From positions 136,950 through 200,949 of the forward strand of contig JAHCBA010000005.1 in the NCBI GenBank assembly GCA_019634625.1: a stretch of 64,000 nucleotides of DNA, given 5' to 3'. Position numbers and translations under genes: made by a program. Below, in pieces: positions 1 through 64,000 of the stretch. The first letter of the stretch is position 1. The number at the start of each line of letters is the position of its first letter. The DNA is from Verrucomicrobiia bacterium (lineage in GTDB: Bacteria; Verrucomicrobiota; Verrucomicrobiia; Limisphaerales; CAIMTB01). The notes under the pieces were generated by a model. It searched no databases. It was not told the origin of the DNA and saw only the letters and a list, made by a program, of their open reading frames with translations.

Positions 1-327
1 ACTGCCGTTCACCGCGGTGGTCTGCCCGGGCAGCACGCGCACCTCGGTGACCACGGCGGTGGCGTAACCCGGCCTCGAGAACCGCACCACCTGTTCCCCG
101 GGCGGGACGCCGCCCAACTGGTACCGCCCCTGTCCGTCGGTCACCGTCGCCAGGGTCGTTCCCCGCACCGTGACCGTCACCCCCGCCAGCGGTCGCCCGT
201 CCCAACCTTCGATCAGCGTTCCGGCAACAGAGCCGGTCTCCTGCGCCCATCCCGGCAGAACACCGGCCAGCCCCACGACGAAGGCCAGCACGGCCAAGGC
301 CCAGCTCCGCGGGAACCCGGTTCTCAT
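1..327 (-). CDS. TonB-dependent receptor, 5' portion only (gene continues beyond the left edge)
   Basis: Hand translation of the minus strand from the ATG at 327 gives MRTGFPRSWALAVLAFVVGLAGVLPGWAQETGSVAGTLIEGWDGRPLAGVTVTVRGTTLATVTDGQGRYQLGGVPPGEQVVRFSRPGYATAVVTEVRVLPGQTTAVNGS. This is a signal peptide followed by a carboxypeptidase-regulatory-like beta-sandwich, which typically heads TonB-dependent receptors. It lies 26 nt downstream of the TPR gene on the same strand. It is absent from the ORF track because the window edge truncates it. Confidence 0.6.
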   Translation of the reverse strand, partial: MRTGFPRSWALAVLAFVVGLAGVLPGWAQETGSVAGTLIEGWDGRPLAGVTVTVRGTTLATVTDGQGRYQLGGVPPGEQVVRFSRPGYATAVVTEVRVLPGQTTAVNGS

Positions 328-353
328 GACGTCTGCGGCTCGCATGGGCACGG

Positions 354-1820
354 TCAGGAACGCGCCCGGGCCGCCACCTGTTCCACCCGCTCCAGGTAGC
401 GGGCCACGTTGTCGCGCGGACGGATCCGCTGCGCGCGGCGCAGCATTTCGACCGCCTCGGCGTACTTCTGCTGCTGCACCTTGAGCTGGGCGTGCTTCAG
501 GAGCGCGTCCGCCTCGAACCCTTCGATCCGCGCCGCGGATTCGTACCGGAAGGCGGCCTTCTCCGCCTGCCCGTTCCGCGCCAGGACATCCCCCGCCAGC
601 AGGAGCACGTCGCCATCCAGCGGGTTGCGCCGGGCGATCTCCTCGAGCATGGCGATTCCCTCTTCCGTGTTGCCCGTCCCCACCGCCACCCGCGCCTCCA
701 GCTTCAGCAGGGTCAGGGCGTTGTCCCCTTCCAGTTCTCCCGCCTCGCGGATGGCCGCGATCAACGTGCGCGCCGGCTCCCACGCGCCCCGGCTCACCAG
801 GATGCCCGCCGGACGCAACCCCCGCGAGGCCGTGGCCGCACCGTCCTTCGCGACGGCTTCAAGGTACACGGCCAACGCCAGGTCGGCGTGTTCCCGCATC
901 AGGTACAGGTCCCCGAGCAGCGCCAGTTGGGCTCCGCCCGCGTGCCCGAGCTGACGCAGGATCTCGAGGTTGACGATGGCCGCATCGGACCGCTCCTGCT
1001 GGATGAAGACGTTGGCCTGGAGGGACCACAGGCTTTCCCGCTCGGGGAATTGCTGGATCAACTCGTCGAGCATCGCGACCGCTGCATCGAACTGGTTCAG
1101 CCCGATCCAGGCCTTCACCAGCCCGAGTTTGTAATCCACGTTGTCCGGCTCGAAGATCGTCGCCTGGGAATACGCCCCGGCCGCGGAGGCGAACCGGCTC
1201 TCGTTCAGATACGCGAATCCAAGCAGCCCCAGAATCCGCCCGTCCCACCCGCCCAGGGCCAGCGTCCGGGCCAGCGGCCGGATCGCCTCGGAATACCGGC
1301 CGTCCCGCACCAGCGCCAAGGCCAGGTTCCGCTGCGCCCTCCGGTAGTCCGGAAACTTCGCCAGGGCCTGCTCGTAGTACCGCACCGCCTGCCCGAACTG
1401 CTCATTCTGGAAATACACCGTCCCCAGCGTGTACTCGAACACCGCCGAGCCCGACGGCTGAATGAGCGCTTCCAGCGGTTCCACCGCCTTCAACGGATCC
1501 TCCTGCAACAGCGGCACGATGCGGTCCCGTAACAACGCCTGCTCCTCCGCCGTCATCCGCGGCTCGGCCTCCGAAAGAAACCCGTAGCTCCCGATCAGTC
1601 GCCGCACGAAGTCCGGGTCGTTCCAGATCCCCGACAGCGGATGCTCCACCGGCAGGGGCGCGAAGGTGGTCGGTGCCCTGGACGCCGGCGCCGCCTCCAC
1701 GGCTCCGTCACGGTCCCGCCGCGACCGCGAGGTCTGCGCTGGGGCCGCCATCGCCACCGTCAGCAGCCCGACCAGCAAGGAGAGGCTTCCGGGAATTCTC
1801 ATGGGCTTTCGCATCGGCAT
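354..1820 (-). CDS. Tetratricopeptide-repeat protein, last accessory gene of the TonB-system cluster (TtpD-like position)
   Basis: ORF 354..1922. The start was moved to MPMRKPMRIPGSLSLLVGLLTVAMAAPAQT (signal-like), which removes the overlap with tonB. Repeated TPR-like A/Y/L helices are present (e.g. GQAVRYYEQALAKFPDYRRAQRNLALALVRDGRYSEA). Confidence 0.75.
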   Translation of the reverse strand: MPMRKPMRIPGSLSLLVGLLTVAMAAPAQTSRSRRDRDGAVEAAPASRAPTTFAPLPVEHPLSGIWNDPDFVRRLIGSYGFLSEAEPRMTAEEQALLRDRIVPLLQEDPLKAVEPLEALIQPSGSAVFEYTLGTVYFQNEQFGQAVRYYEQALAKFPDYRRAQRNLALALVRDGRYSEAIRPLARTLALGGWDGRILGLLGFAYLNESRFASAAGAYSQATIFEPDNVDYKLGLVKAWIGLNQFDAAVAMLDELIQQFPERESLWSLQANVFIQQERSDAAIVNLEILRQLGHAGGAQLALLGDLYLMREHADLALAVYLEAVAKDGAATASRGLRPAGILVSRGAWEPARTLIAAIREAGELEGDNALTLLKLEARVAVGTGNTEEGIAMLEEIARRNPLDGDVLLLAGDVLARNGQAEKAAFRYESAARIEGFEADALLKHAQLKVQQQKYAEAVEMLRRAQRIRPRDNVARYLERVEQVAARARS

Positions 1821-1834
1821 TCGTATCGATCCGT

Positions 1835-2497
1835 TCAGGAACCGCTCAACCGGAACCGCAGGGGCAACCGCAGGTACGTCTTCACCGGCTCCCCGTCCTT
1901 CATGCCAGGTTTGAACCGCCATCGCCGCACCGCCTCGAGGGATGGCCGCTCGAATTCGGGATGGGAGGAACTCTCGACCCGCGGATCGTGCACCCGCCCC
2001 TCCTCGTCGAGCAGGAACACCACCGTGACCATCCCCTCCACCCGCGCCCGCCGCAGCTCCGGGGGATACACCGGTGCCACCTGGGAAATCGCCTCGGGCC
2101 GGCGTTCGAGTTCACTGATGTCGAAGACATCCAGCCCGGTTCCCTCGCTCCCCGCCCCAAGCCCTCCGAACCCCATCGCCATCGCCCCGCCCGATCCCAC
2201 CGCCACATCGAGGCTCACGTTGAAGTCCATCGGGGGCGGCGCATCGGCCATCGGCGGCGGCGGCGGTTCCGGCGGGGTCTCCTCGGGAGGCGGCGGCGGC
2301 GGCGGTTCGGGCTCGGTCTCCGGGGCCTGCAGTTGGGCCGCATCCACCCGTCGCAGGGTCAGGTCCTTGTTCAACCGGCTCGACGCCATCTGCGTCAGCG
2401 GCAGCACCAGGAACACCCCCAGTGCCAGCAACCCCGCCAGCACCGTGGACACCCCGAGTCCGATGCGTTCTTCCGGGGGTCGATAAACTCGGCGCAT
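1835..2497 (-). CDS. tonB: Energy transducer TonB
   Basis: N-terminal TM helix (VSTVLAGLLALGVFLVLPL), a Pro/Glu-rich spacer (EPEPPPPPPPEETPPEPPPPP) and a C-terminal TonB fold (YPPELRRARVEGMVTVVFLLDEEGRV...RRWRFKPGMKDGEPV). Confidence 0.9.
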   Translation of the reverse strand: MRRVYRPPEERIGLGVSTVLAGLLALGVFLVLPLTQMASSRLNKDLTLRRVDAAQLQAPETEPEPPPPPPPEETPPEPPPPPMADAPPPMDFNVSLDVAVGSGGAMAMGFGGLGAGSEGTGLDVFDISELERRPEAISQVAPVYPPELRRARVEGMVTVVFLLDEEGRVHDPRVESSSHPEFERPSLEAVRRWRFKPGMKDGEPVKTYLRLPLRFRLSGS

Positions 2498-2544
2498 GGT
2501 CGGTACGATCGCGGTTCGGCAGAGAGGCGTTTCCTCAAACCGGC

Positions 2545-2955
2545 TCAGCCTCCCCCCGGCCGGGCGGCCAGGCTCACGTTCTTTGCGCCGCCAAGAATGG
2601 CCTCATCGATCACCCGCGTAAGCAGCCCGGCGGTCGCCTGCTGATCCGCCTGGATGATCACCGGGAGCTTTTCCTTGTCGGTCAGCCGCTTCACCAGCGG
2701 TCGCACCCCGCTCAACCCGATCTCCCGCCCCCCGTACACCACCTGCCCCTGCGGCGTGACCGCCAGCAGGATGCTGTTCTTGTCGAGTTGCGACGCCGAC
2801 GCCGCCTGCGGCTTGTCCACGTCCACCCCGGTCTCCTCCACAAAGGTGGTCGTCACGATGAAGAAGATCAGCAGGATGAACACCATGTCGATCAGCGGCG
2901 ACACGTTGATGTCGCTCACTTCCTCGGTGTCGGTCACGGAACGTCGGTATCTCAT
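2545..2955 (-). CDS. exbD: Biopolymer transport protein ExbD/TolR
   Basis: Lies in ORF 2545..3426. The true start is [34 protein letters not shown] (ATG at 2955), forming an ATGA overlap with the exbB stop. The upstream Gly-rich extension of the ORF is not coding-like. Confidence 0.9.
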
Positions 2956-3587
2956 GCGCCTGGTGCCATGGAGGGTCTCCCGCCGCCCAACGTCCCGGCC
3001 CGGTTGAACCGCTGGGTCGTCACACTTTCCAACCGGGCCAGAAAGGCCTCGAACTCCGCCCGCCGACGCCGGATCACCTGGATCAGGATCAGCCCGGGCA
3101 AGGCGATGCACAGCCCGACCTCGGGCGGAAACAACGCCTGCGAAATCCCCGCCGCCATCGCCTCGGTGACCTGCCCCCCCCCGCCGCCCGCCGCCAGGGC
3201 CTGGAACGTCACCAGCATCCCCAAGACCGTCCCCAGCAATCCCACCAGCGGCGCCGCCGCCACCAGCGTTCCCAGCCACGCCAGTTGCCGGTCCACCGGT
3301 CCCAGTTCCGCCACCGCCACCTCGGAGAAACGCCGGTGGATGTCCTCCACCGAGGTCACTTCGTCCTGTGTGTACCGGATCACCTCGCCCGCCCATCCCT
3401 CCCCCCGACGCGGTTCCACCACCCATTCCATCCAGGTCCGTTCCTCCACCATCCGCCCCCCGCGCCCCCGCACCGACAGCCAGAGCCGCACCCCGACGAA
3501 GAACATCGTCAGGCAGATCGCCAGCAACGGGAGCATCACCCAGCCGCCCGCCCGCCAGATCTCCAGAATCCGTTCAAGCGTGGCCAT
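2952..3587 (-). CDS. exbB: MotA/TolQ/ExbB proton-channel protein (short form)
   Basis: 211 aa with three TM segments and the conserved block [21 protein letters not shown]...[17 protein letters not shown]. Confidence 0.9.
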
Positions 3588-4989
3588 GCGTCGCCGCCCC
3601 CTTCAACCCGGGCTGCTCCAGGCCGTTGATAAACGCCACCGTCGTCTGTTCCATGCTCCCCAGCACGGCCTTGACCTTCCGGGACAACACCGAGTGCAGC
3701 AGCAACGACGGAATCGCCACGATCAACCCGAACTCGGTGGTGATCAGCGCCTCCGAGATCCCCCCCGCCAGGGTCTTCGGATCGCCCGTCCCGAACACGG
3801 TGATCATGTTGAACGTGTTGATCATCCCCGTGACCGTCCCCAGCAGCCCCAGCAACGGCGCCGCCGCCGCCGACAGCGCGATGAACGGCAGCCACTTCTC
3901 CATCCGTGGCTTGGTCTGCAGCATCTCCTCGTACATCACCTCCTCGATGTACTCCTTCGGCTCGTCCACATGCCCGATCGCCCGCTCGATCATCCTCCCC
4001 ACCGGACCCGCCACGCCGCGCGCCTTCGCCATCGCCTGGTCCCGGTTGCCCGCCTTCAGGGACGCCAGGATCCCCTGCAGGTCCAGGGGCGTCGCAATCC
4101 GGACCCGCGCGAGCTGAAACCATTTCCCCCCGAACATCCCCACCGCGAACAACCCCAGCGCCAGGATCGGCACCATCACCGGCCCGCCCTTCTTCACATG
4201 CTCCACCAGCCCGTCCTTGGTCCGCGCCAGCTTGAGCGCATTGCCTCCCGTGACATCCACCGGCAACGGCCCCGCACCCGATGCCGAAAACGCCCGGATC
4301 CATCCGGTCTCCTGCGGCCCCAGCGGCACCACCGTCGGCCCCGCCGAACCCAACTGCAGTTCCGCCAGTCCCGCCGCGTCGCTCTCCCCGCTCGTGAAAT
4401 ACGCCACCGGTCCCAGCAGCCGGAAGGTCCCCGTCTCCAGACGCCCCGCCGCGGTCAACGCCTTGCCCTCGAATCGCGCCCCCCCCGAAACCTCGCCCAG
4501 CCGGTCCAACGCCAGATCAATCACCCCCAGCATCCCCTCCAGCCGCTCGGACGGCTCCCGACCCAGCCCGGAACCCGACTCTTTCGCCGCTCCGATCCCC
4601 TCCGCCCATCGGTCCACCTCGGCAATGTGAATCCGCGTCTCGAACACCCTCAGATACTCGCCCAGCAGCGCCTCGACGAACCGCACTTCCTCGCCCCGCG
4701 CCCGTGCCAGGGCACGCTCCGCGTTGAGCACCACCAGGGCGTTCTCGTTCGCACGCTCCGCCCGGTCGAGTTCCCGTCGCCGGTCGAGCACCTGCCGCTC
4801 CAACCCGTTCACCGACTCCGCCAGCGGCAGCCGCTCCGCCTCGATGCGCTGACGCAGTTCGGACAACTCCGCCAGAGCGGCCTCGAGCCGGCTCGCGGAT
4901 CCCGCCTGCAACCCGGTCAGGGTCTCGTTCGCCAACGCCGAACCGCCCGCCAGCATCCCCGCCAGAACCCAAAGAAGACTCGTTTTCAT
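3574..4989 (-). CDS. MotA/TolQ/ExbB family protein with a long periplasmic coiled-coil N-terminal domain (TtpC-like)
   Basis: Lies in ORF 3574..5178. The start was moved to MKTSLLWVLAGMLAGGSALA (signal peptide, ATG at 4989). The C-terminal channel block is AAAPLLGLLGTVTGMINTFNMI...GGISEALITTEFGLIVAIPSLL. Confidence 0.85.
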   Translation of the reverse strand: MKTSLLWVLAGMLAGGSALANETLTGLQAGSASRLEAALAELSELRQRIEAERLPLAESVNGLERQVLDRRRELDRAERANENALVVLNAERALARARGEEVRFVEALLGEYLRVFETRIHIAEVDRWAEGIGAAKESGSGLGREPSERLEGMLGVIDLALDRLGEVSGGARFEGKALTAAGRLETGTFRLLGPVAYFTSGESDAAGLAELQLGSAGPTVVPLGPQETGWIRAFSASGAGPLPVDVTGGNALKLARTKDGLVEHVKKGGPVMVPILALGLFAVGMFGGKWFQLARVRIATPLDLQGILASLKAGNRDQAMAKARGVAGPVGRMIERAIGHVDEPKEYIEEVMYEEMLQTKPRMEKWLPFIALSAAAAPLLGLLGTVTGMINTFNMITVFGTGDPKTLAGGISEALITTEFGLIVAIPSLLLHSVLSRKVKAVLGSMEQTTVAFINGLEQPGLKGAATHGHA

Positions 4990-5009
4990 CGCTGTCCCTC
5001 CCCCCGGGT

Positions 5010-5771
5010 TCACGGCAGTTGAACCGGCAATCCCACAAACGTCGGCGGTGCCTCGTCCCGATACATGGCGATCGCCCGCCGCACCGCCGGCCCCACCTCG
5101 GGTCGCACCTCCCATACCCAGCCGTCCGGACCCGGCCGGCCCACGCCGCTGTACCGCCCCGACCGATCCGTGAACCACGCCTGGCCCAGTCCCAGATACA
5201 CGGTTTCCACCTGCACTTCCGCGCCCTCCGGACGTCGCTGCACCTCGCTCACCACCGTCACCGCGGCGTTGAACTTGTCGATCTCGTGCAGGATCCCCAC
5301 CACGTTCTGCAGCCGTTCCATCACCCCGGCCCGGCCGCTGGCCGCCGCCTCCGCCGGGATCCGTCGCACCAGCGGATCAATCTGGCTGCGCAACGGCGCC
5401 GGCAACCGCGGTGCCCATTCCCGGAGTCGTGCCTCGTATCTCCCCACCCGGTCCCGCGCCACCCCCAGCGCCTTCTCCCCCAATTCCAACTCCGCCCGTG
5501 CCTCTGCCAAATCCCGGTCGATCTGCGTCGTGTTGGTGGTGAATCCGCCCAACCGTTCCTCGATCGATCTCAGCTCGCGCTCGTACAATCCTGCCGTCTG
5601 GCGCAATAACTCGCTGTCCCGCTCCCATTCCGTCCGCGTCCGCGACAGCAGTTCCTGGGTCCGAACCCATTCCGTCACCCATTGACGCGCCCCGGCCAGC
5701 GTCCCCTCGGCCGCTGCAAACGCCCCGGCCGGAAACGCCAGCACTCCCATCAGAATGACCATGATCCGCAT
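5010..5771 (-). CDS. DUF3450-like periplasmic coiled-coil protein (TtpB-like first gene of a TonB2-type cluster)
   Basis: Lies in ORF 5010..5900. The start was moved to [19 protein letters not shown] (ATG at 5771). It has a coiled-coil N-terminus and its position directly upstream of the long ExbB matches TonB2-type clusters. Confidence 0.7.
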
Positions 5772-6021
5772 CGCGTGGCACAGTGCCCGCCGCCCGATTG
5801 CGGTATCGCGACCGATCGGTGACAACTCCGTGACAAACCCTCCCCTCCCGAAGCGCCCCGCCCCGCACGCGCCACTCTCCATGCGCACCGAAAAGCACAC
5901 TCCGTTTTCATCGCCGCCAGCGCCATTTCGGGCCAGCTACACTTGCAATCTTCCCGCCTCTCGTCGCAGCGTTCCTCCGGGAGTCGTGGCCCGGAAGTCC
6001 CCAGCCGGCTCCCCCACGCCT

Positions 6022-6894
6022 ATGAAAGCGCCGAGGACCCGTCCCTCCCTTCCCGGATTCACCCTGATCGAACTGCTGGTGGTCATCGCCATCATTGCGA
6101 TCCTCGCCTCCATGCTCCTGCCCGCCCTGGCCAAGGCAAAAAGCAAGGCCCAGGGCATCTCCTGCCTCAACAACACCAAGCAGATGATGCTCGGCTGGCG
6201 CATGTATGTGGAGGACAACGACGAACGCCTACCCGGCGCCTACGCCGCCAAGGGAGGCCCCAACGAGCGCTACGCCTGGGTGGTCGGCATCATGGACTAC
6301 AACGGCGGCAACCGCTCCAACTGGGATGTCAACGAAGACCTCGCCAAAAGCCCCCTCGCCCCCTACATCGGCAACAGCTACGGCATCTTCCGATGCCCCG
6401 CTGACAAATCCTCCGTCCAGGTCACCGCCGGCGATCGCCGCGGCCAGCGCCTCCCCCGTGTCCGCAGCATCTCCATGAATTCATGGGTCGGCGGCAATTA
6501 CGAGGATGTCCGCGCCAATCAGCTCTCCTGGTGGCATGTCACCGCCCCGCGCATGGCTCTCTATCTCAAATCCACCGACATGAAGGATCCCGGCCCGTCC
6601 CAAACCTGGGTCCTCATCGACGAGCGCGAAGACAGCATCAACGACGGCTTCTGGGTGATCTCCATGGACGGCTACCCCAACACCGCCCAGACCAAGATCG
6701 TCGATTACCCCGCCAGCTACCATAACGGCGCCGCCGGCCTCTCCTTTGCCGATGGCCACTCCGAAATCCGCCGCTGGGTCGATCCCCGGACCCGGCCGGC
6801 GCTCCGCCCCAATGGCACCATCCCGCTCAATGTGGCTTCGCCCAACAACCGGGATGTCGTCTGGCTCCAGGAACGTACCACCCGCCCGCAGTAG
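6022..6894 (+). CDS. Prepilin-type N-terminal cleavage/methylation domain protein (DUF1559-like, PVC-typical)
   Basis: Lies in ORF 5755..6894. The start is [40 protein letters not shown], a classic type IV pilin-like leader with a hydrophobic helix. The C-terminus contains FADGHSE (H-X9-DG-like). Confidence 0.85.
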
Positions 6895-7007
6895 CCCCGG
6901 CCACCCCGCGCAACGGATCGGCGCGCCGCCCGGCTCCCCGACTGCCTGGCGGCCCCGCCCGTCTGTGGGCCGGTTGAAAAACGATCCCGCACCCGTACCG
7001 TGCCGTC

Positions 7008-8717
7008 ATGGCTGAGCCGAAGAAGAAGAACCCCGCCGTTCCCCCGCCCGGCGAACCCAACCCGGAGGAGGCTCCCTTCGCGCCGCCGCCGGCCATGATG
7101 GACCTCCTCTCCCGCGAGGAACTTGACCGCCTCTCCACCCTCCAGATCCTCGACCTCATCGCCGGCAAACTGCCCCCCCGCCATTCCGCCCTCCTCGACC
7201 TGGCCTACCTCCGCGACCGCGTCGTCGGCCTCGAGGAAACCAACGACCAGGCCCGCCAGGTCATCGAGAAGTACGACGAGGCCCTCGACAAACTCCGCTC
7301 CCCCGCCCTCCGAGTCGGCACCTTCCTCGCCGCCCTCGAACCCGACCGCGCCCATGTCTGCCTCGGCGGCGCCGACTACATCTGCCGCGTCGATCCCCAA
7401 CTCGCGCTTTCCAGTCTCCAGATCGGACAGCGCGTCCTCTGCAACGAAGCCTTCGCCGTCGTCCAGGGCCTCGGCTTCGACCGCGGCGGCCCCCTCGTCC
7501 GCATCGATGAAGCCCTCTCCGACGGCCGCCTCCGCATCGGCACCGAGGCCGGTACCGCCCCCGTCGTCGTCCTTCGCTCCGCCCTGCTCGCCAAGGAAAA
7601 ACTCAAGCCCGGGCTGGAAGTCCGTCTCGATGCCAATCAACGCGTCGCCCTCGAAGTCCTCGGCGTCGGCAAACGCATCGACCGCTCCCTCGACCGCGTC
7701 ACACCCATCCCCTGGTCCGCCATCGGCGGCCAGGACGAAGCGGTCCAGGCCATCCGCGACACCATCGAACTCCCCTTCCTCCACCGCGACCTCTTCCGCC
7801 GCTTCCAGCACGCCGTCCCCAAGGGCTTCCTCCTCCATGGCCCCCCCGGCTGCGGCAAAACCCTCCTCGGCAAGGCCACCGCCTGGAACCTCCGCCAGCA
7901 GATCCTCGACGCCACCGGGGTCGAACACCCCGAGTTCTTCCTCCACATCAAGGGACCCGAGGTCCTCAATATGTGGGTCGGCGAATCCGAACGGCAGGTC
8001 CGCGACCTCTTCGCCCAATGCCGCGAACGCGCCTCCGAAGGCCACCTCGCCTTCCTCTTCATCGACGAGGCCGAAAGCATCCTCGGCGTCCGGCGCGGCG
8101 GTCGCGTCCACAGCATCCTCTCCACCCTCGTCCCCATGTTCTGCACGGAGATGGACGGCCTCGAACCGCTCTCCAATGTGGTCATCATCCTCGCCTCCAA
8201 CCGCGCCGACCTCATCGACCCCGCCATCCTCCGCCCCGGCCGCATTGACCGGAAAATCCGCGTCCGCCGCCCCGACAAGGACGGCGCCCGGCGGATCTAC
8301 GGCATCTACCTCACCGATTCGCTGCCCCTGGCCGAGCCCTCCGACACCCTGGCCGCCGCCATCGCCGACGCCCATTACGCCCGCCATCCCGACAACGAAT
8401 TCCTCGAAGTCACCTTCCGCAGCGGCCGCCGTGATGTCCTCACCCGCGGCGACGTCGCCAGCGGCGCCATCATCGCCGCCGTCGTCGAACGCGCCAAAAG
8501 CCTCGCCATCAAACGTGCCATCGCCTCCAGCACCGCCGGCGAACTCACCCGCGACGACCTCCTCGCCGCCCTCCGCCTCGAACACGCGGAAAACGACCTC
8601 TTCCCTTCCAGCGACCTGACCGAGGACTGGCTCAAACTCACGGACTTCGACCCCGAAAACGTCGTCCGCCTCGGCCCCATCCGGCCCCGTCGCGAGGAAC
8701 GGAGCGCCGTCGTGTGA
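7008..8717 (+). CDS. mpa: Proteasome-associated AAA+ ATPase (Mpa/ARC type)
   Basis: N-terminal coiled coil (LRDRVVGLEETNDQARQVIEKYDEALDKL), tandem OB-like region, Walker A GPPGCGKT, Walker B LFIDEAE, and a pore-loop-like MWVGESE. It is the first gene of the proteasome operon. Its stop overlaps the next start (GTGA). Confidence 0.9.
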   Translation: MAEPKKKNPAVPPPGEPNPEEAPFAPPPAMMDLLSREELDRLSTLQILDLIAGKLPPRHSALLDLAYLRDRVVGLEETNDQARQVIEKYDEALDKLRSPALRVGTFLAALEPDRAHVCLGGADYICRVDPQLALSSLQIGQRVLCNEAFAVVQGLGFDRGGPLVRIDEALSDGRLRIGTEAGTAPVVVLRSALLAKEKLKPGLEVRLDANQRVALEVLGVGKRIDRSLDRVTPIPWSAIGGQDEAVQAIRDTIELPFLHRDLFRRFQHAVPKGFLLHGPPGCGKTLLGKATAWNLRQQILDATGVEHPEFFLHIKGPEVLNMWVGESERQVRDLFAQCRERASEGHLAFLFIDEAESILGVRRGGRVHSILSTLVPMFCTEMDGLEPLSNVVIILASNRADLIDPAILRPGRIDRKIRVRRPDKDGARRIYGIYLTDSLPLAEPSDTLAAAIADAHYARHPDNEFLEVTFRSGRRDVLTRGDVASGAIIAAVVERAKSLAIKRAIASSTAGELTRDDLLAALRLEHAENDLFPSSDLTEDWLKLTDFDPENVVRLGPIRPRREERSAVV

Positions 8718-10240
8718 TCCAGCCCGCCCCGATCCTTTTCGGACTCGAAACCGAGTTCGGCATCGCCCGCGGCGACCACCCCGACCTCGACGTGGTCGCC
8801 GAGTCCATTGCCCTCGTCCGCAGTGCCGCCGAACCCGGCGTCCTGATGCGCTGGGATTACGCCTCCGAAAATCCCCACCGGGACATGCGCGGCTTCGACG
8901 TCGCCCAGCTCCGCCAGGACGACGACGAGGCCCGTTACTTTGCCCAGGACGCCCGGCGCGAACTCAGCTTCGCCGAGATCAAGAGCGATTTCGTCTTCGC
9001 CAACGGCGCCCGCTTCTACAACGACCACGCCCACCCGGAATACTGCACCCCGGAATGCGCCCGCCTCTCCGACCTCGTCCTCCACGACCGCGCCGGGGAA
9101 CGCATCGTCATGGCCTGCGCCGCCGCCCTCTCCCGCCAGCGCGGCGAAACCGTCCGCCTCTACAAGAACAACACCGACTTCGCCGGCCACAGCTACGGTT
9201 GCCACGAAAACTACCTCATCCCCCGCGCCCTCGACTGGAACATTCTCGCGACCGCCATCCAGGCCTTCCTGGTCACCCGCCAGATCTTCGCCGGAGCCGG
9301 CAAGTTTGCCTTCGAGGAGGAGGACCGCCTGGTCGGGCACGGATTCCAGATCTCCCAGCGCAGCGACTTCTTCAGCGAACTGCAAAGCGTGGACACCATG
9401 CAGCGGCGCCCCATCGTCAATACCCGCGACGAACCCCACGCCGACCCACGCTACTGGCGCCGCTTCCACGTCATCCTCGGCGACGCCAACATGTCCCCCT
9501 TCGCCACCTGGCTGAAGGTCGGCACCACCGCCCTCACCCTCGAGGCGATCGTCCGCGAACCCGCCCACCCCTGGCCAGCCCTCGCCGATCCCCTCGCCGC
9601 CCTCCGCACCATCTCCGCCGACCCGCACTGGCGCTGGGAAATCCGCTGCACCGACCGCTCCCCCGCCACCGCCATCTCCGTCCAGCGCGACTACCTCGAT
9701 GCCGTCCGCCAAACCTGTGACCTGTCCGACCCCGACCGTGCCGCCCTGGTGACCGCCTGGGCCGGGGTCCTCGATGACCTCGAATCCGACCCCGCCCGAT
9801 GCCGGGACCGCCTCGACTGGGTTGCCAAACATGCCCTCATCCGCGAATTCCAGGCGGCCCAGCAGATCCGTGACGACGATCCCTGGCTGCTCAGCCTTGA
9901 CCTCGAGTACCACCGCCTCGACACCGCCGAGGGCCTCTACTTCGCCCTCGAGGACTCCGGCGCCATGCGACGTGTCCCCCCGCCCGCCGATGTCGAACGG
10001 GCCATCCATTCCCCCCCCGACAACACCCGCGCCGCCGTGCGCGGCCTGTGCATCGCCCGCTTCGCCCCCTTCGTCCTCTCCGCCCAGTGGGACCATGTCA
10101 CCCTCCAGACCCGGCGTGGCCCCCTGCGCATCGACCTGACCGATCTCTTCACCCCGGAACGTCTCGAATCCCTCCTTGCCGCCCTGCACGCCGCCGCGAC
10201 ACCGGACGACTTGCGCTTTGCCCCTTCCGACGGAAACTAA
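8714..10240 (+). CDS. dop: Pup-ligase/deamidase family protein, paralog 1 (Dop-like)
   Basis: GLETEFG N-terminal motif, NGARFYNDHAHPEYCTPE, YGCHENYL and NTRDEPHAD. The N-terminal segment RWDYASENPHRDMRGFD resembles the M. tuberculosis Dop segment RWDYEVESPLRDARGFD (from memory). Its position between mpa and the modifier gene is as in actinobacteria. The family call is strong. The Dop versus PafA split is tentative. Confidence 0.8.
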   Translation: MIQPAPILFGLETEFGIARGDHPDLDVVAESIALVRSAAEPGVLMRWDYASENPHRDMRGFDVAQLRQDDDEARYFAQDARRELSFAEIKSDFVFANGARFYNDHAHPEYCTPECARLSDLVLHDRAGERIVMACAAALSRQRGETVRLYKNNTDFAGHSYGCHENYLIPRALDWNILATAIQAFLVTRQIFAGAGKFAFEEEDRLVGHGFQISQRSDFFSELQSVDTMQRRPIVNTRDEPHADPRYWRRFHVILGDANMSPFATWLKVGTTALTLEAIVREPAHPWPALADPLAALRTISADPHWRWEIRCTDRSPATAISVQRDYLDAVRQTCDLSDPDRAALVTAWAGVLDDLESDPARCRDRLDWVAKHALIREFQAAQQIRDDDPWLLSLDLEYHRLDTAEGLYFALEDSGAMRRVPPPADVERAIHSPPDNTRAAVRGLCIARFAPFVLSAQWDHVTLQTRRGPLRIDLTDLFTPERLESLLAALHAAATPDDLRFAPSDGN

Positions 10241-10260
10241 CCGCCAATCTCTCCCCGCTT

Positions 10261-10434
10261 ATGCCCGAGCAGACTCAAAAGACTCGCCCTCCCATCCCGC
10301 GCCCGTCCGGCGGAGGCGGTGAAGGACCGAAAGCCCCCGACATCGAGAAGCCCAATACCGAGGAACTCCTCAAACGCATGCGCCGCGTCGATCCCGATCA
10401 GGCGCGCCGCTACCGCCAGCGCACCGGCGAGTAA
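10261..10434 (+). CDS. ubact: Pup/UBact-like small protein modifier (57 aa, C-terminal Glu)
   Basis: ATG at 10261 inside track ORF 10048..10434. Sequence: MPEQTQKTRPPIPRPSGGGGEGPKAPDIEKPNTEELLKRMRRVDPDQARRYRQRTGE. It is small and disordered-looking, has a basic helical C-terminal half and ends in ...RTGE immediately before the stop. It sits between the Dop-like gene and prcB, exactly where pup sits in actinobacteria. Confidence 0.8.
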   Translation: MPEQTQKTRPPIPRPSGGGGEGPKAPDIEKPNTEELLKRMRRVDPDQARRYRQRTGE

Positions 10435-10458
10435 CCTCGCCCACCCCTGCTAAACTCT

Positions 10459-11238
10459 GTGGGAGACTCCCTACCCCCTCCGCTGGCGGGCGATTTCTTC
10501 GCCCTCCTGGCCCGTCACCACCTCCAGAACCCCGCGCCGGACGCCTCGGCCTCGCTGCCCCCCACCCAGATCCAGGCCACCACGGTCTTCGCCTTCCATT
10601 TCGCCGGGGGCGTCCTGATGGCCGGCGACCGGCGCGCCACCGCCGGCCACCTCATCGTCACCGAGCAGGTGGACAAAATCCTCGAACTGGACGCCTCATC
10701 CCTCCTCGCCATCGCCGGCGTTCCGGCCACCGCCTTCGAGATCGCGCGTACCCTCAAGACGTCGTTCGAATACTACCGGCGCAGCCAGTTGCAGTCCCTC
10801 AGCCTTCCCGCCCGGCTCCGCGCCCTCTCCCGCGCCCTCCGCGATAACCTCCCCCTCACCCTTCAGGGGGTCGGTGTCGTCGCCCCCCTCTTCGCCGGCC
10901 TCGACACCACCTCTTCACCACCCCGGCCCCAGATCTATTTCTATGATCCCCTCGGAGCGCAGTTCCAGGCCGCCGCCTTCGCCGCCTCCGGCTCGGGTGC
11001 CATCACCATCCGCAGTCTCCTCAGTTTTCAGGAACGGTTCGGGTCCCCCACGCCCTCCCGCCTCCCGCGCCGTGAAGCCGTCCAGCTCGCCCTCCGCGTC
11101 CTCACCGTCGCCGCGGAATTCGATACCGCCACCGGCGGCATCCAGCCCGATGCCTCCCGCTTCGCCACCCTCCGCATCCTCGGTCCGGACGGCATCTCGA
11201 CGGTGGACGATGCGGAACAACGTGACGCCCTCGGTTGA
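10459..11238 (+). CDS. prcB: 20S proteasome beta subunit
   Basis: GTG start and a 40-aa propeptide. The mature N-terminus is then TTVFAFHFAGGVLMAGDRRATAGHLIVTEQVDK. This places Thr1, Asp17 and Lys33 exactly as in M. tuberculosis PrcB ([21 protein letters not shown]...K33). Confidence 0.9.
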   Translation: MGDSLPPPLAGDFFALLARHHLQNPAPDASASLPPTQIQATTVFAFHFAGGVLMAGDRRATAGHLIVTEQVDKILELDASSLLAIAGVPATAFEIARTLKTSFEYYRRSQLQSLSLPARLRALSRALRDNLPLTLQGVGVVAPLFAGLDTTSSPPRPQIYFYDPLGAQFQAAAFAASGSGAITIRSLLSFQERFGSPTPSRLPRREAVQLALRVLTVAAEFDTATGGIQPDASRFATLRILGPDGISTVDDAEQRDALG

Positions 11239-11259
11239 CGTCCCACCCGATCCCGGACC

Positions 11260-11997
11260 ATGACTGAAGAACCCTACAGGTGGATCGAGGCGATCGGGAA
11301 CCGCCGCGAATACGTGGAAACCCAGCTCCGGGGCGGTTCGCCCGTCTTCGCCGCCAGCCTCGACGACGGGATCCTGCTCCTCGGCGTCGGCACCGGACAT
11401 TCCAAGGTCTTCGAAATCTTCGACCGCCACGCCCTCGCCGGTCTCGGGCATCCCACCGACCTCGAACGGGTCCGCCAGACGTTGATCGATGCCGCCCACC
11501 TGGAAGCCTTCACCCGCGCCTCGGCGGATGTCTCCCTCCGGCGCCTGGTCAGCTTCGGCCTCGGACCCCAGCTCAAAACCGCCTTCGAACAGCTCTTCAG
11601 CCCGCCCTTCCTCGTCCGACTCCTCCTCGCCGAAGTGGGCCAGCGCCCAACCAACGATCTCCTCGTCCGGCTCGATTTCGACGGTTCCTTCGAACTCCGG
11701 CCCGGCGGCGTGGCGATCGCAGCCGACAGCCCCTCCGGAACCGCCGCAGCCGGGGACTGGCTTGCCCCGCGCATCGATTCGTCCACATCCCTGCCCGATG
11801 CGTCCCTCTGGCTCCTCGAGGCCTGGCATCGCCTGACCGCCTCCGAACCGTTCCCGGCCGACCTCGACCGTCCCCGAACCGCGTGGACCCTCCCCGCCGG
11901 CCGTCAGGTCGAAGCCGCCCTGCTCCGCCGCACCGCGCCCGGCGAAGCCCGCTACCAGCCCCTGGACCCGGCCCAACTCGTGCCCCCCCCCGCATGA
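11260..11997 (+). CDS. prcA: 20S proteasome alpha subunit
   Basis: 245 aa Ntn-fold-like protein without an N-terminal Thr nucleophile, immediately after prcB. It has an ATGA overlap with the following gene. Confidence 0.8.
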   Translation: MTEEPYRWIEAIGNRREYVETQLRGGSPVFAASLDDGILLLGVGTGHSKVFEIFDRHALAGLGHPTDLERVRQTLIDAAHLEAFTRASADVSLRRLVSFGLGPQLKTAFEQLFSPPFLVRLLLAEVGQRPTNDLLVRLDFDGSFELRPGGVAIAADSPSGTAAAGDWLAPRIDSSTSLPDASLWLLEAWHRLTASEPFPADLDRPRTAWTLPAGRQVEAALLRRTAPGEARYQPLDPAQLVPPPA

Positions 11998-13394
11998 CCC
12001 GCGTCGTCGGTCTCGAAACCGAATACGGCTGCCTCTCCGACGACCCCGCCGGCCCGGCGGCAACCGTCGGACTCGTCCGCGGCTGGCTGTTCGAACGTCA
12101 GCGTTACGGACTGCCCGATGTCTTCCAGCGCGACTGGGATGAACCGCCCGGCAACGGCGGATTCCTGTTCAACGGCGGACGCGCCTACGTGGACATGGGG
12201 CACCTCGAATACTGCACCCCCGAGTGTCTCCAGCTCCGGGACCTCATCCTCTACGACCGCGCCGGCGATCTCCTCCTCGACGAAGCCCTCTCCTCCCTCG
12301 GCCTCACCGCACGGGCCGGCTTCATCCGCAACAACATCGACCACTACTCGGGGGCCACCTTCGGCTGCCACGAAAACTATCTCGTCCGCCGCAGCGCCCC
12401 CCTCACCGAGCGCAACGTCCTCTCCGTCCTCGCCTTCCTCACCCTTCGCGTCCTCTATTCGGGCGCCGGCCGGGTCGGCTCCTCCCTCGGCGCCGAGAAC
12501 CGCGGCGATCACCGCCGGCCCGGCGCCAATCCTCATTTCCAGATCAGTCAGCGCGCCGACTACATCAACAACGAGCTGTTCGAGTGGGTCCAGTTCAACC
12601 GCGCCATCATCAATACCCGCGACGAACCCCTCGCCGATCCCCGCCGCTTCCGCCGCCTCCACCTCCTCCACGGCGACACCAGCGTCCTCCCCTGCACCCT
12701 CGCCCTCAAAATCGGCACCACGGCGCTCGTCCTCGATCTCCTCGAAATCGACCACCTGCCCCATCTCTCCCTCGCCGACTCGGTCCAGACTTTCCGCATC
12801 CTGTCCCACCAGACCGACGGCCCCTGGGAGGTCACGCTGGCCGAAGGCGGGTCCGCCGATGCCATCGAGATCCTCGCCCGTTATCAGGCCGCCGCGTCGG
12901 CCGAATTCCGCGGTCGCGATGCCGAAACCGATGCCATCCTTGCCCTCTGGGCCGAAACCCTGGATGCCCTCTCCAAGGACCCCCAACGCCTGATCGGCCG
13001 GGTGGACTGGATCACCAAGCAATGGCTCCTCTCCCAGTTCGTGGAACGGGAGGGCGTGTCCTGGGACGATCCCTGGCTCCGCTCCCAGGACCTCGAATTC
13101 CACCACGCCTCCGTCACCCGTTCCCTCGGCCACGCCCTCGACCGTTCGCCCGATCCCTGGGCCATCCGTCAGGGGGACGCCACCAAGGCCCTCGACACCC
13201 CCCCGGCCGACACCCGCGCCCATGCCCGTTCCCAGCTCATGCGTCGCATCTCCCAGCGAGAGGGTCGCTACTTCGTGGACTGGGAGATCGTGGACATCGA
13301 GGGCTTCGAAACGCTGCACCTCCTCGATCCCTTCTCCCCCCAGCCGCCCGAGCCCAAGCCTCTCTCGGAACCGCCCGATTCAAAGCCCTCCTGA
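11994..13394 (+). CDS. pafA: Pup-ligase/deamidase family protein, paralog 2 (PafA-like by position and length)
   Basis: In the frame of track ORF 11280..13394, starting MTRVVGLETEYGCL (ATG at 11994). Motifs: GGRAYVDMGHLEYCTPE, FGCHENYL, NTRDEPLAD and LHLLHGDTS. The family call is strong. Ligase versus deamidase is not resolved. Confidence 0.8.
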   Translation: MTRVVGLETEYGCLSDDPAGPAATVGLVRGWLFERQRYGLPDVFQRDWDEPPGNGGFLFNGGRAYVDMGHLEYCTPECLQLRDLILYDRAGDLLLDEALSSLGLTARAGFIRNNIDHYSGATFGCHENYLVRRSAPLTERNVLSVLAFLTLRVLYSGAGRVGSSLGAENRGDHRRPGANPHFQISQRADYINNELFEWVQFNRAIINTRDEPLADPRRFRRLHLLHGDTSVLPCTLALKIGTTALVLDLLEIDHLPHLSLADSVQTFRILSHQTDGPWEVTLAEGGSADAIEILARYQAAASAEFRGRDAETDAILALWAETLDALSKDPQRLIGRVDWITKQWLLSQFVEREGVSWDDPWLRSQDLEFHHASVTRSLGHALDRSPDPWAIRQGDATKALDTPPADTRAHARSQLMRRISQREGRYFVDWEIVDIEGFETLHLLDPFSPQPPEPKPLSEPPDSKPS

Positions 13395-13500
13395 ACCGCG
13401 TAGGCCCATCCAGTCAACCGGGCATGAACGACGGCACCCGATCGTCAGGTTCAGTGAACCCGACCGATCGGGCGTCACGCCGACCTTCCCCTCCTTCCCC

Positions 13501-15012
13501 TTACAGGCGGTCGAAGACCAGGATGCGACCGTCCACCGAGGTCATCATCTGGCGATCCCGGATGGTCGCCTGCAGATCCAACGAGTTGCCCCCTTGGGAA
13601 ATGCGAATTCGATAGTCGTCCCCGGCCCGGGACCACTCGCCATCCCCCGTGGTCATCATCGGCGCCAGGATGGAGGACGAACTGGGCCGCGAAGGAGGAC
13701 GTCCTGGAGCCATCCGCGGAGTCGTGGTCGCCAACGGCACGCCGCGCTGCTGCACCCCACCGCCGCCACCGCCACCGCCACCGCCCAGACCGTAGCGATC
13801 CCGATAGAGATCCGCGGTGCTCTCCGTCGGCTGAGCCTGCGGCAAGGCCCGCGCCGCCAAAGATCGTGCCGTCATTCCGGAACCCGACCCAGGAGCCGAC
13901 GGGGCATACTCTCCATCCACCGGAGTCGCTGACGTGGGAGCACTCGCCGATCCCGCCCGGCCAACCACTTCCAGGAGTTTGTGCTCGTCCTTGGCCTTGA
14001 CCTTCAGGAGCGCCCGATGATCCGTGGTGAAGCCCAGCACCATCTCGTCCAAGTAAACGTTCAACGCCCGTCGAAGCAGGTTGAACTCCACCGCGGGCAG
14101 CCGCTCCGACCCGACATTGCGCATCTCCGCAATGCTGCGGCGCACGTTCAAGCGCCAGCGTCCCAGAATGCGCTCGTCCTTGAACCGGTCCGAAACCCCC
14201 GTCCGCAGGTAGGCCTCCAGATCCCGCAAATCCAACTCCAGCAACTCGTTCACGATCTCATGGTTGTCCGCCACCGCCCGAATCCGGGGATGCTCCAGGA
14301 TCTCCATCAGCCCCGCCCGCGACTGGAGCAGTGTCTGGATCTCGGGATCCCGGCCCAGGTCCGCCACTTCCTGCCGCTCCGCCATGCCCAGGAAGGGCGG
14401 ATAGCTGGCCAGCCGGCTGTGCACCGATGGATTGTGGTAAACCATCCCCAGAATGTCCGACGCGAGATAGTGCGCCTCGTCCGCAGGTTGAAACCGCTCG
14501 ACGATCCGGCTCAGGCCCGACTGCTCCATCCCCCGGGCAAATTGGTTCGCAAACCGAAGGGACATCGTCCCCTCATCCTCGTTGGCCAGCTGCGTGGACA
14601 GGTAGCCGGGCACATAGGCCACCATCCCCAGCAGGACCAGCCAGACGGTGCCCACGCCCGCCCCCACCGCCGTCCCCATGCGCCGGTTCAAACGCAGCCA
14701 CCGGGCATAGGAGTATTCGTCCGTGCTGTTCCGATACCGCTTCTGAACCCAGTAATCCACCCCCAGCGCCACCCCCAGAAACACCAGCGACAAAAGCAGA
14801 AACCCCACCAGCGGCGGCAGGTAGAACTGCCAGACCGGATTGGTGAAGCCGATCAACGGAATCAACCCGGCACACCACGCCCCCACGGTCTTCGCCAGCG
14901 CCGCGCTGACCACCAGCCCCGCCAGGCATATCGCGGATCGAATCGCACCCAGGAAGTAGCCAATGACACCTGCCAGGGCCAGGAGCAGTACGCCGACAAT
15001 CCAGATGAGCAT
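13501..15012 (-). CDS. Membrane protein with a CvpA-like N-terminal domain and a long soluble C-terminal region
   Basis: 503 aa with four N-terminal TM helices (MLIWIVGVLLLALAGVIGYFLGAIRSAICLAGLVVSAALA...), a soluble middle region and a low-complexity tail that includes a run of 10 Gly. Confidence 0.7.
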   Translation of the reverse strand: MLIWIVGVLLLALAGVIGYFLGAIRSAICLAGLVVSAALAKTVGAWCAGLIPLIGFTNPVWQFYLPPLVGFLLLSLVFLGVALGVDYWVQKRYRNSTDEYSYARWLRLNRRMGTAVGAGVGTVWLVLLGMVAYVPGYLSTQLANEDEGTMSLRFANQFARGMEQSGLSRIVERFQPADEAHYLASDILGMVYHNPSVHSRLASYPPFLGMAERQEVADLGRDPEIQTLLQSRAGLMEILEHPRIRAVADNHEIVNELLELDLRDLEAYLRTGVSDRFKDERILGRWRLNVRRSIAEMRNVGSERLPAVEFNLLRRALNVYLDEMVLGFTTDHRALLKVKAKDEHKLLEVVGRAGSASAPTSATPVDGEYAPSAPGSGSGMTARSLAARALPQAQPTESTADLYRDRYGLGGGGGGGGGGVQQRGVPLATTTPRMAPGRPPSRPSSSSILAPMMTTGDGEWSRAGDDYRIRISQGGNSLDLQATIRDRQMMTSVDGRILVFDRL

Positions 15013-15202
15013 GCGCCCACCATATCCCCCGCGCCCGCGAAGGCACGTGCAAAATGACGGTCGCAGTCGCCCCGGGCGCAGCCCAGATTTCTGGGACTCG
15101 CCCAGGCCATGCCTCGTGGGGACTCGTACTCAGCCCGAAGGGCGGTACTCGTACTCGTCCTCGAACCCGCACGCACACCGTTTCGAGCGCCACCTTGGCC
15201 GT

Positions 15203-15335
15203 ATCCATGCAGCAGGCGGGAGGTGCGAACTCCGCAACGCATCTCCCCGGAGGGCCGGGTTCCACGAGGCCGCAACGGTGTGGAGCGTTGGGTCGTGGAC
15301 TCGCGGAGCTCGTCCCTCCGGTTCTCCCCCGGACT
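15203..15335 (-). mobile_element. MITE-like repeat, copy 1 (reverse orientation, degenerate termini)
   Basis: The core GGAGGTGCGAACTCCGC...GGAGGGCCGGGTTCCACGAGGCCGCAACGGTGTGGAGCGTTGGGTCGTGGACTCGCGGAGCTCGTCCCTCCGG is the reverse complement of the core of the copies at 20850, 36092 and 38839. Confidence 0.7.
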
Positions 15336-15337
15336 CC

Positions 15338-17770
15338 CTACCGTCGCCCCGCCAGCCACCGCCGGATGGCCAGGCTCTGCGAGTGCTCCGGATCCAGCTC
15401 GATGACTCTCAGGTAATGCGCCCGCGCCCTTCCGCCATTCCCCAACCGCTGCGCATACAGGTTCCCCAAAAGCAGATGCGCCGCCACATGGTCGGGATCC
15501 GTGGTCACGATCCGTTCCGCCTCGATCGCCGCGTCGGTGGGGTACCCGGCGCGCTCGAGGGCCAGCGCAAAGGTCAGTCGTGCCGACAGGGAATCCGGGT
15601 CCAACGACAAGGCCCACTCGCTGGCATCCAGCGATCGCGACCAGTCCCCCGTCTGGAGATGAACCGTCGCCAGATTGCGGTAGGCCTCGTACGCCGCCGG
15701 ATCCAGCCGGATCACTTCCGTGTAGTGCGTCACGGCCGACTCCATCCGTCCTCGGCGGTGCTCCTGAATGCCAAGCAGCATGACCGGCCGAGCCGCTGCC
15801 CGGTCACCCGTCGCGGGCCGGTTCGGACGCTGGTACACGTACCTCGGTATCTCCCGCACGGCCCCGGGCATCGGCTCCACCCCCTCCAACCGACCCGGCA
15901 TAACGTCGGCCGGGCCCGGCGACGAGGGCACGCGCACCACCCGGATGCTCGGCTCGGTCAGCAAGGGGATGCCCATCCCGTCGACAACGGGTGCCGATCG
16001 ATCCACTTCCGCCTGGGTTGCAGCCACCTCCCTGTCCGATGCCCGTTCCGCGCCGTCCTCGGAACGGAACCACGTCGTCGGATTCACCCAACGCCACCGT
16101 CCCGCCTCGCTCGCCTCCCTGTCCTCACCTGCGGACGGCCCAGGTTCCACGCTTCGCCCATCGGAAGCGAACCACTGCATCGGATTGGCCCGACTCCAGA
16201 ACCGCCGCCGTTCGGCTGCGTCGGCATCCGGTCGGGCGATTCCAACCTCCCGCGTTGCCTCGTCGCCAGTCGCCGTCCCCTCCGAAGACACCCCCGGCAG
16301 CACAGGGGCCCAGGCTTCGTCCCGCGTCTCCCGCGCAAACCCAGCGGGCACCGGCACCTCCACCACCTGCAGGGGTTCCGGCGCGGGCCCTTCCACGGCC
16401 AGAGTCACCGGCGGGACCGGTGTCGGGGGCGGCGTCGGCTCGGGCGGAAGACGCAACCCCACCTGCGGCAGCACGCGCAGGGGCGGCTCGGACATCCGAT
16501 CTTCCACCGCTTCCGTCACGGCAACGGGTGGCGGCTCCACGGCCGCCACAAGCCGGTCGGGAACAGCGGGCGGCGGCAACGGCTCCTCCACCACGTTCAC
16601 CTCGGGCACCTCGACCGCGGCAGTCGCAGGGGCAGGGGCAGGATCCGGTTCCACGGGATCCGGATCCACCCGCGGCCCGGGCGCCGTGGAGCGGGAATCG
16701 ATGCCTGCGGACGCCCTGGCGTCAACGGCGCGGGTCGGGGCTGACGGCGGCAGCTCAGAGGGAATGGAAGGGGAAGGCGCCGTGGGCGGCGGCGGTTCCA
16801 GCCGAACGGGGGGAGGGGCATCAATCGTCCCGCCATGTTGCGAGGACTCCGGTGGTAGGCTGGTCCCAGCCCTGGTCGCGGCCAGTTGAACGGGCGCAGC
16901 GGTAGGTTCCTGGGTCGGTTCCTCCGGCACCGCGGGGGTCGAGGAAGGGCCGGCCGTCCCTGTAAGGGGCGTTGCCCCGGCCACGGGAAGTGCGGCGGCC
17001 CCAGGGACGTCCGGCACTGCGGGCGGCGTCTCAAGGTGGCGAAGGATGGCGGCGATTCCCAGGGAACGGGCGGCCTCCGGTCGCAGCGCGGTGTAACGCC
17101 GGTAGGCCTCGACGGCCTGAGGTCGGGCGCCCAACTGCTGGGCCGCCACGGCCAGGTTCAACCACGCGGGAGCGAATCCCGGCTCCCGCTGCGCCGCCTC
17201 GCTGAAACACTGCCAGGCCTCCCGGGCCCGCCGCTGCTGCTGCAGGGCGATTCCCAGCCCGTTCAACGCCTCGACGTCCCCGGCGCGCAACCGCAGCGCC
17301 GTGCCGAAACTTCGTTCCGCCTGGCCCCACTCTCGGACCCGCAGCAATGCCTGCCCATGCGCCCGCCATCCCTCCGCCGACTCGGGTTCGATCGCGATAT
17401 ACGAGCGGAAGGACTCCGCCGCCTCATCCGGGCGTCCCTGTTCCAACCAGAGATGCCCCAGATTGAAATGGGCGGCCCCAAGGCGGGCGTCGAGGCGGAT
17501 GGCGTGCTGATAGGCCCGCAATGCCTCCCCCGGCTGGCGGGCGGCGTGCTGGGCCAATCCAAGATGATTCCAGGCCTGCGCGTTCCCCGGCAGGAACTCC
17601 ACAGCGGTCTGCAGCCGGCGCACCGCGTCCCGCGGACGCCCCTTCTGCAGAAGCCGCTCCCCATCCAGCAAGGCGCGGGGCCCCGGCGGCGTGCACGCCG
17701 TCAGCACCAGCGCCAGGCCCACCGCCACCATCGCGGCACCGCGCCGAATTGGGATTCTTGTCGTCAACAT
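15338..17770 (-). CDS. TPR-repeat lipoprotein with a central proline-rich low-complexity spacer
   Basis: This is the 3' two-thirds of track ORF 15338..18877. The start was set at MLTTRIPIRRGAAMVAVGLALVLTAC (lipobox-like; alternative ATG at 17788). It has an N-terminal TPR block, a roughly 330-aa Pro/Ala/Glu-rich region and a C-terminal TPR block. Confidence 0.75.
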   Translation of the reverse strand: MLTTRIPIRRGAAMVAVGLALVLTACTPPGPRALLDGERLLQKGRPRDAVRRLQTAVEFLPGNAQAWNHLGLAQHAARQPGEALRAYQHAIRLDARLGAAHFNLGHLWLEQGRPDEAAESFRSYIAIEPESAEGWRAHGQALLRVREWGQAERSFGTALRLRAGDVEALNGLGIALQQQRRAREAWQCFSEAAQREPGFAPAWLNLAVAAQQLGARPQAVEAYRRYTALRPEAARSLGIAAILRHLETPPAVPDVPGAAALPVAGATPLTGTAGPSSTPAVPEEPTQEPTAAPVQLAATRAGTSLPPESSQHGGTIDAPPPVRLEPPPPTAPSPSIPSELPPSAPTRAVDARASAGIDSRSTAPGPRVDPDPVEPDPAPAPATAAVEVPEVNVVEEPLPPPAVPDRLVAAVEPPPVAVTEAVEDRMSEPPLRVLPQVGLRLPPEPTPPPTPVPPVTLAVEGPAPEPLQVVEVPVPAGFARETRDEAWAPVLPGVSSEGTATGDEATREVGIARPDADAAERRRFWSRANPMQWFASDGRSVEPGPSAGEDREASEAGRWRWVNPTTWFRSEDGAERASDREVAATQAEVDRSAPVVDGMGIPLLTEPSIRVVRVPSSPGPADVMPGRLEGVEPMPGAVREIPRYVYQRPNRPATGDRAAARPVMLLGIQEHRRGRMESAVTHYTEVIRLDPAAYEAYRNLATVHLQTGDWSRSLDASEWALSLDPDSLSARLTFALALERAGYPTDAAIEAERIVTTDPDHVAAHLLLGNLYAQRLGNGGRARAHYLRVIELDPEHSQSLAIRRWLAGRR

Positions 17771-17833
17771 TCGGTTTGCGGCTAGCATCCTCGCCCGGAC
17801 AAGGCCGGCGTCCGGGCCCATGCTTGTCGCGTC

Positions 17834-18904
17834 ATGACGCGAGTCATACTCATCCTTCTCTCGATTTGTCAGTCGTTTTGTCGGGGTGCTGACGGTCTGT
17901 CGTTCGCCGATCCCGGAGTGTTCGGCGGCGTGAAGCCCGGGCAATCCCGCGTCGTGGTGGTCCGGGACCCCAACGCCACCCAAGCCTTCGCTCCCGCGGG
18001 ATCGGTGGTGACAGAGATGGTAAGACGCGGGGTGACCACCCTCACCGGCGAAGCTTCCGCCTCCGCCGCCTGGCGTTCCCTCATCGCCCCGGACGACATC
18101 GTCGGCATCAAGGTCCACGCTCCGCCCGGACCCTTCAGCGGGTCGCGTCCAGCAGTCGCCGAAGCGGTCATCCGGGGCCTCATCGAGGCCGGTCATCCCG
18201 CCTCCCGGATCGTCCTGTGGGACCGCCGTCTCGAAGACCTGCGCCGGGCCGGCTTCGAGACGCTGGCGACCGCCCTCGGCGTTCAGATTGCCGGGGCCGT
18301 CGATGCCGGCTTCGACCCGGACGTCTTCTACGCCAACCCGCTCCTCGGCCGGCCCGTTTTCGGGGATCTCGAATTCGAACGGACGCGGCCCGGAACGCCA
18401 CGGGAGTCCGGCCCGGTCGCCGGACGTCATTCCCACCTTTCGCGCCTGGTCACCCGGCGCCTCACCCGGCACATCAACATCGCCCCCCTTCTCAATCACA
18501 ACACCGCCGGCGTCAGTGGCATCCTCTATACCGTCGCCAGTGCCGCCACCGACAATTTCGTCCGTTTCGAGGCTCATGCTTCGCTCCTTGCCTCCGCGGT
18601 CCCGGAGATCTACGGGCAACCCCAGCTCGCCGACCGCGTCGCCCTCAATATCGTCGATGCCCTGGTCGGTCAGTATGAGGGGCGTCACCGCAGCCTCCTC
18701 CACCGGGCCGGCGCCCTCAACCAGCTCCGGTTCAGCACCGATCCCGTCGCGCTCGACGTGCTCTCCATCGAGGAACTCAACCGGCTGCGGGTCGCCGCCG
18801 GGGACCCCCCAGGACCCAGCCGCTTCGAACTTTATTCCAACGCCCGCCTTCTTGAACTCGGCACGGATGACCCGCACGAGATTGATCTCGTCATCGCCCC
18901 CTGA
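17834..18904 (+). CDS. DUF362-like protein (function unknown)
   Basis: 356 aa with an N-terminal signal-like segment and coding-like composition. The antisense part of the 1179-aa ORF over this span is low-complexity. The family name is from memory of DUF362 architecture and was not searched. Confidence 0.6.
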   Translation: MTRVILILLSICQSFCRGADGLSFADPGVFGGVKPGQSRVVVVRDPNATQAFAPAGSVVTEMVRRGVTTLTGEASASAAWRSLIAPDDIVGIKVHAPPGPFSGSRPAVAEAVIRGLIEAGHPASRIVLWDRRLEDLRRAGFETLATALGVQIAGAVDAGFDPDVFYANPLLGRPVFGDLEFERTRPGTPRESGPVAGRHSHLSRLVTRRLTRHINIAPLLNHNTAGVSGILYTVASAATDNFVRFEAHASLLASAVPEIYGQPQLADRVALNIVDALVGQYEGRHRSLLHRAGALNQLRFSTDPVALDVLSIEELNRLRVAAGDPPGPSRFELYSNARLLELGTDDPHEIDLVIAP

Positions 18905-19544
18905 CGCCGGAGCCCTCGACGCTCCCTTGCCTGCCCCCGGGCCGGCTCACCGGCTCGAAGTCCACCAGCAGCACCTCCACCCGCGGCTCGTGGTAACGCT
19001 CATCCCGGAATCCCCGCGGCAGCGGAGCCGGCTGCAACTGACCGTCATAGGCGTGCGCCGGTGGAACCGCCACCCCACGTTCCACAGGCGCCAGCGGGTT
19101 GAACAGGCCCGCCAGACCCGCCAGGAAGCCACCCACCCCCCTCCGCTCCGTCCGGCCCGCCTCGGGAAGCGCGCCGCGGGTCCGCGACACCCGGTTCGTC
19201 CGAACCTCGGCTGCCGTCGGCACCCGCAATTCCACCGGCTCGCTGAGCCACTGCACCTCCGCCCCCGTCCCGACCACCCCGGCCACCCCCGCCTCGTTGA
19301 GCGGCATTCCGGGCGTGGCCAGAGGCGGCAGCACCCGCACGGGCAGCGCCGCCGGAATCGATTCCGCGGCGCCCGTCGATTGCCGGAATGCCGGCAGGGC
19401 GGGCGCCACCTCCCGTCCTTCGGTAGCCCCAACCGTCCCCGGCGCCCCTGGGGGGGCGGCCGGGGACGGTTCGGCGGCATTCGCCAAGACCAACGATGTC
19501 GGCAACGCCATTCCCAACAGGACCGCGGCAAATCGAGCGTTCAT
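18891..19544 (-). CDS. Secreted hypothetical protein
   Basis: 217 aa with a clear signal peptide (MNARFAAVLLGMALPTSLVLANA). It is the best of three overlapping same-strand frames. Confidence 0.55.
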   Translation of the reverse strand: MNARFAAVLLGMALPTSLVLANAAEPSPAAPPGAPGTVGATEGREVAPALPAFRQSTGAAESIPAALPVRVLPPLATPGMPLNEAGVAGVVGTGAEVQWLSEPVELRVPTAAEVRTNRVSRTRGALPEAGRTERRGVGGFLAGLAGLFNPLAPVERGVAVPPAHAYDGQLQPAPLPRGFRDERYHEPRVEVLLVDFEPVSRPGGRQGSVEGSGVRGR

Positions 19545-19619
19545 GGCAACCTCGGATCAACAGGGTTCAACAACGACCGAACATAAGGCGCCGCCCCGAC
19601 CCGGGCCAGCCTTTCCCGG

Positions 19620-20489
19620 TCAATCCTCCTCCCGCTCGTCCCCAGACTCTTCCCCCGGCGCGGGCCGGCCCTGCGCCGCATGCCGGCGCTCCGTCACCAG
19701 GCCGCGCCGGCTCCCCTTGGCAAAGGTCACCAACCGCAACCCCCATTCGCTCTCCGCCAGCGGTTCCGCCGCCGCCAACGCCGCCCGGAATCCCAGCCCG
19801 GTGCGGAACAGCGCGTGGTAGATCCGGCGCAGTTCCAATCGGACCGCCGCCGGCAATCCCGCCCGTCGCAGCCCGATCACATTCAAGCCGCATACCCGGT
19901 TGTGGTCCCGCGCGATGCAGAACGGCGCCAGGTCCTTGCTGATGCCGGAGTCCCCCTGCATCAGCGCCAGCGTCCCCACCCGCACAAACTGGTGGATCAG
20001 GCAGTTTGCCGAGATGAACGCCATGTCCTCGATCACCACATGCCCGCCCAGTTGCGCCCCGTTCGCGATGATCACCCGGTCCCCGATCTGGGCGTTGTGC
20101 CCGACGTGGCAGTGCGCCATGAAGAAGCCGCCGGACCCGATCCGCGTCGGCTCGTCCGCCCGGTTGGCGCAATGCACCGTGACATGTTCCCGAAAGGTAT
20201 TGCCCTCCCCGATCTCCAGCCGCGTCGGCTCACCTCCATAGCGCAGATCCTGCGGCGGACCGCCAATGACGCACCCCGCTCCGAAGGAGTTCCCGGCCCC
20301 GATCCGGGTCCATCCCGTCAGATGCACCAGCGGACCCACCCGGCATCCCGGCCCCAGCTCGACATGGCCGTCGATGACCGTGTGCGGGCCCACCTCAGCC
20401 GTCGGATCGATGCGGGCCCGGGAATCAATCACGGCGGTCGGATGATGCGCCACGCCGGAAGTCTGCCCAACCCGCCGCCGACAATCCAC
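19620..20489 (-). CDS. lpxA: Acyl-ACP--UDP-N-acetylglucosamine O-acyltransferase
   Basis: Left-handed beta-helix hexapeptide repeats plus LpxA blocks (HPTAVIDSRARIDPTAEVGP..., QDLRYGGEPTRLEIGEGNTFREHVTVH, MAHCHVGHNAQIGD, GLNVIGLRRAG). The true start may be the GTG at 20453 (VAHHPTAV). Confidence 0.9.
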   Translation of the reverse strand: MDCRRRVGQTSGVAHHPTAVIDSRARIDPTAEVGPHTVIDGHVELGPGCRVGPLVHLTGWTRIGAGNSFGAGCVIGGPPQDLRYGGEPTRLEIGEGNTFREHVTVHCANRADEPTRIGSGGFFMAHCHVGHNAQIGDRVIIANGAQLGGHVVIEDMAFISANCLIHQFVRVGTLALMQGDSGISKDLAPFCIARDHNRVCGLNVIGLRRAGLPAAVRLELRRIYHALFRTGLGFRAALAAAEPLAESEWGLRLVTFAKGSRRGLVTERRHAAQGRPAPGEESGDEREED

Positions 20490-20652
20490 GCTTTCGAGCC
20501 CTCGGAGCCTCTCTGAAAATTCGAAGGGGCCCGGTTTCGAAGAAATGGCCGGATGCCGAGGCGCGGAGGAGGAGGATCGAGCATACCCGACAGCGGGCTG
20601 TGACCCAGGAGCGACGATACAAGCCGGCCAAATCCCATCCCTTACAACAATA

Positions 20653-20758
20653 GGTCAGGCTCACTAATGTTGACCCTACGGCAACGAGACTACGGCAATA
20701 AGTCAGACCCCTATTTGTTGACGCCACTGGCTATATAGTCAGGCTCACAGTTGTTGAC
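20653..20758 (+). repeat. Array of three 21-bp dyad motifs (GTCAGGC-N7-TGTTGAC) in an AT-rich island
   Basis: Units at 20653-20675 (GGTCAGGCTCACTAATGTTGACC), 20702-20722 (GTCAGACCCCTATTTGTTGAC) and 20738-20758 (GTCAGGCTCACAGTTGTTGAC). Each is preceded by an A/T-rich patch (aata, aataa, atata). The array lies upstream of lpxA, which is on the minus strand. Confidence 0.7.
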
Positions 20759-20849
20759 GCCTTGCTCCTGCCCGAAACCCACAAGAATTTCCGTGCGGCC
20801 ATTGGCGAAAGGTTCGCCGAGGATTCCGGCGCCGATCAGGTGCATCCCG

Positions 20850-20998
20850 GAGTTGTGGGTGAGGAGCCAGCGAATCGGAAGGGCGAGCTCTGCGAGTCCT
20901 CAACACAACGCTCCACTCCGTTGCAGCCTCGTGGAACTCGGCCCTCCGAAGCGCCGCTTGGCGTAGTTCGTACCTCCACCCACAACTCCGGGATGCAC
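20850..20998 (+). mobile_element. MITE-like repeat, copy 2 (intact)
   Basis: TIRs are GTGCATCCCGGAGTTGTGGGTG ... CACCCACAACTCCGGGATGCAC. It is flanked by the 10-bp direct repeat GGCGCCGATC (20838-20847 and 21000-21009). Confidence 0.8.
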
Positions 20999-21149
20999 GG
21001 GCGCCGATCCCTCAATGGGCTTTTCTCTTGAGTCGCCCCTCCCCCAATTCCTACGCTGCCCCCCGTCTTTCGCCGTCATGGAACGCGATGCGCGCCTTTT
21101 CCAGGGCTACTCCTCCGATTGGTCGCCGCGCCTGTTCTGAACGCCTTCC

Positions 21150-21815
21150 ATGATCTCTCTCTACCAACTGGCTTGGAGCCCCTACTGCCTCATCCAGCGC
21201 AGGATCCTCGAATTCGGCCGGATTCCCTTCAAGACCGTCGAGGTGTCCGCTGGCGACCGCAAACGTCTGTGGCAGCTAACCCGCGCCCGGTACTATGAGG
21301 TGCCGGTCCTGAAGCACGGCCGCCAGGTGGTCTTCGAAACCGGCCCCGACTCCCAGGTCATCGCCAAGTACCTCGACAACCGCTTCGCCCTGGATCTGTT
21401 CCCCCGCGAGTGCGAGGGCGTGCAGGACATCCTCTGGCGTTACTTCGAGAACGACGTCGAGGCGGTGGGCTTCAAGCTCAACGACATCTACTGGCGCGAG
21501 TTCGTCCCCAAGGCCGATCATTGCGGGTTCGTACGCCACAAGGAACGCCGCTTCGGGCGCGGCTGCCTCGAGGAGTGGCGGGGTCAGCACCCCCAACTCC
21601 TCGCCCGTCTGGAAGTCCTCCTCAACCCGGCCGAGAAGATGCTCGCCGCACGCCCCTTCCTCCTCGCCTCCCGCCCCGTCTTCGCGGACTTCTGCCTCTT
21701 CGGCATCCTCGCCAACTTTCTCTTCACCGGTCACTACGAACTGCCGGCAGCCATGGCCCATCTCCGCGACTGGTACGGTCGCATGCGCTCCCTGAGGCAA
21801 TCCTCCTCCGCGTGA
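21150..21815 (+). CDS. Glutathione S-transferase-like protein (thioredoxin-fold N-terminal domain)
   Basis: 221 aa. The N-terminal motif LYQLAWSPYCLIQRRILEFGRIPFKTVEV...VPVLKHG is typical of GST_N/glutaredoxin-like folds. Confidence 0.6.
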   Translation: MISLYQLAWSPYCLIQRRILEFGRIPFKTVEVSAGDRKRLWQLTRARYYEVPVLKHGRQVVFETGPDSQVIAKYLDNRFALDLFPRECEGVQDILWRYFENDVEAVGFKLNDIYWREFVPKADHCGFVRHKERRFGRGCLEEWRGQHPQLLARLEVLLNPAEKMLAARPFLLASRPVFADFCLFGILANFLFTGHYELPAAMAHLRDWYGRMRSLRQSSSA

Positions 21816-23149
21816 AAAAAAACTTCCTCCTCGACACCAACGTCCTCCTTCACGATCCCAATTCCCTCGTCAGCTTCCAGGACAACAACGTCCTGATCCC
21901 CATCGAAGTCATCGAGGAAATCGACCGCTTCAAGCGCGAATCCTCCGAACTCGGACGCAACGCCCGCACCGTCTCCCGCCTCCTCGATGGCTGGCGTGCC
22001 AAGGGCCATCTCGGCGAGGGCATCCAGCTGCCCGGCGGCGGCACCCTGCGCATCATCTTCGATCCCCAGGGCGCCCCGTCCTCCCCGCCCCATCGCCCCT
22101 CCGCCTCCACCAACGGCACCCCTTCCCGCAGCACGGACAACCGCATCCTCGCCCGCGCCCTCGGCGCCCGGGAACTCGATCCCAGCCTTCCCCTGGTCGT
22201 CGTCACCAAGGACATCAACCTCCGCCTCAAGGCCGATGCCCTCGGGCTCCCGGCGGAGGACTACGAGACGGACCGCGTCCAGCTTTCCGAGCTCTACAGC
22301 GGCCTCATCGAACACGCCGTCACCCCGGAGGCCCTCGCGGAGTTCAAGGCCAACGACCAGCTCCCGCTTCCCACCGATCACCGTTACTCCCCCAACGAAT
22401 ACTGCACGCTCATCGACCAGACCCACCCCAAACGCAGCCTCCTCTGCAAGGTCGATCCCCAGGGCCGCCTCCTCGTCCCCATCGTCGATGCCCGCGAGGG
22501 CGTCTGGGGCATCCGCCCCCGGAATCGCGAGCAGCATTTCGCCTTCGATGCCCTCCTCGACGACCGCATCAAGCTGGTCACCCTCATGGGCAAGGCGGGC
22601 ACCGGCAAAACCCTCCTCGCCCTGGCCGCCGGACTCCGCCGCTCCGTCGTGGACCGTGAGTTCCGCCGCGTCCTCGTCGCCCGCCCCACCGTGTCCATGG
22701 GACGCGAAATCGGATTCCTCCCGGGCACCCTCGAGGAAAAGCTGGCCCCCTGGATGCAGCCCATCCACGACGCCCTCGAACTGCTCGGCGACCTCAACAT
22801 GGGCCAGGAAAACCGCCGCAGCGCCGACCTCATGCGCAATGGCAGCATCGTCGTCGAGGCCCTCAGCTATATCCGGGGTCGCAGCATCCCCCATCAGTTC
22901 ATCGTCATCGACGAGGCCCAGAACCTCACCCCCATCGAAGTCAAAACCATCCTCACCCGCGTCGGCCAGGGCACCAAGATCGTCTTCACCGGCGATCCCT
23001 GGCAGATCGACAACCCCTACGTGGACTCCAGTTCCAACGGCTTCGTCTTCCTCATCGACCGTTTCCGCGACCAGGCCCTCGCCGCCCATGTCCACCTCGA
23101 GAAGGGCGAACGCTCCGAGCTCGCCGAACTCGCCGCCAACCTCCTCTGA
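21812..23149 (+). CDS. PhoH2-type protein (N-terminal PIN domain fused to a PhoH-like ATPase)
   Basis: GTG at 21812 overlaps the upstream stop. PIN segment: KKNFLLDTNVLLHDPNSL...VLIPIEVIEELD-like. PhoH segment: Walker A GKAGTGKT, IVIDEAQN and TGDPWQID. Confidence 0.85.
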   Translation: MKKNFLLDTNVLLHDPNSLVSFQDNNVLIPIEVIEEIDRFKRESSELGRNARTVSRLLDGWRAKGHLGEGIQLPGGGTLRIIFDPQGAPSSPPHRPSASTNGTPSRSTDNRILARALGARELDPSLPLVVVTKDINLRLKADALGLPAEDYETDRVQLSELYSGLIEHAVTPEALAEFKANDQLPLPTDHRYSPNEYCTLIDQTHPKRSLLCKVDPQGRLLVPIVDAREGVWGIRPRNREQHFAFDALLDDRIKLVTLMGKAGTGKTLLALAAGLRRSVVDREFRRVLVARPTVSMGREIGFLPGTLEEKLAPWMQPIHDALELLGDLNMGQENRRSADLMRNGSIVVEALSYIRGRSIPHQFIVIDEAQNLTPIEVKTILTRVGQGTKIVFTGDPWQIDNPYVDSSSNGFVFLIDRFRDQALAAHVHLEKGERSELAELAANLL

Positions 23150-23203
23150 TCCCGCGTTCTCAGAGCGGGCGCTCGGCCGTACCCATGCAGTAAGGGCGGG
23201 CGA

Positions 23204-23695
23204 TCAGCACGAGGTCGGCACCTCCCGCACCACCTTGACCCCGTGCGGAATGGCTCCCGCCACGAATCCCAGGCATTCCACCGCCCCCCGCGGCTTCCCC
23301 GGCAGACAGACCACCAGGCTCCGCTCCACAACCGCCGCCAATCCCCGCGACAGGATCGCATTCGGGGTGAGCTTCAGCGATTCCATCCGCATCGCCTCCC
23401 CGAACCCGGGCAATTCGCACCGGGCCATCTCCCGCACCGCCTCGGGCGTCACATCCCGCACGGCGATTCCCGTCCCGCCCGTCGTCAGGACCAGCGAACA
23501 TCCCTTCTCGATCTGCGCCCGGATCGCCCGCTGAATCTCCCGCCGTTCGTCCGGCACCAGGTCCTCCGCCAGCACCCGCCACCCGTATCCCCCCGCCGCT
23601 TCCCGCAACGCCGGTCCCCCCAGATCCTCGTAATCCCCACGCGAGGCCCGATCTGAAATCGTCACGATCCCGACGTCGATCTGCATGGCCTGCAT
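23204..23695 (-). CDS. mogA: Molybdopterin adenylyltransferase MogA/MoaB family
   Basis: 163 aa. Motifs: VGIVTISDRASRG...LVLTTGGTGIAVRDVTPEA...PGFGEAMR...VVCLPGKPRGAVE. Confidence 0.85.
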   Translation of the reverse strand: MQAMQIDVGIVTISDRASRGDYEDLGGPALREAAGGYGWRVLAEDLVPDERREIQRAIRAQIEKGCSLVLTTGGTGIAVRDVTPEAVREMARCELPGFGEAMRMESLKLTPNAILSRGLAAVVERSLVVCLPGKPRGAVECLGFVAGAIPHGVKVVREVPTSC

Positions 23696-23857
23696 CCTGA
23701 CTCAACGGGAATCCTGAGCGAGCGTTTTGGCGTGATGACGCAACCCATCGGACCTTCCACTCCACGGGGGGGCCTTGTGGAAGACGCCCTCCGCACCGCG
23801 GGCGGGGCGGAAGGCCGGGCTGGAGCGGGCTGACGGGACTCGGATAGGTTCCGCGTC

Positions 23858-25366
23858 GTGACCGGTCGAAGACAGCGCGGATGGTGGCGGCTGCCGAGGT
23901 TGGCCGGTTCCCTGGCGTGCGGGATCGGAATTCTGGCGGTGCGTGCCGCCCACGGGGCGGCGGGCGCTGAGGATGGGGGACTGCGGGCACCCTTGGGCCC
24001 GCGCCAGGAGTGGGTGGAGTTGGGCTGGACCATGGCACCCGGAGCCGTCGCGACGGGGCTCGCGGGGTGGGTGGCCCTGCTCCTGTGGCGCCTGCGGCAG
24101 CGACGACGCGAGGCATCGGAACTGGAGGCGCGGATCGCGGCGCGCACGGCGGAACTGGAAGGCACCAACGCCAGCCTGCGCCGGGAGGTGGCGGAGCGGG
24201 CCCGGGTGGAGGCCGATCTGCGGGAAGGACGCGAGGCCCTGCGCGCCTCCCAGCAACGGTTCCTGAGCGCCTTTTCGAGCAGCCCCGCGGTCATGACGCT
24301 GGCGCGCCTGCGCGACGGAGCGCTGTTCGAGGTGAACGAAGCGTTCCTGTCGGTGACGGGGTTCGCCCGGGACGAAGTGCTGGGACGTTCCACGGTGGAC
24401 CTGGGCATCTGGGTGAATCCGGCCGACCGGGAGGCGGTGTTTCGCGACGTGGGGGAGGACGGTCATGTGCGGGGCCGTGAGGTGGGCATCCGGCTGCGCG
24501 ACGGACGGGAGCGGACGTTTCTCCTGGCGGCGGAACTCGTCGAGATCGACGGGGAACCGAGCATTCTCTCGGCAAGCCTGGACGTGACCGAGCGGCGGGC
24601 CGTCGAGGAACAGTTGCGTCGGGCCCTGGCCCACGAGCGCGAACTGGGCGAGCTGAAAAGCAACTTTGTCTCCCTGGTCTCCCACGAATTCCGCACGCCG
24701 CTCGAAGTCATCCTCTCCTCCGCGGAGATCCTGGAACGGTACCACGACCGGCTTGAGCCCGGCCGACGGGCCGGTCAGGTCGCGGCGATCCGGAAGGCGG
24801 TGCGTCGCATGGCGGAGATGATGGACGAGGTGCTGCTGCTCGGCCGCTTCGAGGCGGGCCGGGTGGAACTGACCCGTACGCCGCTCGATCTGCGGGCGTT
24901 TCAGGGCCGGATGGGGGATGAGGTGCGGGCGGCAACAGGGGGTGACGTGACGTGGGAATTCCATGCGGACGGCGACCTCGAGGGGGCCACGGGGGACGAG
25001 TCCCTGCTGGGTCATGTGTTCACCAACCTGCTCTCGAACGCCGTGAAGTATTCCCCGCCCGGTGTGCCGGTGGGATTCGGCATCCGGCGGGAGGGACGGG
25101 ACGCGGTGTTCGAAGTGTCGGACCGGGGATGCGGCATCCCGGAGTCCGACCAGGCTCGGCTCTTCCAATCCTTTCGCCGCGGCAGCAATGTCGGGAGCCG
25201 CTCGGGAACGGGGCTCGGCCTGGTGATCGTGAAACGGTGCGTGGAGCGGCACGGTGGAACCGTGGCGTTCACCAGTTCGGTGGGGGCCGGCACCACGTTC
25301 ACGGTGCGGTTGCCGCTGTTCGAGGCGACCGGGCGGACCGGATCGGACGAGCCGGGAGACGGGTGA
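23858..25366 (+). CDS. Sensor histidine kinase (TM, coiled coil, PAS, HisKA, HATPase_c)
   Basis: H-box SHEFRTPL, N-box LLSNAVKYS, G-boxes DRGCGIP and GTGLGLVIV. A PAS-like segment is present (FSSSPAVMTLARLRDGALFEVNEAFLSVTGFARDEVLG). GTG start as in the track. Confidence 0.85.
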   Translation: MTGRRQRGWWRLPRLAGSLACGIGILAVRAAHGAAGAEDGGLRAPLGPRQEWVELGWTMAPGAVATGLAGWVALLLWRLRQRRREASELEARIAARTAELEGTNASLRREVAERARVEADLREGREALRASQQRFLSAFSSSPAVMTLARLRDGALFEVNEAFLSVTGFARDEVLGRSTVDLGIWVNPADREAVFRDVGEDGHVRGREVGIRLRDGRERTFLLAAELVEIDGEPSILSASLDVTERRAVEEQLRRALAHERELGELKSNFVSLVSHEFRTPLEVILSSAEILERYHDRLEPGRRAGQVAAIRKAVRRMAEMMDEVLLLGRFEAGRVELTRTPLDLRAFQGRMGDEVRAATGGDVTWEFHADGDLEGATGDESLLGHVFTNLLSNAVKYSPPGVPVGFGIRREGRDAVFEVSDRGCGIPESDQARLFQSFRRGSNVGSRSGTGLGLVIVKRCVERHGGTVAFTSSVGAGTTFTVRLPLFEATGRTGSDEPGDG

Positions 25367-25376
25367 ACCGGACCCT

Positions 25377-26057
25377 ATGACCACCATACTGATCATCGAG
25401 GACGACGCCCAGACGCGGGAGAATCTGCGGACCATCCTGGAGATGGAAGGGTACCGGGCCGTCACCGCGGTGGACGGAGCGGAGGGATTGGAACGGGTGC
25501 GACAGGAGAAGCCGTCGGTGATCCTGTGCGATGTGATGATGCCGGAGGTGGACGGCCATGAGGTGCTGCGGACCCTCCGCCGGGAAAAGGGGACCGCCGG
25601 AATCCCGGTGATCTTCCTCACCGCCCGCGGCGAGCGGAAGGACCAGCGGCTCGGAATGGAACTGGGAGCGGACGATTACCTCGTCAAGCCGGCGGCCGTG
25701 GACGAGGTCCTGCGGGCGGTGCGCGCCCGACTGGAACGGGAGGCGGCCCGCTCGGAAGCCGCGGGCGAACCTGGGGGGTTTCATCCGGATTTCAGTTCCC
25801 CGCTGCCGCTGGAACAGGCGTTCGGCCTGACCCCGCGCGAGGCGGAGGTCCTGCTCTGGGTGGCGCAGGGGAAGAGCAACCCGGAGGTGGGCGGCATCCT
25901 CGGCATGGCGGAAAAGACGGTGAAGGTCCACCTCGGCCACATCTTCAACAAGCTGGGCACCGAAAACCGGAATGCCGCGACGTTGCGGGCCCTCGATGTG
26001 CTGTGCCGCCCTACATCGGCCAGACCACCAGAATCAGGGGAATCGCCACCCCCATGA
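25377..26057 (+). CDS. Response regulator with a LuxR/FixJ-type HTH output
   Basis: Starts MTTILIIEDD (ATG at 25377, in the frame of ORF 25254..26057). Receiver Asp context ILCDVMMPEVDG. HTH: LTPREAEVLLWVAQGKSNPEVGGILGMAEKTVKVHLGHIFNKLG. Confidence 0.85.
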   Translation: MTTILIIEDDAQTRENLRTILEMEGYRAVTAVDGAEGLERVRQEKPSVILCDVMMPEVDGHEVLRTLRREKGTAGIPVIFLTARGERKDQRLGMELGADDYLVKPAAVDEVLRAVRARLEREAARSEAAGEPGGFHPDFSSPLPLEQAFGLTPREAEVLLWVAQGKSNPEVGGILGMAEKTVKVHLGHIFNKLGTENRNAATLRALDVLCRPTSARPPESGESPPP

Positions 26058-27801
26058 CCACGAAAGTGAGCGGAAGCCCCACCCGCCAGTAGTCGCCAAA
26101 CCGGTAGCCACCGGGCCCCATGACCAGCGTGTTCGACTGGTGCCCGATCGGAGTAAGGAACGAACATGAGGCCGCCACCGCGACGGCCATCAGGAACGGG
26201 TCGGGGGACGCCGAGAAGCCGTCGGCGAGACGCATGGCGATGGGGGCCATGAGGACGGCCGCCGCGGCGTTGTTGATGACGTCGGAGAGCGCCTGGGTGA
26301 TGGTGAACAGGAGAATCAGCGCCACAAAGGGGGGCCACGCGCCACTGGCCGACATCAGACCCTGGGCGATCATCCGTGCTCCACCTGTGGCTTCGAGGGC
26401 TTCGCCCACCGGGATCAGGGCGCCCAGCAGAACGATGATGGGCCAGTCGATGCCATCGTACACCTCGCGCAGGGGCAGAATGCCGGTGAGGACAAAGGCA
26501 ACGGCGGCGAAGGTGAGGGCGATGGCCGACGGCAGCCAGCCAAGGAGCATGGCAACGACCGCGGCGGCGAAGAGGGCGACGGAAAGGAGGAGGCGCCGGG
26601 GTTTGCCGAGTCCCAGGTCGCGGCTGGCCAGGGGCAGGCAGCCGAGAGCCGACAGGCTTTCCGCCAGTCCATCGTCATCGCCCTGCAGCAGGAGAACGTC
26701 ACCGGCATGGAACCGGACCTGGTTCAGTCGCTGCCGGAGCCGCCCGCCGTCGCGGGCGACGGCGAGGAGGTGAAGGCCGTGCCGTTCGTGAAGCCGGAGC
26801 TGGGCCACCGTGCGATTCACGATCGGAGCGTCGGATCGGACGACCGCCTCGACGATCTTGAGGTCGGCCGCGGAGGCGAGTTGCTCTGCCACCTTGCCGC
26901 CGCCGGCGAGTTGGAATCCGCTCTTCTCCTGGAGCGTGCGGAGTTCCTCGGGCTCCGCCTCGACGAGGAGGACGTCCTCCGGACGGAGGATGCCGTGAAA
27001 GGCGTGCCCGGGAATGCGGCGGGAGCCGCGGATGACGGCGACCACGGGCACGGCGTCCTCGCAGGCGTCCTGCAGCTCGCGGAGGGTCCAGCCGGCACCC
27101 TTCGCTTCGGCGACAACCTGGAGTTCACTGAGGTAATCGGCAGTCTCGAACAGTTCGTCCTGCGAGGCCTGTCCCTTGCGGAGCGGGGTGAGACGCCAGC
27201 CGAGGAAGACGAGGAAGGCGACCCCGGCAAGAGCGACACCGCCGCCGACGGGAAGGAATGAGAACAGGCCGAAGCTTTCGCCGACGCGGTCGGCACGGAA
27301 GTTCGAGACGATGATGTTCGGGGGGGTGCCGATCAGGGTGGACAGGCCCCCGAGGAGAGAGCCGAAGGCCAGGGGCATCAGCAGCCGGGAAGGCGGAGTC
27401 CGATGTTCGCGGGCGATACGCATGGCCACGGGAAGCAGCAGGGCCAGGGCCCCCACGTTGTTCATGAAGGCCGACATCACCGCCACGGTCCCCACCAGGG
27501 CGAGAAGCTGCCAGGTGATCGCGTCGCCAACCTTGAGAAGCCGGCCGGTCATCCAGTCCACCAGGCCGGACCGCTGAAAACCGCGGGAGAGAACGAGAAC
27601 GGCGGCCACGGTAATGACGGCCGGGTGGCCGAAGCCGAGGAAGGCCTCGGTGGGTTCGACCACGCCGACCAGCACCGCCGCGATCAGGGCCAGCAAGGCC
27701 ACGAGGTCATAGCGCAGCCGACCCCAGACGAAGGCGGCAAGGGTCAGACCGAGGAGGGTAAACACCAGATGCGCATCGGACATCGCGGCCTCCTTTGGCA
27801 A
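26011..27801 (-). CDS. SLC13/DASS-family permease with a central TrkA-C-like domain pair
   Basis: 596 aa with multi-pass N- and C-terminal halves separated by a soluble roughly 200-aa insert (LRELQDACEDAVPVVAVIRGSRRIPG...; LRLHERHGLHLLAVARDG...). The start may be MSDAHLV at 27783. Confidence 0.75.
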   Translation of the reverse strand: MPKEAAMSDAHLVFTLLGLTLAAFVWGRLRYDLVALLALIAAVLVGVVEPTEAFLGFGHPAVITVAAVLVLSRGFQRSGLVDWMTGRLLKVGDAITWQLLALVGTVAVMSAFMNNVGALALLLPVAMRIAREHRTPPSRLLMPLAFGSLLGGLSTLIGTPPNIIVSNFRADRVGESFGLFSFLPVGGGVALAGVAFLVFLGWRLTPLRKGQASQDELFETADYLSELQVVAEAKGAGWTLRELQDACEDAVPVVAVIRGSRRIPGHAFHGILRPEDVLLVEAEPEELRTLQEKSGFQLAGGGKVAEQLASAADLKIVEAVVRSDAPIVNRTVAQLRLHERHGLHLLAVARDGGRLRQRLNQVRFHAGDVLLLQGDDDGLAESLSALGCLPLASRDLGLGKPRRLLLSVALFAAAVVAMLLGWLPSAIALTFAAVAFVLTGILPLREVYDGIDWPIIVLLGALIPVGEALEATGGARMIAQGLMSASGAWPPFVALILLFTITQALSDVINNAAAAVLMAPIAMRLADGFSASPDPFLMAVAVAASCSFLTPIGHQSNTLVMGPGGYRFGDYWRVGLPLTFVVMGVAIPLILVVWPM

Positions 27802-27845
27802 AAAAACGGACCGGAGTCACCTCCGGCCCGTCGTGAACTCCAAAA

Positions 27846-29948
27846 TCAGCGCTCCTGCCGCCCTGGGCTCACGGACTGCTGATCCGGATGGACCAGGCGG
27901 CGTCCGAGGCAGCGGGAACCGCCCAGGCGTCGTCGCCGATGCCGCGGCTGCCGTATCTCGTACAGGCGGTCCGGTCGGACCCCTTCGAGGATCCGATGCC
28001 GGCCGTCCCGCCAGCGAACCGTCAGCTTCATCGGGCCCGGGTTCGGCCCGGTGGCGAAGACCAGCAGCGGTTGACCCCCGGACAAATACCGGCCCCCGCT
28101 GACCGCTTCCCGGGACTGAACCGGACCGGCACCGCCCTGCAGCGTGACGACGGCGCCGATGCCCTCCGTGTTGGGCGGCAGGCCAATGAGGCGAACGGCG
28201 AGCCGGGGCAGGGCCGCCTCGTTCCGGTACACGGCCACCGGACCGTCAAGCGCGTTGATGACCAGGTCGAGATCTCCGTCCCCGTCGAAATCGGCCGCCG
28301 CGAATCCCTGATGGACCCCCGGAATCCGGAATCCCCAGTCGGCCGAGACATCTTCAAACCGCAGCGGAGCCGTCTGTCGGAAGGCAACCATCGGCGTGGC
28401 CAATGACGGATAGAGCCGGTTGTGGTCCCGGAGATCCTGCTGGAACCGGCGCAACCGGGCCTCCGCGTCAAGACCCGGCGGCCACGGCCGTTGGAGGGAT
28501 CGTACCCGGGCCGTGGCATCCAGATCCTGGATGTCCCGCCGATGTCCGGTCGAGATGATGACATCATCAAACCCGTCGAGGTCCACATCGAGGAAGAGCG
28601 GTTGCCAGGACCAGTCGGAGGCGGCGAGTCCGGCGAAGTCGGCGATCTCCGCAAACGTGCCGTTGCCCCGGTTCAGGAAAAGGGTGTTGCGCATCACCTG
28701 GGGACGGTCGAGGAAGGTGCCCGGCAGGCGGCCCTGGGGCGTTTGGGCGAGGGCCTGACGACGACGCAGCGCCGGGTCGCGGGCAAGCATGTCGAGAACG
28801 AGGAAATCCACCTCGCCGTCCCCGTCGAGGTCGGCAAAGTCCACCCCCATCGAATTCTCGCTGGTGTGGCGCAGCGCATCGAGGGGAGCGGCCCGAAACC
28901 GGCCCTGGCCCGCGTTGATCCAGAACCGGTCGGGCGTCCAGTAGTCGTTGCAAACGTAGAGGTCAGGGAGCCCGTCGCCGTTGACGTCGCGGAAGGACGC
29001 GGCGAGCCCCCAGTCGCGCGGCGGACCCGCGAGGGGTTGTCCCGCCTCGTCCAGGAAGGCCCCTCCGGTCCACGAAACGGCCCGAAACCGCCCGGTGCCG
29101 TCATTCAGCAGCAGCACGTCGGGCTCGCCGTACTCGAGGAGCCCGCGGGGCCCGATGAAGAGCCGGTCGCGATACTTCGGATGCAGGACCGTGCGCCCCC
29201 CCACGACGCGGGCCTCGACATTGGGATCGTCCCGCACGTCCTCGGCCCGGTAGCGAACGACGTAGAGATCCAGGGTGCCGTCGCCATCCACGTCGGCCAG
29301 GGCCAGGGTGGTGGTCCCGGGCCAGATCGCGGGAAAGGCTTCACGGGTGGTCTCGCGAAAGCGCCCGTCGCCACAGTTCATGAAGCAACGGAGCCCATTG
29401 GCCAGGGTGGCAACCAGGAGATCGAGGTGGCCATCGCCGTCGAGGTCGGCAAAGACCGCCCCTCGGACCGCCTCGCCGGCGAGGCCCAGGCCGGATTCGT
29501 CCGTAACCTCCCGGAACCGCCAGTCCCCAAGGTTTCGATACAAGGCGCTCCCTCCCGACAGACTGGCCAGGAACACGTCCGGCCTGCCGTCGCCATCATA
29601 ATCCCCCGCCGCCACCCCGGCGCCGTTCTCCAGAACCCGTCGGACCGCCCCGTCTGCCTCGTCCAGACGGTGGACAAAGCGGATTCCGGTACGGTCGGCG
29701 GAGAGTCGGGTGAACCCGACCCGGGCCGGGTCTGCATTCCGGCCGGCGAGGGGCCGGAGGCGGAACCCGTCGCCTTCGGTCCATTCGCCGCCCGCGACAA
29801 CCCCAAGGGCAGGAGCGCAGGGCAGGGCAAAGCCAAAACCTAAGGCCAGGGCGCGAACGGCGGCATGCATCGCGGGACGGGGTTGTTCGGGGAAGTGAAG
29901 CGATGTGGCGGGCGGCAGGGAAGTCCCCGAATTCTTCGGGTATTGCAT
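27846..29948 (-). CDS. FG-GAP/VCBS-repeat protein with an ASPIC/UnbV-like C-terminus (CRTAC1 family)
   Basis: Repeated DxDGDGxxD calcium-binding-like motifs (DYDGDGRPDVF, DLDGDGHLDLL, DVDGDGTLDLY, DLDGDGEVDFL, DFDGDGDLDLV). C-terminal GIGAVVTLQGG...SGGRYLSG. The probable true start is MHAAVRALALGFGFALPCAPALG at 29870. Confidence 0.8.
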   Translation of the reverse strand: MQYPKNSGTSLPPATSLHFPEQPRPAMHAAVRALALGFGFALPCAPALGVVAGGEWTEGDGFRLRPLAGRNADPARVGFTRLSADRTGIRFVHRLDEADGAVRRVLENGAGVAAGDYDGDGRPDVFLASLSGGSALYRNLGDWRFREVTDESGLGLAGEAVRGAVFADLDGDGHLDLLVATLANGLRCFMNCGDGRFRETTREAFPAIWPGTTTLALADVDGDGTLDLYVVRYRAEDVRDDPNVEARVVGGRTVLHPKYRDRLFIGPRGLLEYGEPDVLLLNDGTGRFRAVSWTGGAFLDEAGQPLAGPPRDWGLAASFRDVNGDGLPDLYVCNDYWTPDRFWINAGQGRFRAAPLDALRHTSENSMGVDFADLDGDGEVDFLVLDMLARDPALRRRQALAQTPQGRLPGTFLDRPQVMRNTLFLNRGNGTFAEIADFAGLAASDWSWQPLFLDVDLDGFDDVIISTGHRRDIQDLDATARVRSLQRPWPPGLDAEARLRRFQQDLRDHNRLYPSLATPMVAFRQTAPLRFEDVSADWGFRIPGVHQGFAAADFDGDGDLDLVINALDGPVAVYRNEAALPRLAVRLIGLPPNTEGIGAVVTLQGGAGPVQSREAVSGGRYLSGGQPLLVFATGPNPGPMKLTVRWRDGRHRILEGVRPDRLYEIRQPRHRRRRLGGSRCLGRRLVHPDQQSVSPGRQER

Positions 29949-29961
29949 TCTAGTATATTAA

Positions 29962-30109
29962 GTCGGGCATTATGTTGTGGACGCCACATTCCTGCCCGGT
30001 ACCCCCCATGAATCCGATCGAGCCGCCATGGACGCCCTGATCGCAGATCGTCAACCCAATCTTGCCGGGCGTATTAGATGCAACCCGGTCAACAGTCATT
30101 TGCCAGTCC
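29962..30109. repeat. Two convergent copies of the 21-bp dyad motif in the AT-rich CRTAC1/parB divergent region
   Basis: 29962-29982 GTCGGGCATTATGTTGTGGAC (plus orientation). 30087-30109 GGTCAACAGTCATTTGCCAGTCC, which is the reverse complement of GGACTGGCAAATGACTGTTGACC. Both have adjacent TATTA-type A/T patches. Confidence 0.6.
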
Positions 30110-30349
30110 TATTATTTTATATTGTTGTAGCAATCGGTTGATCGCTCTCCTCTCCTGGACCGGTTGTCCCCGCGATAGTGTCTCCCAACCCGCCAGCAGT
30201 CCGTCGAACTGAGCCTGCAGCGGAAGCGTACAAAACCTCTGGGCCCCAGAAGCCCTTATCCCTCCTCAAGCCAAATCGTTCGATAGGGATCCGGGGAAAG
30301 TCCGGCTGGTTTGACTTGGGGGGGAAGGTTCGGGAGAGTCCGCGCTTCG

Positions 30350-31414
30350 ATGTCCAAACCGGCGCTAGGTCGTGGGTTGTCAGCGTTGCTGGGCGGCAGA
30401 ACGCCCGGCGGGGCCTCGACGGAGTCCGCGCCGGCCGCGTCAGGGCCGCCGGCGGCGCCCAATGCGGCGCCCAATTCGGCGCCTGATGCGACGCCAAGTG
30501 TTGCGCCCCCGCCGATCGGGCCGTCCGGGACCTCCGCCCCCTCCGCGGTCTCGAGGGTGCCGGGAGAAGGCGGGGTGGAGCGGGTGCCGGTCGGGCGGAT
30601 CCGTCCGTCCGCCCTGCAGCCGCGGCGCGATTTTCCGGAGCAGAGCCTGCAGGAACTGACGGATTCGATCCGGGAACAGGGAATCCTTCAGCCTCTAGTG
30701 GTACGGCAACAGGGCGAGTTCCTCGAACTGATCGCAGGAGAACGGCGCTGGCGGGCCGCCCAGCGGGCCGGGATGGCCGAGGTGCCCGTCATCGTGCGGG
30801 AGGCGGACGACACCACGGCACTCGAATGGATGCTGGTGGAGAACCTCCAAAGGGAGGGGTTGAACCCGATGGAGGAGGCCCAGGGGTACGGGGAATTGAT
30901 GGAACGATTCGACCTCACCCAGGAGGCCGTCGCCACCCGGGTCGGGCGAAGCCGTGCGTCGGTGGCCAACGCGCTGCGCCTCCTCAAGCTGCCGGGCGAC
31001 GTTCAGGGCTGGCTGCGGGCAGGCCGCCTTACCGCCGGCCATGCCAAGGCCATCCTTGCACTGCCCCCCGGCGAACCTCAAACCCGCGCCGCCCGACGGG
31101 TGCTCGACGACGGTCTTAGCGTTCGCCAGGTGGAGGAACTCGTCGCCCTGTGGACGGCGAAGCCGGAGTCCGCGCCCTCCGGACCCGCCGCGGCACCCGC
31201 GTCGTCCGGGGCGGGAGGCGGACGGGATCCGCATGTGGCGGCGATGGAGGACCAGTTGCGGCAGCGCCTGGGAACGCGGGTGAACCTGCGGTACCGCCAG
31301 GGGCGCGGGCAGATCGACATCCGGTTCGCCAACGACGCCGATCTCGAACGGGTCCTCGAGGTCATGGGCATCCGCATGGAGGAATCCGACCCTCCGGGAA
31401 ACGGAGCGGTTTAG
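30350..31414 (+). CDS. parB: Chromosome-partitioning protein ParB/Spo0J
   Basis: Starts MSKPALGRGLSALLGG (ATG at 30350, in the frame of ORF 30311..31414). ParB box LIAGERRWRAAQRAG. HTH: LTQEAVATRVGRSRASVANALRLLKL. Confidence 0.9.
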   Translation: MSKPALGRGLSALLGGRTPGGASTESAPAASGPPAAPNAAPNSAPDATPSVAPPPIGPSGTSAPSAVSRVPGEGGVERVPVGRIRPSALQPRRDFPEQSLQELTDSIREQGILQPLVVRQQGEFLELIAGERRWRAAQRAGMAEVPVIVREADDTTALEWMLVENLQREGLNPMEEAQGYGELMERFDLTQEAVATRVGRSRASVANALRLLKLPGDVQGWLRAGRLTAGHAKAILALPPGEPQTRAARRVLDDGLSVRQVEELVALWTAKPESAPSGPAAAPASSGAGGGRDPHVAAMEDQLRQRLGTRVNLRYRQGRGQIDIRFANDADLERVLEVMGIRMEESDPPGNGAV

Positions 31415-31454
31415 GGAAGCCGGGGTGGCCCGGCCAAGGAAACGAAGCGAATTC

Positions 31455-32576
31455 ATGAACACAACAGCATTGCGCAGCGCCTGCGCCGACGCCCTCGAAG
31501 CCGCGTCCGGCCGGGTGCCGGAACTGACGGCATTCCTCGGCCTCGACGGGTTCGTGGACGAAATCATCGCGGTGGTGGACGAGCGGCGAAACTCGGAGGA
31601 CTACTCGCGAATACCCACCATCTCGGCGCTGGCCGAACGGATCGGCGCCGCCGCCGGTCGCAGCACCAACATCGAACTGGTCACCACCCGCACGAAACTG
31701 GGCGGCAACGGACCCATCATGGCCAATGCCCTGGCCGCCTTTGGCGTCCGCGTCACCTATCTCGGCGCCCTGGGTCATCCGACGCTCCATCCGGTCTTCG
31801 AGGAACTGGCGACGCGGGCCGAGGTCCACAGCATCGCCGATCCGGGACGTACCGACGCGCTCGAGTTCGAGGATGGAAAACTGCTGCTTGGCAAGATGTT
31901 TCCCTTGGCGGAAGTGACCTGGGAGGCCATCGAGGAACAGGGCAAGCGGGAGCTGGTCGAACACCACATGGGAAGCACGTCGCTCGTGGGGTTCGTGAAC
32001 TGGACCATGCTGCCGTACATGAGCGACATCTGGGAGGCAATGCAGCGGGAGATCTGCCCGAAGCTGACAGGACCGCGCCGCTCGATGTTTTTCGACCTGG
32101 CGGATCCCGAGAAGCGCCCGTTGAGCGAGCGGAAGCGGGCCCTCGAATTGATCGTCGGGTTCCAGAAGCATTTCGACTGCATCCTCGGCCTCAACGAGAA
32201 GGAGGCCTTCGAGGTGGGGGAGGTGTTGGGGTTGTCCGGTTTTCACCAGGGCCGGACGGATCTTCAGGCCTTGACGGCGGCCATCCGGCGCGAAGTTCCG
32301 GTGGATACCGTGGTCGTGCATCCGACCCGGCACGCCCTCGCCACCAGCGGCGCCGGAGTGGACGATGTGGACGGCCCATTTGTGGCCAAACCCCTGATCA
32401 CCACCGGGGCGGGCGACCATTTCAATTCCGGGTTCGTGCTCGGGAAACTCCTCGGCCTGACCAACGGCCAGGCCCTGCTGTGCGGCGTGGGGACCAGTGG
32501 ATTCTATGTGCGGACGGGGCGCAGCCCGGCGGTGTCGGACCTGATCGGGCTCCTGCGGGACTGGCCGACGGCGTGA
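31455..32576 (+). CDS. PfkB-family carbohydrate kinase-like protein
   Basis: Starts MNTTALRS (ATG at 31455). It has the C-terminal PfkB signature TTGAGDHFNSGFVLG and the GGNGPIMANALA motif. Confidence 0.7.
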   Translation: MNTTALRSACADALEAASGRVPELTAFLGLDGFVDEIIAVVDERRNSEDYSRIPTISALAERIGAAAGRSTNIELVTTRTKLGGNGPIMANALAAFGVRVTYLGALGHPTLHPVFEELATRAEVHSIADPGRTDALEFEDGKLLLGKMFPLAEVTWEAIEEQGKRELVEHHMGSTSLVGFVNWTMLPYMSDIWEAMQREICPKLTGPRRSMFFDLADPEKRPLSERKRALELIVGFQKHFDCILGLNEKEAFEVGEVLGLSGFHQGRTDLQALTAAIRREVPVDTVVVHPTRHALATSGAGVDDVDGPFVAKPLITTGAGDHFNSGFVLGKLLGLTNGQALLCGVGTSGFYVRTGRSPAVSDLIGLLRDWPTA

Positions 32577-32592
32577 CCGGCGGGGCCCGCGG

Positions 32593-32774
32593 TTTCAGAC
32601 AGGCTCCCTGGCGGTGCACCCCGGGTGGTGGGTGAGGAGGCAGAGAATCGGAGGGACGGGCTCCGCGAGTCCCCAATCCATGGCACCCCTCCCCTGGGGC
32701 CTCATGGAACCCGGCCCTCCGGGGCCACGCTTCGCGAGGCTCGCACCTCTCTCCCCACAGCTCCTGAAGGCATC
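32593..32774 (+). mobile_element. MITE-like repeat, copy 3 (diverged, with the 5' extension TTTCAGACAGGCTC)
   Basis: GTGCACCCCGGGTGGTGGGTGAGGAGGCAGAGAATCGGAGGGACGGGCTCCGCGAGTCC...GGAACCCGGCCCTCCGG...CGCACCTCTCTCCCCACAGCTCC. The extension TTTCAGACAGGCTC recurs in reverse at the partial copy at 55838-55907. Confidence 0.7.
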
Positions 32775-32813
32775 GGTTTCCGACGCCGGCCCAATTTCCG
32801 GCTTGCCCTGAAG

Positions 32814-32831
32814 CGACTACCCGCGTAGTCG
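32814..32831. promoter_or_regulatory. Candidate BlaI-type operator dyad
   Basis: CGACTAC-CCGC-GTAGTCG is a perfect 7-bp inverted repeat. It lies 22 bp upstream of the blaI-like start codon. Confidence 0.35.
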
Positions 32832-32852
32832 GGTGGGAACACCACAGTCGTC

Positions 32853-33224
32853 ATGAAGAAGGTTCCGCGCATTTCAGAAACCGAGTGGCAGATCATGAAG
32901 ATCGTCTGGTCCCGTGGCCCGTGCACGGCCAACGAGATCCTCGAGGCGTTGAATTCCCGTGAGCCCTGGCATCCCAAGACGGCGCGGACGTTGATTGGCC
33001 GGCTGGTGAAGAAGCGGGCACTCACCTACAAGGAGGACGGCCGGGCCTACATTTACCGGGCGGGAATCAGCGAGGAGGATGCGGTGGCCCACTACAGCCG
33101 GTCGTTCCTGGAACGGGTGTTCGACGGGGCCCTGGCGCCCATGGTCGCCCACTTCGTTCAGCATGAGCGGCTCTCCCCCACCGATCTGAAGGAGCTGCGG
33201 GATGTGTTGACCGGCAGGGACTAG
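32853..33224 (+). CDS. blaI: BlaI/MecI/CopY-family transcriptional repressor
   Basis: 123 aa winged-helix protein: ISETEWQIMKIVWSRGPCTANEILEAL...WHPKTARTLIGRLVKKRAL. Confidence 0.85.
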   Translation: MKKVPRISETEWQIMKIVWSRGPCTANEILEALNSREPWHPKTARTLIGRLVKKRALTYKEDGRAYIYRAGISEEDAVAHYSRSFLERVFDGALAPMVAHFVQHERLSPTDLKELRDVLTGRD

Positions 33225-33227
33225 GCC

Positions 33228-34880
33228 ATGCAAGGGCTCGCCGAAGCGGCGGGCTGGCTGTTCGGCTGGCTCCTGCGCAACTCCGCCCATGCCGCCATCC
33301 TGGCGGTCGTGGTGTGGGGGTTGGAGCGGACCGTGGGGAGGAGCCTGCCGCCGCGCTGGCGATACGCCATGTGGCTGGTGGTGGTGGCAAGACTGCTGCT
33401 GCCTGCCGCGCCGGAAAGCTCGTTCAGCCTCTTCAACCTGGTGGACCTCGCCCCGGCGAATGTGGCCGGCGTGGCATTGCAGGTGCTGGGCCTGCCCGCG
33501 CCCCTGGTGGTCTCCCACGAAGCGCTCCCCGATCCCCTCGTCGATACTCCCGGGTGGTTCGTGTGGGCGCTGGCCCTGTGGTTCCCGGGAGCGCTCATCC
33601 TGGCCTTTCTCGTCTGGCGGGATCATCGTCGGCTCGTCCACGCCTTGCGCGCCACCTCGCCCATCCTCGATGCGGAGGTGCTGGACCTGCTCCGCCAGAG
33701 CAAGGCGGTGATGGCGGTGCGCGAACGGGTGACGGTCGTCGAGACTTCCGGAATCACCTCCCCCGCCATCTCGGGATGCTGGCGGCCGCGCCTGCTCCTG
33801 CCCAATGGTCTCCTCAGCCGGCTCACCCCGGACGAGATCCGGTTTCTCTTCCTCCATGAACTCGCTCACGTGAAACGCGCGGACCTGGCGCTGAACTGGG
33901 TCCTGGCGGCCATCCAGATCCTCCACTGGTTCAACCCTGTCGTCTGGCTCGCCCTCCGGCGCCTGCTCGCCGTCCGGGAGGAAGTCTGCGACAGCATGGT
34001 CCTCCGGTCGTGCTTTCCGGGCGCCTCCCGGGAGTACGGGCTCACTCTCCTGCGCCTGCTGGAGGAGTGTGCGCCGAAACGCCTCGTCCCCGCCCTGGCA
34101 GGCGTCCTCGATGACGTGAGGACCCTCCGGAAACGCATCGTCTGCATCCGCGACTTTGGCGTCCGCGATCCGCACCCGGCGGTGCCTGCCGGATTGACTC
34201 TGGCGGTCGCCCTGGCCGGGCTGACCGAGCGCACCGAGAACGGGGCGGATTGGGTGCGGCGCCACCAGTCGGCCGCGGCGGAATGGACCATCCCCAAGGC
34301 ACCCCACAACGAGCCTGCCCCAACGGCTCCTGCAAGTGTCCCGCTGGCAACACCCGTCCCTCCGGCGCCCCGGCCAGCTTCGGAGGCCCCTCCCCCTGAA
34401 GACACGCCCCGGCGAGCCGATCTGTCGGCGCGATTTCTGGGAACGCTTTCGATGGTGATGCAGCAAACCCTGGCCGACCTGCTCCCAGACGCATCGGGAT
34501 CGACCCGGTCTGCCGGGTCCGCCGAACCCCCGACGTCACCCAACGCCACCGCGGCAGTCGCTTCACCCGGAGCCTCCGCGGCCAGTGCCGGCCCGCCCCA
34601 GCATCCCCACCCGGCTCCAATCCCTCCCCCGCTCGCCGCACCCCGACTGGTCCAGACGCCTGCCTCCGGCGGGGCCGGTTCGGCGCCGCGCCCAGGCACC
34701 CGGCCTTACCCTCTCCCGCCCGTTGACCAGCGGGGCGATGTGATCCGCCCGCCCAGGCCAAGCCGCGAAGCCACCTCCGGTGTGGGAGGTACTGTGCGAA
34801 GCTTCGAAGGCATCATGACTCCCGGCATCCGCTCGCCCGGAACGCCGACGCGCTGGGGGCGCATCCCCGAAGACGGCTGA
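33228..34880 (+). CDS. M56-family (BlaR1-like) membrane metallopeptidase with a Pro/Ala-rich C-terminal region
   Basis: TM helices followed by the HEXXH motif in FLFLHELAHVKRADL. The last roughly 200 aa are Pro/Ala/Ser-rich low complexity, with no recognisable penicillin-binding sensor domain. Confidence 0.8.
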   Translation: MQGLAEAAGWLFGWLLRNSAHAAILAVVVWGLERTVGRSLPPRWRYAMWLVVVARLLLPAAPESSFSLFNLVDLAPANVAGVALQVLGLPAPLVVSHEALPDPLVDTPGWFVWALALWFPGALILAFLVWRDHRRLVHALRATSPILDAEVLDLLRQSKAVMAVRERVTVVETSGITSPAISGCWRPRLLLPNGLLSRLTPDEIRFLFLHELAHVKRADLALNWVLAAIQILHWFNPVVWLALRRLLAVREEVCDSMVLRSCFPGASREYGLTLLRLLEECAPKRLVPALAGVLDDVRTLRKRIVCIRDFGVRDPHPAVPAGLTLAVALAGLTERTENGADWVRRHQSAAAEWTIPKAPHNEPAPTAPASVPLATPVPPAPRPASEAPPPEDTPRRADLSARFLGTLSMVMQQTLADLLPDASGSTRSAGSAEPPTSPNATAAVASPGASAASAGPPQHPHPAPIPPPLAAPRLVQTPASGGAGSAPRPGTRPYPLPPVDQRGDVIRPPRPSREATSGVGGTVRSFEGIMTPGIRSPGTPTRWGRIPEDG

Positions 34881-34887
34881 TCGCCTG

Positions 34888-35310
34888 TCATCGCGCCCAG
34901 GACACGCGGTCCGCACGGAGGCGGTCGAGGAGCAGTGCGTCGGCCGCTGGAAACGCGTGGGCGTCGAGGCCATCGGGACCAATCCAGCGCAGGGCCGCGC
35001 ATCCCAGCGGTTGCGGCTCCCCTTCGAGCACCCGGGCCCGATAGAAGCGCAGTCTCACCTGCTTCCCCGGATACTCGAACTCGATCTCCTGATACAGCCC
35101 GTCCACGCCCGCCTCGATCCCCAACTCTTCGTGGAGTTCGCGTCGGAGACAGGCTTCCCAGGGCTCGCCCGGTTCCCTCTTGCCACCCGGAAACTCCCAA
35201 AGCCCGGCAAGGTGCGAACCGGGCGGGCGTTGGGTGATGAGAAGGCGCCCCTCCCGGAAAATCAGCCCGGCAGCCACCTCGATGGGAATCCGGGCCGTGG
35301 GTGACGACAC
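34888..35310 (-). CDS. NUDIX hydrolase, MutT-like (8-oxo-dGTP diphosphatase type)
   Basis: 140 aa. Nudix box GGKREPGEPWEACLRRELHEELGI. Confidence 0.8.
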   Translation of the reverse strand: MSSPTARIPIEVAAGLIFREGRLLITQRPPGSHLAGLWEFPGGKREPGEPWEACLRRELHEELGIEAGVDGLYQEIEFEYPGKQVRLRFYRARVLEGEPQPLGCAALRWIGPDGLDAHAFPAADALLLDRLRADRVSWAR

Positions 35311-35311
35311 G

Positions 35312-36025
35312 TCAGGGCACCGAATCGACCGGCGCGCCGTTGCCGGCCAGTTGGGGATGCGACCGGATCAACGACTCGCGCTGCTGCATGGCCTGCTGGG
35401 CGAAGGCGCCGGCGTCGCGGTCACGCAGAACTTCATCGTAGAGGCGGAGGGCGATCTCCGGTTGCCCCCGGCTCGCGTGAATGCGGGCCAGGGCAAGCCG
35501 GGCCTGTCCGGCCACGCTGTCACCCGCGTACTCCACGATGACCGCCTGATAACGGGCCACGGCGTCATCGATCCGATCCAGGGCATCGAGCGAGGCAGCG
35601 ACACCGTAGGCGGCCTGGGCGGCGAGCGATCCCGAACGTTGGCGTTCGCCCGCCTTCTCGAATTCGGAAAGGGCTTCCGAGTACTGACCCGCCTCGAAAA
35701 ACGCCCCCGCCGCCAGCAGTTGCGCCCGTCGCCCGGCCATCGAGGAGGGATACTGGTCGGCCACCCTCAGATAATCGGCCGCTCTGGGGGCCGTCTCCGA
35801 AACGCCGGGGCGGGCGCGCAGCGCGAGCAGGGCGGCATTGGCCTTCGACTCCCGGTCCGCCCGCACGTTCCGCCAGACCAGCAGCACGGAAACCCCCAGG
35901 ATGATCACCACCAGGGCCGCGATCAGCCGGGCCTGATGGATCTCGAGCCAGGCCATCACCTGCATCATCCGATCCTGCTCCGGGGGGGGAGCCACGGGCG
36001 TCGGTTGGGTCGCTGCCGAAGACAT
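35312..36025 (-). CDS. Single-pass membrane TPR protein (YfgM-like architecture)
   Basis: Lies in ORF 35312..36103. The start was moved to MSSAATQPT (ATG at 36025). It has a TM helix (LIAALVVIILGVSVLLVW) followed by TPR-like helices. Confidence 0.65.
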   Translation of the reverse strand: MSSAATQPTPVAPPPEQDRMMQVMAWLEIHQARLIAALVVIILGVSVLLVWRNVRADRESKANAALLALRARPGVSETAPRAADYLRVADQYPSSMAGRRAQLLAAGAFFEAGQYSEALSEFEKAGERQRSGSLAAQAAYGVAASLDALDRIDDAVARYQAVIVEYAGDSVAGQARLALARIHASRGQPEIALRLYDEVLRDRDAGAFAQQAMQQRESLIRSHPQLAGNGAPVDSVP

Positions 36026-36091
36026 AGAGCCGGCAAGAGTCTCGCCGGGGAAACAAAACTCAAGAGCGAATTCACGAACGGGCTCGCGCCG

Positions 36092-36240
36092 GTGCATCCC
36101 CAAGTTGTCGGTACCGAGCCAGCGAACCGGAGGGACGAGCTCCGCGAGTCCTCAACCCAACGCTCCACACCGTTGCGGCCTCGTGGAACTCGGCCCTCCG
36201 AAGCGCCGCTTGGCGGAGTTCGCACCTCTACCGACAACTC
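36092..36240 (+). mobile_element. MITE-like repeat, copy 4 (intact)
   Basis: GTGCATCCCCAAGTTGTCGGTACCGAG ... CTCTACCGACAACTCCGGGATGCAC. It is flanked by the 9-bp direct repeat GGCTCGCGC (36081-36089 and 36242-36250). Confidence 0.8.
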
Positions 36241-36303
36241 CGGGATGCACTGGCTCGCGCGCTCGCGCGAGCCCGGAGATCCGTTGTCAAATGGGATCGG
36301 GAC

Positions 36304-37695
36304 GTGCTGCCATGCCGCATGCACCCGCTGTCATCCTCCCCGGGTCGGCCCGTCCCGAAATCCTCCCGTCGCCGCTTCCTCGCCTCCGGTTCCGCCGCAG
36401 CAGCCGGCGCCGCGTTGTCCGGGCTGCCCCTGCCCGCCGTGCATGCCTCGGGCAGCGACACCCTCCGAATGGCGCTGATCGGCTGCGGCGGGCGCGGGAG
36501 CGGTGCCGTGGCCAACGCGCTCGAAGCCTCCGGCGGGCCCGTCCGGCTGGTCGCCATGGCCGACCTCTTCGAGAATCGCCTCACCGGTTCCCACCACGCG
36601 TTGTCCGGGGCCTATGGCGACCGGATCGACGTGCCGCCGGACCGGCGGTTCATCGGGTTCGATGCCTTCCGACATGCCATCGACTGCCTGCGTCCCGGTT
36701 CGGGCGACATCGCCCTGCTCACCGGCTATGCCGGGTTTCGTCCGGCCCAGCTCGAGTACGCGGTCCAGCGCGGGGTGCATGTGTTCATGGAGAAATCGTT
36801 CGCCACCGATCCACCCGGCGTGCGCCGCATCCTGCGCGCCGGCGAGGAGGCCGATCGGAAGGGCCTCAAGATCGCGGCCGGCCTGATGTGCCGCCATTCC
36901 CGCAACCGCCAGGAACTGATCCGCCGGATCCGCGATGGAGAGCTGGGTGACATCCTGATGATCCGCGCCTACCGCATGGAGGCGTCCGGGCCGCTCGGAC
37001 GAAAACCGGAAGCGATCCCGGAGATCGAGTGGCAGCTCCGCAATTTCACCAAGTTTCTATGGGTCTCGGGCGGCCTGTTCGCCGAAATGGACATCCATCA
37101 AGTGGACGAGATCTGCTGGATCAAGGACGCCTGGCCCGTGAACGCTCATGGCGTCGGAGGCCGCGTCGCCAACAGCACGGATTGCAGCCAGAACCTCGAC
37201 TCCTTCTCCGCCGAATGGACCTTTCCTGACGGCACGCGCGCCTTTGACGTGGTCCGCTACATCCCGCGCTGCCACGACGAATTCGCGACCTACATTCATG
37301 GCACGCGCAGGGCCGCCCAGTTCTCCGGCAACATCCACGCCGCCACGGTCCGGATCTTCAAGGACCAGCGCATCGAGAGGGGCAATCTCGAATGGGAGGC
37401 ACCCCGCGAGGAAACCACCGCCTGGCAGGCCCAATGGAACGATCTGCTCCACGCGATCCGTCACGACCTGCCCCTCAATCAGGCCCGCCCGGCCGCCCTC
37501 TCAAATCTCACCATGATCCTGGGCCGCGCCGCCATTCACATGGGCCGCATCGTCTCCTGGCAGGAAGCCATGACCTCATCCTTCCAGTTCTGCCCGAACC
37601 TCGAGGATCTTTCCCTCGATGGGCCCGTCCCCGTGCAAGCGGACACTTCCGGCCGCTACCCCGTTCCCATTCCGGGTCAGTGGATCGAGATCTGA
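36304..37695 (+). CDS. Gfo/Idh/MocA-family oxidoreductase with a twin-arginine signal
   Basis: Tat motif SRRRFLASGSAAAAGAAL. Rossmann N-terminus LRMALIGCGGRGSGAV. Confidence 0.8.
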   Translation: MLPCRMHPLSSSPGRPVPKSSRRRFLASGSAAAAGAALSGLPLPAVHASGSDTLRMALIGCGGRGSGAVANALEASGGPVRLVAMADLFENRLTGSHHALSGAYGDRIDVPPDRRFIGFDAFRHAIDCLRPGSGDIALLTGYAGFRPAQLEYAVQRGVHVFMEKSFATDPPGVRRILRAGEEADRKGLKIAAGLMCRHSRNRQELIRRIRDGELGDILMIRAYRMEASGPLGRKPEAIPEIEWQLRNFTKFLWVSGGLFAEMDIHQVDEICWIKDAWPVNAHGVGGRVANSTDCSQNLDSFSAEWTFPDGTRAFDVVRYIPRCHDEFATYIHGTRRAAQFSGNIHAATVRIFKDQRIERGNLEWEAPREETTAWQAQWNDLLHAIRHDLPLNQARPAALSNLTMILGRAAIHMGRIVSWQEAMTSSFQFCPNLEDLSLDGPVPVQADTSGRYPVPIPGQWIEI

Positions 37696-37810
37696 CCGCG
37701 CTGCCGTATATCCAGCCTGCCCTCCCGAGGTTGCCGCGAGATCGCTGCTCAGCCCCGCAGTCCGCCAAAGGGTTGTTGCTGGCAACCAGCATCCCCGGGA
37801 CCATTCCGCC

Positions 37811-38470
37811 ATGAGTATGCCATCTTGGCTGGGAACCGGTCTGGGATTGGCGCTGGTGTTTGGCGCTTGTTCCAAGCCGCCCGAGCCCCCGGCGGCTGCC
37901 CCGCCTCCGCCGCTCCCGGAAGTGTCGGCCGAGGAACGTGCCGACGTTCTGGCCAGGGGCCGTGCGATCGCCGGCGAAACCTTTGAGGTGCTGCGCGGCA
38001 ACCTTCAGACCGCCATCCAGGCGGGCGGTATCCGCAACGCCCTGCCATTCTGCTCCATGGCCGCGTCCCCGTTGACCGCGGGAATGGCCACGAAGCATGG
38101 GGTCACCCTCCGCCGGGTCACCCACAAGACCCGCAATCCTGCCGGCGCCGCCACCCCTGCGGAGTTGGCTATCCTCGAAACCTTCAGGCAGGCACTCCGG
38201 GGTCCTGGCATCACCCCAACCAACCCGCCCCCGCCGATGGTGACCAACTTCGATGCACGCACCCTCTCCTTCTTCGCGCCCATCGTCATGGCCCACGAGC
38301 TCTGTCTCAAATGCCACGGGGAACCCGGACGCGACATTCTTCCGGAGGACTATGACATCATCCTACGGTTATATCCGCAGGATCGGGCGACGGGGTTCGA
38401 GATGGGTCAATTGCGCGGGGCATGGAGAATTGACTTCCCAAGGGCGCTTTCGGATCGGCCGGCGGAATGA
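37811..38470 (+). CDS. DUF3365/Tll0287-like lipoprotein with a c-type heme motif
   Basis: Starts MSMPSWLGTGLGLALVFGAC (lipobox; ATG at 37811, in the frame of ORF 37619..38470). It has a single CXXCH motif (CLKCH). Confidence 0.7.
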   Translation: MSMPSWLGTGLGLALVFGACSKPPEPPAAAPPPPLPEVSAEERADVLARGRAIAGETFEVLRGNLQTAIQAGGIRNALPFCSMAASPLTAGMATKHGVTLRRVTHKTRNPAGAATPAELAILETFRQALRGPGITPTNPPPPMVTNFDARTLSFFAPIVMAHELCLKCHGEPGRDILPEDYDIILRLYPQDRATGFEMGQLRGAWRIDFPRALSDRPAE

Positions 38471-38602
38471 ATCGTGTGGGCCGTGCCACCGGGCCATGGA
38501 TGCGCGCCATTGAATTCTCGATGAGCCATTGGCTGCTTGGGCACGTTGGATCTTCCTCGGCTACAGCAAGCGTTACTCCGGCACCCAGCGCTGAGCATTC
38601 AC

Positions 38603-38645
38603 GAAAAAGCCACGTCGCCGTCCCGGCTTAAGGTCGGGACGGCGA
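38603..38645 (-). terminator. Intrinsic terminator (minus strand)
   Basis: 11-bp GC-rich stem TCGCCGTCCCG / CGGGACGGCGA (38615-38625 and 38635-38645) with a 9-nt loop. On the minus strand it is followed by a T-run (CTTTTTC, plus-strand 38603-38609). It lies 22 nt downstream of the small ORF stop. Confidence 0.7.
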
Positions 38646-38666
38646 GGTGGTTTCGAGCGTCGGGCC

Positions 38667-38756
38667 CTAAAGGACCGCGGCGAAGGCCCCTCCGAGAATC
38701 AGGGCTCCGAACACCCACCAGAGGGCGATTTCAAGACGACCGGGGCAAGCATTCAT
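38667..38756 (-). CDS. 29-aa hydrophobic small protein (candidate, unannotated size class)
   Basis: Hand translation: ATG at 38756, MNACPGRLEIALWWVFGALILGGAFAAVL, stop TAG. It has one predicted TM helix and is followed by the terminator at 38603-38645. It is too short for the ORF track. Confidence 0.4.
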   Translation of the reverse strand: MNACPGRLEIALWWVFGALILGGAFAAVL

Positions 38757-38838
38757 AATCGAAACTTTGTGACGTCCAAGTTACATATCGGTTGCTTGAT
38801 GGCAACGCCCAAGTCACGGATTCGTGACAATCAATCCG

Positions 38839-38997
38839 GTGCATCCCGGAGTTGTGGGTGAGGAGGCAGCGAATCGGAGGGACAAGCTCAGCGAGTCCTC
38901 CATCCATTGCACCACTCCGCTGCGGCCTCGTGGAACTCGGTCCTCCGAAACGACGCTTCGCGAAATTCGCACCTCTCCCCACAACTTTGGGATGCAC
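38839..38997 (+). mobile_element. MITE-like repeat, copy 5 (intact)
   Basis: GTGCATCCCGGAGTTGTGGGTGAGGAGG ... CCTCTCCCCACAACTTTGGGATGCAC. The direct repeat GTGACAATC lies on both sides (38824-38832 and 39000-39008). Confidence 0.8.
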
Positions 38998-39215
38998 GGG
39001 TGACAATCCCGAATCCTGAATTCTGAGGGAGCGTTTCGGCTTGAGGGCTGCCGAGGTCGTTTGGGGGGGGCTCAAGATTCAAATTGCCGATGCGAGGAAG
39101 GTCAGACGGGAGAGTTCAGGCGGGTTGGGGTTGGAAGGTTGGGAGAGGCCATTAAGACGGGAATGGCCTTGGGAGGTCGGTCAGCCGGCAAGCCCTATCC
39201 TATATCCTATAGTGC

Positions 39216-39337
39216 GCCCGGCACCTAGATGTTGACGCGCCGCGACGAGGCCACCCGCCGCGGTCACAAGGGAATTCTGACGAGTACCGGGCCGAAGCAC
39301 GCCGTCATCGTCAGCAGTCATCAATATAACGCCTGAC
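39216..39337. repeat. Dyad-motif copies in duplication unit 1
   Basis: 39216-39236 GCCCGGCACCTAGATGTTGAC (plus orientation). 39317-39337 GTCATCAATATAACGCCTGAC, the reverse complement of GTCAGGCGTTATATTGATGAC. Confidence 0.6.
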
Positions 39338-39506
39338 CGATTATATTCATTGTCAATTGTCAAAATCACGATGGACTGGCTTGCGGGCTGATTTCTGGGC
39401 CGATGCGACAGATCGGGCAGGGGGGCGCCACGTCTCGGTTGGCCCGGGTCGCCGCTGGCCTCGACCTCCCCCCAAAATTCCTGGGCCGGGGAACGCAGCC
39501 CGGTCA

Positions 39507-39826
39507 CGATCAGATCAATGCCTCGGGTCGCAGCACCAGCTTGCCGGCCAAGCCGCCCTTCTTCAGGACCGTGCTCTCCTCCTGGAGGCGGTGAGCGGCG
39601 GCAGTTTCCGACAGGGGGAGAATCCGGTCAATCCGCGGGCGGTACTGACCACCGGTCAGCCAGCGGTTCAAATCCTGCGCCGCGTTGCGCTGCTCGTCGG
39701 GTGAGGCGGCGAACATGACGAAGCCGTGGAGGGAACAGCCCTTGACGTAGAAGGGTCCCACGGGGAACGGGGGGCGGGCCTCCCGGCCGGCCATGAGCAC
39801 GGGCGGCCAGCGCGGATTGTGAGCCT
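39507..39826 (-). pseudogene. Displaced 3' fragment of the quinone oxidoreductase gene (last roughly 96 codons)
   Basis: Track ORF 39510..39800 is identical to the Qor C-terminus except for one D/E change. It has no N-terminal two-thirds. There is a 10-bp deletion relative to the full copy just upstream of the homology end. Confidence 0.75.
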
Positions 39827-39832
39827 GGCATG

Positions 39833-40020
39833 TGGATGTTGACGCGCCGCGACAAGGCCACCCACCGCGGGCACAAGGGAATTCTGACGAGAACAGGACT
39901 GAAGCGCGCCGTCATCGTCAGCAGTCAGCCATATAGCGCCTGACCTTTTATTGGCATCGAGTCATCCATAGAAAGCCTGACCTATTATCTTTTTATCGAG
40001 TCATCAATAAAACGCCTGAC
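39833..40020. repeat. Dyad-motif copies in duplication unit 2, including three tandem iterons (37-39-bp period)
   Basis: 39833-39853 GCCTGGCATGTGGATGTTGAC (plus). In reverse orientation: 39924-39944 GTCAGCCATATAGCGCCTGAC, 39961-39981 GTCATCCATAGAAAGCCTGAC and 40000-40020 GTCATCAATAAAACGCCTGAC. Each is followed by a TATTAT-like patch. Confidence 0.7.
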
Positions 40021-40187
40021 GTATTATTTATCGAATCGCAGCGGACTGGCCAGCGGGGCTGGTTTCGGGCCCGATGCGGCAGAACTGGCAGGGGGGGCGC
40101 CAGATCTCGTTTGACCCGGGTCGCCGCTGAGCTCCGCGGGTGGGCTAGCCCCCCCCATTCCAGGGCAGGGAACGCCACCCGGTCAGA

Positions 40188-41192
40188 TCAGATTAGTGCC
40201 TCGGGTCGCAGCACCAGCTTCCCGGCCAAGCCGCCCTTCTTCAGGACCGTGCTCTCCTCCTGGAGGCGGTGAGCGGCGGCAGTCTCCGACAGGGGGAGAA
40301 TCCGGTCAATCCGCGGGCGGTACTGACCACCGGTCAGCCAGCGGTTCAAATCCTGCGCCGCGTTGCGCTGCTCGTCGGGCGAGGCGGCGAACATGACGAA
40401 GCCGTGGAGGGAACAGCCCTTGACGTAGAAGGGTCCCACGGGGAACGGGGGGCGGGCATCCCGGCCTGCCATGAGCACGTACCGTCCGCGGGCGGCCAGC
40501 GCGGCAACCGCCAGGTCGAAGTCCGGTTCGCGCGTGGTTTCCCACCAGACATTGACCCCGGCGGGGGCGACCTTCTTGAGTTCGGCAGCCACATCCTGCG
40601 TGCGGTAGTTGAAGACCGCGTCGGCGCCGAGCTGGCGGCAGAGCTCGACCTTGGCATCGCTCCCGGCCGAGCAAAAGACCCTGGCACCCAATGCTTTGGC
40701 GATCTGGAGTACGGCTGTGCCCACACCGCCGCTCCCACCCTGAATGAAAATGGACTCGCCCTTCTGCAGCCTGGCCTCCCGCACCAGGCCCAGATGGGCG
40801 GTGATGCCCACCAGGGCACCTGCAGCGGCCAGATCGTCGCTCACCCCCGCAGGCGTCGGATAGGCCCAGACCTCGTCCACGGCGACCTGCTCCGAAAAAG
40901 TCCCATGCCGCCCGAGGAGACCCTGGTTGCTGCCCCAAACGCGGTCGCCCACCCGGAACTGTTTCACGTCGAGACCCACGGCTTCGACCACGCCGGCGAA
41001 GTCGCACCCGACGACAAACGGGAGCGGGATCTCCATGGGCACCAGCCCGGACCGCAAATAGGTGTCGATCGGGTTCACGGCGACCGCATGGACGCGGACC
41101 CGAAGCTGATTGGCCTTGATGGCGGGGAGGGGCAGTTCCCCGTACTGGATTACCTCCGGGGGTCCGGTCCGTTCGAGGTAGGCGGCTTTCAC
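40188..41192 (-). CDS. qor: NADPH:quinone oxidoreductase (zinc-type ADH/MDR superfamily)
   Basis: Lies in ORF 40188..41285. The start was set at the GTG at 41192 (VKAAYLERTGPPEVIQYGELPLP). Rossmann motif GGSGGVGTAVLQIAKALGA. Confidence 0.85.
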   Translation of the reverse strand: MKAAYLERTGPPEVIQYGELPLPAIKANQLRVRVHAVAVNPIDTYLRSGLVPMEIPLPFVVGCDFAGVVEAVGLDVKQFRVGDRVWGSNQGLLGRHGTFSEQVAVDEVWAYPTPAGVSDDLAAAGALVGITAHLGLVREARLQKGESIFIQGGSGGVGTAVLQIAKALGARVFCSAGSDAKVELCRQLGADAVFNYRTQDVAAELKKVAPAGVNVWWETTREPDFDLAVAALAARGRYVLMAGRDARPPFPVGPFYVKGCSLHGFVMFAASPDEQRNAAQDLNRWLTGGQYRPRIDRILPLSETAAAHRLQEESTVLKKGGLAGKLVLRPEALI

Positions 41193-41429
41193 GCCGCCAC
41201 GTTGGCGCAGGCCCGGTTCGGGAGCAACGCCGGAGCCACCTCGCAACGTGGGTTCGACCGAACCCGGTCGCTGGACGGATGGCACCGACGGAAATTGTGT
41301 GCATATGCACGCTGTTTAGGATGATTTCAACGGCGGCTCCGAAGGGTTGCGCTTCCATGGGGTGTCGCCCTCGCGAACCGGGACGTCCGGGGCTTGGAAT
41401 GTGGGCCGGATCAGGGCTTGATCTCGCCC

Positions 41430-42560
41430 ATGAAGTCCCCCTTCGTCGGCGCATTCCGCATCCTATTGGTAGCGATCCTCGGCCTCTCCGGACTGGCCCG
41501 GGCGGAAACCTGGCACGTGTATTTCGGTACCGGCGGACCGGGGGCGAAGGGCATTTACCGGTCCAGCTTCGATACTGCTTCGGGCCGCCTCGCCCCGGCG
41601 GAACTCGCCGCCGAGATCGCGTCTCCGGGTTTCCTGGCGGTTCACCCCGACGGCACAAAGCTGTACGCCGTGGCCGGCTTTCCCGGCGGGCCCGGCGTGG
41701 CCGCCTATCGGATGGCACCCGACGGGTCCCTCGCTCCCCTTGGCACGTCACCGACGGGCGACGGCGGCGGCGCGCATGTGGCGGTCCATCCGAGCGGACG
41801 ATTCCTGCTCACGGCCCAGTATGGCGGCGGGTCCGTGGCGGTGTTTCCTCTCGATGCCGAAGGCCGCCCGGGTGTCGCCACGCTGCATCGCCATGAAGGG
41901 GGCTCGCGCGTGGTCGCCAACCGCCAGAACGCCCCTCACCCGCACTGGTGCGGATTTTCGCCCGACGGCCGTTATGCCCTGGTTCCGGATCTCGGCATGG
42001 ACGGAATCGTCATCTACCGGGTGGACGTCGAGCACGGCACGCTGGAACGGCACGGCTTTGCGGCGTCGGTGCCGGGTGGCGGTCCCCGCCACATGCGCTT
42101 CTCCATCGACGGACGGTTCATCCATCTCCTCAACGAGCTATCCCTGTCGGTGACTTCCTTCGCCTGGGATGCCGCCTCGGGAACAGCACGGCGCCTCGGC
42201 ACAATCCCGGCCCTCAGTGAAGAGGCCAAGGCCAAGGAGGCCTTCAACTCCGCCGCCGAGATCCTGGTCCATCCGAGCGGCCGGTTCGTGTATTCCTCCA
42301 ACCGCGGCCACGACACCGTCACCGTCTATCGAGCGGATCCGGAAACGGCGGGGCTCGAGGTGATCCAGGTGCAACCCATCCGCGGCGCCTTTCCCCGCAA
42401 CATCAACCTGGCCCCCGGCGGAGGCTGGCTGCTGGCCGCCGGGGCCGACTCGAACACGGTCGCCGTCCATCGCGTGAACTCCGATACCGGCGAGCTCACC
42501 TACCAGACCCGGGGCATCATCAATGTCCCCGCCCCGATCTGCATCGTGTTCGCCCGTTGA
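41430..42560 (+). CDS. Lactonase, seven-bladed beta-propeller family (6-phosphogluconolactonase-like), secreted
   Basis: Starts MKSPFVGAFRILLVAILGLSGLARA (ATG at 41430). Family-typical blocks: GIYRSSFDTASGRL, HPDGTKLYAV, NYGGGSV-like (QYGGGSVAV), HPHWCGFSPDGRYALVPDLGMD. Confidence 0.75.
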   Translation: MKSPFVGAFRILLVAILGLSGLARAETWHVYFGTGGPGAKGIYRSSFDTASGRLAPAELAAEIASPGFLAVHPDGTKLYAVAGFPGGPGVAAYRMAPDGSLAPLGTSPTGDGGGAHVAVHPSGRFLLTAQYGGGSVAVFPLDAEGRPGVATLHRHEGGSRVVANRQNAPHPHWCGFSPDGRYALVPDLGMDGIVIYRVDVEHGTLERHGFAASVPGGGPRHMRFSIDGRFIHLLNELSLSVTSFAWDAASGTARRLGTIPALSEEAKAKEAFNSAAEILVHPSGRFVYSSNRGHDTVTVYRADPETAGLEVIQVQPIRGAFPRNINLAPGGGWLLAAGADSNTVAVHRVNSDTGELTYQTRGIINVPAPICIVFAR

Positions 42561-42681
42561 TCCGCACGATCAAACCCGGTCCCGATGGGCGCCCGCCATT
42601 TTTCGATTCACGCCATCGCGCCCCGGGGGGATATAGGGAGCGCCGGTCCGAAACCTCGAATCCTCCTTCCACGGCACGGCG

Positions 42682-45660
42682 ATGATCGCTCCCATCCTTC
42701 TCCTTCTCGTCCTGGGCGGCATGGTGGTGGCCGGTCTGGTCACGCTGGTATGGCTCTGCGTTCAGGTGTCCCAACTGCGGCGACGGGTGGACCACCTGGA
42801 ACGGGCAACCCATCCCGAACCGGCGCCAGAACCGCAGGACCTCCCCACGGCGGATGCCGCTCCAGCCTGGCGCGATGAACCGCCGGTCCCTGCCCCCGCC
42901 GGGGCACCGACCTTCGAGAATGCTGGCGCGGAGACGTTCTCGTCGTCCTTGGCCCCCGATGACGGGCCGCCGGTGCTGCCTGCCGAGGCGCCGTCGATAC
43001 CCTTCGCTCCGCCTCCCGGTCAGACTGCGGCAGGTCGTCCATGGGGTTCCGTGGACTGGGAGCAATTCATGGGGGCGCGTCTTTTCGCGTGGCTGGGCGG
43101 GCTGGCCCTGTTCCTCGGCGTGGCCTACTTCGTGAAGTACTCGTTCGAGCGCGACCTCATCCCGCCGGCGGGCCGGGTGCTGATCGGGCTGGCCACCGGA
43201 CTGGGCCTGGTCGGAGGCGGATTGCGTTTGTGGCGGACGGCGTATGGCGTCACGGCTCAGACCTTGTGTGCCACCGGCGTGGTGATTCTCTACGCGGCGC
43301 TGTTTGCGGGGCACGCTTTCTATCGCCTGCCCTGGCTGCCGCAGAGTCTCACCTTTGCGGCGATGACGTTGATCACCGCGGGCGCCTTTCTCCTCGCGGC
43401 ACGGCTCCAGGCCCAGGTGGTGGCGGTGCTCGGGCTGCTGGGCGGATTTCTCACGCCGATCCTGCTGTCGTCGGGACAGGACCAGGCTCTGGCACTTTTC
43501 ACCTATATCGCGTTGCTCAATGCGGGCCTGATGGCGGTGGCCCTGCGACGCCGCTGGGAATACCTCGTCCTGCTGGGTGCCATCGGCACCTGGCTCCTGC
43601 AATGGGGCTGGGCGGGACGGTTCCTGACCCCCGACCGGTTGTGGACGGGCTGGGCGGTGTTCGCGGGTTTCAATGCACTCTTCGCCCTCGGCCTCGGTCT
43701 GGCGAAGCGGTGCGACCGCGCCAGCGACTGGTGGTCCGGCGCACTGACCGTCACCGCAGTCTCAACCCTCGGCTGGGTGGGTGGCATGCTGCTGGGAACG
43801 GACGCTGGAACCCGACCGGCTCCGTTGTTTGCGATGGTCCTGGCCGCCGATGTGGTGCTCCTGGCCGCCGCCTGGTGGCGCGCCCGCTGGACGTCGGCCC
43901 ACGTGGTGGCGGGGATGATCGCCTTCGGATACGTGGCCCTGTGGCAGGCCCGGTTCCTGACGCCCGAGCTGCTCGGATGGGCGCTCGGGTTGAGTCTTGG
44001 GTTTGCGGTGCTGCATGTGGGGTTCCCGTTGTTGCTGGTGCGATGGCAGTCGGATCGCGGAACCCAGGTGGTCCGTTCCGCGCAACTCTTCCCGCCGCTC
44101 GCCCTGTTGATGCTTGCCCTCCCGTTGCTGCGTCTCGCGGAGGCCTCGTTCGCCCTGTGGCCGGTGCTGCTGCTGGTGAACCTGCTGGCGCTGGCCCTCG
44201 CCGTCTGGGCCCGCGGCCTGTTCGGTGCGGGGGCGGCCGCCATGCTGACCCTGTTGACCACCGGGCTTTGGATCGGGCGCATCGCCAGCGTGCCGACACC
44301 TCCATTGGGCTTCACTCTCCTGATGGTCGTGGGTGCGGCCGTCCTCTTCGGGGCGGCTGCCTGGTTCCTTTGGGAACGGGCCCGACGGACCTCCGAGCCG
44401 GACGATGCGCAGTCGGCGATGCTCCGCCAGTTCCCGGTGATCACCACGCTGATGCCGTTTCTGCTGCTGGCCCAGGTGGTGGTGGTGCTTCCCATCCCCG
44501 ATCCCACACCGGTGTTTGCCGCCGCCCTCGCTCTGGTCGGCGTCCTGCTCGTCCTGGCCCTGCGCCTGCGAATCGAATTCCTGCCCCTGGCGGGACTGGG
44601 CGGGCTGGCGCTGCTCCAGCATGTCTGGTGGCTGGATGAACTGTCAGGGGCAACCCATCCCGGACGGGCCCTCGTCGGGTGCCTGGTATTCCTCGCCTGC
44701 TTCGGCGGCCTGCCGTGGTGGGCGCGGCGAACCATGGAAACCCTGCGATGGCCCTGGGTGGCGGTGGCGCTGGCGGGCCTGCCCCAGTTCCACCTCGTGT
44801 ACCGCCTGATCGAACGGTACTGGCCCAACGAGATCATGGGGCTCATCCCGCTGGCCTTCGCCGTGCCGCCCGCCCTTGCGCTGGCTGGGTTGGTCCGCTC
44901 GCGCAACCAGCAAAGCCCCTGGCACCTCGAACGTCTGGCGTGGATGGGAGGCGCCACACTGGCCTTTGTCACTCTCGCCTTTCCCATCCAGTTCGAGCGG
45001 CAATGGCTCACACTCGGGCTTGCCCTCGAAGGTGCGGCGCTCCTCTGGCTGTTCCGCAAAGTCCCGCACCCGGGCCTGCGCCTGGTCGGGGTGGTGATGC
45101 TCTCGGTGGTCTTCCTGCGGTTGTGCATCAATCCGGCCGTCCTCGAATACGCCGTGCGCGGCCCGCACGGCCTCTGGAACGTCTGGCTCTATACCTACAG
45201 CCTGGCGGCCGCCGCCATGTTCCTCGGTGCCCGGGCCCTCCAGCCGCCCGACGACTGCCTCGGACCCCTTCCCGGCCGCGCCTGGCTGGCCGGCCTGGGT
45301 ACCGTGCTCGTGTTTGCCCTGGTGAACCTCCAGATCGCCGACTACTTCACGCCCGTGGGCGAATGGGTGCGGTTCGACTTCTCAGGCAACTTCGCGCGCG
45401 ACATGACCTACACCATCGCCTGGGCTCTCTTCGCCCTCGCCCTCGTCGGCATCGGGATCGGCAAGCGGCTGGTCGTCGCGCGATGGGCCGGACTCGCGCT
45501 CCTTGGCGTCGCCGTGGCCAAGCTGTTCCTTCACGACCTCGCACGACTCGACCAGTTGTACCGCGTGGGCGCCTTGATCGCCGTGGCCCTGGTCGCCATC
45601 ACGGCGTCCGTCCTCTACCAGAGGTTCATCGCCAGGGAATTGTCTCGACCCGCCCCGTGA
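42682..45660 (+). CDS. Large polytopic membrane protein (DUF2339-like)
   Basis: 992 aa. It has an N-terminal TM helix with a coiled segment and a Pro-rich linker. After WEQFMGARLFAWLGGLALFLGVAYFVKY there are more than 20 predicted TM helices. Confidence 0.7.
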   Translation: MIAPILLLLVLGGMVVAGLVTLVWLCVQVSQLRRRVDHLERATHPEPAPEPQDLPTADAAPAWRDEPPVPAPAGAPTFENAGAETFSSSLAPDDGPPVLPAEAPSIPFAPPPGQTAAGRPWGSVDWEQFMGARLFAWLGGLALFLGVAYFVKYSFERDLIPPAGRVLIGLATGLGLVGGGLRLWRTAYGVTAQTLCATGVVILYAALFAGHAFYRLPWLPQSLTFAAMTLITAGAFLLAARLQAQVVAVLGLLGGFLTPILLSSGQDQALALFTYIALLNAGLMAVALRRRWEYLVLLGAIGTWLLQWGWAGRFLTPDRLWTGWAVFAGFNALFALGLGLAKRCDRASDWWSGALTVTAVSTLGWVGGMLLGTDAGTRPAPLFAMVLAADVVLLAAAWWRARWTSAHVVAGMIAFGYVALWQARFLTPELLGWALGLSLGFAVLHVGFPLLLVRWQSDRGTQVVRSAQLFPPLALLMLALPLLRLAEASFALWPVLLLVNLLALALAVWARGLFGAGAAAMLTLLTTGLWIGRIASVPTPPLGFTLLMVVGAAVLFGAAAWFLWERARRTSEPDDAQSAMLRQFPVITTLMPFLLLAQVVVVLPIPDPTPVFAAALALVGVLLVLALRLRIEFLPLAGLGGLALLQHVWWLDELSGATHPGRALVGCLVFLACFGGLPWWARRTMETLRWPWVAVALAGLPQFHLVYRLIERYWPNEIMGLIPLAFAVPPALALAGLVRSRNQQSPWHLERLAWMGGATLAFVTLAFPIQFERQWLTLGLALEGAALLWLFRKVPHPGLRLVGVVMLSVVFLRLCINPAVLEYAVRGPHGLWNVWLYTYSLAAAAMFLGARALQPPDDCLGPLPGRAWLAGLGTVLVFALVNLQIADYFTPVGEWVRFDFSGNFARDMTYTIAWALFALALVGIGIGKRLVVARWAGLALLGVAVAKLFLHDLARLDQLYRVGALIAVALVAITASVLYQRFIARELSRPAP

Positions 45661-45688
45661 CCTCCTCCCCGACGACCCGCATCCATCA

Positions 45689-47266
45689 TTGGACATGTAC
45701 CGCTGCTCCTTACCCCGGTCCCGCTCCCTCCGCATCGCCGCGCTCACCGCATGCCTCGCCCTGACCGCATTCGATGGACCCGCGTCCCCGGAACTCCCCG
45801 CCCAGGCGTTCTTTGGCATTCGTGCCGTGGATGATCGGACCGGACGCGGCATCCCGCTGGTCGAATTCGAGACGGTCCATCGGGTGCGGTTCGTGACCGA
45901 CAACGCCGGCTGGGTGGCGTTCCTCGAGCCCGGCCTGATGAATCGACCGGTCTTCTTCCACGTTCGCAGCCACGGGTACGACGCGCCCAAGGACGGGTTC
46001 GGGTACGCTTCGGTGGTCCTGACTCCGCGACCGGGAGAACGGGCCGAGGTGCGAATGCGCCGTGTCAACGTCGCCGAACGCCTGTACCGCGTCACCGGCG
46101 AAGGACTCTTCCGTGACAGCGTCCTTCTCGGCGAACCGACCCCGCTGCGGGAACCTCTCGGAACCGCCCAGGTCGCCGGACAGGATTCCGCCTTCTCAGT
46201 CCTTTATCGCGGTCGCATCCACTGGTTCTGGGGCGACACCACGCGCGTCCGCCATCCCCTGGGCCAATTCTGGATGGCCGGCGCCGTCTCCGATCCCCCC
46301 GGACAGGGTGGCCTCGCCCCCGACGTCGGCGTGGACCTGCACTATTTCGTCAACGCAGAGGGGTTCAGCCGTCCCATGGCCCGCATGGGGGTCGATCGCG
46401 GCCTGATCTGGGCGGATGGCTTCACCACCGTGCGCGACGCTTCGGGTCGGGAACGCCTCGTCTGCCACTACGCCCACATGGAATCCCTCGAAAAGATCCT
46501 CGGCCATGGAATCGCCGTGTACGACGACGCCCGCGAGACCTTCGAACGGATCGCCGAGTTCGACCTCAGGGAACTCTGGCGCTGGCCGGCCCAGGCCCAT
46601 CCCGTCCGGCACACTGACGAAGGCGTCGAATACCTGTTGTTCGGAGAGGTCTTTCCAACCTCGCGCGTGCCGGCGACCTGGGAAGCCTTCATCGATCCGG
46701 ACCAGTACCAGGCCTGGACCTGCCTCGCCTCCGGTTCCACCCGGGAAGACCCGGTGCCCGACCGTGACGCCTCCGGGACCCTCCGCTGGGGCTGGCGCCG
46801 CGATGTGCCCCCGGTGGATATCGGGCTCGAGGCGACGCTCCTCGCGCGCGGCCTCATCCGGCGGAACGAGGCCCGGTATCACCCGCGGGATGCAGCCTCG
46901 GACCGAACGGTCACCCTGCACCGGGGATCGATCCATTGGAACCCGCATCGCTCCCGCTGGGTCGCCATCGCCGTCGAGATCGGCGGCACCACCTCGCACC
47001 TCGGGGAGGTCTGGTACGCCGAGGCGCCCGCCCCGACCGGCCCGTGGCGCAAGGCCGTCCGGATCGTCACTCACAACCGGTACAGCTTCTACAATCCGGT
47101 CCATCATCCCGCCTTCGATGAACAGGAAGGTCGCCGGGTGTATTTCGAAGGCACCTATGTCAACACCTTCTCAGGCAATCCGGACGCCACACCGCGGTAC
47201 GACTACAACCAGGTCCTGTACCGCCTCGACCTCGATGACCCGGCCCTCGTCGCCGCCCGGGAATAG
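45689..47266 (+). CDS. Secreted hypothetical protein
   Basis: 525 aa with a signal-like N-terminus (LRIAALTACLALTAF) and coding-like composition throughout. I recognise no motif. Confidence 0.6.
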   Translation: MDMYRCSLPRSRSLRIAALTACLALTAFDGPASPELPAQAFFGIRAVDDRTGRGIPLVEFETVHRVRFVTDNAGWVAFLEPGLMNRPVFFHVRSHGYDAPKDGFGYASVVLTPRPGERAEVRMRRVNVAERLYRVTGEGLFRDSVLLGEPTPLREPLGTAQVAGQDSAFSVLYRGRIHWFWGDTTRVRHPLGQFWMAGAVSDPPGQGGLAPDVGVDLHYFVNAEGFSRPMARMGVDRGLIWADGFTTVRDASGRERLVCHYAHMESLEKILGHGIAVYDDARETFERIAEFDLRELWRWPAQAHPVRHTDEGVEYLLFGEVFPTSRVPATWEAFIDPDQYQAWTCLASGSTREDPVPDRDASGTLRWGWRRDVPPVDIGLEATLLARGLIRRNEARYHPRDAASDRTVTLHRGSIHWNPHRSRWVAIAVEIGGTTSHLGEVWYAEAPAPTGPWRKAVRIVTHNRYSFYNPVHHPAFDEQEGRRVYFEGTYVNTFSGNPDATPRYDYNQVLYRLDLDDPALVAARE

Positions 47267-47356
47267 CCGCAGTGCATCGCATTGGCGGATTCGACGGAAC
47301 TCCGGCTGATGGACCGTCGTCTGGCAGGCGGACGATCTGCGAACTCCGGCCAGGTT

Positions 47357-47653
47357 TCAGCCCCCCGCCATGGCGCCGACAATCAGGAGCGGTTCGTGGC
47401 CGTCCCGCACCGGGACGGGCAGTTCGGCGTCAGGCGGTTGATGGGACCAATCCTCGCGGCAGGCGTAGAAGCGGATAAAGGGGCGGCGCTTCAGGGTGTG
47501 GTGGTCGCGGAGGGTGCCGCGCAAGGTCGGGTACCGGATTTCCAGGGCAGCGAGAACGGTCGCGAGCGTGATCGGTGGGGGAACATCGAGACACACGTCG
47601 CCCTGGACCCGGGCCAGATTGCGAAGGTGGTACGGAAGAGTCACCCGGATCAT
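47357..47653 (-). CDS. MoaD/ThiS-family beta-grasp protein ending in Gly-Gly
   Basis: Lies in ORF 47357..48316. The start is [10 protein letters not shown] (ATG at 47653), with an ATGA overlap with the upstream BNR gene. It is 98 aa and its C-terminus is ...[10 protein letters not shown] followed directly by the stop. Confidence 0.75.
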
Positions 47654-48765
47654 GGAAGGGTCTGGACCTCGATGGAGAGAACCGCCGGCAGATCGCGCAC
47701 GATGGGTTCCCAGGTGTCTCCGCTGTCGGACGAGGCATAGACCTGGCCGCCGGTGGTGCCGAAGTACACCCCGCACGGGTCGAGCGCGTCCACGGACATG
47801 GCCTCGCGGAGCACGTTCACGTAGCAGTCGCGTTGCGGCAGACCGCGCGTCAGGGGTTCCCAGGATTCGCCCCCCGAACGGCTGCGATAGACGCGCAGCC
47901 TGCCGTCCGGCGGGTAGTGTTCGGAGTCGCTCTTGATGGGGACCACATACACGGTGTCGGGCTCGTGGGCGTGAACCTGGATGGGGAACCCGAAATCCGA
48001 GGGAAGATCCCCGCTGACTTCGCGCCACGACCCGCCGCCGTCGTCGCTGCGCATCACATCCCAGTGCTTCTGCATGAACAGGACGTCCGGACGGGATGGG
48101 TGCAGGGCGATCCGGTGGACGCAGTGGCCCACCTCGGCATCGGGGTCCGGCAATTCGAATTGCGACTTCAGACCCTTGGTGGCCGGCTCCCAGGTCTCGC
48201 CGCCGTCGTCCGTTCGGAATGCGCCTCCGGCCGAGATGGCGACGACCATCCGCCCCGGTCGGGTGGGGTCGAGCAGGATGGTATGGAGCCCCATGCCGCC
48301 GGCGCCCGGGGACCACAAGTGACCCTTCACCGAGCGGAGGGCGGGGAGTTCGGCCCAGGTGCGACCGCCATCCGTCGAGCGGAAGAGGGCGGCGTCCTCA
48401 CCTCCCGCCAGGACGGTGTCCGGATCGGTCAGAGACGGCTCAAGGTGCCAGATGCGCTTGAACTCCCACGGGTGCTGGGTGCCGTCGTACCATTGGTGGG
48501 TCCCCGGGGTCCCGTCGTAGCGGAACTCGTTCCCGACCGGCTCCCAGGTAGTTCCGCCATCATCGGACCGCTGCAGGGTCTGCCCGAACCACCCGCTGGT
48601 CTGCGAGGCGTAGAGCCGGTCGGGCGTCACCGGAGAGCCCTTGACGTGGTAGATCTCCCAGCCGCCAAAAAGGGGTCCCTCCACCTTCCAGTTCCGGCGC
48701 GCACCGTCGGAGGTAAGGATGAACGCCCCTTTGCGGGTTCCAACAAGAACTCTGATGGTGCTCAT
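47650..48765 (-). CDS. BNR/Asp-box repeat beta-propeller protein (sialidase-fold, Ycf48-like)
   Basis: Lies in ORF 47650..48939. The start is [21 protein letters not shown] (ATG at 48765). It has repeated Asp-box motifs ([57 protein letters not shown]). Confidence 0.8.
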
Positions 48766-49155
48766 AATGCGACGGGATCTGAGGTGGACGGGGTTATGAC
48801 AGGCGGACGGTGACCATGCAAACCGGCGCAGCTTCCAATGCGCCTTCTTCGGGTCGGAGCCGGATGGCCGCCGTCTCGTTCGGGAGTGCGGACCGCTCAC
48901 CTCCGTGTCGGGTTTCGGAATGCATGAGCACCCAGTCATGACGAACGGGCGAGACGATCCGGGACAGGTATCTCCCTCGTGCCCCAGAAGCCCGAATCCA
49001 CGGCGAGCCGGAGCGCCCGCTTCGCTCCTTCCTCAGTCGCCGTTCGCCGACTGGGGGGTGGGACTGGGGGGTGGGAGAGGAGGATACGCCGCAACCGGGA
49101 ACTTAAGACCGGCAGTTGGGTGGATGTCGACGTCTAGAACGTGCCCGTAGAATGT

Positions 49156-49499
49156 GCCCGACACGTTATACTTGACTGCTGACCCAACAAGAGTCTGACA
49201 CTTAGTTGTTGACTTCTCTGACATAAAGTCTGACACATACTTGTTGACACTGTGGTTCCTCCGGAAACCTTGGAGTTCTCATCTGGCCATGGTGGATACC
49301 ATTGCAGCTTGGCAGTTGCCCCGACGGTCAACAGCTATTGGCCTGCGTTACTGAAATAAGTTGCTGACATTGCACGCACACACTCTCTCTCTGCTGCTCT
49401 GCCTCCACCCCCTACACCCCCAGCCCGGCATCCCCTAAAATTCCTATCGGCTCACTGGAGATGATCCTGCCGCGTGTCGTCAACATTAGGGTGCCGGGC
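49156..49499. repeat. AT-rich island with five copies of the 21-bp dyad motif
   Basis: Plus orientation: 49156-49176 GCCCGACACGTTATACTTGAC, 49193-49213 GTCTGACACTTAGTTGTTGAC and 49228-49248 GTCTGACACATACTTGTTGAC. Reverse orientation: 49326-49346 GGTCAACAGCTATTGGCCTGC and 49479-49499 GTCAACATTAGGGTGCCGGGC. The island lies between the fdhD 3' end and the BNR gene start. Confidence 0.65.
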
Positions 49500-49654
49500 T
49501 CATTGACTGTAGCGGTTTGGAAGGCTCACGCTGAAGCGTGGACGCCCAACCAACCCGGCAGGGCGGCGACTCGGGGGTACCGGGTTGGCCGCACTTCGTT
49601 TGGTGTGCGGACTTCATGAATGACTCTCTTCCGCGCCTACCGTTGGGTCACCCG

Positions 49655-50518
49655 TCACGAGGGCAGTCGGGCCGTGATGCGCCGGCGATCGGTGTAGAGG
49701 TTGAAGCGCCCGTCGCGGAGGAAACCGACCAGTGATTGACCGGCCGAACGGGCGAACTCGACGGCCAGACTCGACGGGGCGCCGACGGCCGCAACCACGG
49801 GGATCCCGGCGGCGAGCGCCTTCTGTACAATCTCGAAGGACACCCGGCCGCTGACCAGCAGAAGGGTGGTGTCGAGGGGCAGTCTGTCGTTCAGGAGGGC
49901 CCGGCCCAGCAGTTTGTCCACGGCGTTGTGCCGTCCGACGTCTTCGGACAGGTCCACCAGGGACCCGTCGGCCTCGAAGAGACCCGCGGCGTGCAGGCCC
50001 CCGGTTCGGCCAAACAGGCTCTGTCCCTGCCGGAGCCGGTCGGGCATTGAGAGAAGGGTTTCCGCGGTGAGCCGCAGGGCCGATCGGACCGGGGGAAAGC
50101 GGGTGCGGATGGCCTTGATGGTGGCCTTGCCGCAAAGGCCGCAACTCGATGCGCCGAAGACGTGACGGGTCAGTCGGGCCAGATCCACCCGCACGCCGTC
50201 CGCGAGGAAGACTTCGAGGACGTTGCCATCATGATTGCGGGGATTGTGCCGTGTACTGAAGAGGTCCTCGCGACGGCGGATGACGCCTTCGGTCAGGAGA
50301 AATCCCGCCGCAAGTTCTTCATCGTTTCCGGGGGTGCGCATGATGACGGCCACGGGTTGACCGTTAACCCGCAGTTCGAGGGGTTCCTCCCGCGCCACAT
50401 CGTCGAAGGCGGCATCGCCCGTGCGGATCCCGCTCCAGCGTCGGACGCGCATTCGACGGAGCCCCGGGGAAAGCGAACGGGAGCCAGGGCGGATCGGGCG
50501 ACCGGGGGAAGGGGGCAT
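49655..50518 (-). CDS. fdhD: Formate dehydrogenase accessory sulfurtransferase FdhD
   Basis: Motifs: EEPLELRVNGQPVAVIMRTPGNDEELAAGFLLTEG, SSCGLCGK, GGLHAAG, EDVGRHNAVDK. The true start may be MRVRRWSG at 50452. Confidence 0.85.
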   Translation of the reverse strand: MPPSPGRPIRPGSRSLSPGLRRMRVRRWSGIRTGDAAFDDVAREEPLELRVNGQPVAVIMRTPGNDEELAAGFLLTEGVIRRREDLFSTRHNPRNHDGNVLEVFLADGVRVDLARLTRHVFGASSCGLCGKATIKAIRTRFPPVRSALRLTAETLLSMPDRLRQGQSLFGRTGGLHAAGLFEADGSLVDLSEDVGRHNAVDKLLGRALLNDRLPLDTTLLLVSGRVSFEIVQKALAAGIPVVAAVGAPSSLAVEFARSAGQSLVGFLRDGRFNLYTDRRRITARLPS

Positions 50519-50562
50519 CGGGGGTGGGGGACTGCCGGGAACCGCAGGGGCGCTGGGGGGCG

Positions 50563-52836
50563 TTACGGGCGCTCGATGCGGACGATGGCGTTGTAATCAG
50601 GGACCCCGCCGACCGAATCGACGACGCCATGGGGAATCAGGACGTTGCCCTCGGGCCAGTGGACCTGGAGGCTGCCGCGGGCAATCGAGGCCGGGAAGAC
50701 GCGGGCTTCGAGTCGGCCCACCTCACTGACCAGCACCACGCGGTCCCCGTTGGCGACGTTCAGTTCGGCGGCGTCGGCGGGATGCATGAAGACCGCATCC
50801 CGATCCGCACCCGTGAGGGGATCGCGTTCCGCGTGGATCAGCGTGTTGAACTGTTTGCCCCGGCGCGTGGAGACGTGGAAGTGGCGGGCCCCGGTCTGGC
50901 CGCTGGAGCGGATGGCACCGAGCACACCGGAATCGGCGGGTAGCGCGACGACCTTGAAATGGCCCTTGCCGTCCGCAGTGCCGAACCGGCCTTCTTCGCA
51001 AAGGCGCTCGCCGCCCCACTGGATGGCGTCGCCGGTCTTTCGGAGGTGCTGGACGCCGTCGTAGAACGGGATGACGCGGGCGATTTCCTCGCGGATGGCC
51101 TGTCCCGACTGGCAGCCCAGGAGATGTGCACGTTCCGGATGCGTGGCGGCCGCGAGGTCGCGGAGGATGCGCCATTCGGCACGCGCTTCCCCGACCTGGC
51201 GCGGGATTTCAGGGCTGAACATCACCCTTCGCTCGGTGCTGGTCTCGATGCCGCCATCGTCCTGTTCGAACCGCGTCTTGGCCGGGAGCAGGATCACCTC
51301 CTCGCCCGGTTCGAGCAGCATCTGGTCGGTCACGATGATGTCCTGATGCACCCGGAGCGGCACCCGCTGCATCGCCCGGGCCACCTGGTCCGGGGCCGGC
51401 AGGGTGCGGAGGAAGTTTCCACCCACGCAATACAGCGTGTCCAGAGCGTCCCGGGCGCAGGCCTCCACCATTTCGACCGCCGTCATGCCGGTCCAATCCG
51501 GCACCGGGAATCCGTACTGCGCCGCCAGCGCCCCGGCATTTTCGGAGGTCACCGGTTTTCCTCCGGGAAACGCGGTCGAATAGCAGCCCATCTCGGCGCC
51601 GCCCTGAACCGAACTGTGTCCGCGGATCGGCATCAGTCCGGTGCGGGGACGCCCGACGTAACCCATCGCCAGACCGAGGTTGAGGATCATCGAGACCGCA
51701 TCCCCCCCGCGGGCGTGCTGGGTGATGCCCATGCTCCACACGAAGACCGCATTGCGCGAGGCATGGAGGAGGGCGGCGAACTCCTCGAAGTCGGCGCGGG
51801 AAAGTCCGGACGCCGCCTCAAGGGCGGACGGGTCCTGGCCGAGCACCGAGGCGCGGAACGCGTCCCAGTCGGCGGTGTGGGTCTCGACAAAGGCGCGATC
51901 GTACCAGTCGCGCTCGATCAGGACGCGGAGGACGCCTTGCAGGAAGGCGATATCGCCACCCTGGGCGACGGGAAACCACCAGTCGGCGATGGGGGTGCCG
52001 AAGACCGCGCTGCGGGGGGTGCTGGGAACCCAGTACCGGATCATGCCCGGTTCGAGGAACGGATTCACCATGGCCACCCGGGTTCCGCGGGCGCGGGCTT
52101 CGTCGAGGTACTTCATGGTGACCGGCTGGTCGTTGGCCGGGTTGGAGCCGAAGAAGACAATCAGATCGGTGCCGTACCAGTCGCGGTAGCTGCAGGTGGA
52201 CGCCGCGTAACCGAGGGCATGTTTCATCGCGCCGGTGCTGGGGGCGTGACACAGACGGGCGGCGTTGTCCACATGGTTGGTGCCGAGAAACCGCGCCGCC
52301 TTCTGCGCCACATAGTACACCTCGTTGGTGACGCCCCGCGACGTGACGAAAAAGGCCAGCCGTTCCGGATCGCTCCGGCGCCACCGGTCCGCAATTCGCT
52401 GCTGGGCGTCCTCCCAGGAGATCCGCCGGAAGCCCTTCTCCCCCCGGGCCCGATGCATGGGAAACCCCAGCCGGCCCAGGGCGCACAATTCTGCGTTGGA
52501 TCGGCCCCGCAACGCCCCCACATCCGCCAGGATGCCCGGATCGAAGGCCGGCATGGTGTTCAGCCGGAGCAGGCTCAGGCGGGTCAGGCACAGATGCACG
52601 CCGTCGAGGGTCCAGTCGTGCAGGCCGGCCACGCCCAGGGCGCAGCCGTCACAAACGCCCTGCGACAACACCTTCCACGCATACCCGAGATTGTCCCGGT
52701 TCGCCCAGGCCGCCCGGAACATCTCCCGGAAATGTTTCGGTTTGGTCGCCCCCAACCCGAATGGCACGGGCAGGCCACCAGCGGGCGCGGCGTTCAAGAC
52801 GCGTTGTCGCGCGCTCGGGGCGATCGTGTCGGGCAT
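50563..52836 (-). CDS. FdhF/YdeP-family molybdopterin oxidoreductase
   Basis: Lies in ORF 50563..52893. The start was set at MPDTIAPS (52836). N-terminal YdeP-type block KPKHFREMFRAAWANRDNLGYAWKVLSQGVCDGCALG. It has molybdopterin-domain length and a C-terminal beta-barrel (RVVLVSEVGRLEARV). It is adjacent to fdhD. Confidence 0.8.
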   Translation of the reverse strand: MPDTIAPSARQRVLNAAPAGGLPVPFGLGATKPKHFREMFRAAWANRDNLGYAWKVLSQGVCDGCALGVAGLHDWTLDGVHLCLTRLSLLRLNTMPAFDPGILADVGALRGRSNAELCALGRLGFPMHRARGEKGFRRISWEDAQQRIADRWRRSDPERLAFFVTSRGVTNEVYYVAQKAARFLGTNHVDNAARLCHAPSTGAMKHALGYAASTCSYRDWYGTDLIVFFGSNPANDQPVTMKYLDEARARGTRVAMVNPFLEPGMIRYWVPSTPRSAVFGTPIADWWFPVAQGGDIAFLQGVLRVLIERDWYDRAFVETHTADWDAFRASVLGQDPSALEAASGLSRADFEEFAALLHASRNAVFVWSMGITQHARGGDAVSMILNLGLAMGYVGRPRTGLMPIRGHSSVQGGAEMGCYSTAFPGGKPVTSENAGALAAQYGFPVPDWTGMTAVEMVEACARDALDTLYCVGGNFLRTLPAPDQVARAMQRVPLRVHQDIIVTDQMLLEPGEEVILLPAKTRFEQDDGGIETSTERRVMFSPEIPRQVGEARAEWRILRDLAAATHPERAHLLGCQSGQAIREEIARVIPFYDGVQHLRKTGDAIQWGGERLCEEGRFGTADGKGHFKVVALPADSGVLGAIRSSGQTGARHFHVSTRRGKQFNTLIHAERDPLTGADRDAVFMHPADAAELNVANGDRVVLVSEVGRLEARVFPASIARGSLQVHWPEGNVLIPHGVVDSVGGVPDYNAIVRIERP

Positions 52837-52920
52837 GCGCGGGAGTATGCGCAACGCCGTCGCGGGAATGAAGTGGGAACGTGATGGCGCCACCTCCCGG
52901 AACCCGGTCCTTCCTCAATT

Positions 52921-52940
52921 GTCAAATGTATTGATTTGAC
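52921..52940. promoter_or_regulatory. Perfect dyad GTCAAAT-N6-ATTTGAC in the ydeP/NUDIX divergent region
   Basis: GTCAAATGTATTGATTTGAC has 7-bp perfect arms and is the only A/T-rich patch in this intergenic region. The outer GTCA...TGAC resembles the 21-bp motif family but with N12 spacing. Confidence 0.45.
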
Positions 52941-53499
52941 CCCGTTGCCTTCCTATCCCTCTTCCGTGCAACCGTTCGCCTGCTTTTGCCATTGTCCCCG
53001 CTGCGCCCATCCCGCCACTCCGCCCCGGACCGCTCCTGTCCCCTGCCGGTTCCAATGTGATTCCTGCGGATTCCAATACTACTTCAACGCCACGGTGGCG
53101 GTGGCGGTGTTCCCACGACGCGACGACGGCCGGGCGCTGTTCATCCGCCGGGCCAAGGATCCCGGACGCGGATGCCTGGCGCCTCCCGGAGGGTTCATCG
53201 ACATCGGGGAGACCGCCGAGGAGGCGGCCCGTCGAGAGTTGCGGGAGGAGGTCGGGCTGGAACTCGACACCCTGGAGTTCCTCTGTTCGGCGCCCAACGA
53301 GTACACCTACGCCGGGGTCACCTACCCCGTGCTCGATTTCTTCTTCACCGCCCGGACCGCCAGCACCGGGGGGCGAATCGCGGCGGACGAAGTGGCGGAA
53401 TGCGCCTGGCTCGATCCCCTCGAGGTGGATCCCTCGACCATGGCCTTTCCATCTATGCAGGACGCCCTGCGGATCTGGCAGGCCCGGCTCACCGCCTGA
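52936..53499 (+). CDS. NUDIX hydrolase with an N-terminal zinc ribbon
   Basis: Nudix box GGFIDIGETAEEAARRELREEVGL. Zinc ribbon CPRC...CDSC. The start codon is uncertain (TTG at 52936 per the track, or GTG near 52966). There is no ATG before the domain. Confidence 0.7.
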   Translation: MTPLPSYPSSVQPFACFCHCPRCAHPATPPRTAPVPCRFQCDSCGFQYYFNATVAVAVFPRRDDGRALFIRRAKDPGRGCLAPPGGFIDIGETAEEAARRELREEVGLELDTLEFLCSAPNEYTYAGVTYPVLDFFFTARTASTGGRIAADEVAECAWLDPLEVDPSTMAFPSMQDALRIWQARLTA

Positions 53500-54117
53500 C
53501 CCTTCGCGCAGCGGACAAACCGAGAGGCGTTCCGGCAACTCGCCGGCTTCCAGGAGTCCAGGCCAGCCTGTGAACCCGGAAGCGCCGGGTTTACAGACAC
53601 GTCCCTCCGGTTCCCCAAGTCCCCAAAGGCCTCCGGACACTGTCTCCTCCACGGCCACCTTGTCCGCCGTCCGTCCGGAGTGTGTCCGGATTCGGCGCCA
53701 CTGGGCAGAAGTCTGCAGCCGACGGTCAGGAATCCGCATCCGCACCCGGTTCGCTCCGCCCCAGCCGGATGAGCGCCGCGAATGCCACCTTCAGCGCCCG
53801 GTTCATCCCACACCGGACGACCACGCTCCATGCCCGGCATCGCCCTTGGAAACACCATCCGGAACGGCGTTCCGTCGCGGTCCATGAATGTCCGTCACGG
53901 ATTCCATCGCCCTGAATCAGCGTTCCCAGCCAGTCCATGCACGACTGTCCCCTGCCCGGCATCCCCGTCCGGCTGCCCTGGGACATGGCACGTCCGGTGC
54001 TCTCGAAGCCCATCCGTCACCACGGCCTGAAGCCTGTCCGTACGGACGGGAGTTCAGTGCGCCAAGGAGTGACGGCTGGTCGTCATCCCACGCAGTCCAA
54101 CCCTCCGTTCGCACCCC

Positions 54118-55827
54118 ATGAAGACATCGCCCCTGGCCGCCCACCCGAAGGCCCGTCCATCAGCCCGAGCCGCCTCCCCCTGCGGCCGCGCCTCCGCGAA
54201 GCGCCCATCTCCCTTCGCCACACTCCTGGCCCTGATCGCCCTCCTGATCGCTCCGGGCACGCTTCCCGGCCTTTCCTCATCCGCTCATGCAGCGACCTTC
54301 GACCTCTCCACCGCGACGATCGAGGACATCCAGGCGGCCATGAACGCCGGGGCCCTCTCCGCGGAACAGCTCGTCTCCCTCTACCTCGCCCGCATCGATG
54401 CCTATGACCGGAAGGGTCCCCGGCTCAATTCGATCATCCTCGTCAACACCAATGCCCTCGCCGAAGCGCGCGCCCTGGACCAGGAACGCAAGGCCAGAGG
54501 ACCCCGTTCGCCCCTGCACGGAATCGTCGTGATGCCCAAGGATGTGTTCGACACCTTCGACATGCCGACCAGCGGCGGATATCTCCCCATGGCCCGCTCC
54601 CAGCCTTCCCGCGACGCCTTTGTCATCGACCGCCTCCGCAAGGCGGGCGCGATCATCCTCGCCAAGCTCAATCAATCCGACTGGTACGGTGTGGCGGCCT
54701 CCGGGGGCAGCACCCTCCAGGGCCAGGTCCTGAGTCCCTACAATCCCCGCAAGTACGGCGGTGGATCGAGTTCCGGCACCGGCGCCGCCATGGCTGCGTG
54801 GCTCGGCACGGTCGGACTCGGCAGCGATACCAGCGGCTCGATCGTCAATCCCACCGCCCATGGCTGCCTTGTCGGCATCGCCGCCACCCAGGGACTGATC
54901 AGCCGCACCGGCATGATGTGGAGTGCCCCCGGCCAGGAGAAGGGCGGACCCATGGGACGCAGCGTGTACGACTGTGCCGCCGTCCTCGACGCCATCGCCG
55001 GATACGACCCGGCGGACCTCATGACGGAATCCTCCATCGGCCGCATCCCCGCCGCACCGTACACCTCCTTCATCCATCCCTCGGGCCTTGTCGGCGCCCG
55101 CATCGGTGTCCTCCGCGAGATGATCCGCGAAGGGGCCATGCACACTGAAGGGCTCGCCCTGACCGCCAGGGCCCTCGCCGATATGAAGAACGCCGGCGCC
55201 CTCCTCGTGGATCCGGCTCTCTCCGGCCTGAATCTCATCGCGGTTCAGCAAGGAGCCGGCGAGGCCGCCTTCACCCGTGCCGTCGCCATCGACGCCTACC
55301 TCGCCCGTCTTCCCGATACCGCTCCAATCCGCTCGGTCCAGGAGATGATCACCAAGGGCGGGAGCATGGTGAAACCGGCCATCGTCGAGACCGCTGCCAT
55401 CACCGACCTCGACCGCAACGCCGCCTTCATCGCCATGAAGAAGCAGCAGGTCATGCTGCGTGACGCCCTGGTGGAACTCATGGACCGCCACGCTCTCGAC
55501 GCCATTGTCCTTCCCTACCGCACCACCACACCGGCCGAATTCTCCAGCGATCCCAACGCGCGCCTGAGCAGCGGTGCCAGCGACGAAACCCGCAACAGCC
55601 TGCATTCCTTCACCGGACTGCCCACCATTCTCGTCCCTGGAGGATTCTTTCCCTCGGACGGCATGCCCTTCTCGATCCAGTTTCTCGGACGCCCCTACTC
55701 CGAACCCACCCTCATCCGCATCGCCAGCGGCTACGAATCCGTCACCCGCCATCGCAAGGCCCCGTCCCTCACCCCGCCTCTTCCGGGGGAGGTCATCGAG
55801 TACAATCTCGTGACGTCCTCCCGCTGA
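54118..55827 (+). CDS. Amidase (amidase-signature family), secreted
   Basis: Signal peptide, then the amidase signature GGSSSGTGAAMAAWLGTVGLGSDTSGSIVNP. Confidence 0.85.
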   Translation: MKTSPLAAHPKARPSARAASPCGRASAKRPSPFATLLALIALLIAPGTLPGLSSSAHAATFDLSTATIEDIQAAMNAGALSAEQLVSLYLARIDAYDRKGPRLNSIILVNTNALAEARALDQERKARGPRSPLHGIVVMPKDVFDTFDMPTSGGYLPMARSQPSRDAFVIDRLRKAGAIILAKLNQSDWYGVAASGGSTLQGQVLSPYNPRKYGGGSSSGTGAAMAAWLGTVGLGSDTSGSIVNPTAHGCLVGIAATQGLISRTGMMWSAPGQEKGGPMGRSVYDCAAVLDAIAGYDPADLMTESSIGRIPAAPYTSFIHPSGLVGARIGVLREMIREGAMHTEGLALTARALADMKNAGALLVDPALSGLNLIAVQQGAGEAAFTRAVAIDAYLARLPDTAPIRSVQEMITKGGSMVKPAIVETAAITDLDRNAAFIAMKKQQVMLRDALVELMDRHALDAIVLPYRTTTPAEFSSDPNARLSSGASDETRNSLHSFTGLPTILVPGGFFPSDGMPFSIQFLGRPYSEPTLIRIASGYESVTRHRKAPSLTPPLPGEVIEYNLVTSSR

Positions 55828-55837
55828 CTTCCATCCG

Positions 55838-55907
55838 GTGAATCCTGGAGTTGTGGGTCGGGGCGCGAACTTCGTGAAGCGTTGCTCGCCTGAGAGCCTG
55901 TCTGAAA
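55838..55907 (-). mobile_element. MITE-like repeat, copy 6 (internally deleted remnant, reverse orientation)
   Basis: GTGAATCCTGGAGTTGTGGGTCGGGGCGCGAACTTCGTGAAGCG... matches the reverse complement of the right arm. It then joins directly to CCTGTCTGAAA, the reverse complement of the TTTCAGACAGG extension seen at 32593. Confidence 0.55.
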
Positions 55908-56020
55908 TCCCGATGTCATCGGCCAAAGGGTCCGCGGGTGGATGGGATCCTCGGGATCCAAGGCAGTGGCCATCTCCTGCGCCGCACCTGCGCCGTCTCC
56001 ATGCTGGAAGGCGGCGGCGT

Positions 56021-57103
56021 TCAGTCCCACGGGAAACGGAGCTGGCGGTCGGGGGCATCCACCAGGCCCCCGACACCGAGGCCGAGAAGTCGCAGTGGGC
56101 GGTGGACGAGACGTTCCCGGCCTAGAAGATGACAGGCGAGCCGGTAGAGCTCGGACGGCGTCCGGACGGGTTCCTCGAGGGTGATCTGGCGGGAGAGGGT
56201 GGTGAAGTCGCCGTACCGGACTTTCACCTGAACGGTCAGGGCGGCGAGCCGTCGGCGCTCCAGTTTGCCGGCAATCTCCCCGGCCTGCTCCCTCAGGCAG
56301 GTCCTCAGGGTCGGGCGATCGTCGGTGTCCACGCGAAACGTCTCCTCGGCGCTGATGCTCTTGATGGCGTCGTCCAGGTCCAGCGGGCGGTCGTCCTCGC
56401 CCAAGGCATACCGGCGCAATTCGGCCGCCCACGAACCGGCCCAGGGGCGAAGGTCGCCGGGATGATCCTGCAGGTCGCCCACCGTCCGGATTCCGGCCTG
56501 GGCGAGATGCCGTTCCGTCACCGGCCCGATCCCGTGCAGGGCCCGCACCGGGAGAGGGCGGAGGAAGGCGACCTTGTCGCGTTCGTGAATGACGGTCAGG
56601 CCATCGGGCTTGCGGAAGTCGCTGGCCAGTTTGGCGAGGAGTTTGTTGGCGGCCACGCCGACGCTGGCGGTGAGCTGACGCCGGGATCGGATGGCTTCCC
56701 GGATCTCCTCGGCGAGGGGCACCGCGAGGTCGATCGCCGCATCGGGATCGTCCGCGCGGCAGCGCCGGGAAACGTCCAGGTAGGCCTCGTCCACGGACAC
56801 CTGCTGGACAAGGTCGCCGACGAAGTCCCGCACGAGTTCCATGACGAGCCGGGACTCGGCGCGGTAGGTGTCCATCCGCGGCGGCACGAAGATGCCATCG
56901 GGACAGAGCCTGCCGGCGGTGGCGCTGGGCATGGCGGAACGCACGCCGGACTTCCTGGCCTCGTAACTGGCGGCGCAGACCACGCCACGCCGGGTCGGAG
57001 GGGCGCCGACGATCACCGGCCGCCCGCGCCACTCCGGCCGGTCGCGTTGTTCCACCGAGGCGAAGAAGGCATCCATGTCGAGATGCAGGATCACCCGGAA
57101 CAT
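56021..57103 (-). CDS. dinB: DNA polymerase IV (Y-family)
   Basis: Lies in ORF 56021..57124. The start is MFRVILHLDMDAFFASVEQRDRPEWRGRPVIVG. Additional motif: VSVDEAYLDV. Confidence 0.9.
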   Translation of the reverse strand: MFRVILHLDMDAFFASVEQRDRPEWRGRPVIVGAPPTRRGVVCAASYEARKSGVRSAMPSATAGRLCPDGIFVPPRMDTYRAESRLVMELVRDFVGDLVQQVSVDEAYLDVSRRCRADDPDAAIDLAVPLAEEIREAIRSRRQLTASVGVAANKLLAKLASDFRKPDGLTVIHERDKVAFLRPLPVRALHGIGPVTERHLAQAGIRTVGDLQDHPGDLRPWAGSWAAELRRYALGEDDRPLDLDDAIKSISAEETFRVDTDDRPTLRTCLREQAGEIAGKLERRRLAALTVQVKVRYGDFTTLSRQITLEEPVRTPSELYRLACHLLGRERLVHRPLRLLGLGVGGLVDAPDRQLRFPWD

Positions 57104-57220
57104 CGGGCCGGACCCTGGACCCAACCCGTCCGAAACACGAGCCCCCGGGCCGTGGGGTCCAGTCCGTACCGGGATGATGGGGTGGCGGGGAGCGGGGCGG
57201 GGTGTTAGAACGGCGGTCGC

Positions 57221-58354
57221 ATGACGGGTGGCGCGTTGTTCTTCGGTTCGCTCCGGCTGGGGTCGAACCTGTTTCTTTCGCCTCTCGCGGGGTACACCAA
57301 CCTGCCTTTTCGCACGTTGGTCCGCGAGGTGGGCGGGGTGGATCTCTGCACCACCGACCTGGTGAACGCCCGGTCGCTGATCGAGGGGAATCCCAAGGCC
57401 CTGAAGCTCATTGAGTCGAACGAGCGGGACCGGCCGCTGGCGGTGCAGTTGTTCGGGGCCGTTCCCGAGGAGATGCGGGAGGCGGCACGGAGGCTGGAGC
57501 AGCTCGGGGTGAGTTCTATCGACATCAACATGGGTTGCCCGGTGCGGAAGGTCTGCCGGGTGGGCGGGGGATCAGCGATGATGTCCGAGCTGGGCCGCAC
57601 CCAGAGGCTGGTGGGCGGGATGGTCGAGGCGGTGCGGGTGCCGGTGACGGCGAAGATGCGGCTGGGCTGGGACGAGGAGAATCTGACGGCGCCGGATCTG
57701 GCGCGGGCGTTGGAGGAGGTGGGGGTGGCGGCGGTCTTTGTGCATGGGCGGACGCGGGCGCAGGGCTTTTCGGGGACGGTCAGTCTGGAGGGGATCCGGC
57801 GGGTGGTGGAGGCGGTGGAGCGGATTCCGGTGATCGGGAACGGGGATGTGACGACGCCGGAGGCGGCGCGGGCGATGATCGAGGCGACGGGATGCGCCGG
57901 GGTGAGCATCGGGCGCGGGGCGTTCTACGATCCCTGGATCTTCCGGAGGACGCGGTCGTATCTCGACACGGGGGTGTGTCCGCCCGAGCCGTCGTTCGAT
58001 GAGCGGGTGCGGCTGATGCGACGGCACCTGGAGCTGATGACGGAAGTGTTCGGGGAGAAGCACGGGTGCGTGATGTTCCGCAAGGTGGGGCCGTGGTACG
58101 CACGGCGGTTTGGTCCGGCGAGCGTGTTCAACAAGGGGGTGGTGCAGTTGACCTCCCGGGCGGAGTTCGAGGGTTTGCTGGATCGCTATTGCGCCTGGCG
58201 GGCGACCTTCTGCGACGGGACCGGCGAGCTGCTGCCGAGGTTTCGTCCGGCGCCGCTGGCGACCGGGTTTGTGGAGACCGGATGGGAGGCGGGCCCGGCG
58301 GTGGCGGAGCGCGGGGCAATTCCGGTGCCGCGGGGTCCGGTCGAAGTCTGGTGA
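57221..58354 (+). CDS. dusB: tRNA-dihydrouridine synthase (DusB-like)
   Basis: Motifs: LSPLAGYTNLPFRTL, IDINMGCPVRKV, VTAKMRLGW, VHGRT. Confidence 0.85.
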   Translation: MTGGALFFGSLRLGSNLFLSPLAGYTNLPFRTLVREVGGVDLCTTDLVNARSLIEGNPKALKLIESNERDRPLAVQLFGAVPEEMREAARRLEQLGVSSIDINMGCPVRKVCRVGGGSAMMSELGRTQRLVGGMVEAVRVPVTAKMRLGWDEENLTAPDLARALEEVGVAAVFVHGRTRAQGFSGTVSLEGIRRVVEAVERIPVIGNGDVTTPEAARAMIEATGCAGVSIGRGAFYDPWIFRRTRSYLDTGVCPPEPSFDERVRLMRRHLELMTEVFGEKHGCVMFRKVGPWYARRFGPASVFNKGVVQLTSRAEFEGLLDRYCAWRATFCDGTGELLPRFRPAPLATGFVETGWEAGPAVAERGAIPVPRGPVEVW

Positions 58355-58366
58355 GGGCCGCGCGCC

Positions 58367-61036
58367 ATGGATCACGCGCCGCGATCGAGGTTGCGTCGGA
58401 GCCGTCGGCGCGGGGCGGAGGAGGGCGGGCTGGACGAGGGCCGCACGGGGGGCGGCATGGAACGGGGCGGATGGGTGCCCTGGGTGGCGGGCTGGGTGAC
58501 GGCCCTGGCATGGGTGGGGGTGCTGCTGGGTTACGGGCTGGCGGCGTCGCCGGCCTTCGAGACGATGCCGCTGCACTTCCGGGCGACGGAGAACATCGCG
58601 TTGCTGGCCAGCGGGAGGAACGAGCCCTACGCGCTGCCCCTGGTGGTGGAACATCGCGGGCCGGGACGTTACCGGCACCGGATCGAATGGGATCTTCCCC
58701 GGTACGACGGGCCGATGGGCCGGCTTGGGGAGGATCGACACGTTCCGCGGTTCGATCTGCCGGAGGACGGGCTGCTGCAAGTCGGGGTGTATCTCGACCG
58801 GGTGGCGGGAGATCATGCGCCGTGGCTGGGCGAGGAACCCCTGGGCCTGGTGTCGGGATGGTTGCGGTTGCCGGGGGGGCGCGCGTTCCGGTTGGAGCGG
58901 CCGGAGCAGGCCCGCCGCGGTCACCTGTTAAGATTTGTGGCGGAGGTTCCGGGGAGCGATGGGACCGAACCGACCGATGGAGAGAGCCCGACGAGTGTCG
59001 GGATGATCATCGAGACACGCGATGGCGGGCCGCGGTATCTGCGGGGTTGGGTGCGGACCCTTTCGGGTGGATCGGAGGAGGCGGGCACGCCGCCCCTTGG
59101 GCGACTGGTGGTGCGGCTGGGGTCGATGCCGGGACAGGCGCCCGGGACGACGAACCTTTTCTATCCGGAAGGGATCGCGGCGACGCCGCTGGAGGAACCG
59201 GTGCCGTCGCGGGTCGCGCTGCTGGCCCGGGTGTCGGGGATTGGGACGGCGACGGTGCTGTGGATCTGGGGGGTGGCGGGCGCGATGGCAGGGCTGGGGA
59301 TGGGATGCCTCGCGGTGCTGGCGAGGGGGAATGGTCGATGGCCGGGTCGATGGGGATTGGCAGGGGTGACGGCCGGAGTTCTGGGGTTTGGGCTGCCGGC
59401 GGTGCACTGGGTGCCGCCGTTGCACGGAGCCGACGAAGCACGCCATGCGATGTCCTATGCGCGGGCGATCGAGGATCCGGCGTTGCTGGATGCGGTCGTG
59501 GCGATGACGGGCAAGGAGTGGGTGGGCGGGTTGGTGGCGCAACCGGACGCGAAGCTGACGACGGGGAGCCTGCGGGAGGCGGACGGACTTTATTTCAACC
59601 GCGGCGCGCTGGAGCCCGGGCGGATGGACGCGTGGATCCAGGATTACCGGTGGCGATCTCCGTGGGTGGCGCGGTTGTGGGGGGCGACGGCATGGATGAC
59701 GGAAGGGAGGCCGGCGGCGGAGCGGCTGCTGTGGGTGCGGGCGGGGCAGGTGGGAATGGGCGCGGTGCTGCTGGGGATCGGGGCCGCGCTTGCGGCAAGG
59801 GCGGCACCCGGGGGCGGGGGACGGCTGCACGTGGGGTGGGTGCTGCTGTGGATGCCGTTGGCCGTGGTCCTGGGGACGGTCAGCAACTACGCGGTCCTGA
59901 TTGGCGTGGCGGGACTCCTGGGGGGCGCGGTGACGGCGACGTGGTGGCGACGGGACTGGGACCCGTGGGTGGCGGGGACGCTTGGCGTGGCGTTGGGATT
60001 GGCCTTCCACACCTCGCTGAACGCGATTCCCTGGGTGGCGGCGGTGGCGTTGTGGCTGGGGCACCGGCCTTGGAGGCAGGGGTGGCAGGCGCGCGAGGGT
60101 GTCCCGCGTGCCGGGTGGGGAACGCGGTCGATGTGGGTGGGGTGGGGTTGGGTCGCCGCCGGGTTTGCCGTGTGCCGAGGGCTCACGACGGAGGCGTTCG
60201 ATGCGGAGCTGTTCCGTCGGGCCGGGTGGGGGGAGGGTGAAATGGGGAACCGTCCCGGGTGGCGGGAACCGGCGTTGCTTTGGGGGCTGTTCTGCGGAGG
60301 CATGGCGCTGCTGGAAGCGGTCGCGGGCCGAGTGGGGGCAGGGTGGCGGACCGAAGCCAGGGAGCGATGGCGGCGGGCCGGGTGCGTGGGCGGATGGCTG
60401 GTCTTGGTGGGTGGGGTGGCGGTGGCGCTGGTGTCTGTCGTCCGAACCCCGCCCGTCCTGCCGGACCGGGAAGGTCCGTGGCGCCATTACCCGGTGGTGC
60501 CAAGCACGGGATGTCCGGTGCGGACCGTCGGGGAGATTCAGTTTCCGGCGACGGAGGTGGACCGTGGGAGGCAGGTGCGGGAGGTGCTGGCGGTGTGGGC
60601 GGCCAATCTGACGCCAATGCCAAGGGATGTGATTCTGGTGCGGGCGTTTTGGACCGGACTGTTGATGGGGGAGGTGCGGGTGGCGGGATGGGTGGTTGGG
60701 ATGGGGATGTCTCTGGCGCTGGCCGGGGTGGTGCGGCTCGGTTGGGGGGTGGTGAGGGGACGGGATGGAGCCGGCGGTGTGTGGCTGGTCTTTGCGGCGG
60801 CGGCCGTCGTGGTGTGCCTGGCGTTGCTGGCTGCGGCGTACTGGCCGCGCAATCTGCATGCCCGTTACGCCATGCCGTTGGGGATGCTGACCCTGGCCGG
60901 GGCCAGTCTGGGCGCGTGTCCAATTCTGGACCGGCTCCAGCGGCACCACCCGGCCTGGGCGGTGGGGTGTCTGACCGTGCTGGCCCTGCTGGTGCAGGGG
61001 GCATGGGTGGCAGCGCTGTCAGGGCGGTACTTCTGA
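58367..61036 (+). CDS. Large polytopic membrane protein, function unknown
   Basis: 889 aa with a soluble roughly 230-aa region after the first TM helix, followed by many Trp/Gly/Ala-rich TM helices. The start may be the internal MERGGWVPWVAGW (58457). Confidence 0.6.
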   Translation: MDHAPRSRLRRSRRRGAEEGGLDEGRTGGGMERGGWVPWVAGWVTALAWVGVLLGYGLAASPAFETMPLHFRATENIALLASGRNEPYALPLVVEHRGPGRYRHRIEWDLPRYDGPMGRLGEDRHVPRFDLPEDGLLQVGVYLDRVAGDHAPWLGEEPLGLVSGWLRLPGGRAFRLERPEQARRGHLLRFVAEVPGSDGTEPTDGESPTSVGMIIETRDGGPRYLRGWVRTLSGGSEEAGTPPLGRLVVRLGSMPGQAPGTTNLFYPEGIAATPLEEPVPSRVALLARVSGIGTATVLWIWGVAGAMAGLGMGCLAVLARGNGRWPGRWGLAGVTAGVLGFGLPAVHWVPPLHGADEARHAMSYARAIEDPALLDAVVAMTGKEWVGGLVAQPDAKLTTGSLREADGLYFNRGALEPGRMDAWIQDYRWRSPWVARLWGATAWMTEGRPAAERLLWVRAGQVGMGAVLLGIGAALAARAAPGGGGRLHVGWVLLWMPLAVVLGTVSNYAVLIGVAGLLGGAVTATWWRRDWDPWVAGTLGVALGLAFHTSLNAIPWVAAVALWLGHRPWRQGWQAREGVPRAGWGTRSMWVGWGWVAAGFAVCRGLTTEAFDAELFRRAGWGEGEMGNRPGWREPALLWGLFCGGMALLEAVAGRVGAGWRTEARERWRRAGCVGGWLVLVGGVAVALVSVVRTPPVLPDREGPWRHYPVVPSTGCPVRTVGEIQFPATEVDRGRQVREVLAVWAANLTPMPRDVILVRAFWTGLLMGEVRVAGWVVGMGMSLALAGVVRLGWGVVRGRDGAGGVWLVFAAAAVVVCLALLAAAYWPRNLHARYAMPLGMLTLAGASLGACPILDRLQRHHPAWAVGCLTVLALLVQGAWVAALSGRYF

Positions 61037-61129
61037 GCGGCCGACGGGAAGGTCGTCGCCCTCGCCAGCGAAGGGGCGGCACCGATCTCGGTTGGGTTTC
61101 GCCTCGGATCGCTTTTCGCGGCGCCCCGG

Positions 61130-62407
61130 GTGAGAGTCGGTGTCATGAGCCTCACCTTCGACAACTGCGGTTCCGGTCTCGCGGGATGGTTGGGGATATG
61201 GATGGGGACGGCGGTGGCCGCGTCGGCATTTGCCGAGGAACTGCTCCAACCCGACCTGGCGCCACCGACCGGGCCAACAAGGCAGACGTTCGTGGTTCGC
61301 GACGCCGGGGGGGTGCGCGAGGCCATGGGCCGGGCCCGGCCGGGCACGACCATTCTGTTGAGGCCGGGGCGGTATCCGGGGGGATTCCATTTCCGGGGCC
61401 TGCAGGGAACCGCCGAAGCGCCGGTCGTGTTGGGCGGTCTCGACCCCGAGGATCCGCCGGTGATCGAGGGGGGAGCCAACGGCATCCACCTGTCGGAACC
61501 GGTTCATGTGGAGCTTCGGGATCTGGTGTTTCGCGAGGCCAGCGGGAACGGGTTGAACATCGACGACGGCGGCACCTTCGAGACGCCAGCCAGGAACGTG
61601 GTGCTCCGGCGGCTCCGGGTGGAGGACGTGGGGCCGACGGGAAACCGGGATGGGATCAAGTTGTCCGGGGTGGTGGGGTTCCTGGTGGAAGCGTGCGTGA
61701 TCCAACATTGGGGCAGCGGCGGTTCGGGCATCGACATGGTCGGGTGCCACGACGGGCTGATCGTCGGGAACGTCCTCCGGCACACCGAAGCGGTGGCGGC
61801 TTCGAACGGAAGCGGCGTGCAGGCGAAGGGGGGCACGAGCGGCGTGACAGTGCGCCGCAATCGGTTCGAGCACGCCGGGGCGCGGGCGGTGAATATCGGT
61901 GGCAGCACGGGACTGGAGTTCTTCCGGCCGCCACTCGTGCACGGCACCGAGCACTGGGAGGCCCGGAACATCCGTGTCGAGGGCAATACCTTCATCGGGT
62001 CCTCGTCTCCGATCGCCTTCGTGGGTGTGGACGGCGCCGAGGTTCGGTTCAACACAATCTACCGGCCGCAACGGTGGGCGATCCGCATTCTTCAGGAGAC
62101 CACGGCCCCGGGGTTTGTCGCGTGCCGCGGAGGGCGGTTCACGGACAACCTCGTGGCGTTTCACTCGGCGTCCTGGTCGGGGGGCGGGGTGAATGTCGGC
62201 TCCAACACCGCCCCCGGGACATTCCTGTTCGCCCGCAATTGGTGGCACTGCATGGACGACCCGGCTCGGAGCCGTCCGACGCTGCCGGTCCCGGAGACGG
62301 ACGGAATCTACGGAACGCCGCTGGAGTTCCGGGATGTCGGGGCAGGCGATCTGCGTCTGGCCGGATCGAGCCCCGCCCGCGTTGCAGGGGCGGAGGCTTT
62401 GCCTTGA
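61130..62407 (+). CDS. Right-handed parallel beta-helix repeat protein (pectate-lyase-fold), secreted
   Basis: Signal-like N-terminus. Periodic beta-helix turns are present (NGIHLSEPVHVELRDLVFREASGNGLNIDD..., GIKLSGVVGFLVEACVIQHWGSGGSGIDMVGCHDGLIVGNV...). Confidence 0.7.
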   Translation: MRVGVMSLTFDNCGSGLAGWLGIWMGTAVAASAFAEELLQPDLAPPTGPTRQTFVVRDAGGVREAMGRARPGTTILLRPGRYPGGFHFRGLQGTAEAPVVLGGLDPEDPPVIEGGANGIHLSEPVHVELRDLVFREASGNGLNIDDGGTFETPARNVVLRRLRVEDVGPTGNRDGIKLSGVVGFLVEACVIQHWGSGGSGIDMVGCHDGLIVGNVLRHTEAVAASNGSGVQAKGGTSGVTVRRNRFEHAGARAVNIGGSTGLEFFRPPLVHGTEHWEARNIRVEGNTFIGSSSPIAFVGVDGAEVRFNTIYRPQRWAIRILQETTAPGFVACRGGRFTDNLVAFHSASWSGGGVNVGSNTAPGTFLFARNWWHCMDDPARSRPTLPVPETDGIYGTPLEFRDVGAGDLRLAGSSPARVAGAEALP

Positions 62408-62435
62408 GCCGGGCCAGGGGTCAGATCTGGAGACG

Positions 62436-63959
62436 CTAAGGCGCAGGGCTGCGCGGGGCGGCGTTGGTGCCAGCGGGTGGGCGGGGGGCGGCAGGGCCAC
62501 GGGCAGGCCCTTGGGCAGCGCCGGGCAGCCCCAGGGCGGTACGGAGCTGGGCCTCCAGAACCGGGTCGAGGAACCCTGTCCGGGGATCGAGCATTTCATC
62601 GAGGACGCGTCGCCGGATTTCCGGGAGGGGATCGAGATCGACGCGGTCCACCCGGACCTTCTCACTGCCCCGCATGGTCTCGAACTCGGTGCCCCGGGCG
62701 TAGGTCTGGTAAATGCGGTTGGCGATGCGGGCGTACCCGTCGGCCTGGTCCATTTCACCCACCGCCACAAAGTAATAGGACCGCTGGAGATAGCCCTCGA
62801 TGATCAGGGTGGTCTTGTTGCGGGACGTCTCGCCGGCGTACTCGGTGACGCGCGCAACGGCGTACTCGTCGAGGGTCATGCCCTCGGGGACGGCGCCGGG
62901 GTAGGTTTCCTGAAGTTTGCGGAACCAGCGGTTGGCCTCGGTGATGCGGTTGTGGGTGAACAGTCCCCAGGCCGCTTCGCGAAGGAAGTTCCGGTGCCCG
63001 GTCTGGATGTTCTGCCGCATTTCCTCGTCGTCGCGGATCATGTCCTCGTAGGCCTGGTTGGCTTTCTCGACGAGGGCGAGATTGGGGCCGATGTCGTAAC
63101 GGGGCGCGTCGTCACCGGCCTTGTTCACAGCAAAGAGCCGCCCCCGGATGCAGGCGAGATGGAGGGACTGGTAAATGACGCGCCGAAGCTGGATGAGCTG
63201 CTCGCGGGTGCGGGCGTTCTCGAGACCGAGCATGGCCCAGTAGATCGCGTGGGACTCGGGCAGGCGCCATTCGAGGGGACCGTAGGTTTCGTCCACGCGG
63301 CGCATGAAGGCGGGGTCGAGCTTGTATTCCTGGCGCAGGATCCGGACGCGTTCCCGCTGCTCGTCGGTGCGGGGTTCGATGAGTGAATCCCAGTCGGGCC
63401 GCCCGTCGCCGAGGAGTCCGGCCATTTCACCGGCCCATTGCGTCTTGTAGATCCAGTGGGCGTCGTCGAGGTCGGCGCCCATCTTGTGCTGAAAATGCCA
63501 GGCGAGTTCGCGGTAGATCAGGGGATCGTGCGGGTTGTAGCGAAGACCCTCGTCCCGGAGCAGTTCGATGCCGCGCCGGACCCAGGGCCAGCGGGCGGGC
63601 AGATCGGGAATCTGGACGGAGACGTTGTACGACATGTTCCAGGCGAGGTGGACCCAGACCTGGGGGATGTTGGGCTGCAGTTTGCTGATCCAGTCGGCGA
63701 GCTGGACCATCTCGAAGTACTTCCCGTCCTGCTGGAGTTCGTCCATGCGGATCCAGAGGGCGTTGGCGATGAGCCCGCGGAAGCCACCCAGGGCGACGGT
63801 GGTGAAGGCGAGGACCGGCGGAGCGTTTTCGAGCGGGGTGGCGCGGGTCAGGCCGAGTTCTTCGCGGTCGCGATTAAGGGTCCGCTGGGCCGTCGAGGCG
63901 CCCAACAGCGCCAAGACCGTCACGGCGAGCAGGGACCAGTGGAGAAGGCGGCCGCGCAT
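62436..63959 (-). CDS. Membrane-anchored conserved hypothetical protein
   Basis: 507 aa with an N-terminal TM helix (WSLLAVTVLALLGAS) and an alpha-helical Trp/Tyr-rich body. I recognise no motif. Confidence 0.6.
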   Translation of the reverse strand: MRGRLLHWSLLAVTVLALLGASTAQRTLNRDREELGLTRATPLENAPPVLAFTTVALGGFRGLIANALWIRMDELQQDGKYFEMVQLADWISKLQPNIPQVWVHLAWNMSYNVSVQIPDLPARWPWVRRGIELLRDEGLRYNPHDPLIYRELAWHFQHKMGADLDDAHWIYKTQWAGEMAGLLGDGRPDWDSLIEPRTDEQRERVRILRQEYKLDPAFMRRVDETYGPLEWRLPESHAIYWAMLGLENARTREQLIQLRRVIYQSLHLACIRGRLFAVNKAGDDAPRYDIGPNLALVEKANQAYEDMIRDDEEMRQNIQTGHRNFLREAAWGLFTHNRITEANRWFRKLQETYPGAVPEGMTLDEYAVARVTEYAGETSRNKTTLIIEGYLQRSYYFVAVGEMDQADGYARIANRIYQTYARGTEFETMRGSEKVRVDRVDLDPLPEIRRRVLDEMLDPRTGFLDPVLEAQLRTALGLPGAAQGPARGPAAPRPPAGTNAAPRSPAP

Positions 63960-63960
63960 G

Positions 63961-64000
63961 TCAGACGTTGGATTGGGCCGTGGCGAGTTCCCGGCGGGTG
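63961..64000 (-). CDS. 3' end of an unidentified upstream gene (runs off the right edge)
   Basis: The minus-strand frame ends ...TRRELATAQSNV then TGA at 63961-63963, 1 nt before the next start. It is too short to identify. Confidence 0.3.
   Translation of the reverse strand, partial: TRRELATAQSNV

Follow-up and report, generated by a model that had tools for sequence, protein, structure and literature searches.

The qor locus of this uncultured Verrucomicrobiae bacterium raises the question of how the 3' end of a gene, along with the non-coding DNA that follows it, came to be present twice, and in what setting the two copies acquired the differences that now separate them.

Layout of the repeat at the 3' end of qor

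Within the window, i.e. the whole 64-kb stretch of DNA that was analysed, the last ~100 codons of qor and ~300 bases downstream of it are present as two tandem copies, arranged head-to-tail. The features are as follows.

39209-39815: unit 1, 607 nt, consisting of X and then the qor 3' fragment
39209-39509, minus strand: X, non-coding, downstream of the truncated qor copy, the distal part of unit 1
39312-39344, minus strand: the single iteron in X, minus-strand core GTCAGGCGTTATATTGATGAC, a member of repeat family D3
39510-39815, minus strand: 5'-truncated qor fragment, with its stop codon at 39510-39512 and 96 collinear codons up to 39801
39815/39816, no strand: novel junction, at which the qor codon region ...CCAGCGCGG is fused to the left end of X' (ATTGTGAGCC...)
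39816-40504: unit 2, 689 nt, consisting of X' and then the 3' end of intact qor
39816-40187, minus strand: X', non-coding, 372 nt, directly downstream of intact qor, in unit 2
39919-40027, minus strand: three iterons in X', at 39919-39951, 39956-39988 and 39995-40027, with spacings of 37 and 39 nt
40188-41192, minus strand: intact qor, NADPH:quinone reductase, 334 aa, GTG start

A direct repeat of 300 nt (39508-39807 and 40186-40485, 96% identity ungapped) is far beyond chance, and is preceded by a second, more diverged one (39209-39344 and 39816-39951, 86%), with further matching blocks at 39385-39462 and 40056-40134. These matches and the alignment confirm the tandem duplication, and the order of its parts, reported in a preliminary description of this DNA. 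Two of its boundaries had to be moved: the stop codon of the fragment (TCA on the plus strand) lies at 39510-39512 and not at 39507-39509, and the homology between X and X' reaches ~20 nt further left than had been claimed, which gives the extents listed above. The single novel junction is what a simple tandem duplication requires. The inferred breakpoints show no visible microhomology, and since the left end of X and X' is diverged, their position is accurate to within a few bases. No other allele-like doubling was observed within the window.

The second repeat copy is the last 317 nt of the intact gene (40188-40504), and it is the unit lying upstream in gene orientation that keeps qor intact. 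Its product is identical to NCBI MBX3744631.1, 'MAG: NADPH:quinone reductase [Verrucomicrobiae bacterium]', and has Pfam matches to ADH_N (PF08240, GroES-like), ADH_zinc_N (PF00107, Rossmann) and ADH_zinc_N_2 (PF13602). This domain set and the size of ~330 aa are those of a zinc-independent MDR quinone oxidoreductase (Qor / zeta-crystallin-like). More than 7000 homologues were retrieved at E <= 1e-100 and, among the best 120, those that carry a name are called NADPH:quinone reductase.

The other copy is 97.6% identical to 40188-40479. An 11-nt deletion, missing from the preliminary description, removes TACCGTCCGCG (40480-40490 of the intact gene) between 39801 and 39802; beyond it only 14 more qor-derived bases precede the junction. 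The fragment matches only the C-terminal part of ADH_zinc_N_2 and takes in just the end of the Rossmann domain (Pfam positions 77-127 of 134). It still has a 96-codon open frame (39510-39800, GTG at 39800), but public gene calls list no product, and a scan of 38400-41500 gave no promoter-like site. With its start region lost and the 11-nt deletion, 39510-39815 is a non-functional relic, to be annotated as a qor pseudogene fragment, and nothing indicates a present-day function for the two-unit structure.

Divergence of the coding and non-coding parts

Over the 291-nt collinear stretch the coding copies show seven differences. As previously described, six of these, in five codons, are synonymous in the codon alignment: Leu CTA/TTG (two sites), Gly GGG/GGC, Glu GAG/GAA, Ser TCG/TCA and Ala GCA/GCC. 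The seventh is a conservative replacement, Asp GAT/Glu GAG. A formal calculation of dN/dS, which the preliminary description had proposed, gives a dS of 0.084 (Sd = 6 over 75.7 synonymous sites), a dN of ~0.005 (Nd = 1 over 215 non-synonymous sites) and a ratio of ~0.06. The probability that at least six of seven changes are synonymous is between 0.0014 and 0.011 depending on the assumed mutation spectrum, a strongly GC-to-AT, transition-biased one raising it to ~0.01; the test is post hoc and the argument is carried by only seven differences.

The non-coding parts differ far more. X and X' have 42 mismatches in 292 aligned nt, i.e. 85.6% identity over the ungapped columns, in keeping with the 80-88% estimated earlier by eye, with 14 gap events and a distance of 0.16. 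X has a single copy of the 33-nt iteron and X' has three, so that the copy number does differ as claimed. Coding divergence is six-fold lower (7/291 vs 42/292, p = 1e-7), and no indels are present in 292 coding nt, as against the 14 gap events in ~300 nt of X. The dS of the coding part and the distance between X and X' are not significantly different (p = 0.18). The maximum likelihood change point is at 39519 (support interval 39519-39544), 7 nt inside the coding sequence from the stop codon, so that divergence switches from high to low within ~10 nt of it. The flank of X adjoining the stop codon is as diverged as the remainder of X, without a conversion-like gradient.

The closest relative (L076), at 16% DNA divergence, has a single qor end and lacks both X and a 198-nt spacer, and was used to polarise the changes. 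Three are derived in the fragment (G>A, G>A, C>T) and two in the intact gene, all synonymous; the Asp/Glu site is ambiguous. Identity to this outgroup is 83.2% for the 3' end of the intact gene, 83.9% for its 5' part and 82.9% for the fragment. Both copies being equidistant from it, they should both stem from one narrow clade. Neither a second strain nor a donor haplotype was found, the closest public relative being 90% identical in protein.

The synonymous excess, the divergence contrast and the change point at 39519 support the proposal, already made in the preliminary description, that both 3' ends were under protein-level constraint. Judged from this pattern of substitution, they suggest that each unit gained its differences while it still terminated an intact qor gene under selection.

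No intact ORF is conserved between X and X' in the 372 nt between the copies, and no Rfam family reached its gathering threshold; one permissive match (mir-969, E = 0.11) falls in the D1 repeat, outside X. Blastn of X found no match in 75 qor loci of GTDB species representatives, and X has no additional copy within the window. By similarity search a plasmid collection returned nothing relevant (the sole match, of 44 nt, is due to chance) and a phage collection returned nothing. The iteron-pair pattern is absent from viral contigs. The conserved 20-mer CACAAGGGAATTCTGACGAG from X, the only metagenome query, gave two matches to the same unrelated intergenic sequence, which is not otherwise similar to X; they were taken as chance. 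The iteron motif is also present at 20.6 kb, in an ordinary promoter region.

Two possible roles of X were discarded. As an RNA, neither X nor X' folds better than its shuffles in either orientation (z = +0.98, -0.61, +1.24, the second value being that of X'); as a promoter, the one weak sigma-70-like match, in X', was not above shuffles.

Origin of the two units

The reading that we favour, tentatively and at somewhat less than even chance, is that this is a genuine two-unit tandem repeat whose units are two allele-level variants of one locus, joined recently. The variants would have come either from two closely related lineages (~2.4% coding and ~15% non-coding divergence) or from two formerly complete tandem copies, and a recent recombination would then have produced the present arrangement. 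The route of this recombination is wholly inferred. A homologous segment from a close relative may have been inserted, with homologous recombination within qor resolving one end and an illegitimate join at 39815/39816 the other; Campbell-type insertion of circularised DNA, followed by loss of the intervening material, would be equivalent. Alternatively, two full copies may once have been present, one of which lost its 5' two-thirds by deletion. The junction has no microhomology that favours any one mechanism. RecA-dependent deletion quickly removes 300-nt direct repeats of 98% identity lying a few hundred bases apart; since such repeats are lost quickly, the juxtaposition should be much younger than the divergence.

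If this reading is true, the locus documents, on a small scale, natural recombination between two closely related lineages of this uncultured Verrucomicrobiae bacterium, with the alleles side by side, and would allow allele-level divergence to be estimated directly within one genome (dS ~0.08, non-coding about twice that). It would also mean that synonymous-only differences in a partial gene copy are no proof of derivation from a phage or an island. The locus is nevertheless an ordinary kind of genomic scar, which reveals neither a new mechanism nor a new function.

A simple duplication decaying in place is not supported: it does not fit 7/291 vs 42/292 differences, six of seven of them synonymous in the coding part, a fragment free of indels and a switch at the stop codon. 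An old in-situ tandem duplication, arising by slippage or illegitimate recombination, in which repeated gene conversion homogenised the fragment while X and X' drifted, is a more elaborate version, and we consider it unlikely. It predicts head-to-tail units with one novel junction, as observed, and the numbers of changes per copy (~3 vs 2) are compatible with it; conversion needs long identical stretches, and the difference in iteron number and the indels in G/C runs would hinder it in X. However, it predicts that about three-quarters of the differences lie in the unconstrained fragment, with ~40% of them synonymous, against the six of seven observed (P ~0.02). It also leaves the absence of indels from the fragment unexplained, and recombination frequent enough to homogenise a repeat should also lead to its deletion. 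Divergence changes at the stop codon and not at an arbitrary tract end, and the adjoining X is without a gradient; this likewise disfavours gene conversion limited to the coding part, which the preliminary description had offered as an alternative.

The possibility that the assembly strung together two co-occurring strains of the MAG population, so that the 'duplication' is two alleles of a single-copy locus, appears quite improbable to us. The sequence does come from a MAG contig (213.8 kb, carrying MBX3744631.1) and the divergence pattern is exactly that expected between two alleles. In another MAG (L029), 460 bp at the corresponding position of qor are perfectly duplicated in tandem, which looks like a product of assembly or curation. 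Against this, the junction joins qor to the start of X' without a shared k-mer and has an 11-nt deletion 14 nt from it, and graph or overlap assemblers need supporting reads for such joins. The window has no other allele-like doubling, and a contig of 213 kb speaks against heavy strain mixing. For the purpose of MAG quality control, the locus is worth validating at the read level.

The L029 duplication starts in the same qor codons as ours. A recurrent hot spot was nonetheless set aside: the L029 copies are 100% identical, lie on a 'curated' scaffold and have their own 10-nt microhomology, and the case was treated as unrelated.

The preliminary description had proposed the scar of a site-specific integrating element (attL/attR-like), which carried its own qor 3' end, displaced the resident one and has since been mostly lost. 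We regard this as improbable. The synonymous-biased differences and the conservative Asp/Glu change do resemble those between icd and icdC of E. coli (PMC13626634), X begins right after the stop codon and is missing from the closest relative together with the 198-nt spacer, and the iteron-like repeats could be sites for a recombinase or replication protein. However, a single integration predicts unrelated DNA, of the element and of the chromosome, past the two gene ends; here X and X' can be aligned as homologues from end to end. Were two elements present in tandem, a third qor 3' copy should lie left of X, and none, even degraded, was found by blastn and tblastn. The copies are separated by only 372 non-coding nt, and no tRNA or tmRNA that could act as an attachment site is present in the window. 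In agreement with the earlier statement that no integrase is present, Pfam scans, which covered most of the large ORFs between ~30.3 and 50.5 kb, matched no integrase family, nor any mobile-element family among those within ~10 kb. The families found were parB, ketohexokinase, BlaR1-M56, TPR, Gfo/Idh/MocA, Tll0287-like, qor, lactonase, DUF2339, BNR and FdhD, and several of the ORFs had no Pfam match. The failure to find X in plasmids or phages, the lack of the iteron-pair pattern in viral contigs, the unrelated metagenome matches of the 20-mer and the sharing of the iteron motif with the promoter region at 20.6 kb all weigh against an element, as does the outgroup comparison, in which the 3' end of the intact gene is no more diverged than its 5' part.

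It is very unlikely that X is itself a non-autonomous integrative element of ~0.3-0.4 kb, attaching at the final ~300 nt of qor, present as a tandem pair, its recombinase elsewhere and the original gene end lost; the iteron-like repeats would be the protein-binding sites of such an element. That the 96-codon frame is itself expressed and selected, so that constraint acts in situ, is highly improbable: although the frame survives and clearly derived replacement changes are absent from the fragment, the scan gave no promoter-like site, just the end of the Rossmann domain is encoded, no such product is on public record, and the 11-nt deletion lies just upstream.

Comparison with known systems

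In E. coli K-12, the e14 prophage (and likewise phage 21) is flanked by icd, an intact gene, and by icdC, a C-terminal pseudogene fragment of it that follows at a distance. The two differ mainly by synonymous changes and conservative Asp/Glu replacements, since each 3' end has a history as the end of a functional gene, in separate genomes (PMC13626634). The qor locus shares with it the intact gene, the C-terminal fragment and the synonymous bias. However, the E. coli copies have a 15-kb prophage with an integrase between them and unrelated DNA past each, whereas those of qor have 372 non-coding nt between them and the homologous X and X' beyond. At qor no recombinase gene or remnant was found beside the repeat in the ORFs scanned, and the working 3' end comes from no more distant a source than the rest of the gene.

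An ordinary bacterial tandem duplication with a partial-gene pseudocopy has the same appearance, with head-to-tail units (here 607 and 689 nt), one novel junction, and an intact gene and a truncated copy on opposite sides. It differs in that divergence at qor is non-uniform; a decaying duplicate would give neither the synonymous bias nor the switch at the stop codon.

The arrangement may also be compared with homology-facilitated illegitimate recombination or Campbell-type insertion, in which one side is joined within homology and the other with little or no microhomology. For qor such a mechanism is proposed from the divergence pattern only. The product of such an event can hold the donor and recipient alleles side by side.

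Anatomy and divergence of the repeat

Reading of the sequence from 38800 to 41400, together with a repeat search and pairwise alignment, revealed a head-to-tail repeat of two units at the 3' end of qor, the NADPH:quinone reductase gene.

Features of the repeat
39209-39815: unit 1
39816-40504: unit 2
41192 (GTG) to 40188-40190 (TGA, on the complement), minus strand: intact qor, 334 codons
39510-39815, minus strand: qor fragment, a 5'-truncated second copy of the last 317 nt of qor (stop at complement 39510-39512)
39816-40187: X', non-coding, following intact qor in gene orientation
39209-39509: X, non-coding, following the fragment in gene orientation
40188-40202, minus strand: Qor C-terminal extension (1246-1260 in L076, a contig of the closest relative)

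The intact gene carries the Pfam domains ADH_N, ADH_zinc_N and ADH_zinc_N_2, as in NADPH:quinone reductases, and its product is 100% identical to NCBI MBX3744631.1, from a 213.8-kb contig of a Verrucomicrobiae MAG. Compared with 330-residue homologues ending in ...VLRP, Qor has a C-terminal extension of four residues, which is EALI in the window, where both copies encode it, and EALS in L076. The fragment is collinear with qor over 292 nt, followed by an 11-nt deletion (TACCGTCCGCG, 40480-40490) and then by 14 nt up to the junction, where its far edge is joined to the left end of X'. The layout of the preliminary description was correct, with coordinates off by a few bases and the 11-nt deletion unmentioned. 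Its counts were also reproduced: over 291 collinear coding nt the copies differ at seven positions, six of them synonymous (in five codons) and one a replacement, Asp in intact qor and Glu in the fragment.

The formal dN/dS calculation it had called for (Nei-Gojobori; 75.7 synonymous and 215 non-synonymous sites, the codon straddling the deletion being left out for dN) gave a dS of 0.084 and a dN of about 0.005. The probability that at least six of seven random substitutions on this sequence are synonymous is 0.0014 for a uniform spectrum, rises to 0.003 when the observed transition share is used and reaches 0.008 to 0.011 if GC-to-AT and transition bias are strong, which upholds the earlier inference that both 3' ends were constrained. 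Between X and X', 42 of the 292 aligned positions differ and there are 14 gap events, for a Jukes-Cantor distance of 0.16; X contains one copy of a 33-nt iteron and X' three. Coding and non-coding divergence are unequal (p = 1e-7); that of synonymous sites did not differ significantly from that of X (p = 0.18). In a change-point analysis with two rates, the divergence along the aligned unit switched at 39519 (2-lnL support interval 39519-39544), inside the reading frame and 7 nt from the stop codon, and X next to the stop codon is as diverged as its remainder. The assembled sequence does contain the repeat, whose units differ as two alleles of a selected gene and its unselected flank do.

Comparison with relatives and the surrounding repeats

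The locus was compared with that of relatives, as the preliminary description had proposed. Among GTDB species representatives, Qor protein identity is at most 82%, and X-like DNA was absent from all 75 qor loci. The closest public relative, P0121 (90% protein and 84% DNA identity), is represented by the Logan contigs L076 and L077. In L076 a single qor 3' end is followed by 72 nt, a copy of the dispersed palindromic repeat D1, a conserved small ORF of 29 codons and a convergent Gfo/Idh/MocA gene. L076 has no counterpart of X', the fragment, X or a 198-nt spacer, which in the window separate the qor stop from D1.

Landmarks, D1 copies and motif arrays
38834-39010: D1 copy downstream of qor, shared with L076 (there ~1334-1445, the orthologous position)
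38667-38756, minus strand: small ORF, 29 codons, shared with L076
36304-37695: Gfo/Idh/MocA gene, shared with L076
15205-15340 (minus strand), 20835-21011, 32608-32784, 36087-36263 and, partial, 55835-55886: other D1 copies
39317-40020, minus strand: motif array, three sites in X and X'
20654-20758, plus strand: motif array, three sites in the divergent lpxA / GST-like intergenic region

When the differences were polarised with L076, three changes were derived in the fragment and two in intact qor, all synonymous; one of the seven sites was uninformative, and the polarity of the Asp/Glu site is ambiguous, with Asp in L076 and Glu in more distant homologues. Since the copies are equidistant from L076 (83.2% identity for the intact-gene 3' end, 82.9% for the fragment) and this 3' end is no more diverged than the 5' part of intact qor (83.9%), both copies come from one narrow clade. 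On these identities, neither appears to be a surrogate of distant source.

The neighbourhood is otherwise syntenic, except that L076 lacks a Tll0287-like (PF11845) lipoprotein gene located between the Gfo/Idh/MocA gene and the small ORF (37619-38470, plus strand). A GC-rich hairpin (38607-38653) and a T5 run follow the small ORF (MNACPGRLEIALWWVFGALILGGAFAAVL), whose predicted product is probably a small membrane peptide; in L076 both the ORF (MSACPNRLEIILWWVFGALILGGAAAAVL) and the region upstream of it are conserved. D1 is about 165 nt long. Its terminal inverted repeats measure 23 nt, its core is strongly conserved, and it folds as a single long imperfect hairpin with 61 pairs predicted. The 64 kb contain five to six copies, all intergenic. 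D1 had no match among Rfam families and appears REP- or MITE-like.

The iteron core motif, GTCAGRC-N5-WWTKDTGAC, has six occurrences in the window, where 0.03 would be expected, and all fall in two arrays. In both cases a D1 repeat comes next, and after it a same-strand gene, which is the GST-like ORF (21150) for one array and the small ORF (38756) for the other. Given the lpxA / GST-like sites and this shared order, a regulatory or structural role in the host is more likely for the motif than that of a plasmid- or phage-type iteron, and the arrays may be operator or binding-site arrays.

A perfect 460-bp tandem duplication (762-1221 and 1222-1681) was observed in another Verrucomicrobia MAG scaffold, L029, labelled 'curated'. 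It starts at most 6 codons from the start of the window fragment, passes the qor stop and ends in the start of a uvrA-like gene, with 10-nt microhomology (TGATCGTCAT) near its breakpoints. Most probably it was produced by assembly or curation or arose very recently, and its position in qor probably agrees with that of the window fragment by coincidence.

Origin of the second copy

We tentatively favour a family of explanations in which the units diverged separately, were recently joined side by side, and one copy was truncated. While still apart and diverging, they would have belonged to two close lineages or been two complete copies. The juxtaposition could have arisen when homologous DNA of a close relative was inserted through one homologous and one illegitimate join, when a circular fragment or element entered by Campbell-type insertion and the DNA in between was lost later, or when a deletion occurred inside a larger duplication; the data are compatible with all three. 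Where direct repeats of 300 nt with 98% identity lie a few hundred bases from each other, RecA-dependent recombination readily deletes them, and the present arrangement is therefore probably younger than the divergence between its units.

A duplicate decaying in place, changing at every codon position and by indels at about the rate of X, was rejected: it predicts about 27 coding differences, mostly replacements, and several indels, and seven were seen, with one replacement and no indels. Gene conversion of such a duplicate from intact qor could hold down the number of differences, but most of the standing differences should then be in the fragment, which is unconstrained, and only about 40% should be synonymous (P about 0.02 for six of seven). 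Nor does it offer a cause for the divergence boundary meeting the stop codon, and the gradient expected in adjoining X is absent; we consider it unlikely. With a MAG as the source, strain-chimeric assembly must also be considered, since two co-assembled strains would give this pattern. However, no k-mer is shared at the unit junction, next to which the 11-nt deletion lies, and a chimera is distinctly unlikely.

The preliminary description had read the locus as the scar of an integrating element at the qor 3' end, a view that did not hold and to which we give little credence. The copies are only 372 non-coding nt apart, and no third qor copy, needed for a tandem element pair, was found left of X. 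Among large ORFs scanned over about 20 kb around the locus, none matched an integrase family; they belong to ordinary chromosomal families, several having no Pfam match. The window contains no tRNA genes, X was not found in plasmid or phage collections, and the iteron-pair pattern was absent from viral contigs. A metagenome search with an X 20-mer returned an unrelated match only: a 21-nt stretch (TCACAAGGGAATTCTGACGAG) is exact in an unrelated bioreactor metagenome contig (L078 1866-1886, L079 6221-6241), intergenic and without further similarity, probably by chance. The fragment has no evident present function, and that it is itself expressed is very improbable.

The best-known parallel is E. 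coli icd and its C-terminal pseudogene icdC, which lie at the two ends of prophage e14 and differ by synonymous changes and Asp-to-Glu replacements (PMC13626634). The qor pair has the same selection signature. Its anatomy differs, however, since the DNA following both qor copies, X and X', is homologous, rather than belonging to an element at one copy and to the chromosome at the other. The fragment adds a further example to a known kind of relic, in which part of a gene is copied and a second allele is thereby kept.
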